Of a stretch of 64,000 bases of DNA, positions 1 through 64,000 are shown in pieces. Origin of the DNA: an uncultured bacterium (GTDB lineage Bacteria; Patescibacteriota; Minisyncoccia; UBA6257; 2-01-FULL-56-20); NCBI GenBank assembly GCA_963747905.1, contig CAVVHF010000018.1, positions 1,135-65,134 on the forward strand, given 5' to 3'. The position numbers were made by a program, and so were the translations under genes. The notes under the pieces were generated by a model. The model did not search any database and was not told where the DNA came from. It saw only the letters and a program-made list of their open reading frames with translations. Each line of letters begins with the position of its first letter. The stretch's first letter is position 1.

Positions 1-350
1 CAAAATCGCTGGTGGTCATTTTTCTCGTAATCGTTGCCGGCTGGGGCTACTATGATTACTTTTTTGTGTGGGCACAAAACCCCAATGTGTCCGGCGCGTT
101 CAGCGCAAACTACGTGACGATCGGTCAGCAGATCAACGCGTTGCCGACGAGTACGCCCAAGTACGCCGTCGTGAATGCGGGCGGAGTCATCGCGCGCGGC
201 ATCCCCGTGTCGGCAGAGACGACGATGTTCGTCACGCACTCCTTTACCACAAGCGATGCCGCGGCGGCGAATATTCACTATTTATTGCCCACACAAACGA
301 GCAGTATTCCCATGGAAACGCCAAGCGCAGATGTGTTTGAGATAAATTAG
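1..350 (+). CDS. C-terminal fragment of a membrane protein, possibly an ArnT/GT39-like glycosyltransferase; the gene runs off the 5' window edge
   Basis: The open frame continues upstream of position 1 with no stop; the hydrophobic stretch VIFLVIVAGWGYYDYFFVW precedes a soluble tail; the family assignment is only a guess. Confidence 0.3.
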   Translation, partial: KSLVVIFLVIVAGWGYYDYFFVWAQNPNVSGAFSANYVTIGQQINALPTSTPKYAVVNAGGVIARGIPVSAETTMFVTHSFTTSDAAAANIHYLLPTQTSSIPMETPSADVFEIN

Positions 351-486
351 CAATCACGCTCTGCTTTCTCTAGCGTCTGATTCAATCCCAACTGTATTTC
401 CTCGCTAACCAGATCGATATAGACAGATTTCGCTTTTTTATGTAAGACTGCTCTGTATACTCATTAAATCTTCTTTTTTGCGATCC

Positions 487-723
487 CTATTTCCTAAATA
501 ATTCCCCGAACTTCAGCTTACACACCGCAAAAAGATAGATGATCTCCAAAATGCCGACAGTGTTCACGACGAGCATGATCACGAACCACCACGGCTGCCC
601 GCGACGTCCCGCATGCCACAACGCGAGGCCTTTCCAAAACAGGCTCCAAACGACGAGGCACAGCAACCACGAACCAAACGACGCCGACAACCCCGTCCCC
701 AACGCCGAATTTAAGATATTCAT
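487..723 (-). CDS. small 2-TM membrane protein (resembles DUF5652-type proteins), co-oriented downstream of rplU
   Basis: The internal Met MNILNSALGTG gives a 79-aa product that does not overlap rplU; the motif LWHAGRRGQPWWFVIMLVVNTVGILEIIYL is typical of small CPR membrane proteins. Confidence 0.45.
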   Translation of the reverse strand: MNILNSALGTGLSASFGSWLLCLVVWSLFWKGLALWHAGRRGQPWWFVIMLVVNTVGILEIIYLFAVCKLKFGELFRK

Positions 724-730
724 ATCAAAA

Positions 731-1045
731 TTATATCTTTGTGATCTCAATCTCTGTATACTCCTGCCGATGCCCTTTTTTCTTCCGTCCGCGGGTTTTC
801 GGATGATATTTGAAGACGATCGCTTTCTTGCCGCGACCATCGCCCATCACTTTTGCCTCGGTCTTTGCACCAGTGACGTACGGCGCGCCTACTTTGACCG
901 TGTCGCCAACCGACATCAAAAGAACGGTCTCAAAGACCACCGTATCGCCTGCCTTCACGTCCAACTTCTCTACTTTAAGCTTCGCTCCAACGGAGACGCG
1001 GTACTGCTTGCCCCCCGTTTCAATAACTGAAAAATCGTTTGCCAT
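731..1045 (-). CDS. rplU: 50S ribosomal protein L21
   Basis: N-terminus FSVIETGGKQYRV and the overall 104-aa basic protein match the L21 family. Confidence 0.9.
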   Translation of the reverse strand: MANDFSVIETGGKQYRVSVGAKLKVEKLDVKAGDTVVFETVLLMSVGDTVKVGAPYVTGAKTEAKVMGDGRGKKAIVFKYHPKTRGRKKKGHRQEYTEIEITKI

Positions 1046-1070
1046 GGTGTTAATACCTTTTTAATAGAAT

Positions 1071-1415
1071 TTAATTGACTTTGATTATAGCCGTGAAGGC
1101 CAAAAAAAGCAAGATGGCCATAACGAGAGTCATTACGGCGACGATCTTTCCCAAAACATTGTCCCGCGCTTCAAGATCCAGCGCGATAAAAAAGTTTATA
1201 ACGATGATGGCGATGCCGAGTATTCCCATCCACAGAAGACTGCCAAAACTCCCAATGCTCGTGATGCCGGCCATATCATTGAAATGTAGGATGAGCGGTC
1301 CGGAGGTCTCACCGCCGAGCGCGCCGAGCGCCCAAAAGAATCCGCCCGCCGCAAATGCGAGCGAAACAAGAGAGAGCAGGCCGACAAGACGATATTTTTT
1401 TATCTTTTCGATCAT
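1071..1415 (-). CDS. hypothetical small membrane protein (3 predicted TM segments)
   Basis: 114-aa ORF with hydrophobic segments and no recognised motif. Confidence 0.4.
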   Translation of the reverse strand: MIEKIKKYRLVGLLSLVSLAFAAGGFFWALGALGGETSGPLILHFNDMAGITSIGSFGSLLWMGILGIAIIVINFFIALDLEARDNVLGKIVAVMTLVMAILLFLAFTAIIKVN

Positions 1416-1448
1416 GGTTTTGTTGTGCGATGGAATGCAACCCGCGTG

Positions 1449-2444
1449 TTATGCTTTTTTCCCTCTTCCACGTAGGATCGCGGCAGCCTGATCCGGATCG
1501 ACGATATTGATCTCGATGTTGGTAGAGAATTCGAACCCGGCGTCAGAAGATGTTCGCGGTATCACCTGTATATGCCAATGATGATGACGATAATCCTTAT
1601 TGTCCAACGGCGTGTCATGCACAAAAAAATTCAGGTCGGGATCGTTAAGATTTTTTTTCATTCTTCGCATTACCAACTGAAGCGCGAGCGCGATGCCGCG
1701 CACTGCAGCAGGCGGTGTCTCGCGGAACGACGGCCAATGTCTCTTAGGAATAACGCTTACTTCAAACGGTCGCTTTGAGGCGTACGGCGCGAGTGCAATC
1801 GCATGCTCGTTCTCCGCAACGACGCGAACCCTCTTTTTACTCTCCACTTTTATGATGTCGCATCGCACACATCGGCCATATTTTTTGAAATACTCATTGG
1901 TGCCACGTAGCGAATGGACGGTATGTGGCGGAACGATCGGAAGGGTAAGCATTTGATAATGGGGATGCCAGATCGAAGCGCCCGCGCCTGGACCGTAATT
2001 ATAAAACGATGAAATGTATGCCGCACACTTGTCTTTCGTCGCCATATCATGAAATGCTTGCAGCACCCCGAATACTTTTGCCGCTTCATTTTTATTGAGA
2101 TCGATAAAATGCTTATGGTGGTCGCGGGTAATGAGCACATTATGCGTTCCCACCGCAGTGCGCGCATGATAGATCTCATGGCGCAACGGTACCGAGCATA
2201 CTGCGCCACGCTCGACGGCGGGATATTTATTTTGGACAACCGCAACTTCCCATTTTTTTTCATTGGGGAAAACGAAAATCGGAGGCCAGTTGCCCGATTT
2301 TTTTAGGTTCTCGAACGGACACGTGCTCTTCGGCGATGGTTTGCGTGGCTTCTTTTTTTGATCCAAAAACTTCGGCCGCGCAGCGCGCCCCGGCGCCAAC
2401 AACACCCAGTCCCCTGAAATGAGATCTTGTCGCAATTCGCTCAT
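1449..2444 (-). CDS. galT: galactose-1-phosphate uridylyltransferase (HIT-family GalT)
   Basis: HPHYQ (HxHxQ) active-site motif and CPF zinc motif near the N-terminus; the start MSELRQ is chosen because it abuts the pbp2 stop without overlap. Confidence 0.75.
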   Translation of the reverse strand: MSELRQDLISGDWVLLAPGRAARPKFLDQKKKPRKPSPKSTCPFENLKKSGNWPPIFVFPNEKKWEVAVVQNKYPAVERGAVCSVPLRHEIYHARTAVGTHNVLITRDHHKHFIDLNKNEAAKVFGVLQAFHDMATKDKCAAYISSFYNYGPGAGASIWHPHYQMLTLPIVPPHTVHSLRGTNEYFKKYGRCVRCDIIKVESKKRVRVVAENEHAIALAPYASKRPFEVSVIPKRHWPSFRETPPAAVRGIALALQLVMRRMKKNLNDPDLNFFVHDTPLDNKDYRHHHWHIQVIPRTSSDAGFEFSTNIEINIVDPDQAAAILRGRGKKA

Positions 2445-2445
2445 G

Positions 2446-4374
2446 TTATTGTGCGGTGCTCGTGGCATTCTTGCCGCCGGTCATCCTGTTGTTATAGTAC
2501 CAATCAAATACCTCCTTGGCGATAGGCACCGCGTTCAAACTGCCCTGCTTTGAGTTCTCAATCAATATAAGAAGCGCAATTTTTGGATTGGTGCATGGGA
2601 AATAGCCTACAAAGAGCGCGTTCTCCTCCTGGTTATTCTGTACCTGCGCACTGCCGGTCTTCGCGCACGCCTGCGCCGGAAGACCGTCCATCGTGTAGGC
2701 GGTACCGCGCGGGTCGGACACTGTCTCAAGCATCCCCTGCTGCACCTGCTGTATCTGCGGCAAAAGATACGTCAGATCTTCGCTCACCACCGGCGTGGAG
2801 CTGGCATTCAGGAATGGCTTGTAGATCTTTCCGCCGTTCGCGATCGCGTCGATATAGCTCAGTAGCTGGATCGGCGTGACGGCGAGCGAACCCTGCCCGA
2901 TGGAAATGTTGTACGTATCGCCGAGCGACCATGGCCGTGTGGAAACGGTGCTCCACCAAGCGGGCGTCGGCAAAAATCCTTCCGCTTCGCTCGGCAGGTC
3001 GATTCCGGTCGGCTTTCCCAACCCGAACGTCGTCCACCAGTCATATAATTTTGCCGCACCTAATCCGCTAACGCCGTAATCGACCGGATTGTTGAGCGGA
3101 GGCGTAGTGTATTCCGGTGAACCACCACCCACAATATAAAAGTAAACGTCGGACGATTGCGCGAGCGCGGACGCAAGATCGATATAGCCATGCGATTCCC
3201 AGTCCGCATACTTCGTCGGCGTGGAAGAATTGTACGGATCGGGAACCGTAAGATAACCGGGAGAATACAGTTGGCGATCCGGCGTGATGACGCCTTCCTT
3301 CAATGCCGCAACACCGTCGAGCGGCTTGATGGTGGATCCCGGCTGGTATTGCCCGGAAACAACGCGATCAAACAGTGGCTTATCGAGCGATGTAAGATAA
3401 TCCTGGATTTCCGCACTGCTACTTGCGGGATTCTCAAATGCATTGTTATCAAACCCCGGTAGATTGACAAGCGAGAGCACCGCGCCCGTCTGCGGGTTGA
3501 TGGCAAGCCCCACGCCCACCTGCCGCCCAAGCACGGCGAGCTCCTGCGCAATGCCGTCATACATCTCCGTCTGCAACCCACCGTCGATCGTCAGATGCAC
3601 CGAACCGCCGATGGTGGAAGCGGATTGTTGCTCTTCTCCCAGCACCTTCCCATACGCGTCGGTAAATTTGATATCCACGCCCGGCGTACCCTGCAATGCC
3701 GTATCATATTCTTCTTCGATGCCCATCTTACCGACAAAGTCATCCGCGGTAAGTTTTGAATTATTTGCGAGATCGGCTTGGCTCACGCGACCGACATATC
3801 CCACGACAGATGAGAATACTGTGCCATTTAGATAATATCGCTCAAAATCGCTCTGAACCTTTATTGTTGATGATGCTCCAAGCGCCTGCAGGTTCACCAG
3901 CTCCGATTGATTGAGATCCTGCGTGAGCACCACGGGCGTAGAAAAATCCTGCGCCTCGCTTTGGCCGAGTAGTGACCACACTGTGGATGATGGCACGCCG
4001 AGGATACTTTGCGCTTCGGCAATCGTAGAGCTTTGCAACGATGGATCGGAGATGAAAAGCTGCGCATCGAGCACCGCGTCGAACACCGCTTCGTTCGTGA
4101 CGAGAGGATCTCCTTCCGCGTCGTAGATAATGCCCCGCGGCGCGGGCGTCGCCTGCTCCTGGCTGGCGTTGTCGATCGCGCGCGCGGCATAATATGCTCC
4201 ACCGGTCCAGTTTAAATACACCACGCGACCGAGGACGACGAGCGCAATGCACGCAATGACCACACCAAGGATGACGACCGGGCGAGTGCCAAGCGGTACT
4301 TCCACCATATCAAGGTCGTGGCCCCAATCATCATTCAATGAATCCTCAAATGGGATCTCCGGCTTTTTTTTCAT
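2446..4374 (-). CDS. mrdA: penicillin-binding protein 2 / peptidoglycan D,D-transpeptidase
   Basis: N-terminal TM anchor; transpeptidase motifs STIKP (SxxK), SSD (SxN) and KTGSA (KTG); sits immediately downstream of mreBCD. Confidence 0.8.
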   Translation of the reverse strand: MKKKPEIPFEDSLNDDWGHDLDMVEVPLGTRPVVILGVVIACIALVVLGRVVYLNWTGGAYYAARAIDNASQEQATPAPRGIIYDAEGDPLVTNEAVFDAVLDAQLFISDPSLQSSTIAEAQSILGVPSSTVWSLLGQSEAQDFSTPVVLTQDLNQSELVNLQALGASSTIKVQSDFERYYLNGTVFSSVVGYVGRVSQADLANNSKLTADDFVGKMGIEEEYDTALQGTPGVDIKFTDAYGKVLGEEQQSASTIGGSVHLTIDGGLQTEMYDGIAQELAVLGRQVGVGLAINPQTGAVLSLVNLPGFDNNAFENPASSSAEIQDYLTSLDKPLFDRVVSGQYQPGSTIKPLDGVAALKEGVITPDRQLYSPGYLTVPDPYNSSTPTKYADWESHGYIDLASALAQSSDVYFYIVGGGSPEYTTPPLNNPVDYGVSGLGAAKLYDWWTTFGLGKPTGIDLPSEAEGFLPTPAWWSTVSTRPWSLGDTYNISIGQGSLAVTPIQLLSYIDAIANGGKIYKPFLNASSTPVVSEDLTYLLPQIQQVQQGMLETVSDPRGTAYTMDGLPAQACAKTGSAQVQNNQEENALFVGYFPCTNPKIALLILIENSKQGSLNAVPIAKEVFDWYYNNRMTGGKNATSTAQ

Positions 4375-4395
4375 AACAAAAATTTGATTGAAAAA

Positions 4396-4836
4396 TTATT
4401 TGACCTCCAACCGGTCGAAGATGAGAAAAACCAGACCCCCGAAGATCAACGCGCCAAATAGATCGATGAAGAATAAATTCCAGTTTGTAAGGAATGCCGC
4501 TGGGGCGATGGCGAGATAGAGAAGAATGAAGCCACAGACGATTGCCACCGGCGCCGCCACCCACGCTGTCCACGCGAAGACTTTATGAAACGCGTATGCC
4601 ACGATCGGAATGATGGCAAAAAGAAAAATATCCACGCTCATGATCGGCTGCCAGTTGACCACAAAAATAGCAAAGAGGACAAACACAAGCAATTCCCAAA
4701 TATCAAAAAAGAATGCGAAAACAATGAGCGTCGCCAAAATGAAGTTGATGAACACTCCCACCGACGCAAACCAAAATTGAAACGCACACGCGAGGAGAAG
4801 AATAAGAATGGCAAGAATGGATCGCAATCGCAACAT
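4396..4836 (-). CDS. mreD: rod shape-determining protein MreD (polytopic membrane protein)
   Basis: 146-aa multi-TM protein in the canonical position between mreC and pbp2. Confidence 0.5.
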   Translation of the reverse strand: MLRLRSILAILILLLACAFQFWFASVGVFINFILATLIVFAFFFDIWELLVFVLFAIFVVNWQPIMSVDIFLFAIIPIVAYAFHKVFAWTAWVAAPVAIVCGFILLYLAIAPAAFLTNWNLFFIDLFGALIFGGLVFLIFDRLEVK

Positions 4837-4837
4837 G

Positions 4838-5548
4838 TTATTTCATAATGAGAACTGTCTCAATATTGTTCACGTTATACGGAAAGCTGAGCGTCGCCTG
4901 CTGAAAAAGACTGTCCGCCGAAGTGCCCGTCGCCACCACTTCCGCAATTGGTTGCGCGTACGGGATGCCCGGCGTAGCAGAATATACAATATCGCCCGAC
5001 GTAATTGTCGCCGCACTTGCGATTGATCCGACCACAGGATCCGCGCCGCCCTGCAAAAGAGCGTCGGTACCGGCGGAACCGATACGCACCGGCATCTTGA
5101 GATTGTTATCAAAGATCGTCTGAACGATCGACTCGTCAGAAAACACTTTTAACACCTGGCCGATCAGCATTCCCTGAAACACAACTGCGGCACCGGGCGT
5201 CACGCCAACGTTTGCACCCGCGTTTACCAACAGCTCGTTCCGAAAATTCATCGGATAACGCGAATACACCATGGCACGGATTGTGTTCGGTGTGGATGTC
5301 GGCAACTGCGATGCCATCACCTGCAAGGTAGCAAGTTGCGCCTGCAACGCATCGTTCTGTGCCGCAAGCGTTGGACTGTCCACCTGCGATAGGGCCGCGT
5401 TATTGTTCTCGACTGAGCCGCCCAGCGCGGGGCTCAACCACGCGCGAAGCGTCCATCCAAAAGACGGTATAAAAACAATAAGGAACAAAAGGATGACGAT
5501 GAGCGCGCCAGAGACCCAACGATTATTTGATGAACGCTCTCGCCCCAT
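4838..5548 (-). CDS. mreC: rod shape-determining protein MreC
   Basis: N-terminal TM segment, a coiled-coil-like QAQLATLQ region and Gly-rich beta domains (GVTPGAAVVFQGMLIGQV); its position follows mreB. Confidence 0.7.
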   Translation of the reverse strand: MGRERSSNNRWVSGALIVILLFLIVFIPSFGWTLRAWLSPALGGSVENNNAALSQVDSPTLAAQNDALQAQLATLQVMASQLPTSTPNTIRAMVYSRYPMNFRNELLVNAGANVGVTPGAAVVFQGMLIGQVLKVFSDESIVQTIFDNNLKMPVRIGSAGTDALLQGGADPVVGSIASAATITSGDIVYSATPGIPYAQPIAEVVATGTSADSLFQQATLSFPYNVNNIETVLIMK

Positions 5549-5563
5549 TGAATATCGGTTCCA

Positions 5564-6607
5564 TTATAAATTGATGTAGAGCGGCTTCAGTGGATTATCG
5601 AGCAGCTCGCGGTTCCCCTCGAAGTCGTCCACCATCTGGCCAAGCCCGCGTACTACGCAGGTCAGCGGATCGTCGGCCACGGTCACGGTAACGCCGGTCT
5701 CTTTTTCAAGCAGCTCGTCGAGTCCGCGCAGGAGCGCGCCGCCGCCACACATCACGATGCCCCCACGTAAGACGTCGCCCGCCAACTCCGGCGGTGTTTC
5801 TTCGATCACCTCGTGCACCGAATCGATGATCTGGCGAAGCGACTTTGAGATCGCCATGCGGACGTGATTGTTCTTCATCCCCACTTCTCGCGGAAGACCG
5901 CTCGTATAATCGCGTCCGCGGATGGGGACTTCCATGCGCTCGTCGAGCGGGATGGCAGAACCAACCGCGATCTTGGCAAACTCCGCCGTCGGCTCGCCAA
6001 TCGCCAGATGAAATTCGTCACGCACGTAACGAATGATATCTTCGTTGAACTTATCCCCCGCCACCTTGAGCGTCCGCGAGACCACCGTGCCGCCGAGCGA
6101 GATGACCGCGATGTCGGTCGTGCCACCGCCGATGTCGATAATCATACTCGCCGTCGGTGCCATGATCGGCAACCCGGCGCCGAGAGCGGCCGCCGTCGTC
6201 GATTCGACCAGATATACCTTTGAACAACCGGCATTCAACGCGGCGTCCTCAACGGACTTTCGTTCCACTTCAGTGAGGTTGTTTGGAATCGCGATGATAG
6301 CGCGGCGATACGACATGATCGGGCTCGTCTTCGGGCGGCTAAGCAGATGGCGAAGCATCTCTTCGGTCATCTCAAAATCGGAAATAACGCCATTCACGAG
6401 CGGACGCACGACGTTGATGTGCGGTGGTACACGACCCAACATTTTTTTTGCTTCATCGCCGACCGCGAGGACGTGGTTCGTTTTGGTATTAATCGCCGCG
6501 ACGGACGGCTCATTCACCACGATACCCTTGTTTTTTAAATAGATGAGAGAGTTCGCTGTGCCGAGATCAATGCCGATGTCTTTGAAAACATTGTCGAAGA
6601 GTGCCAT
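5564..6607 (-). CDS. mreB: rod shape-determining actin homologue MreB
   Basis: Actin-fold motifs IGIDLGTANS and DIGGGTTD; 347 aa. Confidence 0.9.
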   Translation of the reverse strand: MALFDNVFKDIGIDLGTANSLIYLKNKGIVVNEPSVAAINTKTNHVLAVGDEAKKMLGRVPPHINVVRPLVNGVISDFEMTEEMLRHLLSRPKTSPIMSYRRAIIAIPNNLTEVERKSVEDAALNAGCSKVYLVESTTAAALGAGLPIMAPTASMIIDIGGGTTDIAVISLGGTVVSRTLKVAGDKFNEDIIRYVRDEFHLAIGEPTAEFAKIAVGSAIPLDERMEVPIRGRDYTSGLPREVGMKNNHVRMAISKSLRQIIDSVHEVIEETPPELAGDVLRGGIVMCGGGALLRGLDELLEKETGVTVTVADDPLTCVVRGLGQMVDDFEGNRELLDNPLKPLYINL

Positions 6608-7851
6608 TATTTTTTAATAAGATTTAATGCTTCATTCAGGTCCACCACCCGCGAATCTTTTTCCGTGCGCTTTTTGATTTCCACTTTGCCATCGCCAAGC
6701 TTTGGACTGACCACAATCCTCCAGGGAATACCGATCAAATCAGCCTCCGCGAACTTCTCGCCCGCGGACATTTCCCTATCGTCATAGAGTACTTTGATGC
6801 CCGCTTTTTGTAAAGTTTCATAGGCTTTTTCGCCATCCGCGCCACCGAGCGCGAGCAGATGCACCGCGAACGGTGCGACCGACTCCGGCCAGATGATACC
6901 GCGCTCGTCATGATACTTTTCCACGATCACGCCCATAGCACGCGAGATGCCGATGCCGAAACAACCCATGATTGGATACTGCTTTTTGCCCTCCTTGTCG
7001 GTATATGTCACGTCAAAGTCCTTCGCAAACTTAGTCCCGAGGTCAAAGACGTTCCCCACCTCCGACGCACGTGCCTTCGCAAGCGTCCCCTTACTACATC
7101 GCGTGCACTTTTCGTCTTCCTTCTCTTTCGCAATCTCTACGTTCACACAAAAGTCGCATGCATCGCAATATAAGATATCATCCTCGCCCGCGTCGGTAAG
7201 CACCATGAATTCATACGAAATTTTTTGCGTGAACGCGCCGCCAGAGGCTTCGGTCGCTTTTGCCACGAGTCCCATCCGATCGTAAATGCGGAAATACGCT
7301 TTCTTCATCTCTGCGTAAAACCGCTCAAAATCTTCCTGCGTCTCGTGGAAGCTATACATGTCCTTCATCAAAAATTCCACGCCGCGCATGAGGCCGGACT
7401 TCGAGCGCAACTCGTCGCGAAACTTCCAGTTAATCTGATATACCGCCCTTGGAAGGTCTTTATAATTATTGATATAACGCATGACGAGCGGCGTCACTAC
7501 CTCTTCCTCGCTCTGCCCAAGCACGTATTCTTTTTCGGTGCGGCTCTTTATTTTGAACAGCACATCGATCTTATCCCAGCCGCCGGTCGTCGCCCAAATA
7601 CTTTTGGGATGGATCATCGGCATGGAAATTTCCTGGCCGCCGACGGCGTCCATTTCCTCACGGACGATGTTCTCTATATTATCCAACACCCGCAACCCGA
7701 GCGGCAGATAGCTGTACACTCCCGCCATCAATTTTGAAACAAATCCCGCCCGCGTTAGGAGCTGGGCGTTTACCGTCGCCTCGTCCTTTGGAGCATTCCG
7801 CTCGGTCTTCGTGAATAATTGAGATTGGCGCATATAGGCACATTTTAGCAC
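6607..7851 (-). CDS. proS: proline--tRNA ligase (compact form without an editing insertion)
   Basis: Class II aaRS motifs, a Zn-binding CxxC...CxxC region (CDACDFC...CTRCS) and a C-terminal anticodon-binding domain; the start may instead be M7 at 7833; its stop overlaps the mreB start (TAATG). Confidence 0.85.
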   Translation of the reverse strand: MLKCAYMRQSQLFTKTERNAPKDEATVNAQLLTRAGFVSKLMAGVYSYLPLGLRVLDNIENIVREEMDAVGGQEISMPMIHPKSIWATTGGWDKIDVLFKIKSRTEKEYVLGQSEEEVVTPLVMRYINNYKDLPRAVYQINWKFRDELRSKSGLMRGVEFLMKDMYSFHETQEDFERFYAEMKKAYFRIYDRMGLVAKATEASGGAFTQKISYEFMVLTDAGEDDILYCDACDFCVNVEIAKEKEDEKCTRCSKGTLAKARASEVGNVFDLGTKFAKDFDVTYTDKEGKKQYPIMGCFGIGISRAMGVIVEKYHDERGIIWPESVAPFAVHLLALGGADGEKAYETLQKAGIKVLYDDREMSAGEKFAEADLIGIPWRIVVSPKLGDGKVEIKKRTEKDSRVVDLNEALNLIKK

Positions 7852-7866
7852 TCACGGCGCGGAGAA

Positions 7867-8964
7867 TCAAAGGATGATACCGCCGCCAAGCATCTCGCCA
7901 TCCGCATCGTAAAACACCGCCGACTGACCTTCTGCCACGAACTTTTGTGGCGCCGCGAACACCAATTTATAATTTCCGTTTTCGAGCTTTGAAAGCGTTG
8001 CATTGGAAAGTGGCTGGCGATAACGCACGCGAGCGCGGACGGGTAAAACTTCTTCCACCGCCCTCCCGGAAATAAAATTCATCTGCGCCAGCTCAACCTC
8101 GTTCCGGTAGAGCGCCGAGTTTTCGCTGCCCTCCGCAAGCACCACCGTATTTGTCGCCGCATCTTTCGACGAAATATAGAGCGGTTTGCGCTCCGCTCCA
8201 GCGCCGCCGGCCGGACCGGTCTTTGGAAACGCAAAGTCAGCATCGATGTGCCGCTGGCCGATGGTATAGAATTCCGCGCCGGAATGCTCGCCAATCTTCT
8301 CGCCAGCCGTGGTTATCAAAGCACCGCGATGTTCCGGAATGTATTGCTTGAGAAAATCATCGAGCGAGAACTTCCCAAGGAAACAAATCCCCTGCGAATC
8401 TTTCTTTTCCGCCGTCGGCAATCCGGCGCGTCGCGCGATTGCGCGAACTTCCGGCTTTATGATTCCGCCTACCGGGAATAAACAATGAGCGAGTTGCTTC
8501 TGGCCAAGCGTCCACAAAAAATACGATTGATCTTTGTTGGAATCGATAGCCTCGAATAATTTAAAAATCCCCTCCGCGGACTTTTCTATCTTTATATAAT
8601 GCCCCGTCGCCACAAAGTCCGCACCGCTTGCGAGCGCTTTCTCCAAAAAAAACCCAAATTTGATCTCGCGATTGCACATCACATCCGGATTCGGCGTGAT
8701 CCCGGCGCGATAGCCTTCTATCATGTACTGTACGACGCGGTCCTTATACTCCTGCTCGAAATCCCAAACATAGAATGAGATGCCGATATGCTCCGCCACG
8801 CGGCGCGCGTCTTCGGCATCGACTTCAGCACAACCGTCGATGTTATAACACTTCATAAATACGCCCACGACATCATAGCCCTGTTCCTTAAGTAAATGCG
8901 CCGCGACGGAGCTATCCACTCCGCCCGACATCCCGACGAAGACGGTCATTGAGTGCCTTAACAT
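7867..8964 (-). CDS. mnmA: tRNA-specific 2-thiouridylase MnmA
   Basis: PP-loop motif GMSGGVDSSV, with a conserved cysteine and C-terminal domains. Confidence 0.85.
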   Translation of the reverse strand: MLRHSMTVFVGMSGGVDSSVAAHLLKEQGYDVVGVFMKCYNIDGCAEVDAEDARRVAEHIGISFYVWDFEQEYKDRVVQYMIEGYRAGITPNPDVMCNREIKFGFFLEKALASGADFVATGHYIKIEKSAEGIFKLFEAIDSNKDQSYFLWTLGQKQLAHCLFPVGGIIKPEVRAIARRAGLPTAEKKDSQGICFLGKFSLDDFLKQYIPEHRGALITTAGEKIGEHSGAEFYTIGQRHIDADFAFPKTGPAGGAGAERKPLYISSKDAATNTVVLAEGSENSALYRNEVELAQMNFISGRAVEEVLPVRARVRYRQPLSNATLSKLENGNYKLVFAAPQKFVAEGQSAVFYDADGEMLGGGIIL

Positions 8965-9000
8965 TTTCTTAAAATTATTTAAAATGGTCTCGGAGGGTTT

Positions 9001-9249
9001 ATGAAAAATCCATTCGGTCTTCGTGTTTACTCGTTCCTTGAAATCAACGATTTTTTGAGTTTCTTGCCGATGTGCACCATCGGAATAACCTTGGCGAGCT
9101 TACTAATCTATCTCGACCTATTCGCTATGGGTATTCGTTTAGGATTGGCTGGCATCTTCCTCATTGCGATACCTACGGGCAAAGGGATTGCCATCATCGG
9201 CTTCCTTTTTCTCCGCCGCAGCGCCACCAACCCCGCCCCTTCCTTATAA
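9001..9249 (+). CDS. hypothetical small membrane protein
   Basis: 82-aa hydrophobic ORF that ends inside a rho-independent terminator; no recognised motif. Confidence 0.3.
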   Translation: MKNPFGLRVYSFLEINDFLSFLPMCTIGITLASLLIYLDLFAMGIRLGLAGIFLIAIPTGKGIAIIGFLFLRRSATNPAPSL

Positions 9250-9265
9250 AGGGGCGCCTTTTTTA
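9228..9265 (+). terminator. rho-independent terminator (stem GCCCCTT/AAGGGGC followed by a T6 run)
   Basis: Hairpin read directly from the sequence, followed by GCCTTTTTT. Confidence 0.5.
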
Positions 9266-9267
9266 TT

Positions 9268-9831
9268 CTACACCCGCTCCACGTAATCCCCCGTCTGCGT
9301 GTTCACGCGGATCATATCGCCTTCGTTCACAAACAGCGGTGCGGAAATCTTTGCGCCTCCTTCGATCGTCACCACCTTGCTGCCGCCCTGTGCGGTATTG
9401 CCCTTGAGCGCCGGCGGCGCCTCTACCACTTTGAACTCCATCTTTACCGGGATCTCGATCGTGATGACCTTGTCTTCGAAGATCATCGTCTGCACGCGGG
9501 TACCCGGTTTCAAAAAACGACCCTGATCGCCAACGACGTCCGCCTCCAAGACAAAACGATCCTTCGGATTATTCTCTTCGTGAAACCAGTACTGACCCTT
9601 GCTCTCGTAGATGAAAATCGCGTGCTTGCGCTCGATCTCCGCCTCTTCGAACGAATCGCTCGCCTGGAAATTGCGGTCCAAAAGCTTACCCGTGATAAGG
9701 TTGCGGATGCGCGTCTGCACGACGGCCTTACGCTGTTGCATACGCAAAAAATGCGTCTCGAGCACCTCGTACGGCGCGCCGTCCATGATGAACAAAACTC
9801 CCTTGGTTAAGTCGGTGTATGCGAGTGCCAT
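9268..9831 (-). CDS. efp: elongation factor P
   Basis: KOW/OB three-domain pattern (GKGGAFVRTK-like region, QFMD-like segments); 187 aa from Met MALAYTD. Confidence 0.9.
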   Translation of the reverse strand: MALAYTDLTKGVLFIMDGAPYEVLETHFLRMQQRKAVVQTRIRNLITGKLLDRNFQASDSFEEAEIERKHAIFIYESKGQYWFHEENNPKDRFVLEADVVGDQGRFLKPGTRVQTMIFEDKVITIEIPVKMEFKVVEAPPALKGNTAQGGSKVVTIEGGAKISAPLFVNEGDMIRVNTQTGDYVERV

Positions 9832-9924
9832 GTCGGATGTTATTGTAGCAGAAATAAAAAAAGCGCACAATGCTGGTAATCAGCAAATGTGCGCTAAGAC
9901 AATTCTTTTTTTTGCCTGTTGCTC

Positions 9925-11409
9925 CTATCGCGGCGGCAGCGGGATGCCGTGAAAGGTCATCCATGCAGCCCCAAGCGAGGCCGGCAAAATAATCACGAGG
10001 AGGCAGACCGCGTAGGCCACTGCCAGCTTTACAAAACTTTCTTCCCGCGAATCCGTCTCCTTGCCTTTGACTGCCAGGCCAAGGCAGAAAAACGTCATCG
10101 CGAAGAACAGCAGGCGAAGCCCATTTGCTTCCAGCGCCACGACTTTTGCCGCGCGGAAGAATTGGGGCGAATGTAGCGAGAAAAACAACACCGTCCCGAA
10201 TGTGAGAACACACCCGAAAAGGAATTTGGGGAAGCGTACCCATATCTCGCCCACCCCGATCGTTTTGTCGGATGTTGCGTCAGATCGAAGTCGAAGTGCC
10301 CAGATGCCCGCGAGAAGTACAGCGAAGATCCCGATGAAGAGATCTATCTCCAACTTCATCGCGGTGGTGGTCATGAGAATCCACCCTGCCTGATAGCCCG
10401 CGCCCGTAACGGCAACAGCCTTTGCTTGGATCGCCGCCTCGGTTATCGTACCCGCTGCTACCGCCGCTCCGTCGGTCTTTACCGACATCGCCATGAAGCT
10501 TCCGGCGACCAGCGGCTCCTTGTACAAGAACTCACCGGCAACCATGGGAAGAACCACGACCTCGAGGACGGAGAAGCAAACCACGAGCGACGATACCATT
10601 GCAATGACCGCAGGACGGGCTTTGACCGCTGCGCCGATCGCGATCGCGGCAGCGACGCCGCAGATCGAGATCGCCGTCGCGAACACTGCGGCGTCCTCAG
10701 GACTCAAGTGAAAGACCTTGAGCATGACAACAAATACCAATATCCAATCGATCAAGTACACGACGACGACCGCAACGAATCCCCGAAACACGATGGTCCT
10801 TGCAAGATCCAGTTGCGTAGCGTTGTTCGTACCCGCGACCTGCACGGCAAGATAGGCGCCCAATAGGATGAGCCCGATCTTGATGTACAGATCCGCCTGA
10901 AAAGCCTGCAACGGCTTTTCTGTGGTCGCAGAAAAGAATCTGCGATTCCTGAAAGCGAGCCCGGCCAAAAGAAGCAAGACAAGCCCCGCCTCGCTGGTAA
11001 GCCCGAGAGACCATCCGATACCGAAGTCTTTCCGTCGATCGGCAGTGGCAGCGATGTAGCCGAAGCTGCCGATGAATAGCCCCGCCAAGCTGATCCAAAA
11101 AATCGCCGTGAACTCCGCGGCAAATCGCTTGAGGTCATATTTCAACAGCTTCGCGCCAGCCACCATGACGGCCAGCAAGAAGAGATACGTGCAGACCGCC
11201 GAGAGAAAACCCGGCATCCACACATAGCTCTTTGATATCGGAGCGAGCGACTTGGCCACATTTGTCCAAACGCTTACCCCAACTCCCCATCCAAGCGCAT
11301 CTCGGCCCGCGAGAGCGCCCACTAACGCCACGAAGAAAAGGAAAAGGCCCATTCCGAGAGCCATCCAATCCTCCTTAACGCCCGTCGCCAAACTTCTCCA
11401 TCTGTTCAT
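9925..11409 (-). CDS. polytopic inner-membrane protein of unknown function (at least 10 TM segments)
   Basis: 494-aa highly hydrophobic ORF; no catalytic motif recognised; the start may be M16 at 11364. Confidence 0.5.
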   Translation of the reverse strand: MNRWRSLATGVKEDWMALGMGLFLFFVALVGALAGRDALGWGVGVSVWTNVAKSLAPISKSYVWMPGFLSAVCTYLFLLAVMVAGAKLLKYDLKRFAAEFTAIFWISLAGLFIGSFGYIAATADRRKDFGIGWSLGLTSEAGLVLLLLAGLAFRNRRFFSATTEKPLQAFQADLYIKIGLILLGAYLAVQVAGTNNATQLDLARTIVFRGFVAVVVVYLIDWILVFVVMLKVFHLSPEDAAVFATAISICGVAAAIAIGAAVKARPAVIAMVSSLVVCFSVLEVVVLPMVAGEFLYKEPLVAGSFMAMSVKTDGAAVAAGTITEAAIQAKAVAVTGAGYQAGWILMTTTAMKLEIDLFIGIFAVLLAGIWALRLRSDATSDKTIGVGEIWVRFPKFLFGCVLTFGTVLFFSLHSPQFFRAAKVVALEANGLRLLFFAMTFFCLGLAVKGKETDSREESFVKLAVAYAVCLLVIILPASLGAAWMTFHGIPLPPR

Positions 11410-11474
11410 ACGTCCTCCCTTATAAAGACAAGGTTCTAAGCGGATGGTATCACCTATACTAATTGATGTAAATC

Positions 11475-11510
11475 AAAAAGCCCCTTCCAAAAAAAGAAGG
11501 GGCTTTTTGA
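11475..11510. terminator. bidirectional rho-independent terminator (8-bp stem GCCCCTTC/GAAGGGGC, A-run upstream, T-run downstream)
   Basis: aaaaagccccttccaaaaaaagaaggggcttttt read directly; it lies immediately 3' of the KH gene on the minus strand. Confidence 0.55.
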
Positions 11511-11511
11511 T

Positions 11512-11832
11512 TTAATTCTCCGTATGCTCTTCCTCCACCTGCGGCGGATGCTCCGTGCGAGGAGCGCGGGTGCTGCCTTCCGGCTCTTCGATTTTGAGGT
11601 TCACGCGGGCATTGTTCTTGACGCCGACGATCCTCAAGAGCGAACGGATGGCCTTCGCAGTCGCGCCCTGGCGACCGACGACCTGCCCCATGTCCTGCGC
11701 ATTCACGTGAAGCGAGAGCAATACTCCCATCTCGTCGACCTTACGGTCGACCTTCACATCATCCGGATGGTCCACAAGCGACTTTACCAAGTACTCGAGG
11801 AACTCCTGATCTGCTGAAGATGTATTCGTCAT
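11512..11832 (-). CDS. KH-domain RNA-binding protein (YlqC/KhpA-like), downstream of rpsP
   Basis: GxxG KH motif (VVGRQGATAKAIRSLL); conserved rpsP-KH synteny. Confidence 0.7.
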   Translation of the reverse strand: MTNTSSADQEFLEYLVKSLVDHPDDVKVDRKVDEMGVLLSLHVNAQDMGQVVGRQGATAKAIRSLLRIVGVKNNARVNLKIEEPEGSTRAPRTEHPPQVEEEHTEN

Positions 11833-11921
11833 TGATTTTCTGTATGTACTTTTCGTTCGATGATTCGAACCGTCGACCTTTCGTTATGTCGGAAGTGCTA
11901 TCAGTAAGGAATATCTGTCTG

Positions 11922-12296
11922 CTACGCGGCGGCTTCTGTCTCTGTAGTTACCTCATCAGCAGGCACTTCTGCAACGGCTACTTCTTTTGCCAGCGCGGCA
12001 ACTTTCACTTCCACCGGAGCCTTGGCAACAGCCTTCGGCATCTTGACCGCGATCTTAGCACCCGTGAGAGCGCCCTGTTTTATCAAAAGGTTATGCGCGG
12101 TGACGGTCGGCTGGGCGCCCATCTTGACCCAATGTAAAACGCGTTCCTTTTTGACGGTCGTCGCCTTGCTGCGCGGATCGTACGCGCCCAAATCCTCCAC
12201 CGGCGGAGCCGCCATCTTTGAACGTTTTTCTGCAACCACTATCCGATAGCTCGGCTGGTGCTTCTTTCCGATGCGTTGTAATTTAATGACCAACAT
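11922..12296 (-). CDS. rpsP: 30S ribosomal protein S16
   Basis: MLVIKLQRIGKKHQPSYRIVV matches the S16 N-terminus; a C-terminal Ala/Lys-rich extension follows; the start is chosen at the ATG preceded by a promoter. Confidence 0.9.
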   Translation of the reverse strand: MLVIKLQRIGKKHQPSYRIVVAEKRSKMAAPPVEDLGAYDPRSKATTVKKERVLHWVKMGAQPTVTAHNLLIKQGALTGAKIAVKMPKAVAKAPVEVKVAALAKEVAVAEVPADEVTTETEAAA

Positions 12297-12303
12297 GCAG
12301 TCC

Positions 12304-12331
12304 ATTATACTACGATGACGCCGAAGGTCAA
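12304..12331 (-). promoter_or_regulatory. sigma70-like promoter of rpsP (TTGACC-N16-TATAAT); the -10 ends 7 nt before the ATG, implying a leaderless or near-leaderless mRNA
   Basis: Hexamers read on the minus strand, with the ATG 7 nt downstream of the -10. Confidence 0.45.
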
Positions 12332-12372
12332 GCAAATGTACAGTTAACACCAGGAGGTAACTCTTGCGGCGG

Positions 12373-13280
12373 CAAGGGGTGACGGTGTTCACTGGAACTA
12401 TGAACAACCAACCAACACCGTACGGCAAAGAGCTCCGTCTCCGGTGGTACCGTCTTGTCGAACGGGATCATCGGATGGTCGGAGATGTTTGCCAAACTTT
12501 CGGTATTCCCAAGAAGACATATTACAAATGGTACGCGCGGGATCACGGTTACGGATCAAACGATCACCGGAGCCGGAAGCCCGACGCCAAGACCAAGCTC
12601 GTACCGGATCTCGTCATGTGGATTGTGGAACGGAAGAAGAAAACAAATTACGGGCCACTCAAGATGAAGCTCGAGATCGGGAGAGTCTTCGGACTTACGG
12701 TTTCAACGACGATCCTCTTTCGCCTCTATCGGCGCAAAGGGCTCATTCGAAAGCCCCAGCGAAAGCTCGGCTGGCATGCGCCGCTCAAGGAACCGCTCGT
12801 GATCAGAAAGCCAGGAGAAGGGGTGCAGCTTGATGTGAAATATGTGTATGAAGGAGGCACCCGCCATTACCAGTTCTCGGTCTTCGATCCATGGACGGAG
12901 CTGTATTACTTTCATGTGTTCAAGACGAGAGAAAGCAGGAATGCGGCGGCGGCGATCGAGGAAGCTGAACGATACTTCGGCTTTCCCATTATCTCCGTTC
13001 AGACCGACAACGGGAGCGAGTTCCGCGGCGACTTCCACGCATGGTGCGAAAAGCGCGGTCTTCCGCATTTCTTCATCCCCAAGAGTTCGCCCTGGTGGGA
13101 CGGCAAGGTGGAACGGGTCCATCGCACGATTGATGACGAGTATTATCAGAATCCGTTGCGGCCGTGGCACACGAGGGAGGAATGGCTCACTTACTACAAT
13201 ACCGAACGCATCCATCTCTCGATTGGAGGCATCACGCCGCGAGAAAAGGCCGATCAATATTTATCCACCGTCACCCCTTG
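12373..13280 (+). mobile_element. IS481-family insertion sequence (about 908 bp) bounded by perfect 15-bp terminal inverted repeats CAAGGGGTGACGGTG
   Basis: 15-bp perfect inverted repeats at 12373-12387 and 13266-13280 enclose a single DDE transposase ORF; no target-site duplication is seen. Confidence 0.6.
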
Positions 13281-13281
13281 A
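12400..13281 (+). CDS. IS481-family DDE transposase (N-terminal HTH plus rve integrase core)
   Basis: D(VQLDVKYV)...D(VQTDNGSEF)...E(GKVERVHRT) catalytic triad spacing; N-terminal HTH GIPKKTYYKWY; the architecture matches IS481 Tnp. Confidence 0.8.
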   Translation: MNNQPTPYGKELRLRWYRLVERDHRMVGDVCQTFGIPKKTYYKWYARDHGYGSNDHRSRKPDAKTKLVPDLVMWIVERKKKTNYGPLKMKLEIGRVFGLTVSTTILFRLYRRKGLIRKPQRKLGWHAPLKEPLVIRKPGEGVQLDVKYVYEGGTRHYQFSVFDPWTELYYFHVFKTRESRNAAAAIEEAERYFGFPIISVQTDNGSEFRGDFHAWCEKRGLPHFFIPKSSPWWDGKVERVHRTIDDEYYQNPLRPWHTREEWLTYYNTERIHLSIGGITPREKADQYLSTVTP

Positions 13282-13290
13282 TGTTCACAG

Positions 13291-13370
13291 CAAACAAAAA
13301 ATAGCCCCTCTCTTTTTTGACCGTTATGTCTGCGCACTAGGTCAAAAAAGAGAGGGGCTGTTTTTTGTTT
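13291..13370. terminator. bidirectional rho-independent terminator: perfect 20-bp stem (AGCCCCTCTCTTTTTTGACC) with a 17-nt loop, A-run before and T-run after
   Basis: Read directly from the sequence; serves the transposase on the plus strand and the 13369..14052 gene on the minus strand. Confidence 0.55.
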
Positions 13371-14052
13371 AATGCGTCTCCGTCCTATCTTTCAACTTGT
13401 TCAATAAGTGCGCTGCATAGTCCTTGCCGCCAAGACCGAAGGCCAAGCCGCCGGCGAGCGCGAACATCGCAATGAATCCAGTCACGATCGTCTGGATGAT
13501 CGTCGCCGCAATATTCAGCTGCGTGAGCGCGGTCAACAATCCGAACACGGCAATCGTCCAATACGTGACCGTGCCGAGGAACGGTCCCGAGTGCAGCTTC
13601 GCACTCATCACCGAGGCCGTCACGAGCCTGCGCAGGAAATGCGCGAGCACGAGCGCCGCGAGCATGATGAGCACCGCTGCGATCACGTTCGGCAGATAAT
13701 TCAGGATCGCCGTCAGAAATTCCGACAACGCATACAACTGCAAACTATCCGCGATTGCCACGAAGAACGCAACGATGATGAACCAATATACGAGCTTGCC
13801 GAAAAAGTATGCCGCGCGCAACTTGAGCCCGGCGCGCTCGAAGATCGGCTTCAACCCGATCTTCTCAAGGAATACATCAAGACGGATCCCTTCGAGGATC
13901 TTCTCCACAAGTGCGCCTAACCCCGCCGCCACAATCAAGCCGATGATCAGCACCACGAGTGCACCGACGATATTCGGCAAGTAATTGATAACTCCCCACC
14001 AAAGGTTTTGGAGTGAACCTACCACCACATCCGTCCAACTTTGTACAACCAT
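13369..14052 (-). CDS. membrane protein with a duplicated conserved-TM-helix repeat (MscS-associated TM_helix-like)
   Basis: Internal repeat YLPNIVGALVVLIIG / YLPNVIAAVLIMLAA; 6 predicted TM segments. Confidence 0.45.
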   Translation of the reverse strand: MVVQSWTDVVVGSLQNLWWGVINYLPNIVGALVVLIIGLIVAAGLGALVEKILEGIRLDVFLEKIGLKPIFERAGLKLRAAYFFGKLVYWFIIVAFFVAIADSLQLYALSEFLTAILNYLPNVIAAVLIMLAALVLAHFLRRLVTASVMSAKLHSGPFLGTVTYWTIAVFGLLTALTQLNIAATIIQTIVTGFIAMFALAGGLAFGLGGKDYAAHLLNKLKDRTETH

Positions 14053-14155
14053 AATAATTGATTAAATAACGATTAATATATAAGCTTTTTTTGCTTCTCC
14101 TTCTCTCGACCTTTTAGCTATTACTTTTATTATAGCAAAGTGGGGTGAGCACAAC

Positions 14156-14183
14156 TTGAAATTCCACGCCGTTTCTCTATAAT
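14156..14183 (+). promoter_or_regulatory. sigma70-like promoter (TTGAAA-N16-TATAAT) 13 nt upstream of tRNA-Ala
   Basis: Hexamers read directly from the sequence. Confidence 0.4.
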
Positions 14184-14196
14184 CAGTGAGCAAAGA

Positions 14197-14267
14197 GGGC
14201 CCATAGTAAAGTGGTATTACGCGGCATTCGCATTGCTGAGGCGGGAGTCCGATTCTCCCTGGGTCCA
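14197..14267 (+). tRNA. tRNA-Ala (anticodon CGC), atypical: 7-nt D-loop, 4-nt variable loop, T-loop TCCGATT, no encoded CCA
   Basis: Hand-folded cloverleaf: 7-bp acceptor with G3:U70 (the alanine identity pair), D-stem GTAA/TTAC, anticodon stem CGGCA/TGCTG, loop TTCGCAT, T-stem GGGAG/CTCCC, discriminator A. Confidence 0.5.
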
Positions 14268-14478
14268 CACCATCATTTTTTGCGTTTCGGCGCATTTCAA
14301 CACGGCCCATGGAAAATGGGTTTATGTACCGTCATTGTCCATAATACTGCTGGCATAATGCTTCGCTAGATGGCACCAATTGCTGCTTTAGGCAACATTT
14401 TGAGTGTTACCCGTACTTTGCCGGGATAGTGCCTCCGACCTTTGACTTCCTTTTATAGCAGAGTAGGATTCAAGACAA

Positions 14479-14988
14479 ATGAACGCAATTGCAATAAACG
14501 GGTCACTGACATTACTTGGTTGGCTCAATCTAAATCAGGACCTAGCACAATGGATGACCGTCGTGATTTTGATAATCACTGCTTATCTTGCATATCGGAT
14601 TGGAATAAAACAAAATTCAATAAACGAGTTGATTGAGAAAATTGAGGATTCAGCAGAAGTCTTTGCGTACGCAGCAAAGGGCAATAATCCCAATTTAACT
14701 ATCTGGGTTCTATTGGTAACAAACGTCGGGAAGGTGCAAATGTATATGAAGCGGTATACTGTCGAAACTCTTACCCCGATGGACGTCAACAACGCCCTGA
14801 TTCCTGCTGGACAACAGCAAAACGCATGGTATCAAATAGTATTACCGCCAATGGCTGTTAATACTATTTGTAATATTTCCCTCGAATTAGAAGATCACGT
14901 TGGGAGAATGTGGGAATCAAGCATTGATGCCACATTTTTTGGTAGTGGATGGACGACAAACGTTCATAAAATTGAGCAGGTTATATAA
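14479..14988 (+). CDS. hypothetical protein with one TM segment (first gene of the low-GC islet)
   Basis: 169-aa ORF in an AT-richer region; no motif recognised. Confidence 0.4.
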   Translation: MNAIAINGSLTLLGWLNLNQDLAQWMTVVILIITAYLAYRIGIKQNSINELIEKIEDSAEVFAYAAKGNNPNLTIWVLLVTNVGKVQMYMKRYTVETLTPMDVNNALIPAGQQQNAWYQIVLPPMAVNTICNISLELEDHVGRMWESSIDATFFGSGWTTNVHKIEQVI

Positions 14989-15071
14989 GTTAACTCGTCG
15001 CCGAAGGAGAACAGAATCAAGTTGAGAGTTTTTTCCTCAGCCTCGGAGTCGTTTTCAACGATCTAAAAGGC

Positions 15072-15713
15072 TTGATTCTTTTTGATACGATGCTAACGGA
15101 TGACTATGACCCATTGAAGCTCGGCGAGGTAACCGACCACTCTGGCAATTTTGCTGGCGTCCGGGTACAAATTCAAAAACTAATCGCAAGCACCGTAAAC
15201 GAATTCTTTCGACTACTCGACAGCCAATATGGCATCCTTGCCAATCCCGAATTTAACGAGTTATTGGTTCGTCTGGCAAAATCGGATAAGGAACTTTGGG
15301 AGGAACTTTTTGCTGCGACACATGGGGAACATCCAAGCGCAAATGCACTCTTGAAAACACTTTTGTATATCCGCAACAACGTTGCTTTTCACTATGACCA
15401 ATCAGGGAAGGCTCTGACAAAAGCCTACGTCAGCAAATTCTTCGGCAAAGCAGACGATGCAACCAGAGACTCCGCCTATTACTCAATAGGTAACGACATG
15501 GGAGAAACCAGATTCTATTTTTCTGATGCTGCGGTTGAGGAAGCTCTCTATTTGGGAGCAGAGAAAACTTTCAAGGAAAAAAGCGTTGGAGACCCTTCTT
15601 TCGAGAAATATCAAGCGGAAGTAAGAGAAACTGTCGGGAAGATGAACGGTGCTATTACATCGCTTATGAAAAAATATATACAGTCACGTCGGAGTCGTCG
15701 CTCGTCTGCTTAG
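15072..15713 (+). CDS. hypothetical soluble protein with an R-x5-H motif (RNNVAFH), a possible HEPN-like nuclease (speculative)
   Basis: 213-aa ORF in the low-GC islet; only the short motif supports the HEPN idea. Confidence 0.45.
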   Translation: MILFDTMLTDDYDPLKLGEVTDHSGNFAGVRVQIQKLIASTVNEFFRLLDSQYGILANPEFNELLVRLAKSDKELWEELFAATHGEHPSANALLKTLLYIRNNVAFHYDQSGKALTKAYVSKFFGKADDATRDSAYYSIGNDMGETRFYFSDAAVEEALYLGAEKTFKEKSVGDPSFEKYQAEVRETVGKMNGAITSLMKKYIQSRRSRRSSA

Positions 15714-16339
15714 TCTCCAATCAAACAAAAATCGAGTTGCTCTCTAGGAATACCGATGGAGAGGCCATATTTGATTGCCGGTTGCCACGACGCTTTATCG
15801 TCGTAGTTGAATCGGAATTGTTTGTCCTTAAAAAGTGCCACTACGTCTCGATCTCTCCAGAAGTGGGCATACCATCGGTTGTCCTTTATTTCTTTGGTAA
15901 TCTTCCTAAAATCCCCTTCATCCACCATGACGGTATGGAGATGCCATGGATCGTCGTCATCAGTCACTTCGGTTTTTAGCACCTGGAACGATTTCAGGAT
16001 TTCCGGATGGATGAGACTTTCCTCGACGATATTTCCCTTATACATTTTTTCTTTTGCGAAGAACAGGATGATGATCTCGATAAGTGTTGGGCATCCTAAG
16101 ACAAAGAGTGTAGCTATCGTCCAAGTATATGCGAGTATTAGCTGAACCAAATCCGGAAGATATGTTAGTGTCGCGAGAACGACACCGAGGATGGGAATGA
16201 CGAACACGCCGAGGCAGACCAACAACCATTCCCCTATCATTGTAAGAGATCGATCATTAAGCTTATTTTTTCTAAGCTGGTAGAGAATGTAAACGAACAA
16301 ATAGAGCCCGACAAGCACACTAAGTTGCACCGAGAGCAT
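15710..16339 (-). CDS. hypothetical membrane protein (N-terminal 4 TM segments plus an acidic C-terminal soluble domain)
   Basis: 209-aa ORF, convergent with the previous gene and overlapping it by 4 nt. Confidence 0.45.
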   Translation of the reverse strand: MLSVQLSVLVGLYLFVYILYQLRKNKLNDRSLTMIGEWLLVCLGVFVIPILGVVLATLTYLPDLVQLILAYTWTIATLFVLGCPTLIEIIILFFAKEKMYKGNIVEESLIHPEILKSFQVLKTEVTDDDDPWHLHTVMVDEGDFRKITKEIKDNRWYAHFWRDRDVVALFKDKQFRFNYDDKASWQPAIKYGLSIGIPREQLDFCLIGD

Positions 16340-16641
16340 GAGGGACTGCGCGTTAGTATGATTTGTGTGATGACGCCGAGGTTATAGAAAAGCACGGGGA
16401 AAAATAGCGAGATCGTGATTAGCAGCTGGAACCGACTCTCAATATCCTCCTTCATGCCCATAAGAATAGGACGTTTCGGAGATTTGTCCACCCAAATGGC
16501 TATTGCCGCCCACGACAACTCCGCCGATACCTTGTCAAACTGTCGACTTAGTTGTATGGTGCATTGGCTTACCGCTAATACTGGAAAGCCTTATCTCGTG
16601 CTAACCCCACGAATATGCACCTTCACAACAGGAGAAACACC

Positions 16642-17136
16642 ATGTCTGCTAACACCAGATCGTTCGAAACACGTCCAGCAAGGGCCTACAGCGAAACGCG
16701 GGCACGGCTCGCCATCCTCAGTGTAACGGCAGTCGAATTAATTCACAGCGGTGCCCGATCCCCAAACATGATCGAGGAACTGCTCTTTTCCCTGCAGCTC
16801 TTCAAGGAGGACCGGCTGAGCTCGGTTCATCCCATTGCACCAGTTGGCAAGGTGGAGCGGGATAGCTTACGGCGTGGATTGAAGGAGCAAATTGCCCAGG
16901 AAGGCGAGGATGTCGTCTATCAAGCATTTCTGAACGAGCTCCCACTGCGCATTCAGACAATCCTATGCGGGTTGGGGATCCGAACCTTTCATGAACTCCT
17001 TCGGAGCAACAGATTCAAAATCACTTCGGCACGAGGCTCGGGGCGTAAATGCGCCGAGATGCTTGAAGAGGTCATGGCACGATACGGCCTCAGCTTCACG
17101 TTGAACGAGGAACAGATCGCGGGGCTCTTCTCCTAA
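16642..17136 (+). CDS. standalone protein with a C-terminal RNA-polymerase alpha-subunit CTD-like helix-hairpin-helix domain
   Basis: LNELPLRIQTILCGLGIRTFHELLRSNRFKITSARGSGRKCAEMLEEVMARYGLSF aligns by eye to the RpoA alpha-CTD ([11 protein letters not shown]...[19 protein letters not shown]). Confidence 0.45.
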   Translation: MSANTRSFETRPARAYSETRARLAILSVTAVELIHSGARSPNMIEELLFSLQLFKEDRLSSVHPIAPVGKVERDSLRRGLKEQIAQEGEDVVYQAFLNELPLRIQTILCGLGIRTFHELLRSNRFKITSARGSGRKCAEMLEEVMARYGLSFTLNEEQIAGLFS

Positions 17137-17152
17137 GCGCCGCACAACAACA

Positions 17153-17185
17153 GACGGCCACTCTCATGGGTGGCCGCTTTATATT
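17153..17185 (+). terminator. rho-independent terminator (stem CGGCCAC/GTGGCCG followed by a U-rich tract)
   Basis: Read directly, 17 nt after the stop of the alpha-CTD-like gene. Confidence 0.5.
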
Positions 17186-17256
17186 TCTGTTGTCAAGAAC
17201 GACAACTCCGCCCGTCTTTTCAGGCGGGATCAAAGGCTTAGAATAAGCGCGGGGCG

Positions 17257-17475
17257 CTATTCTGACTTATTCTCTTTCTCTTTCCGGAGACTCTCCCTCG
17301 CAACCTCTCCGGCGAGGATGAGGTACTGCTTGAGATTCCGAACGGCTATTTCAAGCTCCTCTTCGCTGAAATTGGGAGAGAGTGTCCTAAGATATTCCCG
17401 AAGTTTTTCGTCCGGGTCTTTTTTGGCATCCATTGTATTTTGTGGTCCGACAAGTCCGCCGATATATACCACCAC
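17257..17475 (-). CDS. hypothetical small acidic protein
   Basis: 72-aa ORF with no motif; last ORF of the low-GC islet. Confidence 0.3.
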   Translation of the reverse strand: MVVYIGGLVGPQNTMDAKKDPDEKLREYLRTLSPNFSEEELEIAVRNLKQYLILAGEVARESLRKEKENKSE

Positions 17476-17519
17476 AAATCACACTCGGTTTTGTTGAGTG
17501 AAATTTTCTGAACCCATCT

Positions 17520-19769
17520 TTAGCTCTTTGCCGTCAATCCCTCCCCTTCCGGCTCCAGCTTGAGCGACACCACCTTCGAGCTCCCATCCTCGGCGAGGGT
17601 CACGCCATACAATATGTCGGCAGCTTCCATTGTGGCACGGTTATGAGTGACGACGATGAACTGCGTGTGTTTGGAGAAATCCTTGAGCATCGTGCCGAAG
17701 CGGCGTGTGTTGCGCTCGTCGAGTGGCGCATCGATCTCGTCGAGCACGAGGAACGGCGGCGGGCTGACGGACACCAATGCAAAGACTGCGGCGATACCAA
17801 CGAGCGATCGCTCGCCGCCGGAGAGCATGTCGAGTGATGTCGTCTTTTTACGCGGCAATTTTATCTCAATGTCCACGCCGCCGTTCTTTTCCTGATAGAG
17901 CTCATCCTCAGTTTGTTCGATCATTTCCTTCACGTCCCCACCTTCTTCTTCGTCTTCCTCATCCACAGCACGTTCCCCTTTCGGCTTCAATACTTTCAAC
18001 TTTGCCGATCCCCCGTCAAACATAAGCGCAAAGAATTTTGCAAACTCGTCGTTGATCTTGGAAAGCGATTTATCGAACTCGCTCTTGATCTTCTCGTTCA
18101 GTTCGCGCATGAGCGCGGTGAGGTCCGCGACGGCCTTGTTAAGGTCATCCGATTCTTTTACTAAAAATGCATGGCGCGTAGCAGTGTCCTCCGCCTCTTT
18201 CATCAACGCCTGATCCACTTCGCCGATGCTCGCGAGGTCGCCGCGCAGGCGGAATATCCGGTGCTCTATGTCAGCGCCCGTTGCGGCAACCGCATCTGCA
18301 ATCGATATGTCGCGAAATTCTTCCGCGCGGCGACCGGCCTGATCCACCTGACGCAGAACCTCGTCGCGGCGGAGGTCGAGCCGCTCCTTCTCAAGCAACA
18401 GTTCGCGATTGACTTTCTCCCACGCATCAAGCTTACCCTGTGTGGCCTGCACATCGGCGACGGCGCCTTTGAATGTTTTATAAAAATCTTCCTGACCGGA
18501 CTCCAATGCTTTTTCCTGCGCACGGAGCGATGCAATATTTTTTTCAAGATCGGACAGGTCTTTCGCCGCTTCTTCGAATTCCCGACGCAACGAGCTCGGC
18601 ATCGGCGCGCTCGTGGCCGCTTTGACAGAACGCGGTTCATCCTTTTCCTCAAGCGCGAAAGTTATCTCCTCGAGCACCGTCTCAATGGCAGCCTGCACCG
18701 CGAGTGGTTCCTCGTTCAATACCGACTCCAACTCCATTTTTATCTTTTCTAAAACATCGATAAGATTTTCCGCCGAGCGATCGCTCGCGTCGCGCGCGGG
18801 AGCGACCAAACGCTTCGCCATCTCGATCTGCGCCTCGATGCGACCGGCATCCTTTTGCAGCTTGCTCCGCGCATCCATGAGCGCGGCCATCTCCTCTTTT
18901 ATCTTGGCGAGGCGCTTACGCTCCTCCGGCTGGCTCTCTTCGATCGCCGCCTGGCGCGTTTCCGCCGCGCGCTTTTCTTTCTCAAAAACCTCACACTGTT
19001 TCGTATGCGCGGCGATACGCCCGTCCACCTGCTCACCCTTCGCACGTAGCTCGTGCAATTGCGAACCAAAAAAATGATTTTCGAGCGAACGCAGCTCTTC
19101 CTCTAACGCACCACGGCGTTCCCAGCGGCCCGTCTGGCGCTTGAGCGATCGCAAATGCGGCTCGATCTCTTCGATCAGCGCCGTCACTTTATCAAGATTT
19201 ATTTTACTGTTTTTTAACCTCCGCTCGGCATCGACTTTTTTGATCTGGAACTCCCGCAAACCGAGCATTTCCTCGATCATCCCGCGGCGTTCAAGCGGCG
19301 ACGAGCGGATAAAAAGATCGCTGTCCCCTTGCCCGATAACGACCAATCCACGCGAACCAAGCCGCGCCTTTGCAAAAAAATCGATAAGGTCGCGCAACAA
19401 TATTTCCGACTTGTTCAAATAATATTTGCTCTGCCCGTCACGCGTGATCTGGCGTGACACCACCACTTCCTCAAAATCCACCGGAAAGAACTTGTTCTTA
19501 TTCTCAAAATATAAACTTGCCTGCGCCATACCCACGCGCGCGCGCTTCTGCGTGCCGGCAAAGATCAGGTCTTCAACACGCGCGCCACGGAGGTTCTTTG
19601 CATCGCGCTCGCCCAACAGCCATCGCACGGCGTCCACGATATTCGACTTGCCGGAACCGTTCGGCCCGACGACCGCCACGATCCCCGCCGGAAATTCCAA
19701 CACCGTCTTTCCCGCGAAAGATTTGAAGCCGTTTAGTTCGAGCCGTTTGAGAAAATGGGATTCTGACAT
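17520..19769 (-). CDS. smc: SMC-family chromosome segregation ATPase, compact 749-aa form with no recognisable hinge domain
   Basis: N-terminal LKRLELNGFKSF plus Walker A GPNGSGKSN; C-terminal signature LSGGERSLVGIA plus Walker B LVLDEID; a roughly 500-aa all-helical middle; conserved rnc-smc synteny. Confidence 0.75.
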   Translation of the reverse strand: MSESHFLKRLELNGFKSFAGKTVLEFPAGIVAVVGPNGSGKSNIVDAVRWLLGERDAKNLRGARVEDLIFAGTQKRARVGMAQASLYFENKNKFFPVDFEEVVVSRQITRDGQSKYYLNKSEILLRDLIDFFAKARLGSRGLVVIGQGDSDLFIRSSPLERRGMIEEMLGLREFQIKKVDAERRLKNSKINLDKVTALIEEIEPHLRSLKRQTGRWERRGALEEELRSLENHFFGSQLHELRAKGEQVDGRIAAHTKQCEVFEKEKRAAETRQAAIEESQPEERKRLAKIKEEMAALMDARSKLQKDAGRIEAQIEMAKRLVAPARDASDRSAENLIDVLEKIKMELESVLNEEPLAVQAAIETVLEEITFALEEKDEPRSVKAATSAPMPSSLRREFEEAAKDLSDLEKNIASLRAQEKALESGQEDFYKTFKGAVADVQATQGKLDAWEKVNRELLLEKERLDLRRDEVLRQVDQAGRRAEEFRDISIADAVAATGADIEHRIFRLRGDLASIGEVDQALMKEAEDTATRHAFLVKESDDLNKAVADLTALMRELNEKIKSEFDKSLSKINDEFAKFFALMFDGGSAKLKVLKPKGERAVDEEDEEEGGDVKEMIEQTEDELYQEKNGGVDIEIKLPRKKTTSLDMLSGGERSLVGIAAVFALVSVSPPPFLVLDEIDAPLDERNTRRFGTMLKDFSKHTQFIVVTHNRATMEAADILYGVTLAEDGSSKVVSLKLEPEGEGLTAKS

Positions 19770-19790
19770 GATAAAATTCTGGCGAGGCGC

Positions 19791-20483
19791 CTATTTATTC
19801 TTCTTGAGCACGTTCTTTGCCGCCTCAAGCTCAGCTTCCTGCTTGGACGGCCCCAGCCCTTTTGCGATCAACTTGTCGCCATAATAGACGCCCATCATAA
19901 AAATGCGTTTGTGCGCCGGGCCCGTCTCTTCGATCATTTTGTATGTCGGCGTCAGCTTCAGCTTTTCCTGTACCATCTCTTGCAACTCACTCTTTGCGTC
20001 TTTGTACGTTTTATTCTTCAACACCTCGTCAAGATTGCTCATCACGAACTCGTGCACGAACGGACGCATTTTTTCGAATCCCTGGTCGAGATAGATCGCA
20101 CCAATCAACGCCTCCATTGCATTCGCCAGAATGACCTCACGCGCTCGGCCGATATCTTTTTTTTCGCCACGCGACATCAAAATAAATTTTTGCATGCCGA
20201 TCCGCTCGGCCACCTTCGCCAAAATCTGATAGTTCACGAGCGCCGCGCGGAACACCGTGAGCTGTCCTTCCGGCTCGTTCGGAAATTTCTTAAACAACTC
20301 CTCGGAAACAAGGAGTTCGAGCACGGCATCACCGAGATATTCCAACCGCTCATTTTGCGGCAAAGGCCAGCGCGGATATTCGTTGAGATATGAACGATGC
20401 GTCAGCGCCTCCGTCAGAAGGTCCTTGTTGGTGAACGTGATCCCGATATTTTTTTCCAGTTCGTCGGTTGATGATGAAGCCAT
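19791..20483 (-). CDS. rnc: ribonuclease III
   Basis: RNase III signature ERLEYLGDAVL and a C-terminal dsRBD. Confidence 0.9.
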   Translation of the reverse strand: MASSSTDELEKNIGITFTNKDLLTEALTHRSYLNEYPRWPLPQNERLEYLGDAVLELLVSEELFKKFPNEPEGQLTVFRAALVNYQILAKVAERIGMQKFILMSRGEKKDIGRAREVILANAMEALIGAIYLDQGFEKMRPFVHEFVMSNLDEVLKNKTYKDAKSELQEMVQEKLKLTPTYKMIEETGPAHKRIFMMGVYYGDKLIAKGLGPSKQEAELEAAKNVLKKNK

Positions 20484-20911
20484 TATGATGCAGTAGGCAC
20501 TTTCTCCCGATAGACCGTCCCTAACACGCCGTTGATGAACCGCGCGGCGTTCGGGCCACCGTAGTTCTTCGCGAGCTCAATCGCCTCGTTGATGGCCACC
20601 TTCGGTGGCACCTCGTTCGGATCAGCGTAAAGCAATTCGTACAAACCAATACGCAAAATATTGCGGTCAATTACCGCGATCTTTTCGAGCGGCCATTCAG
20701 GTGCGGCGCGCCGGATGACGGCGTCAATATCTTTAAGGTGCGCCGCAACGCCTTGTAATATCTTCCAACCGAACTCGGGTTCGTCCACGCCCGGCGCAAA
20801 CTCGGCCATATCCCGTTCGAGGATCTCGGTAATGTCCTTTTTTTGATTATAAAAATCCCACTCGTAGAGTGACTGCAGGACGACGGTTCGGATTAAGTGC
20901 CGTGTGGCCAT
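20483..20911 (-). CDS. nusB: transcription antitermination factor NusB
   Basis: 142-aa all-helical NusB pattern (LYEWDF..., GVLGTV). Confidence 0.85.
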
Positions 20912-20965
20912 AGTTTAGGAAAGAACAATTTCTGCAAAGAGCGACCGATTCATGCTATTACGATA

Positions 20966-21118
20966 CTACATTTTTCCACACTGTGCGCACGTCCGATGCG
21001 CTCGGCGCGGAGCTCCGCAATTCTTGCAAACCAGCAATTTCGCTTTCTTCATAGCAAGATGCGAGCGTCGATTGCCAGTCTTACTATGGGTATGATGTTT
21101 GGTTGGTACGCCCGCCAT
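20966..21118 (-). CDS. rpmF: 50S ribosomal protein L32 (50 aa; below the 60-aa cutoff of the ORF track)
   Basis: Hand translation gives MAGVPTKHHTHSKTGNRRSHLAMKKAKLLVCKNCGAPRRAHRTCAQCGKM, with the L32 N-terminal basic motif and a CxxC...CxxC zinc ribbon. Confidence 0.7.
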   Translation of the reverse strand: MAGVPTKHHTHSKTGNRRSHLAMKKAKLLVCKNCGAPRRAHRTCAQCGKM

Positions 21119-21138
21119 GATGTTAATAAAAAGTTAAT

Positions 21139-21777
21139 TTATTTGTTTATTTTAAGGCGCTTACCCAAAAAAGTCAACCGGTGGACGTCGCATGAGCCAT
21201 TCTTTTTGATCGCGCGGAGATGCCCCGCCGTGCCATATCCCTTATGGATCTCAAAGCCATAGTGCGGATATTTTTTTGCCAACCGCCGCATATACCCATC
21301 GCGGGACACTTTTGCGATGATAGACGCCGCCGCGACCGCCGAGATCTTCTCGTCAGCTTTTACGACAGTCTTCGCGCTAACGATCTTACCGGCGGCCAAT
21401 TCTTGTTGACGATTCTTGCTGCCAAGATATAACCCACCGTCAAGAAAAACCGGCGTCTGCGGCGAGAATTTATATTTTTTTAATAACCGCGAGAAGGCAT
21501 TCTGCGCCGCGCGGTTAGCAGCGGCGGAAATATTCGTGCGTTCTATCTCGCGCGGGTAGACACGCGCGACCGCGAAACGCGCGCCGATATTACTCCGAAG
21601 CTCCTTCCCCCAGAATTCCCTTTGCGCCGCGCTCAGTTTTTTAGAATCTTTTAATGACCGGAATGGGGCGTGAGCGATACGACCATGGGCGTCGAGCGCG
21701 AGTATCGCGGCGGCGACCGTCACCGGCCCCGCGAGCGCCCCTCGGCCAACCTCATCAATACCGACGATCCACTTCAT
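21139..21777 (-). CDS. rnhB: ribonuclease HII
   Basis: GIDEVGRGALAGPV catalytic motif; the start is taken at MKWIVGIDE and could extend to 21807. Confidence 0.85.
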   Translation of the reverse strand: MKWIVGIDEVGRGALAGPVTVAAAILALDAHGRIAHAPFRSLKDSKKLSAAQREFWGKELRSNIGARFAVARVYPREIERTNISAAANRAAQNAFSRLLKKYKFSPQTPVFLDGGLYLGSKNRQQELAAGKIVSAKTVVKADEKISAVAAASIIAKVSRDGYMRRLAKKYPHYGFEIHKGYGTAGHLRAIKKNGSCDVHRLTFLGKRLKINK

Positions 21778-21806
21778 ATTATTAGTGCGCGCTCGTGCCG
21801 CAGCCA

Positions 21807-22250
21807 TCAGAGACCGCCGCCGCCAAGGCCTCCCAGGTTATTCACATCATTCAGCGATTGCTGGATATACCCCTGGATCCACAGGGTCGTCAGCCAGACC
21901 GCGACGATGCTCGACGCGACGAGCAGGACGAGCATGATGGCGCCAATCTGCTTGGCGCGCGGATCCGGCGAGCGGAGATATTTGATGCCCTGCCACTTGG
22001 TGATTGCAAGATACGCGATCCACGGGAGGACGATACTGAACGCATAGAGTAACAACTGGTCGCCGACGCCCGTGCCGAGAGGTGCCTCAGTCAGTTTCGC
22101 GCCGCAGTTCGGACAGAAATAATATTCCGGCTTTGTGGGAAAGTGGCAACGCGGGCAAATCTGCGCCCCGGCATATCCGGCTACCGTAGCAGGCACTGAC
22201 GGTTGCTGCGGCGTCTGTTGCGACAGTGTAGGTACTGCGTTCTCATCCAT
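21807..22250 (-). CDS. zinc-ribbon (CPRC...CPNC) membrane protein, hypothetical
   Basis: ICPRCHF...FCPNCGAKL zinc ribbon followed by two TM helices and a Gly-rich tail. Confidence 0.5.
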   Translation of the reverse strand: MDENAVPTLSQQTPQQPSVPATVAGYAGAQICPRCHFPTKPEYYFCPNCGAKLTEAPLGTGVGDQLLLYAFSIVLPWIAYLAITKWQGIKYLRSPDPRAKQIGAIMLVLLVASSIVAVWLTTLWIQGYIQQSLNDVNNLGGLGGGGL

Positions 22251-22270
22251 AGTATGTTCATTCTACCACG

Positions 22271-22978
22271 ATGGATTATAATGGCGGTATGGAGTTCAGT
22301 TTCCTTCCCGACGATACCATAAGGGACCTTCAGAAGTTCGTGACGGAGGTCTATGCCGTACCGGATGACCGGATCTATTCGTTATGGGATCTGCTCGTTC
22401 AGGAAGAGCGCTTTGCTATGCGGGCACTCAAGGGCATCCGGCAGAATGACATACAGAAACTGGGACATAATCTTCTCATTTCGTTTTCCTGGCTGATTTC
22501 CATCGCCAACCGGCTACATATCGACGTGGAGGAAGAAACATGGCGTCGGTTTCCGGGACTCTGCTCATATTGCGGCAAACAGCCGTGTGCGTGCCGGACG
22601 ATCAAACCCTCTGCGCGGCTCAAAATAACCGCCGATGAGAGTACCCGACCAAAAACATTGGCTGACACACAATCAATGTTTGAAGCGATCTATCCGGCCA
22701 ACAAGCGAACCCTCGCCGACGCAGGCGTCCACCTGGCGGAAGAGATCGGGGAAGTTAGCGAAGCGATCCATAACTATCTCGGCGAACATCGGGAAGAGCA
22801 GTTCGATGAGGTGAAGCTGGAGCTCGCCGATCTCGTCTCCTGTATATTCGGCGTCGCGAACTCCGCACACATCAATATCGCAAAAGAGCTCAGTGAAATA
22901 TATCGTGATAATTGCCATATCTGCCATAACGCTCCGTGTACCTGCACCTTCTCCGACATCGTGCGGTTGCGGACGTGA
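22271..22978 (+). CDS. two-domain MazG-like nucleotide pyrophosphohydrolase-fold protein; each domain is followed by a CxxC-x3-PCxC cysteine cluster
   Basis: Two EExxE / ELADLV all-alpha NTP-PPase-like halves; cysteine clusters CSYCGKQPCAC and CHICHNAPCTC. Confidence 0.5.
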   Translation: MDYNGGMEFSFLPDDTIRDLQKFVTEVYAVPDDRIYSLWDLLVQEERFAMRALKGIRQNDIQKLGHNLLISFSWLISIANRLHIDVEEETWRRFPGLCSYCGKQPCACRTIKPSARLKITADESTRPKTLADTQSMFEAIYPANKRTLADAGVHLAEEIGEVSEAIHNYLGEHREEQFDEVKLELADLVSCIFGVANSAHINIAKELSEIYRDNCHICHNAPCTCTFSDIVRLRT

Positions 22979-22994
22979 CGGCCAAGATGGTCCC

Positions 22995-23612
22995 TCAGGA
23001 CACCTTCCTCACTTCTGCCACCTTCAAGTGCGGGATCGCGCGATGCATAACCGGCGGTTTGTCTTCAAAGAATGTCTGCAATATCTGCAACGCATCGCCA
23101 TGGGAAACGAGCAGAATATTTTTGCCGGCGTAGCGCTCTCCCAAATCGTGAATGAGGGCGGCAACCCGAGCCGCGATCTCCGTCGTACTTTCCACATTCG
23201 CATCCCTATGGTCGGGATCGAGAACGTCCTTATCCCATACATTTTGATAATGGACGTCGCTTGTCCCCTCCCAATCGCCGAACCAACGCTCGCGTAACCG
23301 ATCGTCAAAAATAATTTCCACGGGCACCCCTAATACCTCCTTCGCAATCTCCGCCGTTCGCCGGCAACGCGAGAACGGAGAGGAAAAGATGATTGTGTCA
23401 TCTTTTAATAAACCCTGCGCCTTTGCCTCCCGCACCGAACGCCGAACCTGCTCCTCCCCATTCTTCGTAAGCGTATGTTCATCTTTTTCCCCTTCCTCTA
23501 AATGGCTTAAAATGACCCCACGGATATTCGGCATGCTTTCGCCGTGACGCAGGAGAAAATAATGATTTTTAAATATGGGCTTGATCGATTCCCGCGCACC
23601 CGCTTGCTTCAT
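22995..23612 (-). CDS. histidine phosphatase family protein (phosphoglycerate-mutase-like)
   Basis: LLRHGES catalytic RHG motif and a C-terminal SHGD region; the start is chosen at MKQAGARES. Confidence 0.7.
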   Translation of the reverse strand: MKQAGARESIKPIFKNHYFLLRHGESMPNIRGVILSHLEEGEKDEHTLTKNGEEQVRRSVREAKAQGLLKDDTIIFSSPFSRCRRTAEIAKEVLGVPVEIIFDDRLRERWFGDWEGTSDVHYQNVWDKDVLDPDHRDANVESTTEIAARVAALIHDLGERYAGKNILLVSHGDALQILQTFFEDKPPVMHRAIPHLKVAEVRKVS

Positions 23613-23614
23613 AT

Positions 23615-24046
23615 TTATATAATTTCCAATTTTTTGAACCAATATTCCCACGCCGGCTCCAACGTCAATCTTTTGATCTCTTCCTTCGAATACCATCCCG
23701 CCGATTTTGTTTCCCGCATACTGCGTGCGAGATCGCCGAAAATAGGGCAATAGAAAAGATACCAGTAGTGCGAGGTCGCTCCCTTACTACACCAATTCCA
23801 GTCAAGCTCTTCTTCTAAAAGCAACTTGGGATCATGCACATCAAAACCAATCTCCTCTTTGACCTCGCGCATGATGGCATGCCGCTCATCTTCACCCTCG
23901 TCAACGTGCCCCGCGACACCGGCGAACCCGAGCGGCGGCACGGCGCGTTCGATCAAAAGATATTTCCCATCCCGCTCAATGAGGGCGCCCACCGAAAAAT
24001 GCATCAGCTTCCCGTCTTTTGTTCTCCCTTCTTTCGGTGGCACCAT
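23615..24046 (-). CDS. NUDIX hydrolase
   Basis: Nudix box GHVDEGEDERHAIMREVKEEIGF. Confidence 0.8.
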   Translation of the reverse strand: MVPPKEGRTKDGKLMHFSVGALIERDGKYLLIERAVPPLGFAGVAGHVDEGEDERHAIMREVKEEIGFDVHDPKLLLEEELDWNWCSKGATSHYWYLFYCPIFGDLARSMRETKSAGWYSKEEIKRLTLEPAWEYWFKKLEII

Positions 24047-24053
24047 AGATCGA

Positions 24054-24500
24054 TCAAAAACGAATTTTGCTTATATCGCCATTTAAGAATATCGGCTGAA
24101 GACCGTAGATCTCTTCTTTAAAACCAAGGTCGTCAGAAATGGGATTCAGGATGTAGATCGGCTTGCCGTAATCGAAACCGATAGCTGCCTCGATGAGTGT
24201 GTTCCCGCCGATGTAACCGGGGACGCCCTTCTTCTCGTAATTGAGCACGAGCACTGCATCCCCGCTTTTTACTTTTCGCAGATGGTTTTTAATAAGCCAT
24301 GTCTTACGGGCATATTGCTTTGGATCGTCGAACCACGTCCTATAGGTACCCACGCGATAGTCACCGCTTTTTTTCATCTTCATCGCCGTGTACGGCAGCT
24401 TCACGGCATAGCCCATCGCAGTGAGCCGTTTCTCAACTTCCAGCGCCTGTTTAAAAAACGCAGCACTCGAGCAGATGGTGATTATCTTTTTCTTTTTCAT
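24054..24500 (-). CDS. nucleoside 2-deoxyribosyltransferase-like (SLOG superfamily) protein, paralogue 1
   Basis: N-terminal KIITICSS and the GGNTLIEAAIGFDYGKPIYILN motif (T..E.G.A...GKP), as in NDT/Rcl-like proteins. Confidence 0.55.
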   Translation of the reverse strand: MKKKKIITICSSAAFFKQALEVEKRLTAMGYAVKLPYTAMKMKKSGDYRVGTYRTWFDDPKQYARKTWLIKNHLRKVKSGDAVLVLNYEKKGVPGYIGGNTLIEAAIGFDYGKPIYILNPISDDLGFKEEIYGLQPIFLNGDISKIRF

Positions 24501-24501
24501 G

Positions 24502-24930
24502 TTATGCGATGGCAGATAAATTTCCTTTCAGACAAATAGGATCCATAGCCTTTATTTCATCAATATAGGGAACCTCGCTAGGAATATCGTTGAGCAGAAA
24601 TATCTTCTTTTTATTCACGTAGGCCATCCCCATTTCCATGAGACAGTTACCGCCAATATAATTTTTGATGCCTTTCTTCTCCAGGTTTACAATAAGAATC
24701 GCGTCGCTTTGGAGAATGTGGTTATAGTGCTGGCGGATATAATCATGCGCCCGCTTGAAATCAGCACTTTCGCCAGGCAACGCACCTTCGATGAACGCCA
24801 TTGTTTTGCCATTCACATGATCTTCATAATCCTGATGGATCCAGCCGTCGTAACCCAGATCGCAGAGCTGATTCTTGTAATCAACCATTTCCCTTACGAA
24901 GCTATTACTACCAAGAACGTAGACCTTCAT
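24502..24930 (-). CDS. nucleoside 2-deoxyribosyltransferase-like (SLOG superfamily) protein, paralogue 2
   Basis: KVYVLGSNSF and GGNCLMEMGMAYVNKKKIFLLN; clear paralogue of the adjacent gene. Confidence 0.55.
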   Translation of the reverse strand: MKVYVLGSNSFVREMVDYKNQLCDLGYDGWIHQDYEDHVNGKTMAFIEGALPGESADFKRAHDYIRQHYNHILQSDAILIVNLEKKGIKNYIGGNCLMEMGMAYVNKKKIFLLNDIPSEVPYIDEIKAMDPICLKGNLSAIA

Positions 24931-24951
24931 AAAAAATATTGTCGCACCAAT

Positions 24952-25027
24952 CCGACAGAAAAACAAACAGCCGTTCCGCTGAATTATTCTTATCACAAGG
25001 CGGAACGGCTGTTTGTTTTTCTGTCGG
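24952..25027. repeat. perfect 28-bp stem hairpin abutting the 3' end of tRNA-Lys; its loop contains GAATTATTCTTATCAC, the same 16-nt loop as the 63273..63318 hairpin
   Basis: CCGACAGAAAAACAAACAGCCGTTCCGC / GCGGAACGGCTGTTTGTTTTTCTGTCGG with a 20-nt loop, read directly. Confidence 0.5.
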
Positions 25028-25101
25028 TGCCCCCACCAGGATTTGAACCTGGGACCATCTCCTTAAAAGGGAGCTGCTCTACCAGACTGAGCTATAGGGG
25101 C
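25028..25101 (-). tRNA. tRNA-Lys (anticodon UUU); CCA not encoded
   Basis: Hand-folded cloverleaf: acceptor GCCCCTA/TGGGGGC, D-arm GCTCAGTCTGGTAGAGC, anticodon loop CTTTTAA, T-arm CCAGGTTCAAATCCTGG. Confidence 0.8.
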
Positions 25102-25112
25102 AATTCCTGCTA

Positions 25113-25141
25113 ATAGTAGTGAAAATTGTCGGATATTTCAA
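25113..25141 (-). promoter_or_regulatory. sigma70-like promoter of tRNA-Lys (TTGAAA-N17-TACTAT)
   Basis: Hexamers read on the minus strand, 14 nt upstream of the tRNA 5' end. Confidence 0.4.
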
Positions 25142-25153
25142 CCGACGGCATTA

Positions 25154-25537
25154 TTATTTGGATTTCGTCCGATATGCTTTTTTAATATCCAGATACGCCG
25201 CGTACGTCCCATGCTCCCCCTTTTGCTTTCTCATAAGATCGGCGGGATATTTTTTCTCGATACGCGCGAGTTTCGCGCGGATGATCTTTTCGGAATCAAG
25301 ATCGAGGAGCACCGCCATCTCGATCGCATAGAGAAACACATCAGCCAATTCTCCTTTCAACTTTTCCATTTTCTCCTTATTTTTCTTTGTATCTTTGATA
25401 TCCAAACTTTGCCATTGGAAAAGCTCCAGCAGTTCGGCGGCCTCGATGGATATGGATTTTGCGATGTCGGACGGACGCAGCACATGCCAATTCCTCGCGC
25501 GCAGGTATGCCTTGATGTCTTTCTCTAGTTTCTTCAT
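25154..25537 (-). CDS. MazG-like nucleotide pyrophosphohydrolase (single-domain, YpjD/dCTPase-like)
   Basis: EAAELLE...ELADVFLY motifs; 127 aa, all-alpha. Confidence 0.7.
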   Translation of the reverse strand: MKKLEKDIKAYLRARNWHVLRPSDIAKSISIEAAELLELFQWQSLDIKDTKKNKEKMEKLKGELADVFLYAIEMAVLLDLDSEKIIRAKLARIEKKYPADLMRKQKGEHGTYAAYLDIKKAYRTKSK

Positions 25538-25546
25538 ATTTGTTTA

Positions 25547-25963
25547 TTATGCCTTCTTTCTAAACACCGTCAACCCGCTACGCTTCGCATATCCGCATTT
25601 TTCGGCGAAGACGAAATTTTTCTTTTCGGTCTCAAAATAGATCGACGTGCCTTTCGCGAGTGTGGCGATCTTTTTCATCATCCGCAACCCTAACCCCTGG
25701 CGTTGATATTCCGGCGCAATGACGAGGTCGAGGATCTTCGTGTCGATGGCAAAGTCGCTGAGCGCTCTGCCAATGCCGATAAGTTCGCCGTCACCGTTCC
25801 GCGCGGAGATGACGATGTCGCAGTTCGCGAGAGAGCGCTTCATCCGTACCGTGGAATATTCTTTCGCGGCACCCCAGCCAAGCTCTATATACAGCGCCGC
25901 CGCTTCGGCGGGTTTTACCGATTTTTTATCGGCAGAGATGACGATATCGAGCGCGATAGACAT
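25547..25963 (-). CDS. GNAT family N-acetyltransferase
   Basis: Acetyl-CoA motif QRQGLGLRMMKKI. Confidence 0.7.
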   Translation of the reverse strand: MSIALDIVISADKKSVKPAEAAALYIELGWGAAKEYSTVRMKRSLANCDIVISARNGDGELIGIGRALSDFAIDTKILDLVIAPEYQRQGLGLRMMKKIATLAKGTSIYFETEKKNFVFAEKCGYAKRSGLTVFRKKA

Positions 25964-25969
25964 GACACG

Positions 25970-27064
25970 CTACTGCTCTTTCTCTAATTTTTCCAACAGC
26001 TCTTTTGCCTTCGCACCCGGCTTCTTCGGGGCCTTGATAATAAAATTCACTAACAGATCACCACAGGCGCGCGAATTGATGTGCGGCATACCGTGCCCGG
26101 CCACCCGCAACGACTCCTTAAGATTGAACCCTGCAGGGATCTCCACGGTCGTCGTGCCGCCGGAGACCACCGGTACCGCGATCGCTTTGCCAAGTAAGAC
26201 GTCGACCAACTTGAGCTCTTTTGTGACGATGAGATCGGCGCCGTGCCGCGCGAATACCGCGCTCGGCCGCACGCGCACGCGCACATAGAGATCGCCCGCG
26301 ACAGTGCCGCGTTCGCCGGCCTCGCCCATCCCCTTCACTTTAATAAGCTGATTGTCGTCAATGCCCGCCATGATGTCGATCTTGATCTCGCGATCCGCCA
26401 TCACGCGCCCCGCGCCGCGGCATGCGCCGCACGGTTTCTTCGGTACTTCACCCGCGCCATGACATTTTGAGCACGCCTTGACCTGCGAAAAATTGCCGAA
26501 CATTGTTCGGCGCTGCTCGCGCACCTGGCCCTGCCCATCGCACGTGGAACATTTTTCAAAACCGCTGCCCAGTTCCGCGCCTTTGCCGCCGCATTTCGCA
26601 CATTGGACAAATGTTTTCAAGCGGACAGTTTTAATCGTTCCGGAAAACGCCTCTTCTAATGTGATCTGCTCGTGCACCTCGAGATCGGATCCCGACTCGT
26701 AGGTCTTGCGCCGCGATGCGCCGCCCATTCCACCGCCAAAGAACGTTTCAAAAATGTCGCCGAGGTCGCCCATATCGCCGAATTGTGACGGATCAAAACC
26801 ACCGAAGCCGCCGCTCCATTGTGCACCGCCATTTGCGCCGCCGCCAAATCCGCCCATCGGATCCGCCGTGCCAAAGCGATCGTACTGCGCGCGTTTGTTT
26901 TTGTCGGACAACACCTGATACGCCTCGTTGATTTCTTTGAACTTTGCCTCATTGCCACCAGCCTTGTCTGGATGATGTTGGTGCGCAAGTTTGCGATATG
27001 CTTTTTTAACCTCTTCTTCCGAAGCGGTCTTTTGTACTCCTAAAATTGAATAATAATCTTTCAT
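25970..27064 (-). CDS. dnaJ: molecular chaperone DnaJ
   Basis: J-domain with HPD; Gly-rich linker; four CxxCxGxG zinc-finger repeats. Confidence 0.9.
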
Positions 27065-27092
27065 AAAAATTTAATACATTATTGCGCGCCTA

Positions 27093-28082
27093 TTAATATC
27101 CAATAACCTCCCGCGAATGCGGCTCTTCGGATATCTTCATGAACCCCGACGCAAGGAGCAGCTCGTAAAAAACGAGACATATGAATTGCGCAAACCATAC
27201 GAACAGGATGCCGAGCGTGCGCAAGCCGATAAAGAGCACCGTCACCCAGCCGACATCGAACCATCCCGACGACTGGCTCTGCCACGCGTTCAGCACGCCA
27301 TTCAGCACATTATAGAACGCGTCACTCGTGGGCGATGACGTGACGACTGTGCCGGACGCGTCTTCCAAAAAGTTTTGCGTGAACTGGGTGGTCGCCTGCT
27401 GGAGCGCGATATTTTTCTGGGCATCGTTCAGGCTTTGAAAACTCGGATTGTTCGCCAGCTCCATCTTGGAAACGCTTTGCGCGAAATCGCCGAACGAGCC
27501 GTTGAGTGACAGCTCCGGATAGAAGCTGTTCACGAGCCCGGAGGTCCAGTCAAAGAACGTTCGGAAACTTTGTTGGGAAACGATGAGCGCATTGCCGCCG
27601 AGCTGTGGAACATACGCAAGGATCATAAAGAGCAGGACTGCGGTCGTGAACTTTCCCAACACGTCTCCGCTCGCGCCCAAGAACGGGATCTCGATCCCAT
27701 TCCGCACCTGCGTGCGAGCGCTGAAATGCCCCCACACGAGCATGACAATCATAATGACGGCAATAACGCCGATGATCTGCGCATTGTCCCGCCAAAAAAA
27801 TCCGAGCATCGCCACTGTTTCAAAAAAAATAACGAGCATGCTCCGCCATCCGTTCTTGGACAAAAATACCTCCATGACGGATACCACCCCAAAGAACGTG
27901 AGCGCGGCGAATAAGAACCACACCGACCATCCTTGCGTGAGATAGCGATAGTAGCAATAGCCAAACAGCGCGGCGGACAACACCGCCGCCGCATCAAGAC
28001 TAAGCGACCGCCACGTGCCCGACGGGCGCTGGGCCGTGCTGATCTTAGGCCGATTGATCAGGTTTTGGTTCTGCGGGTCCAT
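27093..28082 (-). CDS. hypothetical polytopic membrane protein inserted between dnaK and dnaJ
   Basis: Hydrophobic ORF; the longest frame (to 28208) overlaps the dnaK 3' end, so a start at MDPQNQ (28082) is assumed. Confidence 0.5.
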
Positions 28083-29982
28083 CGGGTTGCTGCCCAACAT
28101 TATCCCCCTGAGGTTCATTGGGTTTATTATACGCCGCTTGCCCGATCTTTTGTATCTCTGTCGAAAGTGCCTCGGTCGCAGCTTTGATCGCCGCTTCATC
28201 TTCGGCATCTTTCACGCTCTTCAGCGCCGCCAGTTTTTCTTCCACGCCGGCCTTCACCTCCGCCGGCAGTTTATCACCCGCATCCTTTATCGATTTCTCG
28301 GCAAGATAGATGAGCGACTCCGCCTGATTGCGCGTCTCAATGAGTGCCTTTCTCTTTTCATCTTCCACCGCATGTTCTGCCGTTTCCTTCTTTAACTTCT
28401 CGATCTCTTCTTTTGAAAGGTTGCTCGACGCTTCCACTTTAACCGACTGCACTTTGCCGCTCGCTTTGTCTTTTGCCGAGACGTTCAAGATGCCGTTCGC
28501 GTCGATGTCGAACGTGACCTCCACCTGCGGGACGCCGCGCGGCGATGGCGGAATTCCGTCGAGAATGAACTTCGCGAGCGTCTTGTTGTCGCCGGACATC
28601 GGACGCTCACCCTGCAAAACATGCACTTCCACCGACGTCTGATTGTCCGCCGCCGTCGAGAAGATCTGCGACTTCGCTGTCGGCACCGTCGTGTTCTTCG
28701 GGATCATCGGCGTCGCCACGCCGCCGTATGTCTCGATGCTCAGCGAGAGCGGCGTCACATCCAAAAGTAAAATATCCTTCACTTCGCCTTCCGTCTTGCG
28801 GCCTTCTGCTTTCGCTGCCAAAATTTCGGCCTGAATGCCCGCGCCGAGCGCGACCACCTCGTCGGGATTGATCCCTTGATGCGGCTCTTTTCCAAATAAC
28901 GCCTTCACCGCTTCCTGCATCGCCGGCATACGCGTCTGCCCACCGACGAGGATCACTTCCGCGATCTCGCTTAGCTGATATCCGGCGCCCTTCGGCGCGG
29001 GCGATGTCACTGTTTCTTTCGTCAGTTGGATCGAACGATCGACGTATTCTTGAACGAGCGACTCGAGCTTCGCACGCGTCAGCTTGATCTGAAAGTGCTT
29101 CGGTCCGTTCGCATCGGACGAGATGTACGGAATGTTGATCTCCGTCTCGAGCGCGGTCGAAAGCTCGTGTTTCGCGCGCTCCGCAGCTTCCTTCAGCCGC
29201 TGGACCGCAAGCGGGTCTTTGGAGATATCGATGCCTTCCTGTTTCTTATATTCCGCGACTAGATATTCCTGGATCTTCTTATCGAAATCGTCGCCGCCAA
29301 GGTGCGTGTCACCGCCCGTCGCGCGAACCTCCACCGTTTGCTCTTTGGATTCGGCGTCGTAGCCCATTTCCAAAACAGACACATCAAATGTTCCGCCTCC
29401 AAAATCATAGACCACGATCTTCTGATTTTTTTCTTTGTTCACTCCATACGCGAACGCAGCGGCGGTCGGCTCGTTCAAGATGCGATCCACTTTCAGCCCT
29501 GCGATCTCGCCGGCGTTCTTTGTCGCTTGTCTTTGCGAATCATCAAAATACGCAGGCACGGTGATGACCGCCTCGGTGATCTTCTCTCCAAGTTTTGCTT
29601 CGGCATCGGCCTTCAGTTTACTCAAGATGAACGCGGAGATCTCCTCCGGCGAATACCACTTATCGCCCATCTTCACTTCCACGCCGCCGGTCGCGCCGGC
29701 GCGGATCTCGTACGGAAGCCACGCTTTGTCGCGTTGGACCTCCGCATCGGTAAACTTACGTCCAATCAGGCGCTTCACGGAAAATATCGTGTTCGTTGGG
29801 TTCGTTACCGACTGCCGCTTGGCGAGCAATCCCACCAGCCGCTCACCGCCTTTCGAGAGCGCAACGATGGAGGGCGTCGTACGATTACCCTCGCTGTTCT
29901 CCAATATCTGCAACTCGCCATTCTTCATGACGGAGACGGCTGAGTTTGTTGTTCCTAAATCGATTCCAATTATTTTTGCCAT
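28045..29982 (-). CDS. dnaK: molecular chaperone DnaK (Hsp70)
   Basis: [10 protein letters not shown] and DLGGGTFD motifs; 645 aa. Confidence 0.95.
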
Positions 29983-29983
29983 G

Positions 29984-30142
29984 TTATTTTTTTAATGATT
30001 TTTTTATTTTTTCATCTACCGCTCCGCACCACGGGCAAAACCAATCTTTCTTTTTCTTCGGTGCGTCGCCGATCGCCCACCACTTCTTACATTTCCAGCA
30101 TTGAAAATGATTCAATGCCTCCACCGCGCGTTTGTGTTTCAT
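29984..30142 (-). CDS. small zinc-ribbon protein (52 aa, CWKC...CPWC) translationally coupled to grpE through an ATGA overlap
   Basis: Hand translation gives [52 protein letters not shown]; its ATG overlaps the grpE TGA stop. Confidence 0.45.
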
Positions 30143-30633
30143 GTTCCCTTGCTTATAATCACGCGCGCCGGGCGCAAGACCTTTTCATGTAATCGGTATC
30201 CCTGCTCAATCACCTCCACCACGGCACCCGCCAGTTTTTCGGACGCGACCTCCGCGAGCGCTTCCGCAGTCGCGGGATCGAACACGTCCCCTTCTTTTAC
30301 GTCCACCTTCTCCAATCCCCGCTTTTTTAAAATATCCTCGATCTGCGTGCGGATAAGATAGATCCCTTTTTCCACCGGCCCGACTTTCTCTAAAGTGCGC
30401 AAAGCGAGATCAAAGTTGTCCATCACTGAAATAAGGTCCTTGATCAGATCCTCACTTCCGTAGCGTGCGACCTCGATGGCGCGATTCGACTCCTCTTTTT
30501 TATAATTAATAAAGTCCGCTTTCGCGCGCTGCCATCCGGCAAGATATTCATCCCGCTGAGCCGACATCTCTTCTATCTGCTCCTCGAGGTCGACCACCGT
30601 CGGTTCCGGCAATTTGTTTTCTTCGTCCGCCAT
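30139..30633 (-). CDS. grpE: nucleotide exchange factor GrpE
   Basis: Coiled-coil N-terminus and a C-terminal beta domain; sits between hrcA and dnaK. Confidence 0.85.
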   Translation of the reverse strand: MADEENKLPEPTVVDLEEQIEEMSAQRDEYLAGWQRAKADFINYKKEESNRAIEVARYGSEDLIKDLISVMDNFDLALRTLEKVGPVEKGIYLIRTQIEDILKKRGLEKVDVKEGDVFDPATAEALAEVASEKLAGAVVEVIEQGYRLHEKVLRPARVIISKGT

Positions 30634-30651
30634 TGGTTTGTTAAAATTTGA

Positions 30652-31344
30652 TTAAAGATTTTTAAATATTCGTATGACCTTTTTGTAGTCCATCCGTTTG
30701 GGGCCGATGGCAAAGATGGAGATTGTCGCGTCGCCGATCTGATAGTTTCCACCCACAACGGAGAGATTGTCGCTCGTCGTCAGCGGACTTTTCTTCCCGA
30801 TGAAGATCTGCGGGCCGATGCCCATCTTCTCCGCCGCGCGCGGCGCGCGCTCGTCTACTTCCTCGAAATCGTGAATGACCGAACGGATGCCGCTCTGATC
30901 CTGCCAGTCGAGATGGTCGATCAGGTGTTGGAGGCCCGCTTTATATACCGATTCGCGCGCGCGATCCGCGGCGACGGAAAGCAAGCCGAGCTGAGCCGAA
31001 AGCTCGTTCAAAAGATCGGGCCACGCCTGCTCTTGGAGCAATAGATGGAGATCATTTTGTTTTGCGGTAACGGTGCGATCGCCCGAGGCGCTCGGCACGC
31101 TTGCAATCCCCAACATTCGCTTCGCAAAAAATTCATAGCCGGCGTTCGTCGGCATGCGTCCCGCCGAGTGGTGCGGCTGCTCGAGATACCCAGTGTTCTC
31201 AAGCTCATCAAGCTCGAGCCGAATCATCGCCGGCTTTATCCCGAAGTCGTAACGATCGTAGAGTAAGCCGGAGCTCACCGGATCGCCGGTGTTGATAAAC
31301 TCCTGGATCGCCGCTTCTAAAATCTGTGCCGTTCGATCAGTCAT
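30652..31344 (-). CDS. hrcA: heat-inducible transcription repressor HrcA (short, 230 aa)
   Basis: N-terminal winged-HTH (ILEAAIQEFINTGDPVSSGLL) and operon position; a CIRCE-like element lies upstream. Confidence 0.75.
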   Translation of the reverse strand: MTDRTAQILEAAIQEFINTGDPVSSGLLYDRYDFGIKPAMIRLELDELENTGYLEQPHHSAGRMPTNAGYEFFAKRMLGIASVPSASGDRTVTAKQNDLHLLLQEQAWPDLLNELSAQLGLLSVAADRARESVYKAGLQHLIDHLDWQDQSGIRSVIHDFEEVDERAPRAAEKMGIGPQIFIGKKSPLTTSDNLSVVGGNYQIGDATISIFAIGPKRMDYKKVIRIFKNL

Positions 31345-31365
31345 GCACTATCTATTTTAGCCAGA

Positions 31366-31392
31366 TTAGCAATCAAGTCAAGGGATTGCCAA
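31366..31392. promoter_or_regulatory. CIRCE-like operator TTAGCAATC-N9-GATTGCCAA (8/9 inverted repeat; variant of TTAGCACTC-N9-GAGTGCTAA) upstream of hrcA
   Basis: Read directly; GAGTGC also occurs immediately 3' of it. Confidence 0.5.
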
Positions 31393-31463
31393 GAGTGCGG
31401 GCGTGGATAAAAAAGGGCGACCGAACATTGCGTTGTTCGACCGCCGTATGGAGCACGCGCACG

Positions 31464-31667
31464 CTAGGAGAAACATCCTCCCATACCGCCCTCTTCCAGG
31501 AGATGGATCGCCTCACTAATCTGATCTGAGGAGCTACTGGTTTGCCGCTCCGTTTCTTGGATATCGGCGAGCGACAACCGCCAGTCCAACGTATTCTGTC
31601 GCAACTGTTGCCCTAGAATCTTCTCGCGGGCAACGCTCTTTCTCTGCACCGAAGCACTGCTTGGCAT
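31464..31667 (-). CDS. hypothetical small protein (about 67 aa from an internal Met)
   Basis: ORF only; no motif recognised. Confidence 0.2.
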   Translation of the reverse strand: MPSSASVQRKSVAREKILGQQLRQNTLDWRLSLADIQETERQTSSSSDQISEAIHLLEEGGMGGCFS

Positions 31668-31778
31668 TGATCCTCCCCAGAAAACTTTATTTCTAAGATT
31701 AGTTATATCATAATCACAATAAAATGGAAGCCTCCCCCTCTGCGGTATGCACAAGCTTTTTTATGTTAAAATATCATT

Positions 31779-32660
31779 ATGGAAATAAAGAAAGGGAAAG
31801 GGGTCCAGTGGGTCGACGTGGCGAAGCCGACGGACAAGGATCTGGCGTGGCTCGAAAAGGAATATAAGCTCCATCCCGTTATCGTGGAGGAATTGCGGGG
31901 GCCCTCGGCACGGGGGCGCGTAGAGGCATATAAAGATTATCTTTATTTCATCTATTACTTCCCTGTTTATGATCGCGACGACGAGGCGTCGACACGCACC
32001 GAGATCGATTTCATCGTCACTAAGGACAGCATCGCGACCGTCCACTATGACGGCTTGGACGATGTGATGAACGGCTTGGACGTAACAGAATGCGATTCAT
32101 CGCTCGCGGTGATGTACCGTCTCATCGAACATCTCATCAACTTTCAGGAGCGGCAGTTGCGCCACATCCGCGAAAAAGTGGAAGCGGTCGGCAAGGAGAT
32201 TTTTAAAGACAAAGAGAAAGAGGTGCTTGAACGCATTACCTACCTCAAGCGCGACGTTTCGGAGTACCGCATCGTCGTACGCCTCCAAGAACCAATCCTG
32301 CGCTCGCTCCTCGCAAAAGGAAAAAAGTTCTGGGGCGACAGCGCCGAGATCTATCTGAACGATCTCATCGGCGACCAGCTGAAGGTTGTAAATCAGCTTG
32401 AAGACTATCGCGAAGCGATTGCCGACTTTGAAGACACCAACAATCAGCTGATGAACCTCAAGATCAACAGCGTCATGAAAACATTCACGTCGCTTTCATT
32501 CCTCACCTTCCCCTTCATGCTCATCGCCGCGCTCTTCAGTATGAACACTCGCGGCACGCCGATCATCGAACTCCCCTACTCATTCTGGATCATCTTTGGC
32601 ATCATGATCGTCGGAATGGTCGCAATGACCGTTTACTTCAAGCGAAAGGGATGGTTCTAG
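31779..32660 (+). CDS. corA: CorA-family divalent cation (Mg2+/Co2+) transporter
   Basis: 293 aa with a soluble N-terminal domain and two C-terminal TM helices; FSMN in place of the canonical GMN loop. Confidence 0.65.
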   Translation: MEIKKGKGVQWVDVAKPTDKDLAWLEKEYKLHPVIVEELRGPSARGRVEAYKDYLYFIYYFPVYDRDDEASTRTEIDFIVTKDSIATVHYDGLDDVMNGLDVTECDSSLAVMYRLIEHLINFQERQLRHIREKVEAVGKEIFKDKEKEVLERITYLKRDVSEYRIVVRLQEPILRSLLAKGKKFWGDSAEIYLNDLIGDQLKVVNQLEDYREAIADFEDTNNQLMNLKINSVMKTFTSLSFLTFPFMLIAALFSMNTRGTPIIELPYSFWIIFGIMIVGMVAMTVYFKRKGWF

Positions 32661-32684
32661 GTCTCGCGCAGTTCTCATCATCGT

Positions 32685-34100
32685 ATGATCACGCTCTATA
32701 ATACACTCTCACGCAAGAAGGAATCGCTTAAACCCATTCATCCGGACTGGGTCGGTCTCTATACCTGCGGGCCGACGGTGTATAACTTCGCGCACATCGG
32801 CAATCTCCGCACCTATATTTTTGAAGACGTCCTCGAACGAACTCTGCGCTTCGACGGCCACGCCGTACGGCGCGTGATGAATATCACGGACGTTGGCCAC
32901 CTTACCGGCGACACCGACGCGGGCGACGATAAGCTTGAGACTGCGGCCGAGACACAAAAAAAATCAGTGGAGGAAATTGCCAAGTTCTATACCGATGCAT
33001 TCTTTGAGGACCTTGCGAAGCTGAATATTATAAAACCAGATATCGTCGCACCCGCGAGCGCGTACGTGCGCGAGCAGATTGCGTTAGTTCAGATATTGCT
33101 CGAAAAAGGGTTCGCGTATGACACACCGAAAGCGGTTTATTTTAATGTAACCGCGTTCCCCGATTACGGCGCCCTCTCTGGACAATCGCTCGCGGAAAAA
33201 ATGACCGGCGCGCGCGAAGAAGTGGTCGTTGACGACGACAAGCGCAATCCCGCCGATTTCGCGCTCTGGTTCAAGTTGGAAGGAAAGTTTAAAAAACACT
33301 TACTGCATTGGCCGTCACCATGGGGTGAAGGATTTCCCGGATGGCATATCGAGTGCTCCGCGATCGCACGGCACTTCCTTGGACAGCCGTTCGACATCCA
33401 TGCGGGCGGCATCGACCTTGTGGGCACGCATCACACGAACGAGATCGCGCAATCGGAGGCCGCATACGACGTTCCGCTCGCACACATGTGGATGCACGGC
33501 GAACATCTACTGATCGACAACGGCAAGATGGCAAAGTCGGAGGGAAATTTTCTTACGCTCACCGAGCTGGAAGCAAAAGGATATCATCCCCTCGTCTATC
33601 GCTATCTCGTGCTCGGCGCGCACTATCGCACGCGGCTGAACTTTACCTGGGAAAGTTTGGACGCGGCGCGGAACGGCATTGAGCGGCTCTATGAAGCGGT
33701 GAATGATCTCTATGGAGAAAGCGCGTCGACCAAATCGCCGAAAAAATCTCTCGAACAATACGTCGCCGAATTCCGCGCCGCGATGGACGACGATCTGAAC
33801 ACGCCCCAGGCGCTTGCCATACTCCACGAAATGCTGGCTGATGGCGGCAATCCAAAAGAGAAGCTTACGCTCGTCAAGCAGTGTGATACAGTTTTGGGAC
33901 TTGGATTGGAAGATGCCATGGCCGACGCAAGCGTGGCCGAGAACGACCCCAAAATCGCAGAAATGGCCCGAATATATGCCGATTTGCGGGGCAATAAACA
34001 GTTTATCCAGTCCGACGCTTTGAGAAAAGAGATAGAAGCATTAGGATATTCCATAAGGGATACCAAAGACGGTTCACGAATTAGGAAAAGATTTTTTTAA
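32685..34100 (+). CDS. cysS: cysteine--tRNA ligase
   Basis: HIGN (HIGH-type) motif, KMAKS (KMSKS) motif and Zn-binding cysteines. Confidence 0.9.
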   Translation: MITLYNTLSRKKESLKPIHPDWVGLYTCGPTVYNFAHIGNLRTYIFEDVLERTLRFDGHAVRRVMNITDVGHLTGDTDAGDDKLETAAETQKKSVEEIAKFYTDAFFEDLAKLNIIKPDIVAPASAYVREQIALVQILLEKGFAYDTPKAVYFNVTAFPDYGALSGQSLAEKMTGAREEVVVDDDKRNPADFALWFKLEGKFKKHLLHWPSPWGEGFPGWHIECSAIARHFLGQPFDIHAGGIDLVGTHHTNEIAQSEAAYDVPLAHMWMHGEHLLIDNGKMAKSEGNFLTLTELEAKGYHPLVYRYLVLGAHYRTRLNFTWESLDAARNGIERLYEAVNDLYGESASTKSPKKSLEQYVAEFRAAMDDDLNTPQALAILHEMLADGGNPKEKLTLVKQCDTVLGLGLEDAMADASVAENDPKIAEMARIYADLRGNKQFIQSDALRKEIEALGYSIRDTKDGSRIRKRFF

Positions 34101-34124
34101 TCTTTTAAATAATTATTAAAAACG

Positions 34125-35489
34125 ATGGCGGTCATCAAAAAATCACAACTGAAACTCCCACCGCAGAACCTGGAAGCAGAACAGGCGGTGTTGGGTTCCG
34201 TCCTCATCGATAAGAACGCGATCTTCCGTGTGGCGGATATTTTATTGCCGGAAGATTTTTACACGCCGACGCACGAACGGATCTACAAAGCCATCCTTAC
34301 GCTCTATGAAAAGCATCAGCCGATTGATGTGCTCAGCCTCACCAATTTCCTCAAAGAGCACGAGCTCTTAAAAGAGGTCGGCGGATCGGCGTATCTTGCG
34401 GACCTTACGAACCATGTGTCGAGCGCATCGCACGTCCAACACTATGCCACGATTGTAAAAGAGAAAAAGGTTTTGCGCGATCTCATCAAGGCGTCGGCGG
34501 AGATCGCCGAAGACGTGTTCTCGAACGGCGGCGAGGTGGAAGACCTACTTGATGACGTCGAGCAGAAGATCCTTTCGATCTCACAGAAATCCATGCCGCA
34601 AAATTTCGTATCGCTCAAGGACGACCTCACGAGCGCATACGAGCGCATCGCCAGCCTCCACGCCGGTGGCGGAAAGTTGCGCGGCGTGCCCACTGGCTTC
34701 CCTGCGCTCGACGAGACGCTTTCCGGACTTCAAAAATCCGAGCTCGTCATTCTCGGTGCGCGTCCGTCGGTCGGCAAGACGTCGCTCGCACTCGACATCG
34801 CGCGGAACGCGGGCAAGGCGGGATTCACCGTCGGACTTTTTTCGCTCGAAATGTCGCGTGAATCATTGCAGGACCGCATCATCGCTGCCGAATCGCAGGT
34901 GCCGCTCTGGAACATTCTCACCGGCCGCATTTCGAACGACAGCGAATTCTCCATGATTCAGAACGCGCTGGATCGACTTTCTACGATCAAACTTTTTATT
35001 GACGACTCTCCGTCACTGAACGTGTTGCAAATGCGCTCTATGGCACGACGGTTGCAGGTGGAACACGGGCTTGATCTGCTCATCGTGGACTACCTCCAGC
35101 TCATCCGCCCGCGCACGAACAGCGATAACATGGTGAATATGATCACCGAGATATCGCGTGGACTCAAGGCGCTTGCGCGCGAGCTCAAGGTACCGGTGCT
35201 CGCGCTCTCCCAGCTCTCGCGCGGCGTGGAACAGCGCGATCACAAGATCCCCCGCCTTTCGGATCTCCGCGAATCCGGCGCGATCGAACAGGACGCGGAC
35301 GTTGTAATGTTCCTCTGGCGCGACGAGCGTAACCCAAACGACACTACGTCGTCCATCGACAATACCGTCCACTTGCGGATCGCCAAGCACCGCAACGGCG
35401 CGCTCAAGGATCTCGACTTCTTCTTCGACGCGGAACGCGCGAGCTTCAAGACGATAGAGAAAAGATACGAGGAACTGCCGGCCCTCTGA
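34125..35489 (+). CDS. dnaB: replicative DNA helicase DnaB
   Basis: N-terminal domain LEAEQAVLGS; Walker A GARPSVGKTS; RecA-fold motifs. Confidence 0.9.
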   Translation: MAVIKKSQLKLPPQNLEAEQAVLGSVLIDKNAIFRVADILLPEDFYTPTHERIYKAILTLYEKHQPIDVLSLTNFLKEHELLKEVGGSAYLADLTNHVSSASHVQHYATIVKEKKVLRDLIKASAEIAEDVFSNGGEVEDLLDDVEQKILSISQKSMPQNFVSLKDDLTSAYERIASLHAGGGKLRGVPTGFPALDETLSGLQKSELVILGARPSVGKTSLALDIARNAGKAGFTVGLFSLEMSRESLQDRIIAAESQVPLWNILTGRISNDSEFSMIQNALDRLSTIKLFIDDSPSLNVLQMRSMARRLQVEHGLDLLIVDYLQLIRPRTNSDNMVNMITEISRGLKALARELKVPVLALSQLSRGVEQRDHKIPRLSDLRESGAIEQDADVVMFLWRDERNPNDTTSSIDNTVHLRIAKHRNGALKDLDFFFDAERASFKTIEKRYEELPAL

Positions 35490-35608
35490 GGTATAGCCTA
35501 CATACTTTTTTCAGGTACGCGTCACCGCCTTCTGGCGAGGCGCTCCATCTCAATCGCCTTCGCGACCTCCGATAGCCCCCAAAGTATGTGGCTATACCTC
35601 AGAGGGCC
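35480..35608. repeat. 28-bp inverted repeat (GGCCCTCTGAGGTATAGCCTACATACTTT) forming a long hairpin with a 70-nt spacer in the convergent dnaB/VanY intergenic region
   Basis: Read directly; the left arm overlaps the dnaB stop codon and the right arm ends 6 nt before the VanY stop. Confidence 0.5.
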
Positions 35609-35614
35609 AACACC

Positions 35615-36316
35615 TTAGCGTTTCCTCTCTTTCTTTTCGAAATGCCAATGCCACGGTTCATACATAACGCCATCTTTGTTTTTTTTGGGATATGACAAAT
35701 AAAAGCCAAATTTGTTTGCATTGCGTATCAACCATTCAAATTCTATTGTCTTTCCAAATTTTAAAAGATCATCATCTTCTGGAATTCCTTCTTCTGTCAT
35801 AAAATCGATTGCTTGTCGTTGGGGGTTACTGTGCTCACTGTAACCCGGGAAAGCAGCCCATCTGACGGTTTTCCTAAAATCAAAGCCCGTATATTCAAAC
35901 AAAGAAAGGAACACTATAATTTGATAAGTTGGCGATCGGTAGCCAGACGCTACGAGTAACGACTTTCCAATATCCTTCTTTATCGCTGAATTCAGATGCC
36001 GATAAGCTTTATACACGGTACCGGGCAATAATTGCTCATTCATAGTTTTAGCTCTTCCTTTATGGAAAAACCTTTGCTTTCTTATCTTAACGATATCAGA
36101 CGGAACGTTTTGTATACCAAAAAATTTTCCTTTAAAACCGTAGCGGCGAGGATCGATCGACAAAAACTTTTTAATGGCCAACCTTTCATCTTTTTCAAGG
36201 AATTTATAAAGTTTGGAAAAGGTGATCAACCGAAGGTCTTTTATTGCATTAGGACGATCTATCTTTTTTAAAATTGTTTTAACGATTTCCGGATCAAGAA
36301 AGCCGCGCTGTTTCAT
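35615..36316 (-). CDS. VanY/M15-family D-alanyl-D-alanine carboxypeptidase-like peptidase (in a low-GC segment)
   Basis: SGYRSPTYQ, SEHSNPQRQAIDF (SxHxxGxAxD-type) and EPWHWH motifs. Confidence 0.7.
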   Translation of the reverse strand: MKQRGFLDPEIVKTILKKIDRPNAIKDLRLITFSKLYKFLEKDERLAIKKFLSIDPRRYGFKGKFFGIQNVPSDIVKIRKQRFFHKGRAKTMNEQLLPGTVYKAYRHLNSAIKKDIGKSLLVASGYRSPTYQIIVFLSLFEYTGFDFRKTVRWAAFPGYSEHSNPQRQAIDFMTEEGIPEDDDLLKFGKTIEFEWLIRNANKFGFYLSYPKKNKDGVMYEPWHWHFEKKERKR

Positions 36317-36399
36317 TGAATTAAGTATATATCATCTAGATCTCCCAGCCGTTGAAATCCTCCTTGCTCCTTTATCCCCTATCTTCTATCCTTGTCTAT

Positions 36400-37005
36400 A
36401 TGATGAAACTTCCGGAGCCAGTGCAGAAGGTGGTGGACGAGCTTGCTGAGCTGCCGTCCATCGGGCCGCGCCAGGCGGTGCGACTTGCGTTCTATCTGAT
36501 TGGACGGCCGAAAGAAGGCCTGCGCGTGCTCGCGCAAAGCATTGACGCGCTACGCTTGATCAAGATCTGCGAGCGGTGCTTCTTCGTCCATCAAAATGAG
36601 GGAACGCTGTGCGACGTCTGTGCGAATCCGGCGCGGAACCAGCGCGTCATCATGGTGGTGGAAAAGGAGACGGATTATCTTTCCCTCGAGAACACAAAAA
36701 AATTCACCGGACGGTATTTTATTATTGGGCCGGTACCTAAAACGGGATTTTTGGAACAGTGGCAGAAAACGCGTCTGCTTAGCTTGAAAAAATATATCGC
36801 GGACGCTCTCGGTGGCGCGGCGGATGAGATTATTCTCGGTTTCAGTCCCACCACACTTGGCGATTTCCAGGCGTCGCTCTTATTGAAAGAGCTCGCACCG
36901 CTTGCCAAGCGGATTAGCCGCCTCGGTCGCGGCCTCCCCACCGGCGGCGAGATCGAATTCGCGGACGACGAGACGTTGGGCGCGGCCATGGAAAGGAGGA
37001 ATTAG
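36400..37005 (+). CDS. recR: recombination protein RecR
   Basis: HhH (LPSIGPRQAVRLAF), a C4 zinc finger (CERC...CDVC) and a Toprim domain. Confidence 0.85.
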   Translation: MMKLPEPVQKVVDELAELPSIGPRQAVRLAFYLIGRPKEGLRVLAQSIDALRLIKICERCFFVHQNEGTLCDVCANPARNQRVIMVVEKETDYLSLENTKKFTGRYFIIGPVPKTGFLEQWQKTRLLSLKKYIADALGGAADEIILGFSPTTLGDFQASLLLKELAPLAKRISRLGRGLPTGGEIEFADDETLGAAMERRN

Positions 37006-37652
37006 AATTCTTTTCTCCCCCATTCCACAATTTTCCCCGCCTCAATCTCGCTCCGGTCAGCGCGGCGTAAACGGCGCGTAGCGGCGGCGCTTACTATTTG
37101 AAAGTGTTTTGAGGAATCCAATGCTTCGGCGATGTTCGAAAGATCCCCGCGCGATGTGAGCCACTCGTCGCCGCGCGCCGCGCGGCATTGCAGAAGATCG
37201 AACGGCGCAGAGTAGCTGCGCATCGTCTTTATACCACTGTCCAAAAAATATTCGTTGAAGTACGACATCGCGAGTTCGTGCGGGTCGCGGTAGACCGGGT
37301 CGCGGTAGCGCAGGACGGCGTGGTTCGTTTTGCTGATTGCGCCCCATCGCCCGCCCTCTTTAAAGAGCGCGACCACGTGGTCGTCGTCGTGATCGGTCGT
37401 CTTCAGATCGAGGAGCAGCGGCGGATGGCCGATGTGCCACAGCGCAGCGGCGGCGAGCATCGCGCCCTCCATGCAATGCGCCTTTCCGGTTTGCAATACC
37501 ACGAGCGGCGATGCGTACGTATGCCGCCGCCCAGTGAAGTTCATCTCAAAATCGTTCACAAAATCCTGGATGGCGGCGGGGATGCGCAACTTTTTGAATA
37601 TCGAAAATTCCTCGGGAAATTCCTTGATGACCGCTCTTGGAAAAGCACGCAT
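37002..37652 (-). CDS. transglutaminase-like / papain-fold cysteine peptidase superfamily protein
   Basis: GKAHCMEGAMLAAAALWHIGHP (G-x-C-x3-A Cys motif) and a downstream HVVALF...GRWGAI His region. Confidence 0.45.
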   Translation of the reverse strand: MRAFPRAVIKEFPEEFSIFKKLRIPAAIQDFVNDFEMNFTGRRHTYASPLVVLQTGKAHCMEGAMLAAAALWHIGHPPLLLDLKTTDHDDDHVVALFKEGGRWGAISKTNHAVLRYRDPVYRDPHELAMSYFNEYFLDSGIKTMRSYSAPFDLLQCRAARGDEWLTSRGDLSNIAEALDSSKHFQIVSAAATRRLRRADRSEIEAGKIVEWGRKEF

Positions 37653-37751
37653 AAAAGAATTATAGCAGACGCCCAACGAACTCCATCACGTAATCGCTAA
37701 TTTGACATACCACTTCCAACATATTATAATTGCACCCAGCGAGGTAGAGGA

Positions 37752-38072
37752 ATGCTCATCAGCTCGGCGGCTTATTTTGACGTTTGCGGTTGCGGGCGTC
37801 ACGGCAGGATTGTTACCGCAACCGGCGAGAGTAGCGTCGTATTCTGCTCAAAAGAAGTGGCGCACGCGACACTCAACGCGGCGATAAAAGAAGGAAGGAT
37901 CGCTGCCGACGAGCAGCTCATCGTATCCTCCCAGATTGATGGATCATTATTGGCGGAAGAAGAGTACGACGCCAACATCGACGCCAGGATCAAAGCGGAG
38001 ATCATCAACGCCGTCCATGAGATTTGGCTGGAAAGGGCCGAAGAACTACCACAGCCGGAATACGTCAATTGA
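37752..38072 (+). CDS. hypothetical small protein
   Basis: 106-aa ORF followed by a strong terminator; no motif recognised. Confidence 0.35.
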   Translation: MLISSAAYFDVCGCGRHGRIVTATGESSVVFCSKEVAHATLNAAIKEGRIAADEQLIVSSQIDGSLLAEEEYDANIDARIKAEIINAVHEIWLERAEELPQPEYVN

Positions 38073-38095
38073 CCGCGTCCCTTTCCCGTTCCCGA

Positions 38096-38130
38096 GCCTG
38101 CAACCAGACAATGGTTGTGGGCTCTTTTTT
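38096..38130 (+). terminator. rho-independent terminator (11-bp stem GCCTGCAACCA/TGGTTGTGGGC, T-run)
   Basis: Read directly from the sequence. Confidence 0.6.
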
Positions 38131-38133
38131 ATT

Positions 38134-39162
38134 CTATCCGTGCCGGACCTCGATCACATCCCCATCATTTACCACATATTCCTTTCCCTCCACTCTTAGC
38201 CATCCTTTCTGCTTCGCCTTGCTCCAGCCGCCCACTTCCAATAATTTGTCCGTTGGGACAATCTCCATACGGATGAACTTCTCCTCGAAATCGGTGTGGA
38301 TGACGCCTGCGGCCTGCGGCGCCTTTGTCCCCCGCTCGATCGTCCACGCGCGCGTCTCGTCGTCGCCGGTCGTAAAGAAGCTGATGAGGTCCAGCACGTG
38401 ATATGCTTTTTTGACGAGCAGCGGGATCTCCACCGACTCCACCTCCGGCGACGAAAGATCGCTCACGAGATAGTCCGCACCGAGCGCCGCGATCTTGGCA
38501 AGCAGTTCGGGCGACACATCCGATTCTTTTCCGTTGATAAGATACAGTTGGCGCTTGATCGTAAGCAAACGCAGATCATTCAACCGCGGCTCGCTCTTGA
38601 TTGCGTGGGAAAGTTCCGCGTCGCTCACCGGCAAAATGCCACTCTCGAGCGATTTCTTCAATCGCTCCAAAAGCTCCTTATCGTGCAACGCTTCTTTCTT
38701 ACCCGCGCGCGCTTCCGCCTCCACGCGCACGAGACGCTTGTCCACCGCCGCGAGATCCTTCAGCATCAGCTCCAGATTAATCACATCGATGTCGCGTACT
38801 GGGTCGACAGAATTCTCCACATGGATGATATCCGGATTTTCGAACGCACGCACCACCATGACGATTGCCTGCGTGAGTTGGATGTCGTCCAAAAAAGCGT
38901 TGCCCAATCCCTCACCCTTATTCGCGCCCTTTACGAGACCCGCGATGTCAAAGAATTCCACGACCGCGGAAATTTTTTTCTTGGACGCGCTCATTACGTT
39001 CAATTTTTCCAGACGCTCGTCAGGAACGGCAACGACGCCGACGTTGGGGTCGATCGTCGCGAACGGATAGTTGGCAATCGTGATGTTCTGCTTCGTTAAT
39101 ATTTTAAACAACGTGGATTTGCCCACATTCGGAAGACCGACGATGCCAAGAGAAAGTTTCAT
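38134..39162 (-). CDS. ychF: ribosome-binding ATPase YchF (Obg-family GTPase/ATPase with a TGS domain)
   Basis: P-loop GLPNVGKST and a C-terminal TGS domain. Confidence 0.85.
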   Translation of the reverse strand: MKLSLGIVGLPNVGKSTLFKILTKQNITIANYPFATIDPNVGVVAVPDERLEKLNVMSASKKKISAVVEFFDIAGLVKGANKGEGLGNAFLDDIQLTQAIVMVVRAFENPDIIHVENSVDPVRDIDVINLELMLKDLAAVDKRLVRVEAEARAGKKEALHDKELLERLKKSLESGILPVSDAELSHAIKSEPRLNDLRLLTIKRQLYLINGKESDVSPELLAKIAALGADYLVSDLSSPEVESVEIPLLVKKAYHVLDLISFFTTGDDETRAWTIERGTKAPQAAGVIHTDFEEKFIRMEIVPTDKLLEVGGWSKAKQKGWLRVEGKEYVVNDGDVIEVRHG

Positions 39163-40025
39163 TATTGTAGTGTACTCGTAGACATATACGCCGGCAATGT
39201 GTTCAAATCGATCGCCGACGTCCCATCCTTCTGGATGATAAACGTGAAGCCGAACGGATCCGCTGGCACTGACGGGATGATCCCCTTCGCGACGAGCTCA
39301 GCGGTGGATGTAGGATATGCGCCGAACTCTTTTTTATACATCGCCGATGCGGCATCCAGATAATCAAAATCCTGCAGGTGATCGATGTATGCCTGTGCGC
39401 GCGCCTGCGTGTCCAGGTCATTCGTGGAATCTTTGATGGTCTCCCAGAGCTGTTCCGTCTTCTGGCGCTGGTTCGTCTCAATGCCAAAGTTCAATGAGAA
39501 CCGCTCGGCGTACCCTGGAATGCCCGGCGTCTCCGCCGCAAGGTTATAATACTCCGCCGCCGCCGGATCATTCTTGGCATATAAAAATTCGTTCGTTGCT
39601 ATGTAGTACGGGATGCGCCAGTCGGAGTCGCCGTTCACGATTCCCTGTTGCCCGATCGCGTCGGCCTGCGCAACCGCCTGCGGATCATCCTGTGCCGGCA
39701 CTGCCGGCAGCGTGAGTACCGAGAATGCGTATGGATAGCTGAGTTTCGGATCGACGGCGTTCACGAAGGCAAGGTCGGAAAAATATTCCGCTTTGCCATT
39801 CCATAAGTCCAGAATCTCCGGCATCGTCGTTGCCCACAGGAACGACGCAACTGCGGGATGAAATCCCATGTCGAGCAAGCGCACCATGAACGGCGACACC
39901 TCCTGCGCACTCGAGGCAGGCAGGGCGATCTTCGTGGTGTCGTACTCAAACTGCAAAAGCGCGACGAGCGCGAGCAGCAATCCCACTGTTATTATTTTTG
40001 TGAATGGATTATTGAGCCGCGCCAT
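39162..40025 (-). CDS. hypothetical exported or membrane-anchored protein, co-operonic with the ABC-2 transporter
   Basis: N-terminal signal-anchor; 287 aa; no catalytic motif. Confidence 0.45.
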   Translation of the reverse strand: MARLNNPFTKIITVGLLLALVALLQFEYDTTKIALPASSAQEVSPFMVRLLDMGFHPAVASFLWATTMPEILDLWNGKAEYFSDLAFVNAVDPKLSYPYAFSVLTLPAVPAQDDPQAVAQADAIGQQGIVNGDSDWRIPYYIATNEFLYAKNDPAAAEYYNLAAETPGIPGYAERFSLNFGIETNQRQKTEQLWETIKDSTNDLDTQARAQAYIDHLQDFDYLDAASAMYKKEFGAYPTSTAELVAKGIIPSVPADPFGFTFIIQKDGTSAIDLNTLPAYMSTSTLQ

Positions 40026-40790
40026 TTAAATTTCTTTCTTGTCAAATATCCACACAGCGGCAGTGAGGAGGAGCACGATGTACACCACGGCATATGCGAC
40101 GGCGAGGCCAAACGAAGTCCATGGGGTGGTAACCGCGTGGATTGCAAAGTCGCGCACGTCGAATTTCTCCAGATTCGGGAATATATAATAGAATATCTCC
40201 ACGAGCCATAGTTTGATGCCGCCGAGCCCGATGGCCTTCGCATCGGTCACAAGCTGGCTTACGATGTGACCGAGGAAAAATACGCCAGATGTGTACACGA
40301 TGGAAAGCAATGAACTCGCGAACGTAGAGACGAAGATCGCGAACGCGAGGAAGAGCGCCATCTCTAGAAACTGCATCGCGATAGCGGTGAGTCCGACCCA
40401 GTCGAATCCGGCGCCCGCATGGAGCACCACGCCCATGTACGCCACGCCAAGGATGACGCTCGTCAGCAGGAGTACCATGCATAGTCCAAAAAATTTTCCC
40501 AGCACAAATTGCGCGCGCGATACTGGTTTAGAAAGAATAAAATAAACCACCTTACGATCCACGTCCTTAAAGAACGATGTCGTGCCGAGGAAAAGCGCGA
40601 TGATCGCGTTAAAGAAATAGATGCCAGTCAGCCCAAACGCCTTCACCATCGAAGGCTCTTTAAGCACGAGGTCGGCGAGGAACAGTGTAAAGAACACATA
40701 GAGGAGACCGAACACGATGATGCCGTAGAGGATCTTGTCGCGAATCTCAAGCTTGAGCGTATTTTTTGCGATAATGAAAATGTTTCTCAT
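40026..40790 (-). CDS. ABC-2 family transporter permease
   Basis: 6-TM 254-aa protein downstream of the ABC ATPase. Confidence 0.7.
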   Translation of the reverse strand: MRNIFIIAKNTLKLEIRDKILYGIIVFGLLYVFFTLFLADLVLKEPSMVKAFGLTGIYFFNAIIALFLGTTSFFKDVDRKVVYFILSKPVSRAQFVLGKFFGLCMVLLLTSVILGVAYMGVVLHAGAGFDWVGLTAIAMQFLEMALFLAFAIFVSTFASSLLSIVYTSGVFFLGHIVSQLVTDAKAIGLGGIKLWLVEIFYYIFPNLEKFDVRDFAIHAVTTPWTSFGLAVAYAVVYIVLLLTAAVWIFDKKEI

Positions 40791-40798
40791 AGTGCTGA

Positions 40799-41548
40799 TT
40801 ATTTGGGGGGTGGTTCAAGACGTGCTTCCGTTTCGTGCGCCTGCACCGCTTCCATAAATCGCTCCTCCAGCGGCTTGCCCGCACAGAATGTTTTCACACC
40901 GCCCGCATACAACAATTTTCCTTTATGCACGATCCCCACTTCGTCGCAGATCTCCTCCACATCGGCAAGGATGTGTGTATTCAAAAAGATCCGACGCCCT
41001 TCGTGCTTGAGATCGAGCATCACTTCTTTCATCTCGCGGCGGCCGATCGGGTCGAGCCCGTCGAGCGGTTCGTCGAGAAAAAGATATTCCGGATCGTTTA
41101 CGAGTGATTGCGCAAAGCCGAGACGCTGGCGCATGCCCTTTGAATACGTGCGGATCTCCGCGTTGCGCGCGGCAAAGATGCCAACCTTCTTTAAAATTTC
41201 CTCATAGTGAGAGTTTCGCGCCGCTGGGCTTGCTCCGCTGTTCGTGTTATCAAAAAGCTCGTCACAAAATCGCAAAAATTCCATACCGGTCATCCGTTCA
41301 TAAAAGTAGGGTGCTTCCGGCATATAGCCCAGCTTCTTTTTGAAAATAGGATGCGACGAGAGCGCCCCGTCGATCGTGATTGTGCCGCTCGTTGGCGCGA
41401 GCAAACCCACGACCATCTTCATGATCGTCGTCTTCCCCGCCCCGTTCTGCCCCAAAAAACCGAAGATCGGCACATCCACGGAGAGGGTGAAGTCGTCCAC
41501 GACCACCTTCTTTTTATAGGCTTTCGTCAGATGCGAGAACTCAACCAT
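40799..41548 (-). CDS. ABC transporter ATP-binding protein
   Basis: Walker A GQNGAGKTT; signature-like YSKGMRQRLGFAQSL; Walker B LFLDEPLDGLD. Confidence 0.85.
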   Translation of the reverse strand: MVEFSHLTKAYKKKVVVDDFTLSVDVPIFGFLGQNGAGKTTIMKMVVGLLAPTSGTITIDGALSSHPIFKKKLGYMPEAPYFYERMTGMEFLRFCDELFDNTNSGASPAARNSHYEEILKKVGIFAARNAEIRTYSKGMRQRLGFAQSLVNDPEYLFLDEPLDGLDPIGRREMKEVMLDLKHEGRRIFLNTHILADVEEICDEVGIVHKGKLLYAGGVKTFCAGKPLEERFMEAVQAHETEARLEPPPK

Positions 41549-41588
41549 GGAAAGAGTATAACAAAAAATTCCCTTGGGAAAAAGTCCA

Positions 41589-41989
41589 TTAACGGTACTC
41601 TACCGGCACGCTCTCGAACTTGTTCTTGGTAACGATCACGTGGCCGAGTAGGCTGATACCAAGAATTTTTCCGGCTTCGACAATCTGCTTTGTAATAAGA
41701 ATGTCCGTCTCGCTCGGTTTCGCCACGCCAGGGGGATGGTTATGCGCGAGGATTACCGCTGACGCGAAATACTCGAGCGCGGGGCGCGGAAAAAGAGCCG
41801 ATCGGTCGCACAGTCAAAGAACCGCTTGCACCGCGCGAACGAAAGCGCACTGATAATGGCGGCAAGAATATTCACCACTTCGTCGTTGGGATAGAAGAAT
41901 TTTCCCGTGACAAACTCGATGGTGAAAAACATTACGGCGATAGCGACGATGGATAAAAGATACGAGATGGCGCGGGCACGTGTTTTCAC
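41589..41989 (-). pseudogene. RadC-like JAB/MPN domain remnant split over two reading frames at a T5 run (frameshift or sequencing indel)
   Basis: The C-terminal frame encodes VILAHNHPPGVAKPSETDILITKQIVEAGKILGISLLGHVIV (the RadC HNHPSG...SxxD motif) but has no ATG; the upstream part is in another frame. Confidence 0.4.
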
Positions 41990-42036
41990 TCATCCACCAT
42001 AAACCGGATTAAAGAAATATTAAAGACGCCGGAGGG

Positions 42037-43317
42037 CTAATGGAACGCCCTGACACGTCGCAACGCACGATGATAACTGATGGCGAACCGATGGGCCTCG
42101 TCGCGCACTTTGATAAGCGTTGTTTTTTGCACTCCTTTCGGTACGAGGCCGATGATGTCGTTGCGGTCGCGGCGCGGCCCTTTTGCAATCCCGATAATGG
42201 GGATCTTTATCCCGGCGCGAAGCAGGACGCGGCGGGCAGTGTTCACCTGCGCGAGACCGCCGTCGATGAGGACGAGGTCGGGCAGCGGCCACGGATTTTT
42301 TGACTCCACCGCTGCGTGCGCAAAGCGCCGCTCCAATACCTCTTTTAACATTCCAACATCGTTCGGTTGAAAGATGCTACGAATCTTAAACTTGCGGTAT
42401 TCATTTTTGTCTGGCGCGCCGTCCTCGAACACCACCATGGACCCGACGGCGGACGTGCCGGAAATATTTGAAATGTCATAACCTTCAATGCGATAACCAT
42501 CTTTTAACGCGGCAGCGGTGCCAGTGCCTGCACCACGCGCCATCAGCACCTCATTGTCGGAAATGAGCGCCGTGTCCTGGATATGCTGTAACGCGAACAT
42601 CTGTCGTCGCAACACTTCCGCCCGCTCGAACTCCTGCTTTTTTACTGCCATACGCATTTCCTTTTCCAACGCGTGGATAATGCGCGCCTTCCTTCCCTCA
42701 AAAAACAACTTGAGCCGATCGATATTTTTTATATAATCCTCATGGGTGATCGCGCCGACGCACGTACCCGGGCAAAGCCCGATCTCGTAGTTGAAGCACG
42801 GGCGTTTCATCTTACCAATCTCATCCGAATCGTGTGTGCTCCACGGGAATATTCGCCGGAGGATACGCAACGCTTCGCGCGCGCTGGAAGCCGAAGTGAA
42901 GGGGCCGAAGCGCTTTCCTTGAACCACGCCACCGCCCACACCGCCACGGCCCCCGTTGGCCACACCACTCCCGCGCACCAGTAGCACTCGCGGAAATTTC
43001 TCGCGCGTGATTTCAAAATATAAAAAACTCTTGTCATCTTTTTCGCGCACATTGAACGGTGGCACAATCTTTTTGATCAGTTCCGCCTCGCGGATCAGGG
43101 CCTCAAGCGCGGTATCCTTCTGCTCAAACTCAATGTGCGCAATCTTGCTCACGAGCGTCTGAATGCGCACGTCATGCGGACGCTCAAAGTAGCTTGAGAC
43201 GCGGCGGCGTAGATTTCCCGCCTTGCCGACGTACAACACGCGCCCGGCGGCGTCTTTCATAATATAAACACCCGGCGTTTCGGGAAATTTTTTGTACAAA
43301 GCGAAAGTTTTCACCAT
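42037..43317 (-). CDS. uvrC: excinuclease ABC subunit C (compact, lacking the C-terminal HhH2 domain)
   Basis: GIY-YIG motif (GVYIM...YVGKA), a UvrBC-homology region and an RNase-H-like endonuclease domain. Confidence 0.85.
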   Translation of the reverse strand: MVKTFALYKKFPETPGVYIMKDAAGRVLYVGKAGNLRRRVSSYFERPHDVRIQTLVSKIAHIEFEQKDTALEALIREAELIKKIVPPFNVREKDDKSFLYFEITREKFPRVLLVRGSGVANGGRGGVGGGVVQGKRFGPFTSASSAREALRILRRIFPWSTHDSDEIGKMKRPCFNYEIGLCPGTCVGAITHEDYIKNIDRLKLFFEGRKARIIHALEKEMRMAVKKQEFERAEVLRRQMFALQHIQDTALISDNEVLMARGAGTGTAAALKDGYRIEGYDISNISGTSAVGSMVVFEDGAPDKNEYRKFKIRSIFQPNDVGMLKEVLERRFAHAAVESKNPWPLPDLVLIDGGLAQVNTARRVLLRAGIKIPIIGIAKGPRRDRNDIIGLVPKGVQKTTLIKVRDEAHRFAISYHRALRRVRAFH

Positions 43318-43323
43318 ACTCGG

Positions 43324-43602
43324 CTAATCCTGCAACAGCACGTGCACCGCGCACTTCTCGAGCAACGGCACTGTGCCTTCTATCTCCTCGTTGATCTTCT
43401 CAAGCGGAACCGAAGTGCCGCCATTTTCGAACCTTAGCTCGTTCTCATAAATGTAAGCCACCTTATGGCCCTGCATATTATAAATAAAGCCGTTCTCAAA
43501 ATAGCCAAGTTTTTGGTCGCCTTGATCTGTGCGAACATGGTTACCGTCGATCCATGCGATCTTTTGCCCATCCCGCCAGATCTTGTTGTCGAAGATTTTC
43601 AT
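43324..43602 (-). CDS. hypothetical 92-aa protein embedded between uvrA and uvrC
   Basis: ORF only; no motif recognised. Confidence 0.4.
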   Translation of the reverse strand: MKIFDNKIWRDGQKIAWIDGNHVRTDQGDQKLGYFENGFIYNMQGHKVAYIYENELRFENGGTSVPLEKINEEIEGTVPLLEKCAVHVLLQD

Positions 43603-43624
43603 AATCTTATTATACCACCCGGCG

Positions 43625-46198
43625 CTATTTCTGTAGTAACGGCCTCAAGTACTCCCCTGTCACGCTCGCCTTTTTGCGCACAATCTCCTCCGGCGTACCG
43701 GTGGCGACGACAGTCCCGCCACGGGCGCCGCCTTCCGGGCCAAGATCAATCACCCAATCGGCACATTTAATGACATCCAAGTTGTGCTCAATGACGACGA
43801 TCGTGTTGCCGCGGTCCACCAAACGCTGCAGCACCTTGAGGAGTTGGTCCACGTCGGCGAAGTGCAAACCGGTTGTCGGCTCGTCGAGTAGGTAGAGCGT
43901 GCGGCGCGTGTCGCGCTTGCCAAGCTCGGCGGACAGCTTGATGCGCTGCGCCTCACCGCCGGAAAGCGTTGTCGCCGATTGTCCAAGTTCCAAATATCCC
44001 AAACCGACCTCCTCTAATATAGTGAGTTTGTCCATCAGCCATGGAATGTCGCTGAAAAATTCCACCGCTTCCTCGATTGTCATCTGCAGAATGTCGAAAA
44101 TATTTTTTCCTTTGTATTCTACGGCGAGCGTCTCGCGGTCGAAGCGCTTGCCCTTACACACGTCGCACGTGACGTACACCGTCGGCAAGAAATGCATCTC
44201 GATGGCGATCGTGCCGTGACCCTCGCAGTTCTCGCACCGACCACCCGGGACGTTGAAACTGAACCGGCCCGGCTTGTACCCGCGCACGCGCGCGTCTTCC
44301 GTACCGGCAAAGAGATCGCGGATATGCGTCCACGCACCCACGTACGTGGCCGGGTTGGAGCGTGGCGTGCGGCCGATCGCCGCCTGGTCGATATTGATGA
44401 TACGCGTGATATATTCCATACCGAATATGGACTTATATCCACCCGCTTTGAAACTGGCATGATTTAATTTATCCGCGACGGCTTTATACAGCACATCATA
44501 CACGAGTGATGATTTTCCGCTGCCAGACACGCCGGTCACTGCGGTAAAGCGGCGCAACGGAATATCCACATCAATGTCTTTCAAATTATTTGCATGTGCG
44601 CCGCGGATCTTTAAAAATTCCTGCGCGCTACCGCTGCTCCCCAATTTGGTCTTTGCACTCTTTGCGCCGCGTTCCGCCGGCAATACCACCTTACGCCGCG
44701 TCTCCGGCACCTCGATAAATTTTTTACCGCGTAGATATTGCAGGGTGAGCGAATCCTGCTTCATATCTTTGATCAGTTCCGGCATCGGCCCCTGCGCCAC
44801 CACATTGCCGCCATGTACACCTGCGCCCGGCCCGATATCCACCAGATAATCCGACTCGCGAATCGTGTCCTCATCGTGCTCGACGACGATGATCGTGTTG
44901 CCGAGATCACGGAGATCTTTGAGCGTCTGAATAAGCTTCGCGTTATCGCGCTGATGCAGGCCAATCGTCGGCTCATCCAATATATAGAGCGTTCCCACCA
45001 GGCGCGAGCCGATTTGCGACGCGAGCCGGATGCGTTGACCCTCGCCACCGGAAAGCGATCCCGCCCTACGATCGAGCGTCAAATATTCCAAACCAACGTC
45101 CATCATGAATTTTAATCGGTTTTTAATCTCGCGAAGCGGCGCTTCGGCGACTTCATTAAGAGATCCACCGGTAAATTTCAATCCCGAAAAAAACGCGAGC
45201 GCGTCTTCTATCGATAATGCCGTGACGGTATGGATGCTCTTGTCGTCAATCAGTACGTTCAAACTTTCCACACGCAAACGCTTGCCTTCGCATGCCACGC
45301 AGATCTCGTCCGACCAAATATCCTTTGTGCCCAAGCCGTGGCACTCCGGACACGCGCCGTACGGGCTGTTGAATGAGAACAGGCGCGGCTCGATCTCCGG
45401 GAACGAGAACCCGTCGTGCGGGCATGTGAACTTTGCCGACAAAGAAACTTCTTTGTCAGTGATGAGCGTCACGACCGCGTTGCCATATTTGAGCGCGCTC
45501 TCGATTGCTTCCGCTAAACGCAAACGATTATCTTTGTCTTTAAAGTTCATTCCCGACGGAAGGCGATCTACGATGAGGTCGATATCGTGCGCCTTATAGC
45601 GCGAAAGCTCCACGCGTTCGCGGAGTGAATGATATGTGCCGTCAATGCGCACCTCGGAAAATCCCGCATTCAGAAAATCATAAAGCATCTGGTAATACTC
45701 GCCTTTCCGTCCACGCACCACTGGCGCGAGAATAACGAAATTTTTTTTATCTTTATTACCGTCCGAAATCTCGATCGCGACATCCACGATCTCCTCGTTC
45801 GTCAATTTTTTAATTTCACGGCCGCACATGGGGCAATATGGCTTGCCCGCGCGGGCAAAAAGCACACGGAGGTAATCGTAGATCTCGGTGATTGTGGCCA
45901 CCGTGGAACGTGGATTCGCGGAGTGGGATTTTTGGTCGATGGAAATGGCAGGCGAAAGTCCCTCGATCTCGTCCACGTCCGGCTTATCGAGGCGACCCAA
46001 AAACTGTCGCGCGTACGCGGAAAGCGATTCGATGTAACGCCGCTGGCCCTCGGCAAAAATCGTGTCGAACGCGAGCGACGATTTGCCGCTCCCGGAAAGT
46101 CCGGTGAAGACGACCATTTTGTCGCGCGGGATTTCGAGGTCAATGTTCTTAAGGTTGTGCTCACGCGCGCCTTTGATGATTATTTTGTCGTGTTTCAT
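43625..46198 (-). CDS. uvrA: excinuclease ABC subunit A
   Basis: Two ABC ATPase modules (GLSGSGKSS / GVSGSGKSS), zinc-finger CxxC pairs, and LSGGE signatures. Confidence 0.9.
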
Positions 46199-48285
46199 GA
46201 TTTTTTAATAGTGGGTTTTTTCTTAACGCCCACGTCTTTTTCCTTCGATATCCTTGCGCCTTTCATCGCCTCCTCCACCACCGCTACCTTCTTATTCAGC
46301 TCCCGTATCTCATCCCGCAAGATTCCCGCAAGCTCAAAATTTAGTTCTTTCGCAGCCATGCGCATCTCTCTTTCTTTCTCTGTAATTAATCGCTGAAGCG
46401 CAGTCTTTGATCTCGGCACGGGCATCGTTTCTAATTTTAGAATCTCATCGATATCAACGCTCGGCAAGATATCCGAGATCTTCCGTACCACCGTGCGTGG
46501 TGTTATGTTGTGCTCTTTATTGTACGCGACTTGAATCGCGCGGCGGCGATCGGTCTCTCCGACGGCACGCTCAATTGAACCGGTGATATTGTCTGCATAC
46601 ATTACCACCTCACCCTCCACGTTGCGTGCCGCGCGGCCTATCGTCTGAATGAGCGAGACCTCGCTGCGCAGGAACCCTTCCTTGTCCGCATCTAAAATCG
46701 CGACGAGCGAAACTTCGGGAAGGTCCAAGCCTTCGCGGAGCAAGTTTACGCCGACGAGCACTTCTATTTTGCCACGGCGCAGATCGGTCAAGATCTTAAT
46801 GCGATCCATCGTTTTCACATCGCTGTGGAGATAATTCACTTTTATTTTCTTCTCTTCTAAATACGCGCTAAGATCTTCCGCCATACGCTTAGTAAGCGTC
46901 GTCACCAGCACGCGCTCGTGCTTAGCCACGCGCTCCTGAATGCGCGGAATGAGGTCTTCCACCTGCCCGCGCGCAGGCTTGATGGTAATCTTTGGATCGA
47001 CAAGGCCCGTCGGGCGAATGATCTGCTCTACTATCTGTCCACGCGGCGGCTTGCTCTCCTCACGCTCATAAAGGCTCGGCGTCGCGGACGTGTAAATGAC
47101 CTGCCCGATGCGCTCCTTAAACTCCGCAAACCGAAGCGGCCGGTTATCGATGGCCGACGGCAAGCGAAATCCGTATTCCACTAAAGTTTTTTTTCGCGCC
47201 GCGTCGCCATTGAACATGCCCTGCAATTGCGGCACCGTCATGTGCGATTCGTCGATGATGGTAAGAAAATCCGGCGAGCCGTCCTCGTTGTGAGGGAAAT
47301 AATCCAAAAGCGTTGCCGGCGGCTCGCCTGCGGCGCGGCCGGAGAGATGGCGCGAATAGTTCTCAATGCCATGACAATACCCCACCTCGGCCATCATCGC
47401 GAGGTCGAACTTGGTGCGGCGCTCGATGCGTTCCGCCTCCAAAAACTTTTTCTCTTTTTCAAACTTCGTCAACTGCTCTTTTAATTCTTTTTTAATCTCA
47501 ACGAGGGCACGCTCGCGAGACGCCGGCGCGGTAATAAAATGCTTTGCCGGCGCAAAAAGAATGTCCGGAATCGATGGCGTCTTGCCCGGCTGAAATCCTT
47601 TCACCGGATCGGTCTCATAGATGGCGCGGATAACACCGCCGGACACCTCCAGGTTATAAATGATCTCGCGGTCAGCGGGCATGATCTCCCAGTTCTCGCC
47701 GCGCAGGCGGTACGTCGCGCGCTTAAGGTCTGCCGTCGTGCGGTTGAACTGTAGAGAAACAAGCTTGCGCGAAAAATCGCGGCGCTCCACCGCGTCGCCA
47801 ACTTTGAAACGAATGATGTTCTTGGCATACTCTTCCGGCGCGCCCAAGCCGTAGATGCACGACACCGACGCCACGATGATCACGTCGCGCCGCGTGAGCA
47901 GCGCCATCGTCGCCGCGTGGCGCAACTTGTCAATCTCGTCGTTGATCAGCGCCTCCTTGTCTATATAGGTGTCGCTCGACGGCATATACGCCTCCGGCTG
48001 ATAGTAGTCGTAGTACGAAACAAAATAATTGACGGATGAGTTCGGGAAAAGCTCGCGAAACTCGTTGCAAAGCTGTGCGGCGAGCGTCTTGTTGTGCGCG
48101 ATCACGAGCGTCGGCTTCCCGATCTGCTGGATCACATTCGCCATCGTGAAGGTCTTGCCAGAGCCGGTGACGCCAAGCAGAGTCTGGTCGCGAAACCCCT
48201 CGCGCAAACCCGAAACAAGCGATGTGATCGCCTTCGGCTGGTCCCCCGCAGGTTTGTTATCGGATATGATCTCGAAATGATTCAT
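46195..48285 (-). CDS. uvrB: excinuclease ABC subunit B
   Basis: Helicase motifs GVTGSGKT and DESH; a C-terminal UvrB/UvrC interaction coiled coil. Confidence 0.9.
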
Positions 48286-48430
48286 AGTAACAATAGATAG
48301 CACTTAGTGCACATAATAAGCAAAGCGCCCCTCGCCCGAGGGCTATAGGGGGTACTCATGCAAAACTTCCTCCCCAGTTTAATCGAAATTTGATGAGGAG
48401 TCAAAGCGAGATATATATAAAAACGAAAAA

Positions 48431-48459
48431 CCGCATTCCGGCCTCACACCGGAAAGCGG
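48431..48459 (-). terminator. rho-independent terminator downstream of nth (stem CCGCATTCCGG/CCGGAAAGCGG; the A-run on the plus strand gives a U-run on the minus strand)
   Basis: Read directly from the sequence. Confidence 0.5.
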
Positions 48460-48483
48460 TCTTTCTTCTAACTAACAAGATTC

Positions 48484-48510
48484 ATTTTAGCACACTTTTG
48501 GGAATGTCAA
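48484..48510 (-). promoter_or_regulatory. strong sigma70-like promoter on the minus strand (TTGACA-N15-TGcTAAAAT, extended -10) between the nth stop and the terminator hairpin
   Basis: Hexamers read on the minus strand. Confidence 0.35.
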
Positions 48511-48529
48511 AATGTGGATAGTCCCCCCC

Positions 48530-49186
48530 CTACACCAGCACTTTCGTTAGTGGGCACAACTCGTGCTCGTGCGGACGCGCCACGCAGTAGGCCCGGCCGT
48601 AATCGATGATCATATACGTCGCCGCGAACCAATCTTTGCACGGGATGATGGCCATGAGGTCCCGCTCGATCTTCTCCGGCGTCTTCTCGCGCGAAAGGCC
48701 AAGCACGCGCGACAGACGTATTACATGCGTGTCCACCGCGATCCCCTCCACCACACCGTAGGCGTTGCCGAGGATGACGTTCGCCGACTTGCGCCCGACG
48801 CCCGGGATCGTCACCATCTCCGCCATCGTGCGCGGCAACTTGCCGCCAAACTTTTCCTTGACCACGCGCGCGGCGCCGAGGATGTTGCGCGTCTTGGCGC
48901 GATAGAAACCGCAGGCGTGGATGGTCTTTTCAAACGCTCGCACACCGCGCGCGGTCTTGCCCGCACGGACATATGCATCAAGCGTGGGATATTTCTTGAA
49001 CAGTGCAGGGGTCACTTGATTCACCTTCTTGTCCGTGCACTGCGCGGAAAGCTGGACGGCCACGAGCAACTCCCATTTGTTGGAGAACGTCAGCGCGATC
49101 TTTGGATCCGGGAAAAGCTTATGCAGGGTCCGGGCGATCTTGGCCCAGCGCTTTTTGTAATACGGAAGATCCTTTTGGGAGATCAT
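48530..49186 (-). CDS. nth: endonuclease III (DNA glycosylase/AP lyase)
   Basis: HhH-GPD motif (LPGVGRKSANVIL), catalytic Lys/Asp and C-terminal Fe-S cysteines. Confidence 0.9.
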   Translation of the reverse strand: MISQKDLPYYKKRWAKIARTLHKLFPDPKIALTFSNKWELLVAVQLSAQCTDKKVNQVTPALFKKYPTLDAYVRAGKTARGVRAFEKTIHACGFYRAKTRNILGAARVVKEKFGGKLPRTMAEMVTIPGVGRKSANVILGNAYGVVEGIAVDTHVIRLSRVLGLSREKTPEKIERDLMAIIPCKDWFAATYMIIDYGRAYCVARPHEHELCPLTKVLV

Positions 49187-49216
49187 GAATTATATTATAG
49201 CCCGAATACACAGACA

Positions 49217-49245
49217 TTGCCCAAAAGATACTTTTGTGCTATATT
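49217..49245 (+). promoter_or_regulatory. sigma70-like promoter with an extended -10 (TTGCCC-N17-TGcTATATT)
   Basis: Read directly; it precedes the 49269 ORF. Confidence 0.35.
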
Positions 49246-49268
49246 GATTTCAGCGAAAGGACTGGCCC

Positions 49269-49544
49269 GTGCCAATAAAAAGACGAAAGAAGACGCCGAC
49301 GGTGGCCGAAGTCGCCATCCAAGAGACCTCCGGCATCTATTCCGCGCGCCGACCCGATTTCCTGGGAGCCCGGGAAGCCGCGTTGGACCACGTCGGGCTC
49401 GAACCATTCACCACCACGAGAAACGAAATCCGCAGCAAAGTTTCTCGGAATGGAGCTCACTGCAGTAATGCGGTCCAGCGGAAAAAGAAAAGAATCAAGT
49501 TCTTCAACGAACATCATGGGGATCTCTTCCCACCCGCCGCCTAG
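49269..49544 (+). CDS. hypothetical small basic protein (91 aa), or alternatively a roughly 300-nt non-coding RNA
   Basis: ORF with GC3 of about 64 % lying between a plus-strand promoter and a plus-strand terminator; no motif recognised. Confidence 0.3.
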   Translation: MPIKRRKKTPTVAEVAIQETSGIYSARRPDFLGAREAALDHVGLEPFTTTRNEIRSKVSRNGAHCSNAVQRKKKRIKFFNEHHGDLFPPAA

Positions 49545-49566
49545 CAAATGCCGGGCGGATTTTTTA
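49534..49566 (+). terminator. rho-independent terminator (CCGCC/GGCGG stem, T6 run)
   Basis: Read directly; the stop codon TAG lies inside the hairpin. Confidence 0.4.
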
Positions 49567-50073
49567 TCCGATTGCGTCCTCATTATCCTTGCGCTGTTTA
49601 TGTAAAATAACTTCCCCCGGAGAAAATGCCAAGTTATCCACCTTCATGGCGATGAGCGGCAGGCCACGCGCGCTCCCCTTCAATAGCTGCCCCTCCGCAG
49701 TCATATCAACTATCTTATCCGGAACAAAAGTGCCTTCGTCCTTAATTTGGGCCGTCGCCTCATCTTTGGTAAAACGGAAAAACACTCGGACTTGCTTCAT
49801 CTTATTTTCCCCTATCTCTTGCGCGGCTCTTATTCGTTCCGTAAAATCATTTTCTCCATCGCTTTTATTGATATTCAAATTTCCATGCACGATAGCATTC
49901 ATCATCGCCTCCCTCACGGCATCCGCAAACGCCCCCCTCTGATCTTCCGGCCATCCGAGTTCCTTTAATTTATCCTCCGTAATCGATACCGCTACGTCGA
50001 TATTTTCGAGGCTGTTATCCCATGAAAATTCCTCCTCGTAGACCTCGTTCTGTTCTCTTCCTTCGAACTTCAT
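49564..50073 (-). CDS. HATPase_c-fold protein, anti-sigma-factor/serine-kinase (RsbW/SpoIIAB)-like
   Basis: N-box AVREAMMNAIVHGN, a G1-like DEGTF and a G2 box GSARGLPLI; the start is taken at MKFEGRE to avoid overlapping the upstream gene. Confidence 0.55.
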   Translation of the reverse strand: MKFEGREQNEVYEEEFSWDNSLENIDVAVSITEDKLKELGWPEDQRGAFADAVREAMMNAIVHGNLNINKSDGENDFTERIRAAQEIGENKMKQVRVFFRFTKDEATAQIKDEGTFVPDKIVDMTAEGQLLKGSARGLPLIAMKVDNLAFSPGEVILHKQRKDNEDAIG

Positions 50074-50083
50074 ATTTATTTTT

Positions 50084-50566
50084 TTATTTAAACCGTACCG
50101 GGATACTAAGAGACGCGGCGTTTTGCGGCAACCCCGACGGGTTATCTTTTGATAGCACCACAGTGCCGGTCGCGCCATACGGCGCGGCAAATTGCGCGAT
50201 CGCTGTGAACGGCACGGAGCTTGTAGATGTCCAATCTACCTGCGCGTGCGCGATGCCAGTGCCAAGCACCGTACCGTCACCATCGAGCACCTTTACCGGG
50301 AACGACGCCTCGAAGAACCATCCACCGCCAGTGACCGTTCCGATGATAGTGACTGGTGATGTGATCAGCGCGCCCGCTTGCGGAGCCGTCACCCCAACAT
50401 GACCGTCCGCGGACATGGTCGGCTGAAGAATCTTCGCACCGCTAACGTTGTCCGGCGGCAACTGCGGCGCCTTCGCGGGATTGTAGAAAAACAGCACCCC
50501 AAGTAAAACAATGATGATCACGGCAAATACGATGGCCAATGTTTTTAGGGCGGTCAACGCTTTCAT
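50084..50566 (-). CDS. membrane-anchored Gmad2 immunoglobulin-like domain protein
   Basis: N-terminal TM anchor, then PVTIIGTVTGGGWFFEASFPVKVLDGDGTVLG...VPFTA, typical of the GerM/Gmad2 Ig-like domain. Confidence 0.5.
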   Translation of the reverse strand: MKALTALKTLAIVFAVIIIVLLGVLFFYNPAKAPQLPPDNVSGAKILQPTMSADGHVGVTAPQAGALITSPVTIIGTVTGGGWFFEASFPVKVLDGDGTVLGTGIAHAQVDWTSTSSVPFTAIAQFAAPYGATGTVVLSKDNPSGLPQNAASLSIPVRFK

Positions 50567-50599
50567 GCCTCTATTATACCAAAAGGCGCGACCGCGGCG

Positions 50600-50875
50600 C
50601 TACTTGAGCGGCCACGCGCCTTCACGGCGCAGGATCGCTATTTTGCGGTGCGTGCCGCGCGCATATCCGCCCGACGTGCCATCGGAGCGGACCACGCGAT
50701 GGCACGGCACTTTTGCGGTATCCGGATTGTTGTGCATAATGCTCCCTACCGCACGATATGCGTTCAGCCGCTCGGCGCGGCGCGCGACCTCTTTGTAAGT
50801 CATCGTACTCCCGCGCGGGATCTTGGCGACGACAGCATAGACTTTTTGCGTGAAAGATAATGGATATTTTGGCAT
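50600..50875 (-). CDS. MGMT-family protein (O6-alkylguanine-DNA alkyltransferase DNA-binding/active-site domain only)
   Basis: PCHRVV active-site cysteine motif and HTH (TYKEVARRA). Confidence 0.7.
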   Translation of the reverse strand: MPKYPLSFTQKVYAVVAKIPRGSTMTYKEVARRAERLNAYRAVGSIMHNNPDTAKVPCHRVVRSDGTSGGYARGTHRKIAILRREGAWPLK

Positions 50876-50937
50876 ATAAGGCATTATAAAGAAAACGGGC
50901 CGGGAGCAAAAGCTTCCGGTCCGCACTGCAAAAATTC

Positions 50938-51387
50938 CTAACCCGCTATGGCGCCCACGAGCGCATCGTCTTTTTCAACCAAATAGCATGCGTCGAAATC
51001 AACGATGACGAGTACGACCTCTACCCACGGAAAACGTCCCCGAAGCACTACGCCGGCCTTGAGAAGCATATCCTCATAATAATCCAGGTCTTGCTGTCTG
51101 CCGCACGCGACACACTCGTTATGCATTCTGGCCCTGATCTTCATAAGGTCATGGGCAAAAAGTGCGATCTTCTCCAGCAGACATTCACGATCGCGGGGAT
51201 CTTTTGGGTCCACCAGGTCTTTGATACCCCCTGGAATTGTTATTGGTATCGCCTCGTCGTCGCCAACACATTCCCCGACCAAACCTCTCGAACCTTTTAT
51301 GCGGCGGTCGGAACAGCCGATATCAACGGTTGACACGGGATTGTGAACCCGTGGAAAATCACGTTCCAAGATTTTTCTGCGGCTCAT
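50938..51387 (-). CDS. beta-class carbonic-anhydrase-like protein, paralogue 1
   Basis: Zn-ligand motifs CSDRR (CxDxR) and HNECVACG (HxxCG). Confidence 0.5.
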   Translation of the reverse strand: MSRRKILERDFPRVHNPVSTVDIGCSDRRIKGSRGLVGECVGDDEAIPITIPGGIKDLVDPKDPRDRECLLEKIALFAHDLMKIRARMHNECVACGRQQDLDYYEDMLLKAGVVLRGRFPWVEVVLVIVDFDACYLVEKDDALVGAIAG

Positions 51388-51433
51388 CGTCGCTCCTGCG
51401 AGTTGATTATGTACCGAACGAGATTATACCACG

Positions 51434-51883
51434 TTACGCGATTGCATACAACCCATCAAAATCCGCGAAATAGGCATACACGGAAATTCCAGAACCATCT
51501 TGAAGTTCTTTCCTCACAAAATCCTGCGCCTGATGCAATTGTTTTACCAACTCCGCTTTTTCCGCTTCTGCATCGGCAAAGCTCTTTGAACCGCCGTACG
51601 CGCCGCAATCGCGATGCAACATGAGCACCACGCGCTTCGTGCCGTGAAGTCGCGCGGATGTTTTGATCTGGTTCAGCACGAAATCGTGGTCGGGCGATGC
51701 GCTTTCTACTGACGCGAGCGCCTTCGCGCCACCGGCGATCTTTACAAGGTCAATATGGGCAAATCCTTCCTGCTTGCCGAAGGCTTTTAATAATTTATAG
51801 AAGCGGTCATCGAAACACCATACGACGCACGCATCAGCGGTGTAATGTTCTTTTAAAGATTCAAATTTAACGAGTAGCTCCAT
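51434..51883 (-). CDS. beta-class carbonic-anhydrase-like protein, paralogue 2
   Basis: CFDDRF (CxDxR) and HRDCGAYGG (HxxCG); paralogous to the adjacent gene. Confidence 0.5.
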   Translation of the reverse strand: MELLVKFESLKEHYTADACVVWCFDDRFYKLLKAFGKQEGFAHIDLVKIAGGAKALASVESASPDHDFVLNQIKTSARLHGTKRVVLMLHRDCGAYGGSKSFADAEAEKAELVKQLHQAQDFVRKELQDGSGISVYAYFADFDGLYAIA

Positions 51884-51898
51884 GATGATATTAAAAAA

Positions 51899-52147
51899 TT
51901 ATTGCGCTTCTTCCACTAAGATCTTTGCCTGACTACCCAAATCAACTTCCAAAAATCCGGAGCCGACGGGGATGAACACTTCTTTTCCTTCCCCATCCAC
52001 AATCGTCATTGTTCCTTTTTCCAAGATGGAGATGAGCGGCTCGTGATTGTCCAAGATGGTGATCTCGCCGGAGCGGGTATTGCAATTCACCGACTTCGCG
52101 TCGCCCTGGAACAATACTTTCTTCAATGAGTAGACGCCAAGTTTCAT
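51899..52147 (-). CDS. atpC: F1 ATP synthase epsilon subunit (beta-sandwich only, 82 aa)
   Basis: The N-terminal beta-sandwich pattern and operon position after atpD. Confidence 0.8.
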   Translation of the reverse strand: MKLGVYSLKKVLFQGDAKSVNCNTRSGEITILDNHEPLISILEKGTMTIVDGEGKEVFIPVGSGFLEVDLGSQAKILVEEAQ

Positions 52148-52162
52148 TTTTACGCCAAAAAA

Positions 52163-54519
<2,357 letters not shown>

Positions 54520-54537
54520 AGTATCGTTTATGTAAAA

Positions 54538-56064
54538 TTATTTTACAAGGAAATGCGAGATCGCTTCCTTCAATTTATTTTCGACGACTTCGTCAAACAA
54601 GCCCGTCTCGCGAATCGGTTTCAAGATATCCTCCTCGTGGAGTGTGGAAAGGTAATCGACGAGTTCGTTCTGCTTCTTTTTGACATCTTCCACCGCGATC
54701 GTCTCAAAATAATTATTGAGCACCGCGTAGAACACACACACCTGCTTTTCGATCGGCAACGGATCCTGATCATCCTGTTTGAGGATCTCGTTGATTTTCT
54801 GACCCTGTAAAATTTTCTTACGCGTCGCTTCATCCACGTCGGTGGCAAACTGCGCGAACGCCTGCAATTCGCGGAACTGCGCGTGCGCGAGCTTGAGCTT
54901 GCCCGCGACCTTCTTCATCGCCTTGGTCTGCGCAGCAGAACCAACGCGCGAAACCGAAATACCGACGTTCAGCGCCGGACGCTGGCCCTGGTTGAAGAGG
55001 TCGGTCTCGAGATAGATTTGGCCGTCCGTGATGGAGATGATGTTCGTCGGGATATATGCCGTCACGTCGCCGAGCTGGGTTTCCACGATCGGAAGCGCGG
55101 TCAAAGACCCCCCGCCAAGTTCTTTGGAAAGTTTTGCGGAGCGCTCCAGCAAACGGGAGTGCAAATAGAACACGTCGCCCGGATACGCTTCGCGTCCTGG
55201 CGGGCGCCGTAACAGCAAAGAGATCTGGCGATATGCCCATGCATGCTTGGAAAGATCATCGTAAACAATGAGCGCATCCATGCCTTTGTCGCGGAAGTAT
55301 TCGCCGATCGCGGTACCCGCGTACGGCGCAAGATACCACATCGCCGCTGGCGAGCCTGCCGATGCGGAAACGATGATGCTATATTTCAACGCGTCAAATT
55401 TTTTCAAAGTCTCCGCGATGCGCACTACTTTGGATTCTTTTTGTCCAATTGCCACGTAAATACAGATCGGCGTGCGGCGACCAGTATCGTTCTTTTGATT
55501 CAAAATGGCATCGAGTGCGACGGCGGTCTTGCCCGACTGGCGGTCACCGATGATAAGCTCGCGCTGTCCGCGGCCAATCGGGATTAAGGCATCAATGGCT
55601 TTGATGCCGGTGTGGAGTGGGGTATTCACCGACTCACGTTCCAAAATGCCGGGCGCGCGCGCTTCCAAAGAATTACGCTGAATTTTTACGCCGGGTTTAA
55701 AGATTGGTCCTAGTCCATCCTGCGGCTCACCTAATGGATCCACCACGCGGCCGATCAGATCGTCTCCCACCGGGATAGAAAGAATATCGCCGGTACGGCG
55801 CACGGTGTCGCCGACCGCGACGGAAAGAAAATCGCCGAGTACGAGGCCGCCGATGGATTCCTCCTCCAAGCTGAGCGCGAGCGCCGGACGTTCGCCATGC
55901 ACCGTTTCAATTATCAGAACTTCCTGACTCACGGCGTTGCGCAATCCTAAGATCTTTACAATACCGTCGCCAACCTCAATGACGCGGCCCACCTCAGCCC
56001 ATTCGGGTTTCTCTTTATATCCCTCGATATCCTTTTTTAATTTTTCGATTATTTCGTATGACAT
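54538..56064 (-). CDS. atpA: F1 ATP synthase alpha subunit
   Basis: P-loop GDRQSGKTA. Confidence 0.95.
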
Positions 56065-56091
56065 ATGATATGTGAATTGGCGGCGATGGCG

Positions 56092-56475
56092 CTACGCGCT
56101 TCCCAGCACCCCGTTCAATTTGTTCTTTAGCGACCCGTCGAACTGCATCTCGTCGTTCAGGATGATCTTGATCCCTGCAATGAGATCGGGGTCGATCCGC
56201 TCCTCCACCATGTCGCCCGGCTTTACGAAGTGCGCAATCAGGGCCTTCTGCGACGGAATGAGCGCGCGGGCCGACTCAACCGTCACCTTCCGCACGCCAC
56301 TCTTGCCGCGCGCGAACCGTGACGCTTCCTCGAGGATCTTCCGTAAGTACCGCTCATCGCCATTCTTGCGCACGAGCGCAAGAAAATTCTTTGCGAACTC
56401 GTCGTCGGTCTTTTTGCCGGGCCCGGAAAGCACTTCTACGAGCGCCTTGGCGTACACGTGCGGTGCGTACTTCAT
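56092..56475 (-). CDS. atpH: F1 ATP synthase delta (OSCP) subunit, short form
   Basis: Position between atpF and atpA; all-alpha 127-aa protein. Confidence 0.7.
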   Translation of the reverse strand: MKYAPHVYAKALVEVLSGPGKKTDDEFAKNFLALVRKNGDERYLRKILEEASRFARGKSGVRKVTVESARALIPSQKALIAHFVKPGDMVEERIDPDLIAGIKIILNDEMQFDGSLKNKLNGVLGSA

Positions 56476-56975
56476 ACGGCGTGCGCGGCGTCGCCGACCG
56501 CTTTTGCGATTAGCGCGTCATCGATCTTTTCCGGCGAGAGTTCGACCGTTCTCACAATGGCGGCACGCACAAGTCCCGCCGCTTCTTTCTCCAACGCGCG
56601 GCGCGAATCTTCCTCTTGTGAGCGCAACCGCATGGCGGCGCTTCGTACCGCTTCTTCCTCGTGGCGCTTTGCCTCGGCAAGAAGTTTTTCTTCTAATGTC
56701 TTCGCCTCCGACTCCGTCCGCTTCAAAATATTGATCGCCTCATGTTCCGCATCTTTGATCTTTCCCGCCCCGATGACATCCACCTCCTGGAGACGACGCT
56801 CGGCCTCGTCGGCCATCGCCAATCCCCTTTCGATCCGCGAGCGACGATCATGCAACAGCTTTAACACCGGCTTATACACAAAAATACGCAGTATGATCAG
56901 GAGCAATGCAAAATTGACCGCCTGACTGAGCAGGAGCTCCCAATTGATGCCAAGATTATCCAACAGTTGCTGCAT
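56472..56975 (-). CDS. atpF: Fo ATP synthase b subunit
   Basis: Single N-terminal TM segment and a long charged helix. Confidence 0.75.
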   Translation of the reverse strand: MQQLLDNLGINWELLLSQAVNFALLLIILRIFVYKPVLKLLHDRRSRIERGLAMADEAERRLQEVDVIGAGKIKDAEHEAINILKRTESEAKTLEEKLLAEAKRHEEEAVRSAAMRLRSQEEDSRRALEKEAAGLVRAAIVRTVELSPEKIDDALIAKAVGDAAHAV

Positions 56976-57009
56976 GATTATTTTTTGCGCGAGAGCGCGA
57001 ACCAAGTTA

Positions 57010-57237
57010 TTACACGAACTTTATAATGAGAGCGATAACAAGCGCGTAAATGGCGACGGCCTCCGCGAACGCGATGGCGAGAATTGCCATCGTCTGCACT
57101 TTGGACGACGCTTCCGGATTCCTTCCAATTGCCTCCACCGACTTCGAGCCGATCCAACCAATCGCGAGCCCGGGACCGAGTGTACCCAATCCCATCACGA
57201 ACGCGGTGGCGAGAAGCCGCATACTATTAACATCCAT
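57010..57237 (-). CDS. atpE: Fo ATP synthase c subunit
   Basis: Hairpin of two TM helices with the conserved carboxylate (AFAEAVAIYALV). Confidence 0.85.
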   Translation of the reverse strand: MDVNSMRLLATAFVMGLGTLGPGLAIGWIGSKSVEAIGRNPEASSKVQTMAILAIAFAEAVAIYALVIALIIKFV

Positions 57238-57299
57238 AATGATTATTTAATAAAATATAATTTTAATGATTTCTTTCCACGACCTTTCCCTTCGCGACA

Positions 57300-58067
57300 C
57301 TAGTGACCCGCCTCCTCGCCTTCGTGAGGAGTGATCGCTAAGGCAACGAATACCAATGTAAGCATCCCGAAGATGAACGCCTGGATAAAACCCACAAACA
57401 CCTCAAGAAACATGAATGGCAGCGGAACGAGATATGGCACAAGGAGCGCCATGATGGCAAGCAGAACCTCGCCCGCGAACACGTTGCCGAAAAGACGGAA
57501 CGTGAACGAGATAATTCTAGCAAATTCTGAGAGAAGCTCAAGTATGCCGACGAAAAACTTGATCGGGCTCGAAAAATTGAAAAAGACGGAAATACGGTCG
57601 CGCAATCCCACAATAGAAACCGCGAACACGTTGATCATCGTGACCGCAATGAGCGCAAGCGCGAGTGTAAGGTTGAGATCGCTCGCCGGCGATCGTAAAA
57701 GTGGCACCGCATTCGCACCCTGACCGATCGTCACCGATCCCACGCCGGGGATGAGCCCGGACCAGTTAGAGATCAAGATAAAGATGAAAATAGTGAAGAT
57801 TAGCGGAAAATATTTTTCCGATTCCTTGCGGTTTCCCAACACCGAATCCATCAGGCCAAGCGCGCCTTCGAGCATCACTTCGATAACATTTTGGAACATG
57901 CCGGGAATCATCTTGAGCTTATTCCTAAGCGTGACGGCAATGATAGCAAGAAATACCAACACCAGAAATGCCAGTAAGAGGGCGTTCGTTACTGGCAACG
58001 ATCCGATATGAAAAATGTTTTCAGCGCTGAGAGAGATATTCAACATAATACCCCGCAATAATAACAA
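57300..58067 (-). CDS. atpB: Fo ATP synthase a subunit
   Basis: Conserved TM4 arginine in the RLFGN motif. Confidence 0.85.
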   Translation of the reverse strand: MLLLRGIMLNISLSAENIFHIGSLPVTNALLLAFLVLVFLAIIAVTLRNKLKMIPGMFQNVIEVMLEGALGLMDSVLGNRKESEKYFPLIFTIFIFILISNWSGLIPGVGSVTIGQGANAVPLLRSPASDLNLTLALALIAVTMINVFAVSIVGLRDRISVFFNFSSPIKFFVGILELLSEFARIISFTFRLFGNVFAGEVLLAIMALLVPYLVPLPFMFLEVFVGFIQAFIFGMLTLVFVALAITPHEGEEAGH

Positions 58068-58100
58068 AATATTGGCGATTTTACCAGCTCTGCGGTTATG

Positions 58101-59072
58101 CTATTCCGCTAAACACGCATTAAATGCGGTCACCTGGGTGTCGTACGTGTCGACGGCAGTCTTGGTCTCGGCAGCGAGGGCGTTATATTGCGCGGCGAGA
58201 TTATTGTAATCCTCCACCTGCGCATTGTACGCAGGGCCGGATTGCGGGGACATCGCGTCAATGGCGGCTTTGTCGGCGGTGAGTTCCACGGACGTGGAGC
58301 TGATCTGCTGCTCGGAAAGATTGATGCTGTTTTCTAAATTCGCATCCGGCGCGGTGCAATCCGATGACGGCCTGCCGAAGATCTGTACCGCAAGCCATGT
58401 CTCCTGTCCTTCAAACATCCCTTCGCGCACGACGACCCCGATCTGCGTGTAGTGCGTGTCCAAAATGTTTGCGCGGTGGCCGGGGCTATTCATCCACGCG
58501 GTGACGACACCAGCGTCGCCGGCATAATTGCCAAGCGCAAGATTCTCGCCGAGCGCAAGATGTGTGTATCCGACACTTGACGCCACGGTGATTGCGCTCT
58601 CCCCTTGTGGTCCAACATGCGCGAAATATTGCTGCGTGAACATATCGTCAAGGCGCAGCGTGGCAATGTCATCGAGCGTCGCGTTCTCCGCGAGTGGCGG
58701 CAGATTGCCATTCGCAGCGCGCTGGTCGTTCGTCTCGGCGATCACGCCCGCGACCGTCAACGCATTTGTTTTCTTTGGCGCAACCTTCGTTGCCTGCTGT
58801 ATCGGCGGCGGCTGGGAAAACCCAGACTGGCTGCTGGTGGGCGCAGGAGCGGCAGGATTCTCGAACGACTCAAGGCTCTGCAACGGCAAAGAAAGAGATT
58901 TCTGGAAATACCACAAAGCGCCGACGGCGATGATTACTACGCCGGCGATAATGACCAGTCGCCGTCGCGCCTTTTTTTTGCGCAATACAGCAGGCACGTC
59001 GTGCGAAGGCGGCGTCGGTGTGTCCATCACCGGAGGCGATGGCGGCATATCTTGTGGGTTGATGTCGTTCAA
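58101..59072 (-). CDS. membrane-anchored CAP/SCP/PR1-like domain protein
   Basis: Pro-rich N-terminus, TM anchor and CAP motifs (GENLALG...WMNSPGHRANIL...YTQIGV). Confidence 0.65.
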   Translation of the reverse strand: MNDINPQDMPPSPPVMDTPTPPSHDVPAVLRKKKARRRLVIIAGVVIIAVGALWYFQKSLSLPLQSLESFENPAAPAPTSSQSGFSQPPPIQQATKVAPKKTNALTVAGVIAETNDQRAANGNLPPLAENATLDDIATLRLDDMFTQQYFAHVGPQGESAITVASSVGYTHLALGENLALGNYAGDAGVVTAWMNSPGHRANILDTHYTQIGVVVREGMFEGQETWLAVQIFGRPSSDCTAPDANLENSINLSEQQISSTSVELTADKAAIDAMSPQSGPAYNAQVEDYNNLAAQYNALAAETKTAVDTYDTQVTAFNACLAE

Positions 59073-59074
59073 AG

Positions 59075-59983
59075 CTAGTTCTTCAAATAACGGCGCACTG
59101 CCCAGAAACTGGAGAGTCCTCCAATCACCACGCCGAATAAAAGTTCATAGATAAAAAGCTGGAGGATATGCGTATAGAAATACTGGAAGATGTTCAGCCC
59201 CGGGATGAACTCATTCAGATAGGGCGAGACGAAATAGAGCACGGGCGCAAACACGATGAGACTGACCAGTGCCGCGATCAATCCCCACAACATCCCCTCC
59301 ACCACGAACGGCCCGCGTACCAAGCTGTTTGAAGCGCCCACCACGCGCATCACGCCAATCTCCTCGCGATTGGCATAGATGGCAAGGCGGATCGTGTTGA
59401 ACATCACGAGCCCCGCCACGAGCGCGAGGAAAATAGTCACGATCCATCCCCCGAGGTTGACGTCGCGCACGATCGCCGCGAGGCGATTGATCACATCCTG
59501 GTTCTGCGCGTAGCTGATTGTGTCAATGTATTGGGAAAGGTCGGGTGAACTCAGGTAATTGTTAATGGCGCCGTACTCGCTCGGGTCCTTTGCCGTGACA
59601 TTGAGCGATGCCTCGAGCGGATTTGTGTCGAGCTCGTTCACGGCCTGGCTGACCGTCGGATCGCTCGCATGATTTTGTTGGAACGTGGCGAGTGCCTGAT
59701 CCTGCGAAATGTAATTCACACTTGCCACCTGTGAGAGCCCTTCGAGCGATTGCTGGATGTTCAAGATCTCATCCTCTGACGTGTTGGTATTAAAATAAAC
59801 ACTGATGTCAATCTTGCTTTGGATAGCGTTCGCCGCCGCGTGCGTGATGACGCCGAACATAATAAGCCCCAAAAATCCGATTGACGCGAGCGTCATGATG
59901 GCGACCGTCGCCGTGGACAGCCAACCGTTGCGCCAGAAGTTCTTGAGGCCGAAATGGAATATGCGCGAGATGATGGTGAACAT
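59075..59983 (-). CDS. ftsX: cell division ABC transporter permease FtsX
   Basis: 4-TM topology with a large periplasmic loop; follows ftsE. Confidence 0.8.
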   Translation of the reverse strand: MFTIISRIFHFGLKNFWRNGWLSTATVAIMTLASIGFLGLIMFGVITHAAANAIQSKIDISVYFNTNTSEDEILNIQQSLEGLSQVASVNYISQDQALATFQQNHASDPTVSQAVNELDTNPLEASLNVTAKDPSEYGAINNYLSSPDLSQYIDTISYAQNQDVINRLAAIVRDVNLGGWIVTIFLALVAGLVMFNTIRLAIYANREEIGVMRVVGASNSLVRGPFVVEGMLWGLIAALVSLIVFAPVLYFVSPYLNEFIPGLNIFQYFYTHILQLFIYELLFGVVIGGLSSFWAVRRYLKN

Positions 59984-60666
59984 TATACTAAAATATATTT
60001 TCCTTTCTGTTCGTCGCGGATGAGGCGGCCCTTATCCAATGTTATCACTCTTTTCTCGAGGCTGTTAATGACCTCCTTATCATGTGTGGCGAGAACCACG
60101 GTGGTGCCCAGCTGGTTGATTTTCTCGAGCAATTTGATAATTTCAAAGGTATGGAATGGGTCGAGATTGCCCGTCGGTTCGTCGGCAATCACGACCTCCG
60201 GCCGGTGGATCATCGCGCGCGCAATCGCGACGCGCTGGCGTTCACCGCCTGAAAGTTCGTTCGGAAAATTCTTCATCTTATCCCCCAACCCTACCATATC
60301 AAGCACCTGCGGAACGAGTTCCGCGATCTCCCGCTGCGGCCGCCCGGCGACTTCAAGCGCAAATGCCACATTTTCGTACGCCGTTTTGGTGGGCAGTAGG
60401 CGGAAATCCTGGAACACGACGCCTATGTGCCGACGGAACGCCGGCAGTTCATTATCCTCCAATTTATTCACTTCATATTGCCCAAAAAAAACGCGACCCT
60501 TGGACGGTTTCTCCTCTCCGATCAATAACTTTATAACAGTGGACTTTCCCGCGCCGGAACGACCTGCCAGAGAAACAAATTCTCCGGGGTCAATTTCAAA
60601 ATTCACATCCTCAAGCGCGACCCCATGGCCCGTGTAATGTTTGGAAACTCCTTGAAAAACAATCAC
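59983..60666 (-). CDS. ftsE: cell division ATP-binding protein FtsE
   Basis: Walker A GRSGAGKST; signature LSGGERQRVAIARA; Walker B VVIADEPTGNLD. Confidence 0.9.
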   Translation of the reverse strand: MIVFQGVSKHYTGHGVALEDVNFEIDPGEFVSLAGRSGAGKSTVIKLLIGEEKPSKGRVFFGQYEVNKLEDNELPAFRRHIGVVFQDFRLLPTKTAYENVAFALEVAGRPQREIAELVPQVLDMVGLGDKMKNFPNELSGGERQRVAIARAMIHRPEVVIADEPTGNLDPFHTFEIIKLLEKINQLGTTVVLATHDKEVINSLEKRVITLDKGRLIRDEQKGKYILV

Positions 60667-60829
60667 GTAGTTAATGATACACTATTTTCCAAAAATAATC
60701 ACTGCTGGGGGATATTAAATTATTTTCCTTTCTAATTTACTTACGCGGAGATCGAGATCTGCAATATCCGCACGAGTACGAAGCTCCTTGCTGTTAATTT
60801 CCTAAAGTTAAAAACTTTTTAACAAATTT

Positions 60830-61894
60830 TTAATCCTTTTTTGCAGACGATTTTTGCTCAAGCATAGCTTCTATGAACATATCAATATTCCCCGCCAGCA
60901 CGTCATCCACGCGCGAGGTCTCGGCATTGGTGCGATGGTCCTTCACCATCTGATACGGGTTCAACACGTATGAACGGATCTGATTCCCCCACTCCGGCTT
61001 CACCTTGGTACGCAACGCGCCGACCTCTTCCACTTTTTCCTGCTCCATTAATTGGAACAACCGCGCCTTCAAAATCTTAAGCGCCTGCTCGCGATTTTGC
61101 TGCTGTGAGCGCTGGGCGCGCGAGCTGATCGCAATACCCGTCGGGATGTGTACGATACGCACGGCGGTTTCCACTTTGTTCACATTCTGGCCCCCCGGTC
61201 CGCCGGCGCGAGAAAACTCGAATTTCAAATCGCTCTCCGGAATCTGCAATTTTGATTCATCGAGCACGGGCAGGTCAGGCACGACCTCCACGAGCGCAAA
61301 AGATGTCTCGCGCGAGTGCTTTGCGTTGAATGGCGAAATACGCACAAGGCGATGCACGCCCTGCTCGTTCTTTACATAGCCGTATACGTACGCGCCGCTT
61401 ATCTCAATAGTGTATGAGCGCGGATTATCATCCACCACACGCACCTTCCAGCCACGCTCGCGCGCGTAGCCCTCATACATCACGCCGAGCATCCGCGCCC
61501 AGTCTTCCGCATCCTCGCCGCCTGCGCCCGGATAGATTGCAAGCACGGCCGATTGCTTGTCGTAGTGGCCGATGAAGAGCTGTGTTAATTCAAACTCGCG
61601 GAATTTTCGCTTGATCTCATGAAAATTATTTTCGTCGAATTGCCTTTTGACCGCATCAATGCCCGCACGAACATCTTCATATTTTACGACAACATCATTC
61701 AACTCGCCAAGCTCGCGGATCTTTGCATCAGCGTTTTGCCGGTCGTTCCAAAAGCCGGTGGAGGACATTTCCGCTTCAAGTTCCGCAATCCGTTTTTGTT
61801 TCGCCGCGAGGTCAAGGCGCTCGCCCAGTTGGCGAGCTTCAGTGTCCAATTCGTTGAGTGCTTCTGTATAATCCATAGATGAAGAATGTGACAT
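60830..61894 (-). CDS. prfB: peptide chain release factor 2 (no programmed frameshift)
   Basis: SPF tripeptide and GGQ motif; continuous 354-aa ORF. Confidence 0.85.
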
Positions 61895-61896
61895 AA

Positions 61897-62154
61897 CTAT
61901 TTTTCGTCCTCAATGCGGACAAACCTTGGTCCGGGGCCATCCACGTCCCGAGGAAGAGGACGCTCATAGCGCAATCCATCCGCATCGACATATATTCCAT
62001 CACCGACGCTGGTGAGGTCTTTTTTATATTGCTGCTTTCCATTTTCACGCTCACCATCAAAACATAACGCCCCGGCGATCTTTGCGCCTTTTTCATCAAA
62101 ATTAAACTCCATCTGCGGCACCTCTTGAGGTTGTCCCGATAGTTCTTGCCTCAT
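61897..62154 (-). CDS. hypothetical small protein
   Basis: The longest frame's GTG start lies inside tRNA-Thr, so the internal ATG at 62154 is used; no motif. Confidence 0.3.
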
Positions 62155-62205
62155 ACCACTATTATATATAATACATTCTTTTAGATTCTCACTCGTCCCT
62201 ATCTG

Positions 62206-62278
62206 AGCCACCTCCCGGATTCGAACCGGGGACCTTTGCTTTACGAAAGCACTGCTCTACCAACTGAGCTAAGGTGGC
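62206..62278 (-). tRNA. tRNA-Thr (anticodon CGU)
   Basis: Hand-folded cloverleaf: acceptor GCCACCT/AGGTGGC, D-arm GCTCAGTTGGTAGAGC, anticodon loop TTCGTAA, T-arm CCCGGTTCGAATCCGGG. Confidence 0.8.
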
Positions 62279-62323
62279 ACCTTACCGACACCGGCGCGAC
62301 GCGCGGTACCGCTACCTCAGGAA

Positions 62324-62352
62324 AATATAGCGAAAATAATGAGATTGTGCAA
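62324..62352 (-). promoter_or_regulatory. sigma70-like promoter of tRNA-Thr (TTGCAC-N17-TATATT)
   Basis: Read on the minus strand, about 45 nt upstream of the tRNA. Confidence 0.35.
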
Positions 62353-62393
62353 CCGATAAGCGAGCAGCGAAAAGGAGTAGTAAGGGTGCGACG

Positions 62394-63242
62394 CTATTCC
62401 GGAGTGGTAAGCCAGCGCCACAGGCGCATATACCACGTCAGCTTTTCTTTTGCCGTTCCTTTACGCCGGGTACCTGCCTGAGAAATGATTTTTTTGATCT
62501 TGGGCATCGCGAGCGTCGCCGCGCGGTAACCTTCTTTTATAAGGGGACCGACTTTCCCCCAGTCGGAAGACGTATAGGGTTCAAGGTGGGGTTCGATAAT
62601 AATGTCGGCCAGCTCTCTGTGTATGATACTCTGGCGAAACACCATGATATCCACCGAATTCATCATTACGCCAATAATGCTTTTGGGTCTTTTATAACTA
62701 CGCCATCGGGCGAGGTTCACGCCGATCTTCACGTCGGCATGCAAATCGGCCAGCTCCTTAATCGGAAGATTTTCCACAAGCCCCCCGTCCACGAGGAGAC
62801 GGCCATCTTTTGCGATCGGCGCGAAGAGGCCTGGGATGGCGGTGCTTGCGCGTACGGCATCGACAACGCTTCCCGACCGAAACACTACTTTTTCTCCCGT
62901 GCTGATATCGGTCGCGACAATCGCAAGGGGAATCTTTGCATCTTCGATATTCGCATCATGTCCGATGAGTTTTATAAGGAGGTCACCGACGATCTGATTT
63001 GTCGCGATGCCCATAGCCGAACGGAAGAATCTGGAGAATTTATGCCACGAGAGATTTTCTGCGGCCTTTGCCACATCACTCATTGGTACTCCAAACGCAT
63101 AGCATGCGGCAATGACGGATCCCGCGCTCGTTCCCGAAATACAATCAATGGCTATATCATGATCTTCGAATGACTGAATGACGCCGATATTGGCAATACC
63201 GAGTGCGCTGCCGCCGGAAAGGGCAACGCCGATTTTCTTCAT
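62394..63242 (-). CDS. patatin-like phospholipase
   Basis: Oxyanion GGSALG, nucleophile elbow GTSAGS, and the catalytic Asp in DGG. Confidence 0.8.
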   Translation of the reverse strand: MKKIGVALSGGSALGIANIGVIQSFEDHDIAIDCISGTSAGSVIAACYAFGVPMSDVAKAAENLSWHKFSRFFRSAMGIATNQIVGDLLIKLIGHDANIEDAKIPLAIVATDISTGEKVVFRSGSVVDAVRASTAIPGLFAPIAKDGRLLVDGGLVENLPIKELADLHADVKIGVNLARWRSYKRPKSIIGVMMNSVDIMVFRQSIIHRELADIIIEPHLEPYTSSDWGKVGPLIKEGYRAATLAMPKIKKIISQAGTRRKGTAKEKLTWYMRLWRWLTTPE

Positions 63243-63272
63243 ATTTTTATTGTACGCCTACTTACAACAAAA

Positions 63273-63318
63273 TGTCCCTTTCTGGCGAATTATTCTTATC
63301 ACGAGCCAGAAAGGAACA
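63273..63318. repeat. 14-bp stem hairpin 12 nt downstream of tRNA-Ser whose loop carries GAATTATTCTTATCAC, identical to the loop of the hairpin after tRNA-Lys; probably also the tRNA-Ser terminator
   Basis: TGTCCCTTTCTGGC / GCCAGAAAGGAACA with an 18-nt loop, read directly. Confidence 0.5.
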
Positions 63319-63330
63319 TTTTTGTCGTTG

Positions 63331-63417
63331 CGGAGAGAGTGGGATTCGAACCCACGGTACCCTTTCGAGTACACCGCATTTCGAGTGCGGCGCCTTCGAC
63401 CACTCAGCCATCTCTCC
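63331..63417 (-). tRNA. tRNA-Ser (anticodon CGA) with a long variable arm
   Basis: Acceptor GGAGAGA/TCTCTCC, D-arm GCTGAGTGGTCGAAGGC, anticodon loop CTCGAAA, long variable arm, T-arm GTGGGTTCGAATCCCAC. Confidence 0.8.
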
Positions 63418-63543
63418 CCTGCTCTATGGTTACAGAAACGCGACGCTAATTCAAGAGGCCTAGTGTCCGGATATAGTTATGCCGCCGTCCCTGGTAATAG
63501 GGACAGCGGCCCGTGCAATCTGGGGGTGAAAAATGGTTCAGGT

Positions 63544-63843
63544 CTACGACGCCAATCGCTTGTCTACCTCAGCGCGAATGGATGGCTGTATTTGAATCTC
63601 CCCACGAAGATATTCCCTCTGCGGCCCAGAAAGCAGGTCGAGCTGAAGCTCCGGGGTAATGAGATCCAAAATCCTTTGCACCTTTGGCTCAATGCGGAAT
63701 GGTTGTAGTACTGTGGGAACACTATGTCTCGGGATATGAAGTCCCCGGGTGCGGACTAATGATACAACAGCTGTCGCCATATTCCCCTCGTGGTCTGTTG
63801 CAAAGATTCGCCTTCGGCTTCTTAGTTGAGAAACCAAAAGCAA
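63544..63843 (-). CDS. hypothetical ORF (TTG start or internal Met); coding status uncertain
   Basis: ORF only; the region could instead be non-coding. Confidence 0.2.
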   Translation of the reverse strand: MLLVSQLRSRRRIFATDHEGNMATAVVSLVRTRGLHIPRHSVPTVLQPFRIEPKVQRILDLITPELQLDLLSGPQREYLRGEIQIQPSIRAEVDKRLAS

Positions 63844-63956
63844 CTCCTATCGCCATATCACTCTTTTAAAAAAGAAAAAGCTCTCCGGTGGATAAGCCAT
63901 CGGCAGTTGACTCGCCTACCAAAACGCTTTATACAGATAACAGGACTGGAGGGCAC

Positions 63957-64000
63957 ATGTTAGATATTTCGAATCGATTGCCCAACGGGATTGTTTATCG
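63957..64000 (+). CDS. 5' end of an unidentified gene (MLDISNRLPNGIVY...) running off the window
   Basis: ATG preceded by GGAGGG 6 nt upstream, with a TTGACT -35 and TATACA -10 upstream. Confidence 0.35.
   Translation, partial: MLDISNRLPNGIVY

What the first reader, a model, noticed from the sequence alone, without database searches (positions are those of the whole stretch)
63273..63318. Second copy of the conserved-loop hairpin, downstream of tRNA-Ser
A 14-bp stem (one mismatch) with an 18-nt loop that carries the same GAATTATTCTTATCAC core as the tRNA-Lys hairpin. On the tRNA strand it is followed by UUUUGUUG, so it probably also acts as the tRNA-Ser terminator. Listed separately so that the two loci can be tested independently.
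Basis: seen in the sequence. Interest (0 to 1): 0.5.

Follow-up and report, generated by a model that had tools for sequence, protein, structure and literature searches.

The report
Capped terminator hairpin after tRNA-Ser
The hairpin is real: it is one of at least 81 copies of an undescribed family of long terminator-like hairpins in tiny-genome (CPR/Minisyncoccia) bacteria that share an invariant 18-base structured cap, sit mostly right after tRNA genes, and have an unknown cap function.

Summary
The hairpin spans window 63264-63328 on the minus strand: 23 pairs and an 18-nt cap, starting 1-2 nt after tRNA-Ser(CGA). Its cap, UCGUGAUAAGAAUAAUUC, matches the tRNA-Lys hairpin at 24952-25027.

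It is not a two-copy curiosity. Exact-pattern scans found 81 distinct hairpins with this cap in three Patescibacteria/Minisyncoccia MAGs and in peat or soil metagenomes.
- Stems are locus-specific and about 96% paired, with very strong covariation.
- 46 of the 81 lie 0-12 nt after a tRNA of 22 anticodon types, and two follow tmRNA.
- Among tRNAs in the held loci, cap orientation is 48 sense to 3 antisense.
- Most copies have an A-tract, a roughly 17-bp stem and a U-tract, the shape of a bidirectional intrinsic terminator.

The "loop" is a small structure: G.U, U-A, G.A, A-U, U-A and an AAGA tetraloop. A variant cap with two compensatory pair changes and related cap families support this fold.

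Orthologous loci found through the neighbouring patatin gene gave a mixed result. One keeps the cap 18/18 on a diverged stem. One has the compensated variant. Two have lost the hairpin.

Best reading: a terminator and trailer hairpin with a factor-recognised cap. It is possibly also a dispersing cassette, because about 20% of tRNA-linked copies carry a 105-nt structured element plus a duplicated tRNA 3' end. Rfam and the literature searches returned nothing.

The parts
63264..63328 (-). Full hairpin 3' of tRNA-Ser: 23 pairs with one bulge around an 18-nt cap.
   Evidence: RNA fold of 63255-63332 on the minus strand: -31.6 kcal/mol, z = -5.3. Inverted repeat I5, 18-nt arms, 94% complementary.
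63287..63304 (-). Conserved cap UCGUGAUAAGAAUAAUUC, read on the tRNA strand. Proposed fold: G.U, U-A, G.A, A-U, U-A closed by an AAGA tetraloop, above a 2x2 pyrimidine internal loop.
   Evidence: Identical in 81 distinct hairpins. Variant V, UCGUGCGAAGACGAAUUC, changes two pairs compensatorily. Mini-helix covariation across 13 cap variants: 86.5% paired against 60.1% in shuffles, 0/500.
63330..63417 (-). tRNA-Ser(CGA). CCA is not encoded; the 3' flank reads ...CUCCG C AACGAC.
   Evidence: ARAGORN, Rfam tRNA at 60.2 bits, sequence.
63249..63278 (-). Promoter-like site for the downstream patatin gene (GGGACA-18 nt-TACAAT). Its -35 lies inside the 3' arm of the hairpin.
   Evidence: Consensus scan only. 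The TACAAT box and its spacing to the ATG are conserved in L263-L266.
62394..63242 (-). Downstream gene, a patatin-like phospholipase. It was used to fetch orthologous loci.
   Evidence: Pfam PF01734, E = 1.2e-28. Homologues.
24952..25027 (-). Twin hairpin 3' of tRNA-Lys(UUU): 28-bp perfect arms around a 20-nt apex with the same 16-nt core (cap variant UUGUGAUAAGAAUAAUUC).
   Evidence: -52.9 kcal/mol, z = -10.4; I2.
25026..25101 (-). tRNA-Lys(UUU), with its own promoter-like site TTGAAA-17-TACTAT at 25141-25113.
13292..13370 (.). Related long hairpin: 31-nt arms with a 17-nt cap GTTATGTCTGCGCACTA of the sister cap family C'. It lies between convergent genes.
   Evidence: (I1).

Best explanation
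What it is. The feature is the apex of a 65-nt hairpin that is transcribed with tRNA-Ser(CGA) as its 3' trailer. It belongs to a lineage-specific family of capped long-stem terminator hairpins in Minisyncoccia/Patescibacteria (CPR) bacteria.

Anatomy of each copy:
- an A-rich tract;
- a locus-specific stem of about 17 bp;
- a semi-conserved 9-bp top, CUUUYYGSC/GSCRRAAAG;
- the invariant 18-nt cap;
- a mirrored U-rich tract.

Proposed mechanism:
1. (Inferred) RNA polymerase coming from the tRNA promoter terminates factor-independently at the hairpin and U-tract. This ends a one-gene tRNA transcript and insulates the promoter of the next gene, which overlaps the 3' arm.
2. (Inferred) Because the stem is almost purely Watson-Crick and has an A-tract on the other side, the same DNA also stops transcription arriving on the opposite strand.
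3. (Inferred) The cap is a small folded module read on the tRNA strand by a trans-acting factor, most likely a protein. That factor would act on the trailer (endonucleolytic release or 3'-end protection before RNase Z-type trimming, since CCA is not encoded) or help copy the element to new sites.

Shown here: the hairpin, its covariation, its position and orientation relative to tRNAs, the U and A tracts, the constraint on the cap, and the mini-helix in the cap.

Inferred only: termination, the existence of the factor, and what it does.
For: Structure:
- Window folds have z = -5.3 and -10.4.
- In 69 distinct copies, 22 stem pairs are 96.4% paired against 59.8% in shuffles and 44-52% in slid registers. 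There are 581 double-change cells against 169, with 0/500 shuffles reaching that.

Terminator shape:
- 71 of 79 copies have at least 6 of 8 T starting about 17 nt after the cap.
- 66 of 78 have the mirrored A-tract.
- Plain small-loop terminators in the same genomes use the same AAAAAGCCCC...GGGGCTTTTT frame.

Position:
- 46 of 81 copies are 0-12 nt after a tRNA, covering 22 anticodon types, and two follow tmRNA.
- The rest lie mostly after ORF 3' ends or between convergent ORFs.
- Promoter-like sites flank the tRNA-Lys unit and follow the Ser hairpin.

Strand-specific cap: 48 sense against 3 antisense among tRNAs in the held loci.

Cap constraint without ascertainment bias: L264 was fetched through the patatin protein (88% aa identity). 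It has the cap 18/18 identical, while the lower stem carries substitutions and an indel.

Cap fold: variant V (L265, L185) changes A-U to C-G and U-A to G-C. The 13-variant alignment gives 0/500 shuffles.

In the 658 kb of held CPR loci, only one single-base variant of the cap was seen, against 80 exact copies.
Against: - No expression or 3'-end data exist, so termination is inferred from shape only.
- The simple terminator scan does not call the site because the loop exceeds 8 nt.
- G.U pairs are rare, about 1.6% of stem cells (my tally of the pair types). G.T mismatches (14) are not commoner than A.C mismatches (26) on the tRNA strand. The stem therefore gives no signal for RNA on one strand; this fits bidirectional use or a DNA-level palindrome equally well.
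- The hairpin is lost in close relatives (L263, L266). In L271 the equivalent hairpin carries a diverged cap in inverted orientation. It is therefore not essential, and the orientation rule is not absolute.
- No partner factor was identified.
- The homology between cap family A and family C' used for the mini-helix test is my own alignment.
Confidence: 0.55

Rival explanations
1. The hairpin is mainly a selfish, dispersing DNA element: a terminator cassette that is copied to new sites, especially the 3' end of tRNA genes. On this view the invariant cap is the recognition site of the enzyme that moves it, or is kept uniform by gene conversion. Terminator activity is a by-product that makes insertions tolerable. 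Solo copies such as the two in the window would be what remains after loss of the accompanying 105-nt X element and the duplicated tRNA end. This explanation is not exclusive of the best explanation.
For: - At least 8 copies occur in one MAG, and 3 copies on a 2.5-kb contig.
- Nearly identical whole stems (one difference over about 25 nt, from the listing) occur behind different tRNAs of one genome: L052 Ser-cga and L155 Lys-ctt. The same stem subfamily occurs behind Val, Tyr, Leu and Arg tRNAs.
- All ten X occurrences found sit directly behind an A or V hairpin; the upstream tRNA is visible in most of them. X is followed by a direct repeat of the last 13-21 nt of that tRNA and preceded by an inverted copy of its T-arm.
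- In L216 the duplicated tRNA end is followed by a second, older-looking capped hairpin, as expected if hairpin plus X was inserted at the tRNA end.
- Presence, absence and cap swaps occur among relatives at 73-92% aa identity.
- Stems are near-perfect palindromes with no G.U excess.
Against: - No transposase, integrase or reverse transcriptase is consistently adjacent.
- The window copies have no direct repeat of the tRNA end in the expected position. Within 4 kb, none was found for Lys and only a distant 11-nt T-loop match for Ser.
- Orthologous Val-cac and Ser-cga copies show gradual, compensated stem divergence, as in vertical descent under selection.
- The compensatory change in the cap (V) points to selection on a folded single strand.
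- Neither the cap nor X occurs in viral contigs.
Confidence: 0.3
2. The processed tRNA trailer is a trans-acting small RNA. The stable hairpin presents the A/U-rich cap as a seed or kissing loop that pairs with target RNAs, or acts as a sponge, in the manner of the E. coli leuZ 3' external transcribed spacer (comparison from my own knowledge).
For: An invariant, exposed, A-rich apex sits on a very stable stem, made in many copies from strongly transcribed tRNA units, with strand-specific orientation.
Against: - No complementary site was found. The 16-mer and its complement occur only in the two caps, even allowing 3 mismatches in the 64-kb window.
- The cap appears folded rather than open.
- Several unrelated cap families coexist in the same genomes.
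Confidence: 0.07
3. The functional form is DNA. An extruded cruciform or single-stranded hairpin would have its cap bound or nicked by a DNA enzyme (a HUH nuclease, a recombinase or a replication protein), as at rolling-circle origins where a conserved loop sits on a variable stem (comparison from my own knowledge).
For: Near-perfect Watson-Crick palindromes, a conserved apex on variable arms, and no strand signal from G.U pairs.
Against: - Copies occur only at gene 3' ends, with U and A tracts.
- The strong orientation bias is relative to the transcribed tRNA.
- No Rep or Y1 gene was seen next to copies.
- A DDE (rve) transposase abuts only the sister-family hairpin at 13292-13370.
Confidence: 0.06
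4. It is an ordinary terminator, and the shared loop only reflects a recent duplication between the two window loci.
For: Only two copies occur in the window, and a 16-mer repeat alone is weak evidence.
Against: There are 81 distinct copies with unrelated stems in several genomes and many metagenomes, and the cap is conserved at an orthologous locus fetched independently.
Confidence: 0.02

Closest known systems
Bidirectional Rho-independent (intrinsic) terminators, including the extra-long-stem terminators reported to resist processive antitermination (PMC10325885; title and abstract seen)
   Same: A-tract, G+C-containing stem and U-tract; placed at the 3' ends of tRNA, tmRNA and protein genes and between convergent genes; very long, very stable stems.
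   Different: An 18-nt sequence-invariant, folded, orientation-specific apex replaces the usual 3-8-nt loop. The 9 bp beneath it are semi-conserved. Several discrete cap families coexist in the same genomes.
REP/BIME and similar dispersed extragenic palindromes (from my own knowledge)
   Same: Many copies per genome, intergenic at gene 3' ends, can act as terminators or mRNA stabilisers, and show gain and loss between relatives.
   Different: In REPs the palindrome arms are the conserved part and a RAYT transposase is the partner. Here the arms are locus-specific and only the apex is conserved, and no RAYT was looked for or seen.
Hairpins whose apical loop is the recognition determinant for a double-strand RNA enzyme, such as AGNN-capped substrates of yeast RNase III Rnt1p (from my own knowledge)
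   Same: A long perfect duplex capped by a conserved small loop (AAGA, CAGA or AGGA here) that could set a measuring point for cleavage in the stem.
   Different: That system is eukaryotic. No evidence for such an enzyme or cleavage exists here. This is an analogy only.
Stem-loop TIGR arrays (tigRNA) of Patescibacteria (bioRxiv 10.64898/2026.09.09.750476; PMC12045711)
   Same: Palindromic stems flanking a conserved or structured apex, in CPR bacteria.
   Different: TIGR units are tandem arrays with box C/D motifs and two variable spacers next to a Tas gene. These hairpins are solitary, have an invariant apex, lack CUGA (box D), and sit behind tRNAs.
tRNA-gene integration scars: attL/attR pairs with a displaced tRNA 3' fragment (general principle; PMC9897764 listed)
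   Same: In about 20% of tRNA-linked copies, a direct repeat of the tRNA T-loop-to-3'-end lies about 110 nt beyond the hairpin.
   Different: The insert is only about 200 nt and has no integrase. The same insert type sits at seven or more different tRNAs, each with its own matching repeat plus an inverted T-arm copy. The window copies have none of this.

Membership tests
Intrinsic (Rho-independent) terminator | Stable hairpin directly at the 3' end of a transcription unit | tested here: met
   Hairpin 63264-63328 starts 1-2 nt after tRNA-Ser; z = -5.3. The family shows the same placement.
Intrinsic (Rho-independent) terminator | U-rich tract at the 3' foot of the stem | tested here: met
   UUUUGUUGU in the window copy. 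71 of 79 family members have at least 6 of 8 T about 17 nt after the cap. The tract pairs with an upstream A-tract, as in bidirectional terminators.
Intrinsic (Rho-independent) terminator | Short loop of 3-8 nt | tested here: not met
   The apex is 18 nt, and the consensus scan finds no terminator at the site. If the cap mini-helix forms, the terminal loop is 4 nt.
Intrinsic (Rho-independent) terminator | Transcripts end there | not testable with these tools
   No transcript data are available.
Any Rfam 15 family | Covariance-model score at or above the gathering threshold | tested here: not met
   Only tRNAs reach threshold in the window. The hairpin gives sub-threshold miRNA-precursor-type hits (26.8 bits against a threshold of 44). 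Nothing was found for L046, L061, L116, L141 or the L129 composite.
REP/BIME-type extragenic palindromes | Dispersed multicopy intergenic palindromes | tested here: met
   81 distinct copies, with at least 8 in one MAG.
REP/BIME-type extragenic palindromes | Conserved arm sequence shared by copies | tested here: not met
   The arms vary at 21 of 22 pairs. Only the cap and the top 9 bp are conserved.
REP/BIME-type extragenic palindromes | Cognate RAYT (Y1 transposase) in the genome | not tested
   Whole genomes were not available, and only seven window proteins were scanned.
MITE or integrative cassette at tRNA genes | Direct repeat of the target flanking the insert | tested here: inconclusive
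   Present (13-21 nt) in 8 of 46 tRNA-linked copies, always together with element X. Absent at the two window copies: within 4 kb, none for Lys and only a distant 11-nt T-loop match for Ser.
Stem-loop TIGR / box C/D guide RNA | Tandem array, box C (RUGAUGA) and box D (CUGA), variable spacers | tested here: not met
   Copies are solitary and the apex is invariant. GUGAUAA resembles box C but no CUGA is present.
DNA uptake sequence | Hundreds to thousands of copies in both orientations, including inside genes | tested here: not met
   Two copies in 64 kb, found only in hairpin apices, with biased orientation.

The most novel reading that the evidence does not exclude
The capped hairpin is the leading end of a new kind of miniature insertion cassette that targets the 3' end of tRNA genes in CPR bacteria. 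The cassette consists of the hairpin plus a roughly 105-nt three-way-junction element, X. On insertion it duplicates the tRNA segment from the T-loop to the 3' end (13-21 nt) and creates an inverted copy of the T-arm. It brings its own terminator, so the tRNA stays functional. The cap is the handle recognised by the still unknown machinery. Solo hairpins such as the two in this window would be the long-lived remnants.
Probability: 0.2. Interest if true: 0.8.

Novelty: new variant of a known kind. Interest (0 to 1): 0.6.

Why it matters
CPR/Patescibacteria make up a large share of bacterial diversity, are almost uncultured, and their RNA biology is essentially unknown. This work defines a sequence-exact, easily searchable RNA/DNA element that marks the ends of tRNA, tmRNA and other transcription units in one lineage.

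The element comes in discrete cap families, and its cap is under strong constraint. That implies an unidentified partner: a processing enzyme, a termination or stability factor, or a mobility enzyme. The partner could now be sought by phyletic profiling or by pull-down.

If the composite form (hairpin, element X and a duplicated tRNA end) is a mobile cassette, it would be a new mode of tRNA-gene targeting.

Practically, the family offers a ready-made set of very strong natural bidirectional terminators. It also provides a marker for annotating tRNA transcription units in Minisyncoccia MAGs.

Tried and rejected
- Promoter inside the loop. The cap has -10-like AATAAT or TAAGAAT, but no -35 at a fixed distance in the two window copies. 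The scan instead places the downstream promoter below the cap. Rejected.
- G.U against A.C asymmetry, to identify the transcribed strand of the stem. 14 G.T against 26 A.C on the tRNA strand. Uninformative. The single G.U in the window copy should not be over-read.
- K-turn or box C/D reading of GUGAU. No GA or CUGA partner on the 3' side (by inspection). Rejected.
- Complementarity to the 16S 3' tail. Only GUGAU matches (by inspection). Rejected.
- DNA uptake sequence, TIGR array and known Rfam family. Rejected; see the membership table.
- Phage origin. 43 viral hits to the 16-mer were all non-hairpin chance matches, and the X core had 0 viral hits.
- Swapping of caps on otherwise identical stems. 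The shared 12-mers between hairpins of different cap families were only the generic CCCTCTCTTTT-type tract. There is no clear case of the same stem carrying a different cap, apart from one SNP variant (L177 against L052).
- Reading element X as an odd tRNA, SRP RNA or tmRNA piece. ARAGORN and Rfam are silent. Its three-way junction covaries on either strand. It remains unexplained.
- Lys-locus orthologues. Only one of the four fetched loci was syntenic.
- Literature searches by topic and by the literal sequence found nothing describing the element.

Full report
1. The observation

The reported sequence is present. Window 63273-63286 pairs with 63305-63318 around an 18-nt loop at 63287-63304. 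The hairpin is larger than reported. The repeat finder gives 18-nt arms, 63269-63286 and 63305-63322. The minus-strand RNA fold pairs 23 positions over 63264-63328, at -31.6 kcal/mol against -14.2 +/- 3.3 for shuffles.

tRNA-Ser(cga) lies at 63330-63417 on the minus strand, so the hairpin starts 1-2 nt after the tRNA. CCA is not encoded.

The 16-mer GAATTATTCTTATCAC occurs exactly twice in the window. The second copy is in the apex of a hairpin with 28-bp perfect arms at 24952-25027, which abuts tRNA-Lys(ttt). The two stems share no sequence.

2. It is a large family

Of 120 hits, 14 were embedded in 13-35-bp hairpins. All 14 lie in three Patescibacteria MAGs: OY970354.1 (829 kb), a MAG labelled Saccharibacteria (8 copies), and a Minisyncoccia MAG from SPRUCE peat. 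The other 106 hits, and all 43 hits in viral contigs, had no hairpin. These serve as the chance control.

A 19-mer scan of metagenome contigs returned 100 loci, mostly from a few series of JGI peat or wetland samples.

Together these give 81 distinct hairpins with stems of at least 18 pairs. The ungapped stem length has a median of 27 and a maximum of 36. Homologues of neighbouring proteins are named Minisyncoccia or Paceibacterota, which places the window in that CPR lineage.

3. Anatomy

Read on the tRNA strand, the consensus is:
- an A-tract;
- about 8 variable pairs;
- C-UUU-YY-G-S-C;
- the cap UCGUGAUAAGAAUAAUUC;
- G-S-C-RR-AAA-G;
- the variable pairs again;
- a U-tract.

In 69 distinct copies, the 22 pairs next to the cap are 96.4% paired, against 59.8% in shuffles and 44-52% in slid registers. 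There are 581 double-change cells against 169, with 0/500 shuffles reaching that.

G.U pairs are rare. G.T mismatches (14) are not commoner than A.C (26) on the tRNA strand, so the stem is constrained equally on both strands.

71 of 79 copies have at least 6 T in 8 nt starting about 17 nt after the cap, and 66 of 78 have the mirrored A-tract. This is the shape of a bidirectional intrinsic terminator. Ordinary small-loop terminators in the same contigs use the same frame.

4. Context

46 of 81 copies lie 0-12 nt after a tRNA, covering 22 anticodon types, and two follow tmRNA. The remainder are mostly after ORF ends or between convergent ORFs.

Of 142 tRNAs in the held loci:
- 48 are followed by the hairpin with the cap in the same sense;
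- 3 have it in antisense;
- 8 are followed by hairpins of other cap families;
- 82 have none.

In the window, tRNA-Lys has its own promoter-like site at 25141-25113. A promoter-like site for the patatin gene (GGGACA-18-TACAAT) overlaps the 3' arm of the Ser hairpin. This fits a one-gene tRNA unit closed by the hairpin.

5. The cap is folded and constrained

Orthologous loci were fetched through the patatin protein, so they were found independently of the cap.
- L264 (88% aa identity) has tRNA-Ser(cga) plus the hairpin. The cap is 18/18 identical, while the lower stem has substitutions and an indel.
- L265 (83%) has the cap UCGUGCGAAGACGAAUUC. Its four differences convert two pairs (A-U to C-G and U-A to G-C) in a mini-helix U-A, G.A, N-N', N-N' closed by AAGA.
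- L263 (89%) keeps only fragments of the arms.
- L266 (73%) keeps only the A-tract.

The same variant cap recurs in L185.

Other long hairpins in these contigs carry other recurrent apices. One of them, family C/C', includes window 13292-13370. It has the same architecture: U-N-S, a 4-bp helix, an NRGA-type loop, then AC. An alignment of 13 cap variants gives 86.5% pairing in the mini-helix against 60.1% in shuffles, and 13 double changes against 5.1, with 0/500. That alignment is hand-made, so it counts as moderate evidence.

Across 658 kb of held CPR sequence, only one single-base variant of cap A was seen beside 80 exact copies.

6. Signs of dispersal

Whole stems recur behind different tRNAs. 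L052 (Ser-cga) and L155 (Lys-ctt), from one MAG, differ at one position. Relatives of that stem occur behind Val, Tyr, Leu and Arg tRNAs.

In 10 loci the hairpin is followed by a conserved element of about 105 nt, called X here.
- RNAalifold predicts a three-way junction with 15 covarying pairs.
- X begins with an exact inverted copy of the adjacent tRNA's T-loop and T-stem 3' strand.
- X ends with a direct repeat of that tRNA's last 13-21 nt.
- X was never seen without the hairpin.

In L216 the repeat is followed by a second capped hairpin with the cap UCAUGAUAGGAAUAAUGA.

A second X type occurs in L059 and L271. At L271, the only syntenic orthologue of the Lys locus (92% aa identity), the hairpin has a 33-bp stem and a diverged cap in inverted orientation.

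The window copies have neither X nor a tRNA-end repeat in the expected position.

7. Interpretation

The best-supported function is a strong bidirectional terminator and trailer hairpin for tRNA and other units. Its cap would be recognised by an unknown factor on the tRNA-strand RNA.

The main rival, which can coexist with this, is that the hairpin is a dispersing cassette and the cap is its mobility handle.

Three things argue for selection on a transcribed, folded cap:
- the orientation bias;
- the compensatory cap variant;
- conservation of the cap at an independently retrieved orthologue.

Three things argue for a DNA-level repeat dynamic:
- the purely Watson-Crick stems;
- copy turnover among relatives;
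- the composite units.

No data here can show termination or identify the factor.

8. Comparison with known elements

Rfam 15 has no matching family. Full-text searches by topic and by the literal sequence found no description.

The nearest known kinds are long-stem bidirectional terminators and REP-like extragenic palindromes. This element differs from both: the conserved, folded, orientation-specific part is the apex, and the arms are free to vary.

It is not a TIGR stem-loop array. The copies are solitary, the apex is invariant, and there is no box D.

9. Verdict

This is a real element, not a chance match, and apparently undescribed. Its basic job (terminator) is ordinary. The unusual parts are the invariant structured cap, the tRNA linkage and the associated composite units. 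I score interest at 0.6 and rate novelty as a new variant of a known kind.

Noticed in passing
L129 about 2520-2650 (minus strand); also L061/L257, L140, L165, L178 (two copies), L189, L227, L265 2330-2470: A conserved structured element of about 105 nt, called X here, always lies directly after an A or V capped hairpin behind a tRNA. It forms a three-way junction with 15 covarying pairs. Its 5' end is an inverted copy of the neighbouring tRNA's T-arm, and its 3' end is a direct repeat of that tRNA's last 13-21 nt. ARAGORN and Rfam give no match, and the core is absent from viral contigs.
   Followed up: partly
L059 about 1810-1940; L271 1-120: A second, unrelated-looking element (X2) has the same flank logic: an anti-T-loop at its 5' end and a degenerate tRNA 3' fragment at its 3' end. 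It sits behind tRNA-Arg(tcg), and at the Lys locus of a 92% relative.
   Followed up: no
L216 473-536: After the duplicated tRNA-Lys(ctt) 3' end lies a second long hairpin. Its cap, TCATGATAGGAATAATGA, is a fully paired version of cap A with an AGGA loop. The layout is tRNA, hairpin, X, tRNA fragment, hairpin.
   Followed up: partly
L062 1963-2045, L169 456-514, L210 509-597, L214 699-779, L224 1889-1973, L237 92-148, L255 1587-1675, and others: Other recurrent apices sit on 12-41-bp perfect stems in the same genomes. Examples are AAATGCCACGTAGGAACGTGA (at least 7 copies, with an internal 5-bp helix), GAAC..TCATCT....GGA, GAGCGAGTG...CTTAC...GGAGCGA, CTGGAAAGTGCGCGAAGTGGACGATAAT and GAGCTTATGTTGATATCAAATCCCACGG. 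The capped-terminator phenomenon is broader than cap A.
   Followed up: partly
window 13292-13370, with 12364-13281 (+) and 13369-14052 (-): A hairpin with 31-nt arms and a 17-nt cap of the sister family lies between an rve-type (DDE integrase core) transposase gene and a convergent mechanosensitive-channel gene. The transposase stop is 11 nt from the hairpin.
   Followed up: partly
window 11469-11514: A plain terminator-like hairpin, 19 bp perfect with an 8-nt loop, has the same AAAAAGCCCC/GGGGCTTTTT frame as the capped ones.
   Followed up: no
L168 (tmRNA 1015-1329 complement; cap 968-986) and L244 (tmRNA 3626-3938; cap from about 3970): The cap-A hairpin also follows tmRNA genes directly, in the sense orientation.
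   Followed up: partly
L112 3486-4430 (minus strand); same arrangement in L194 and L242: A Xer-like tyrosine recombinase gene (Phage_integrase plus SAM_1 domains) converges on the capped hairpin behind tRNA-Leu(tag).
   Followed up: partly
L265 2150-2500: In this 83% relative, ARAGORN finds no intact tRNA-Ser(cga) upstream of the hairpin, although the tRNA 3' fragment after X is perfect. The tRNA may have moved or decayed.
   Followed up: no
window 63243-63260 and 24931-24950 (minus strand): Both genes downstream of the hairpins have a -10-like ACAAT box only 8-10 nt before the ATG, conserved in relatives. This suggests very short or absent 5' leaders.
   Followed up: no
window 62205-62278 (tRNA-Thr) and 14197-14268 (tRNA-Ala): The other two tRNAs of the window have no capped hairpin downstream, so only a subset of tRNA units carries it.
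   Followed up: partly
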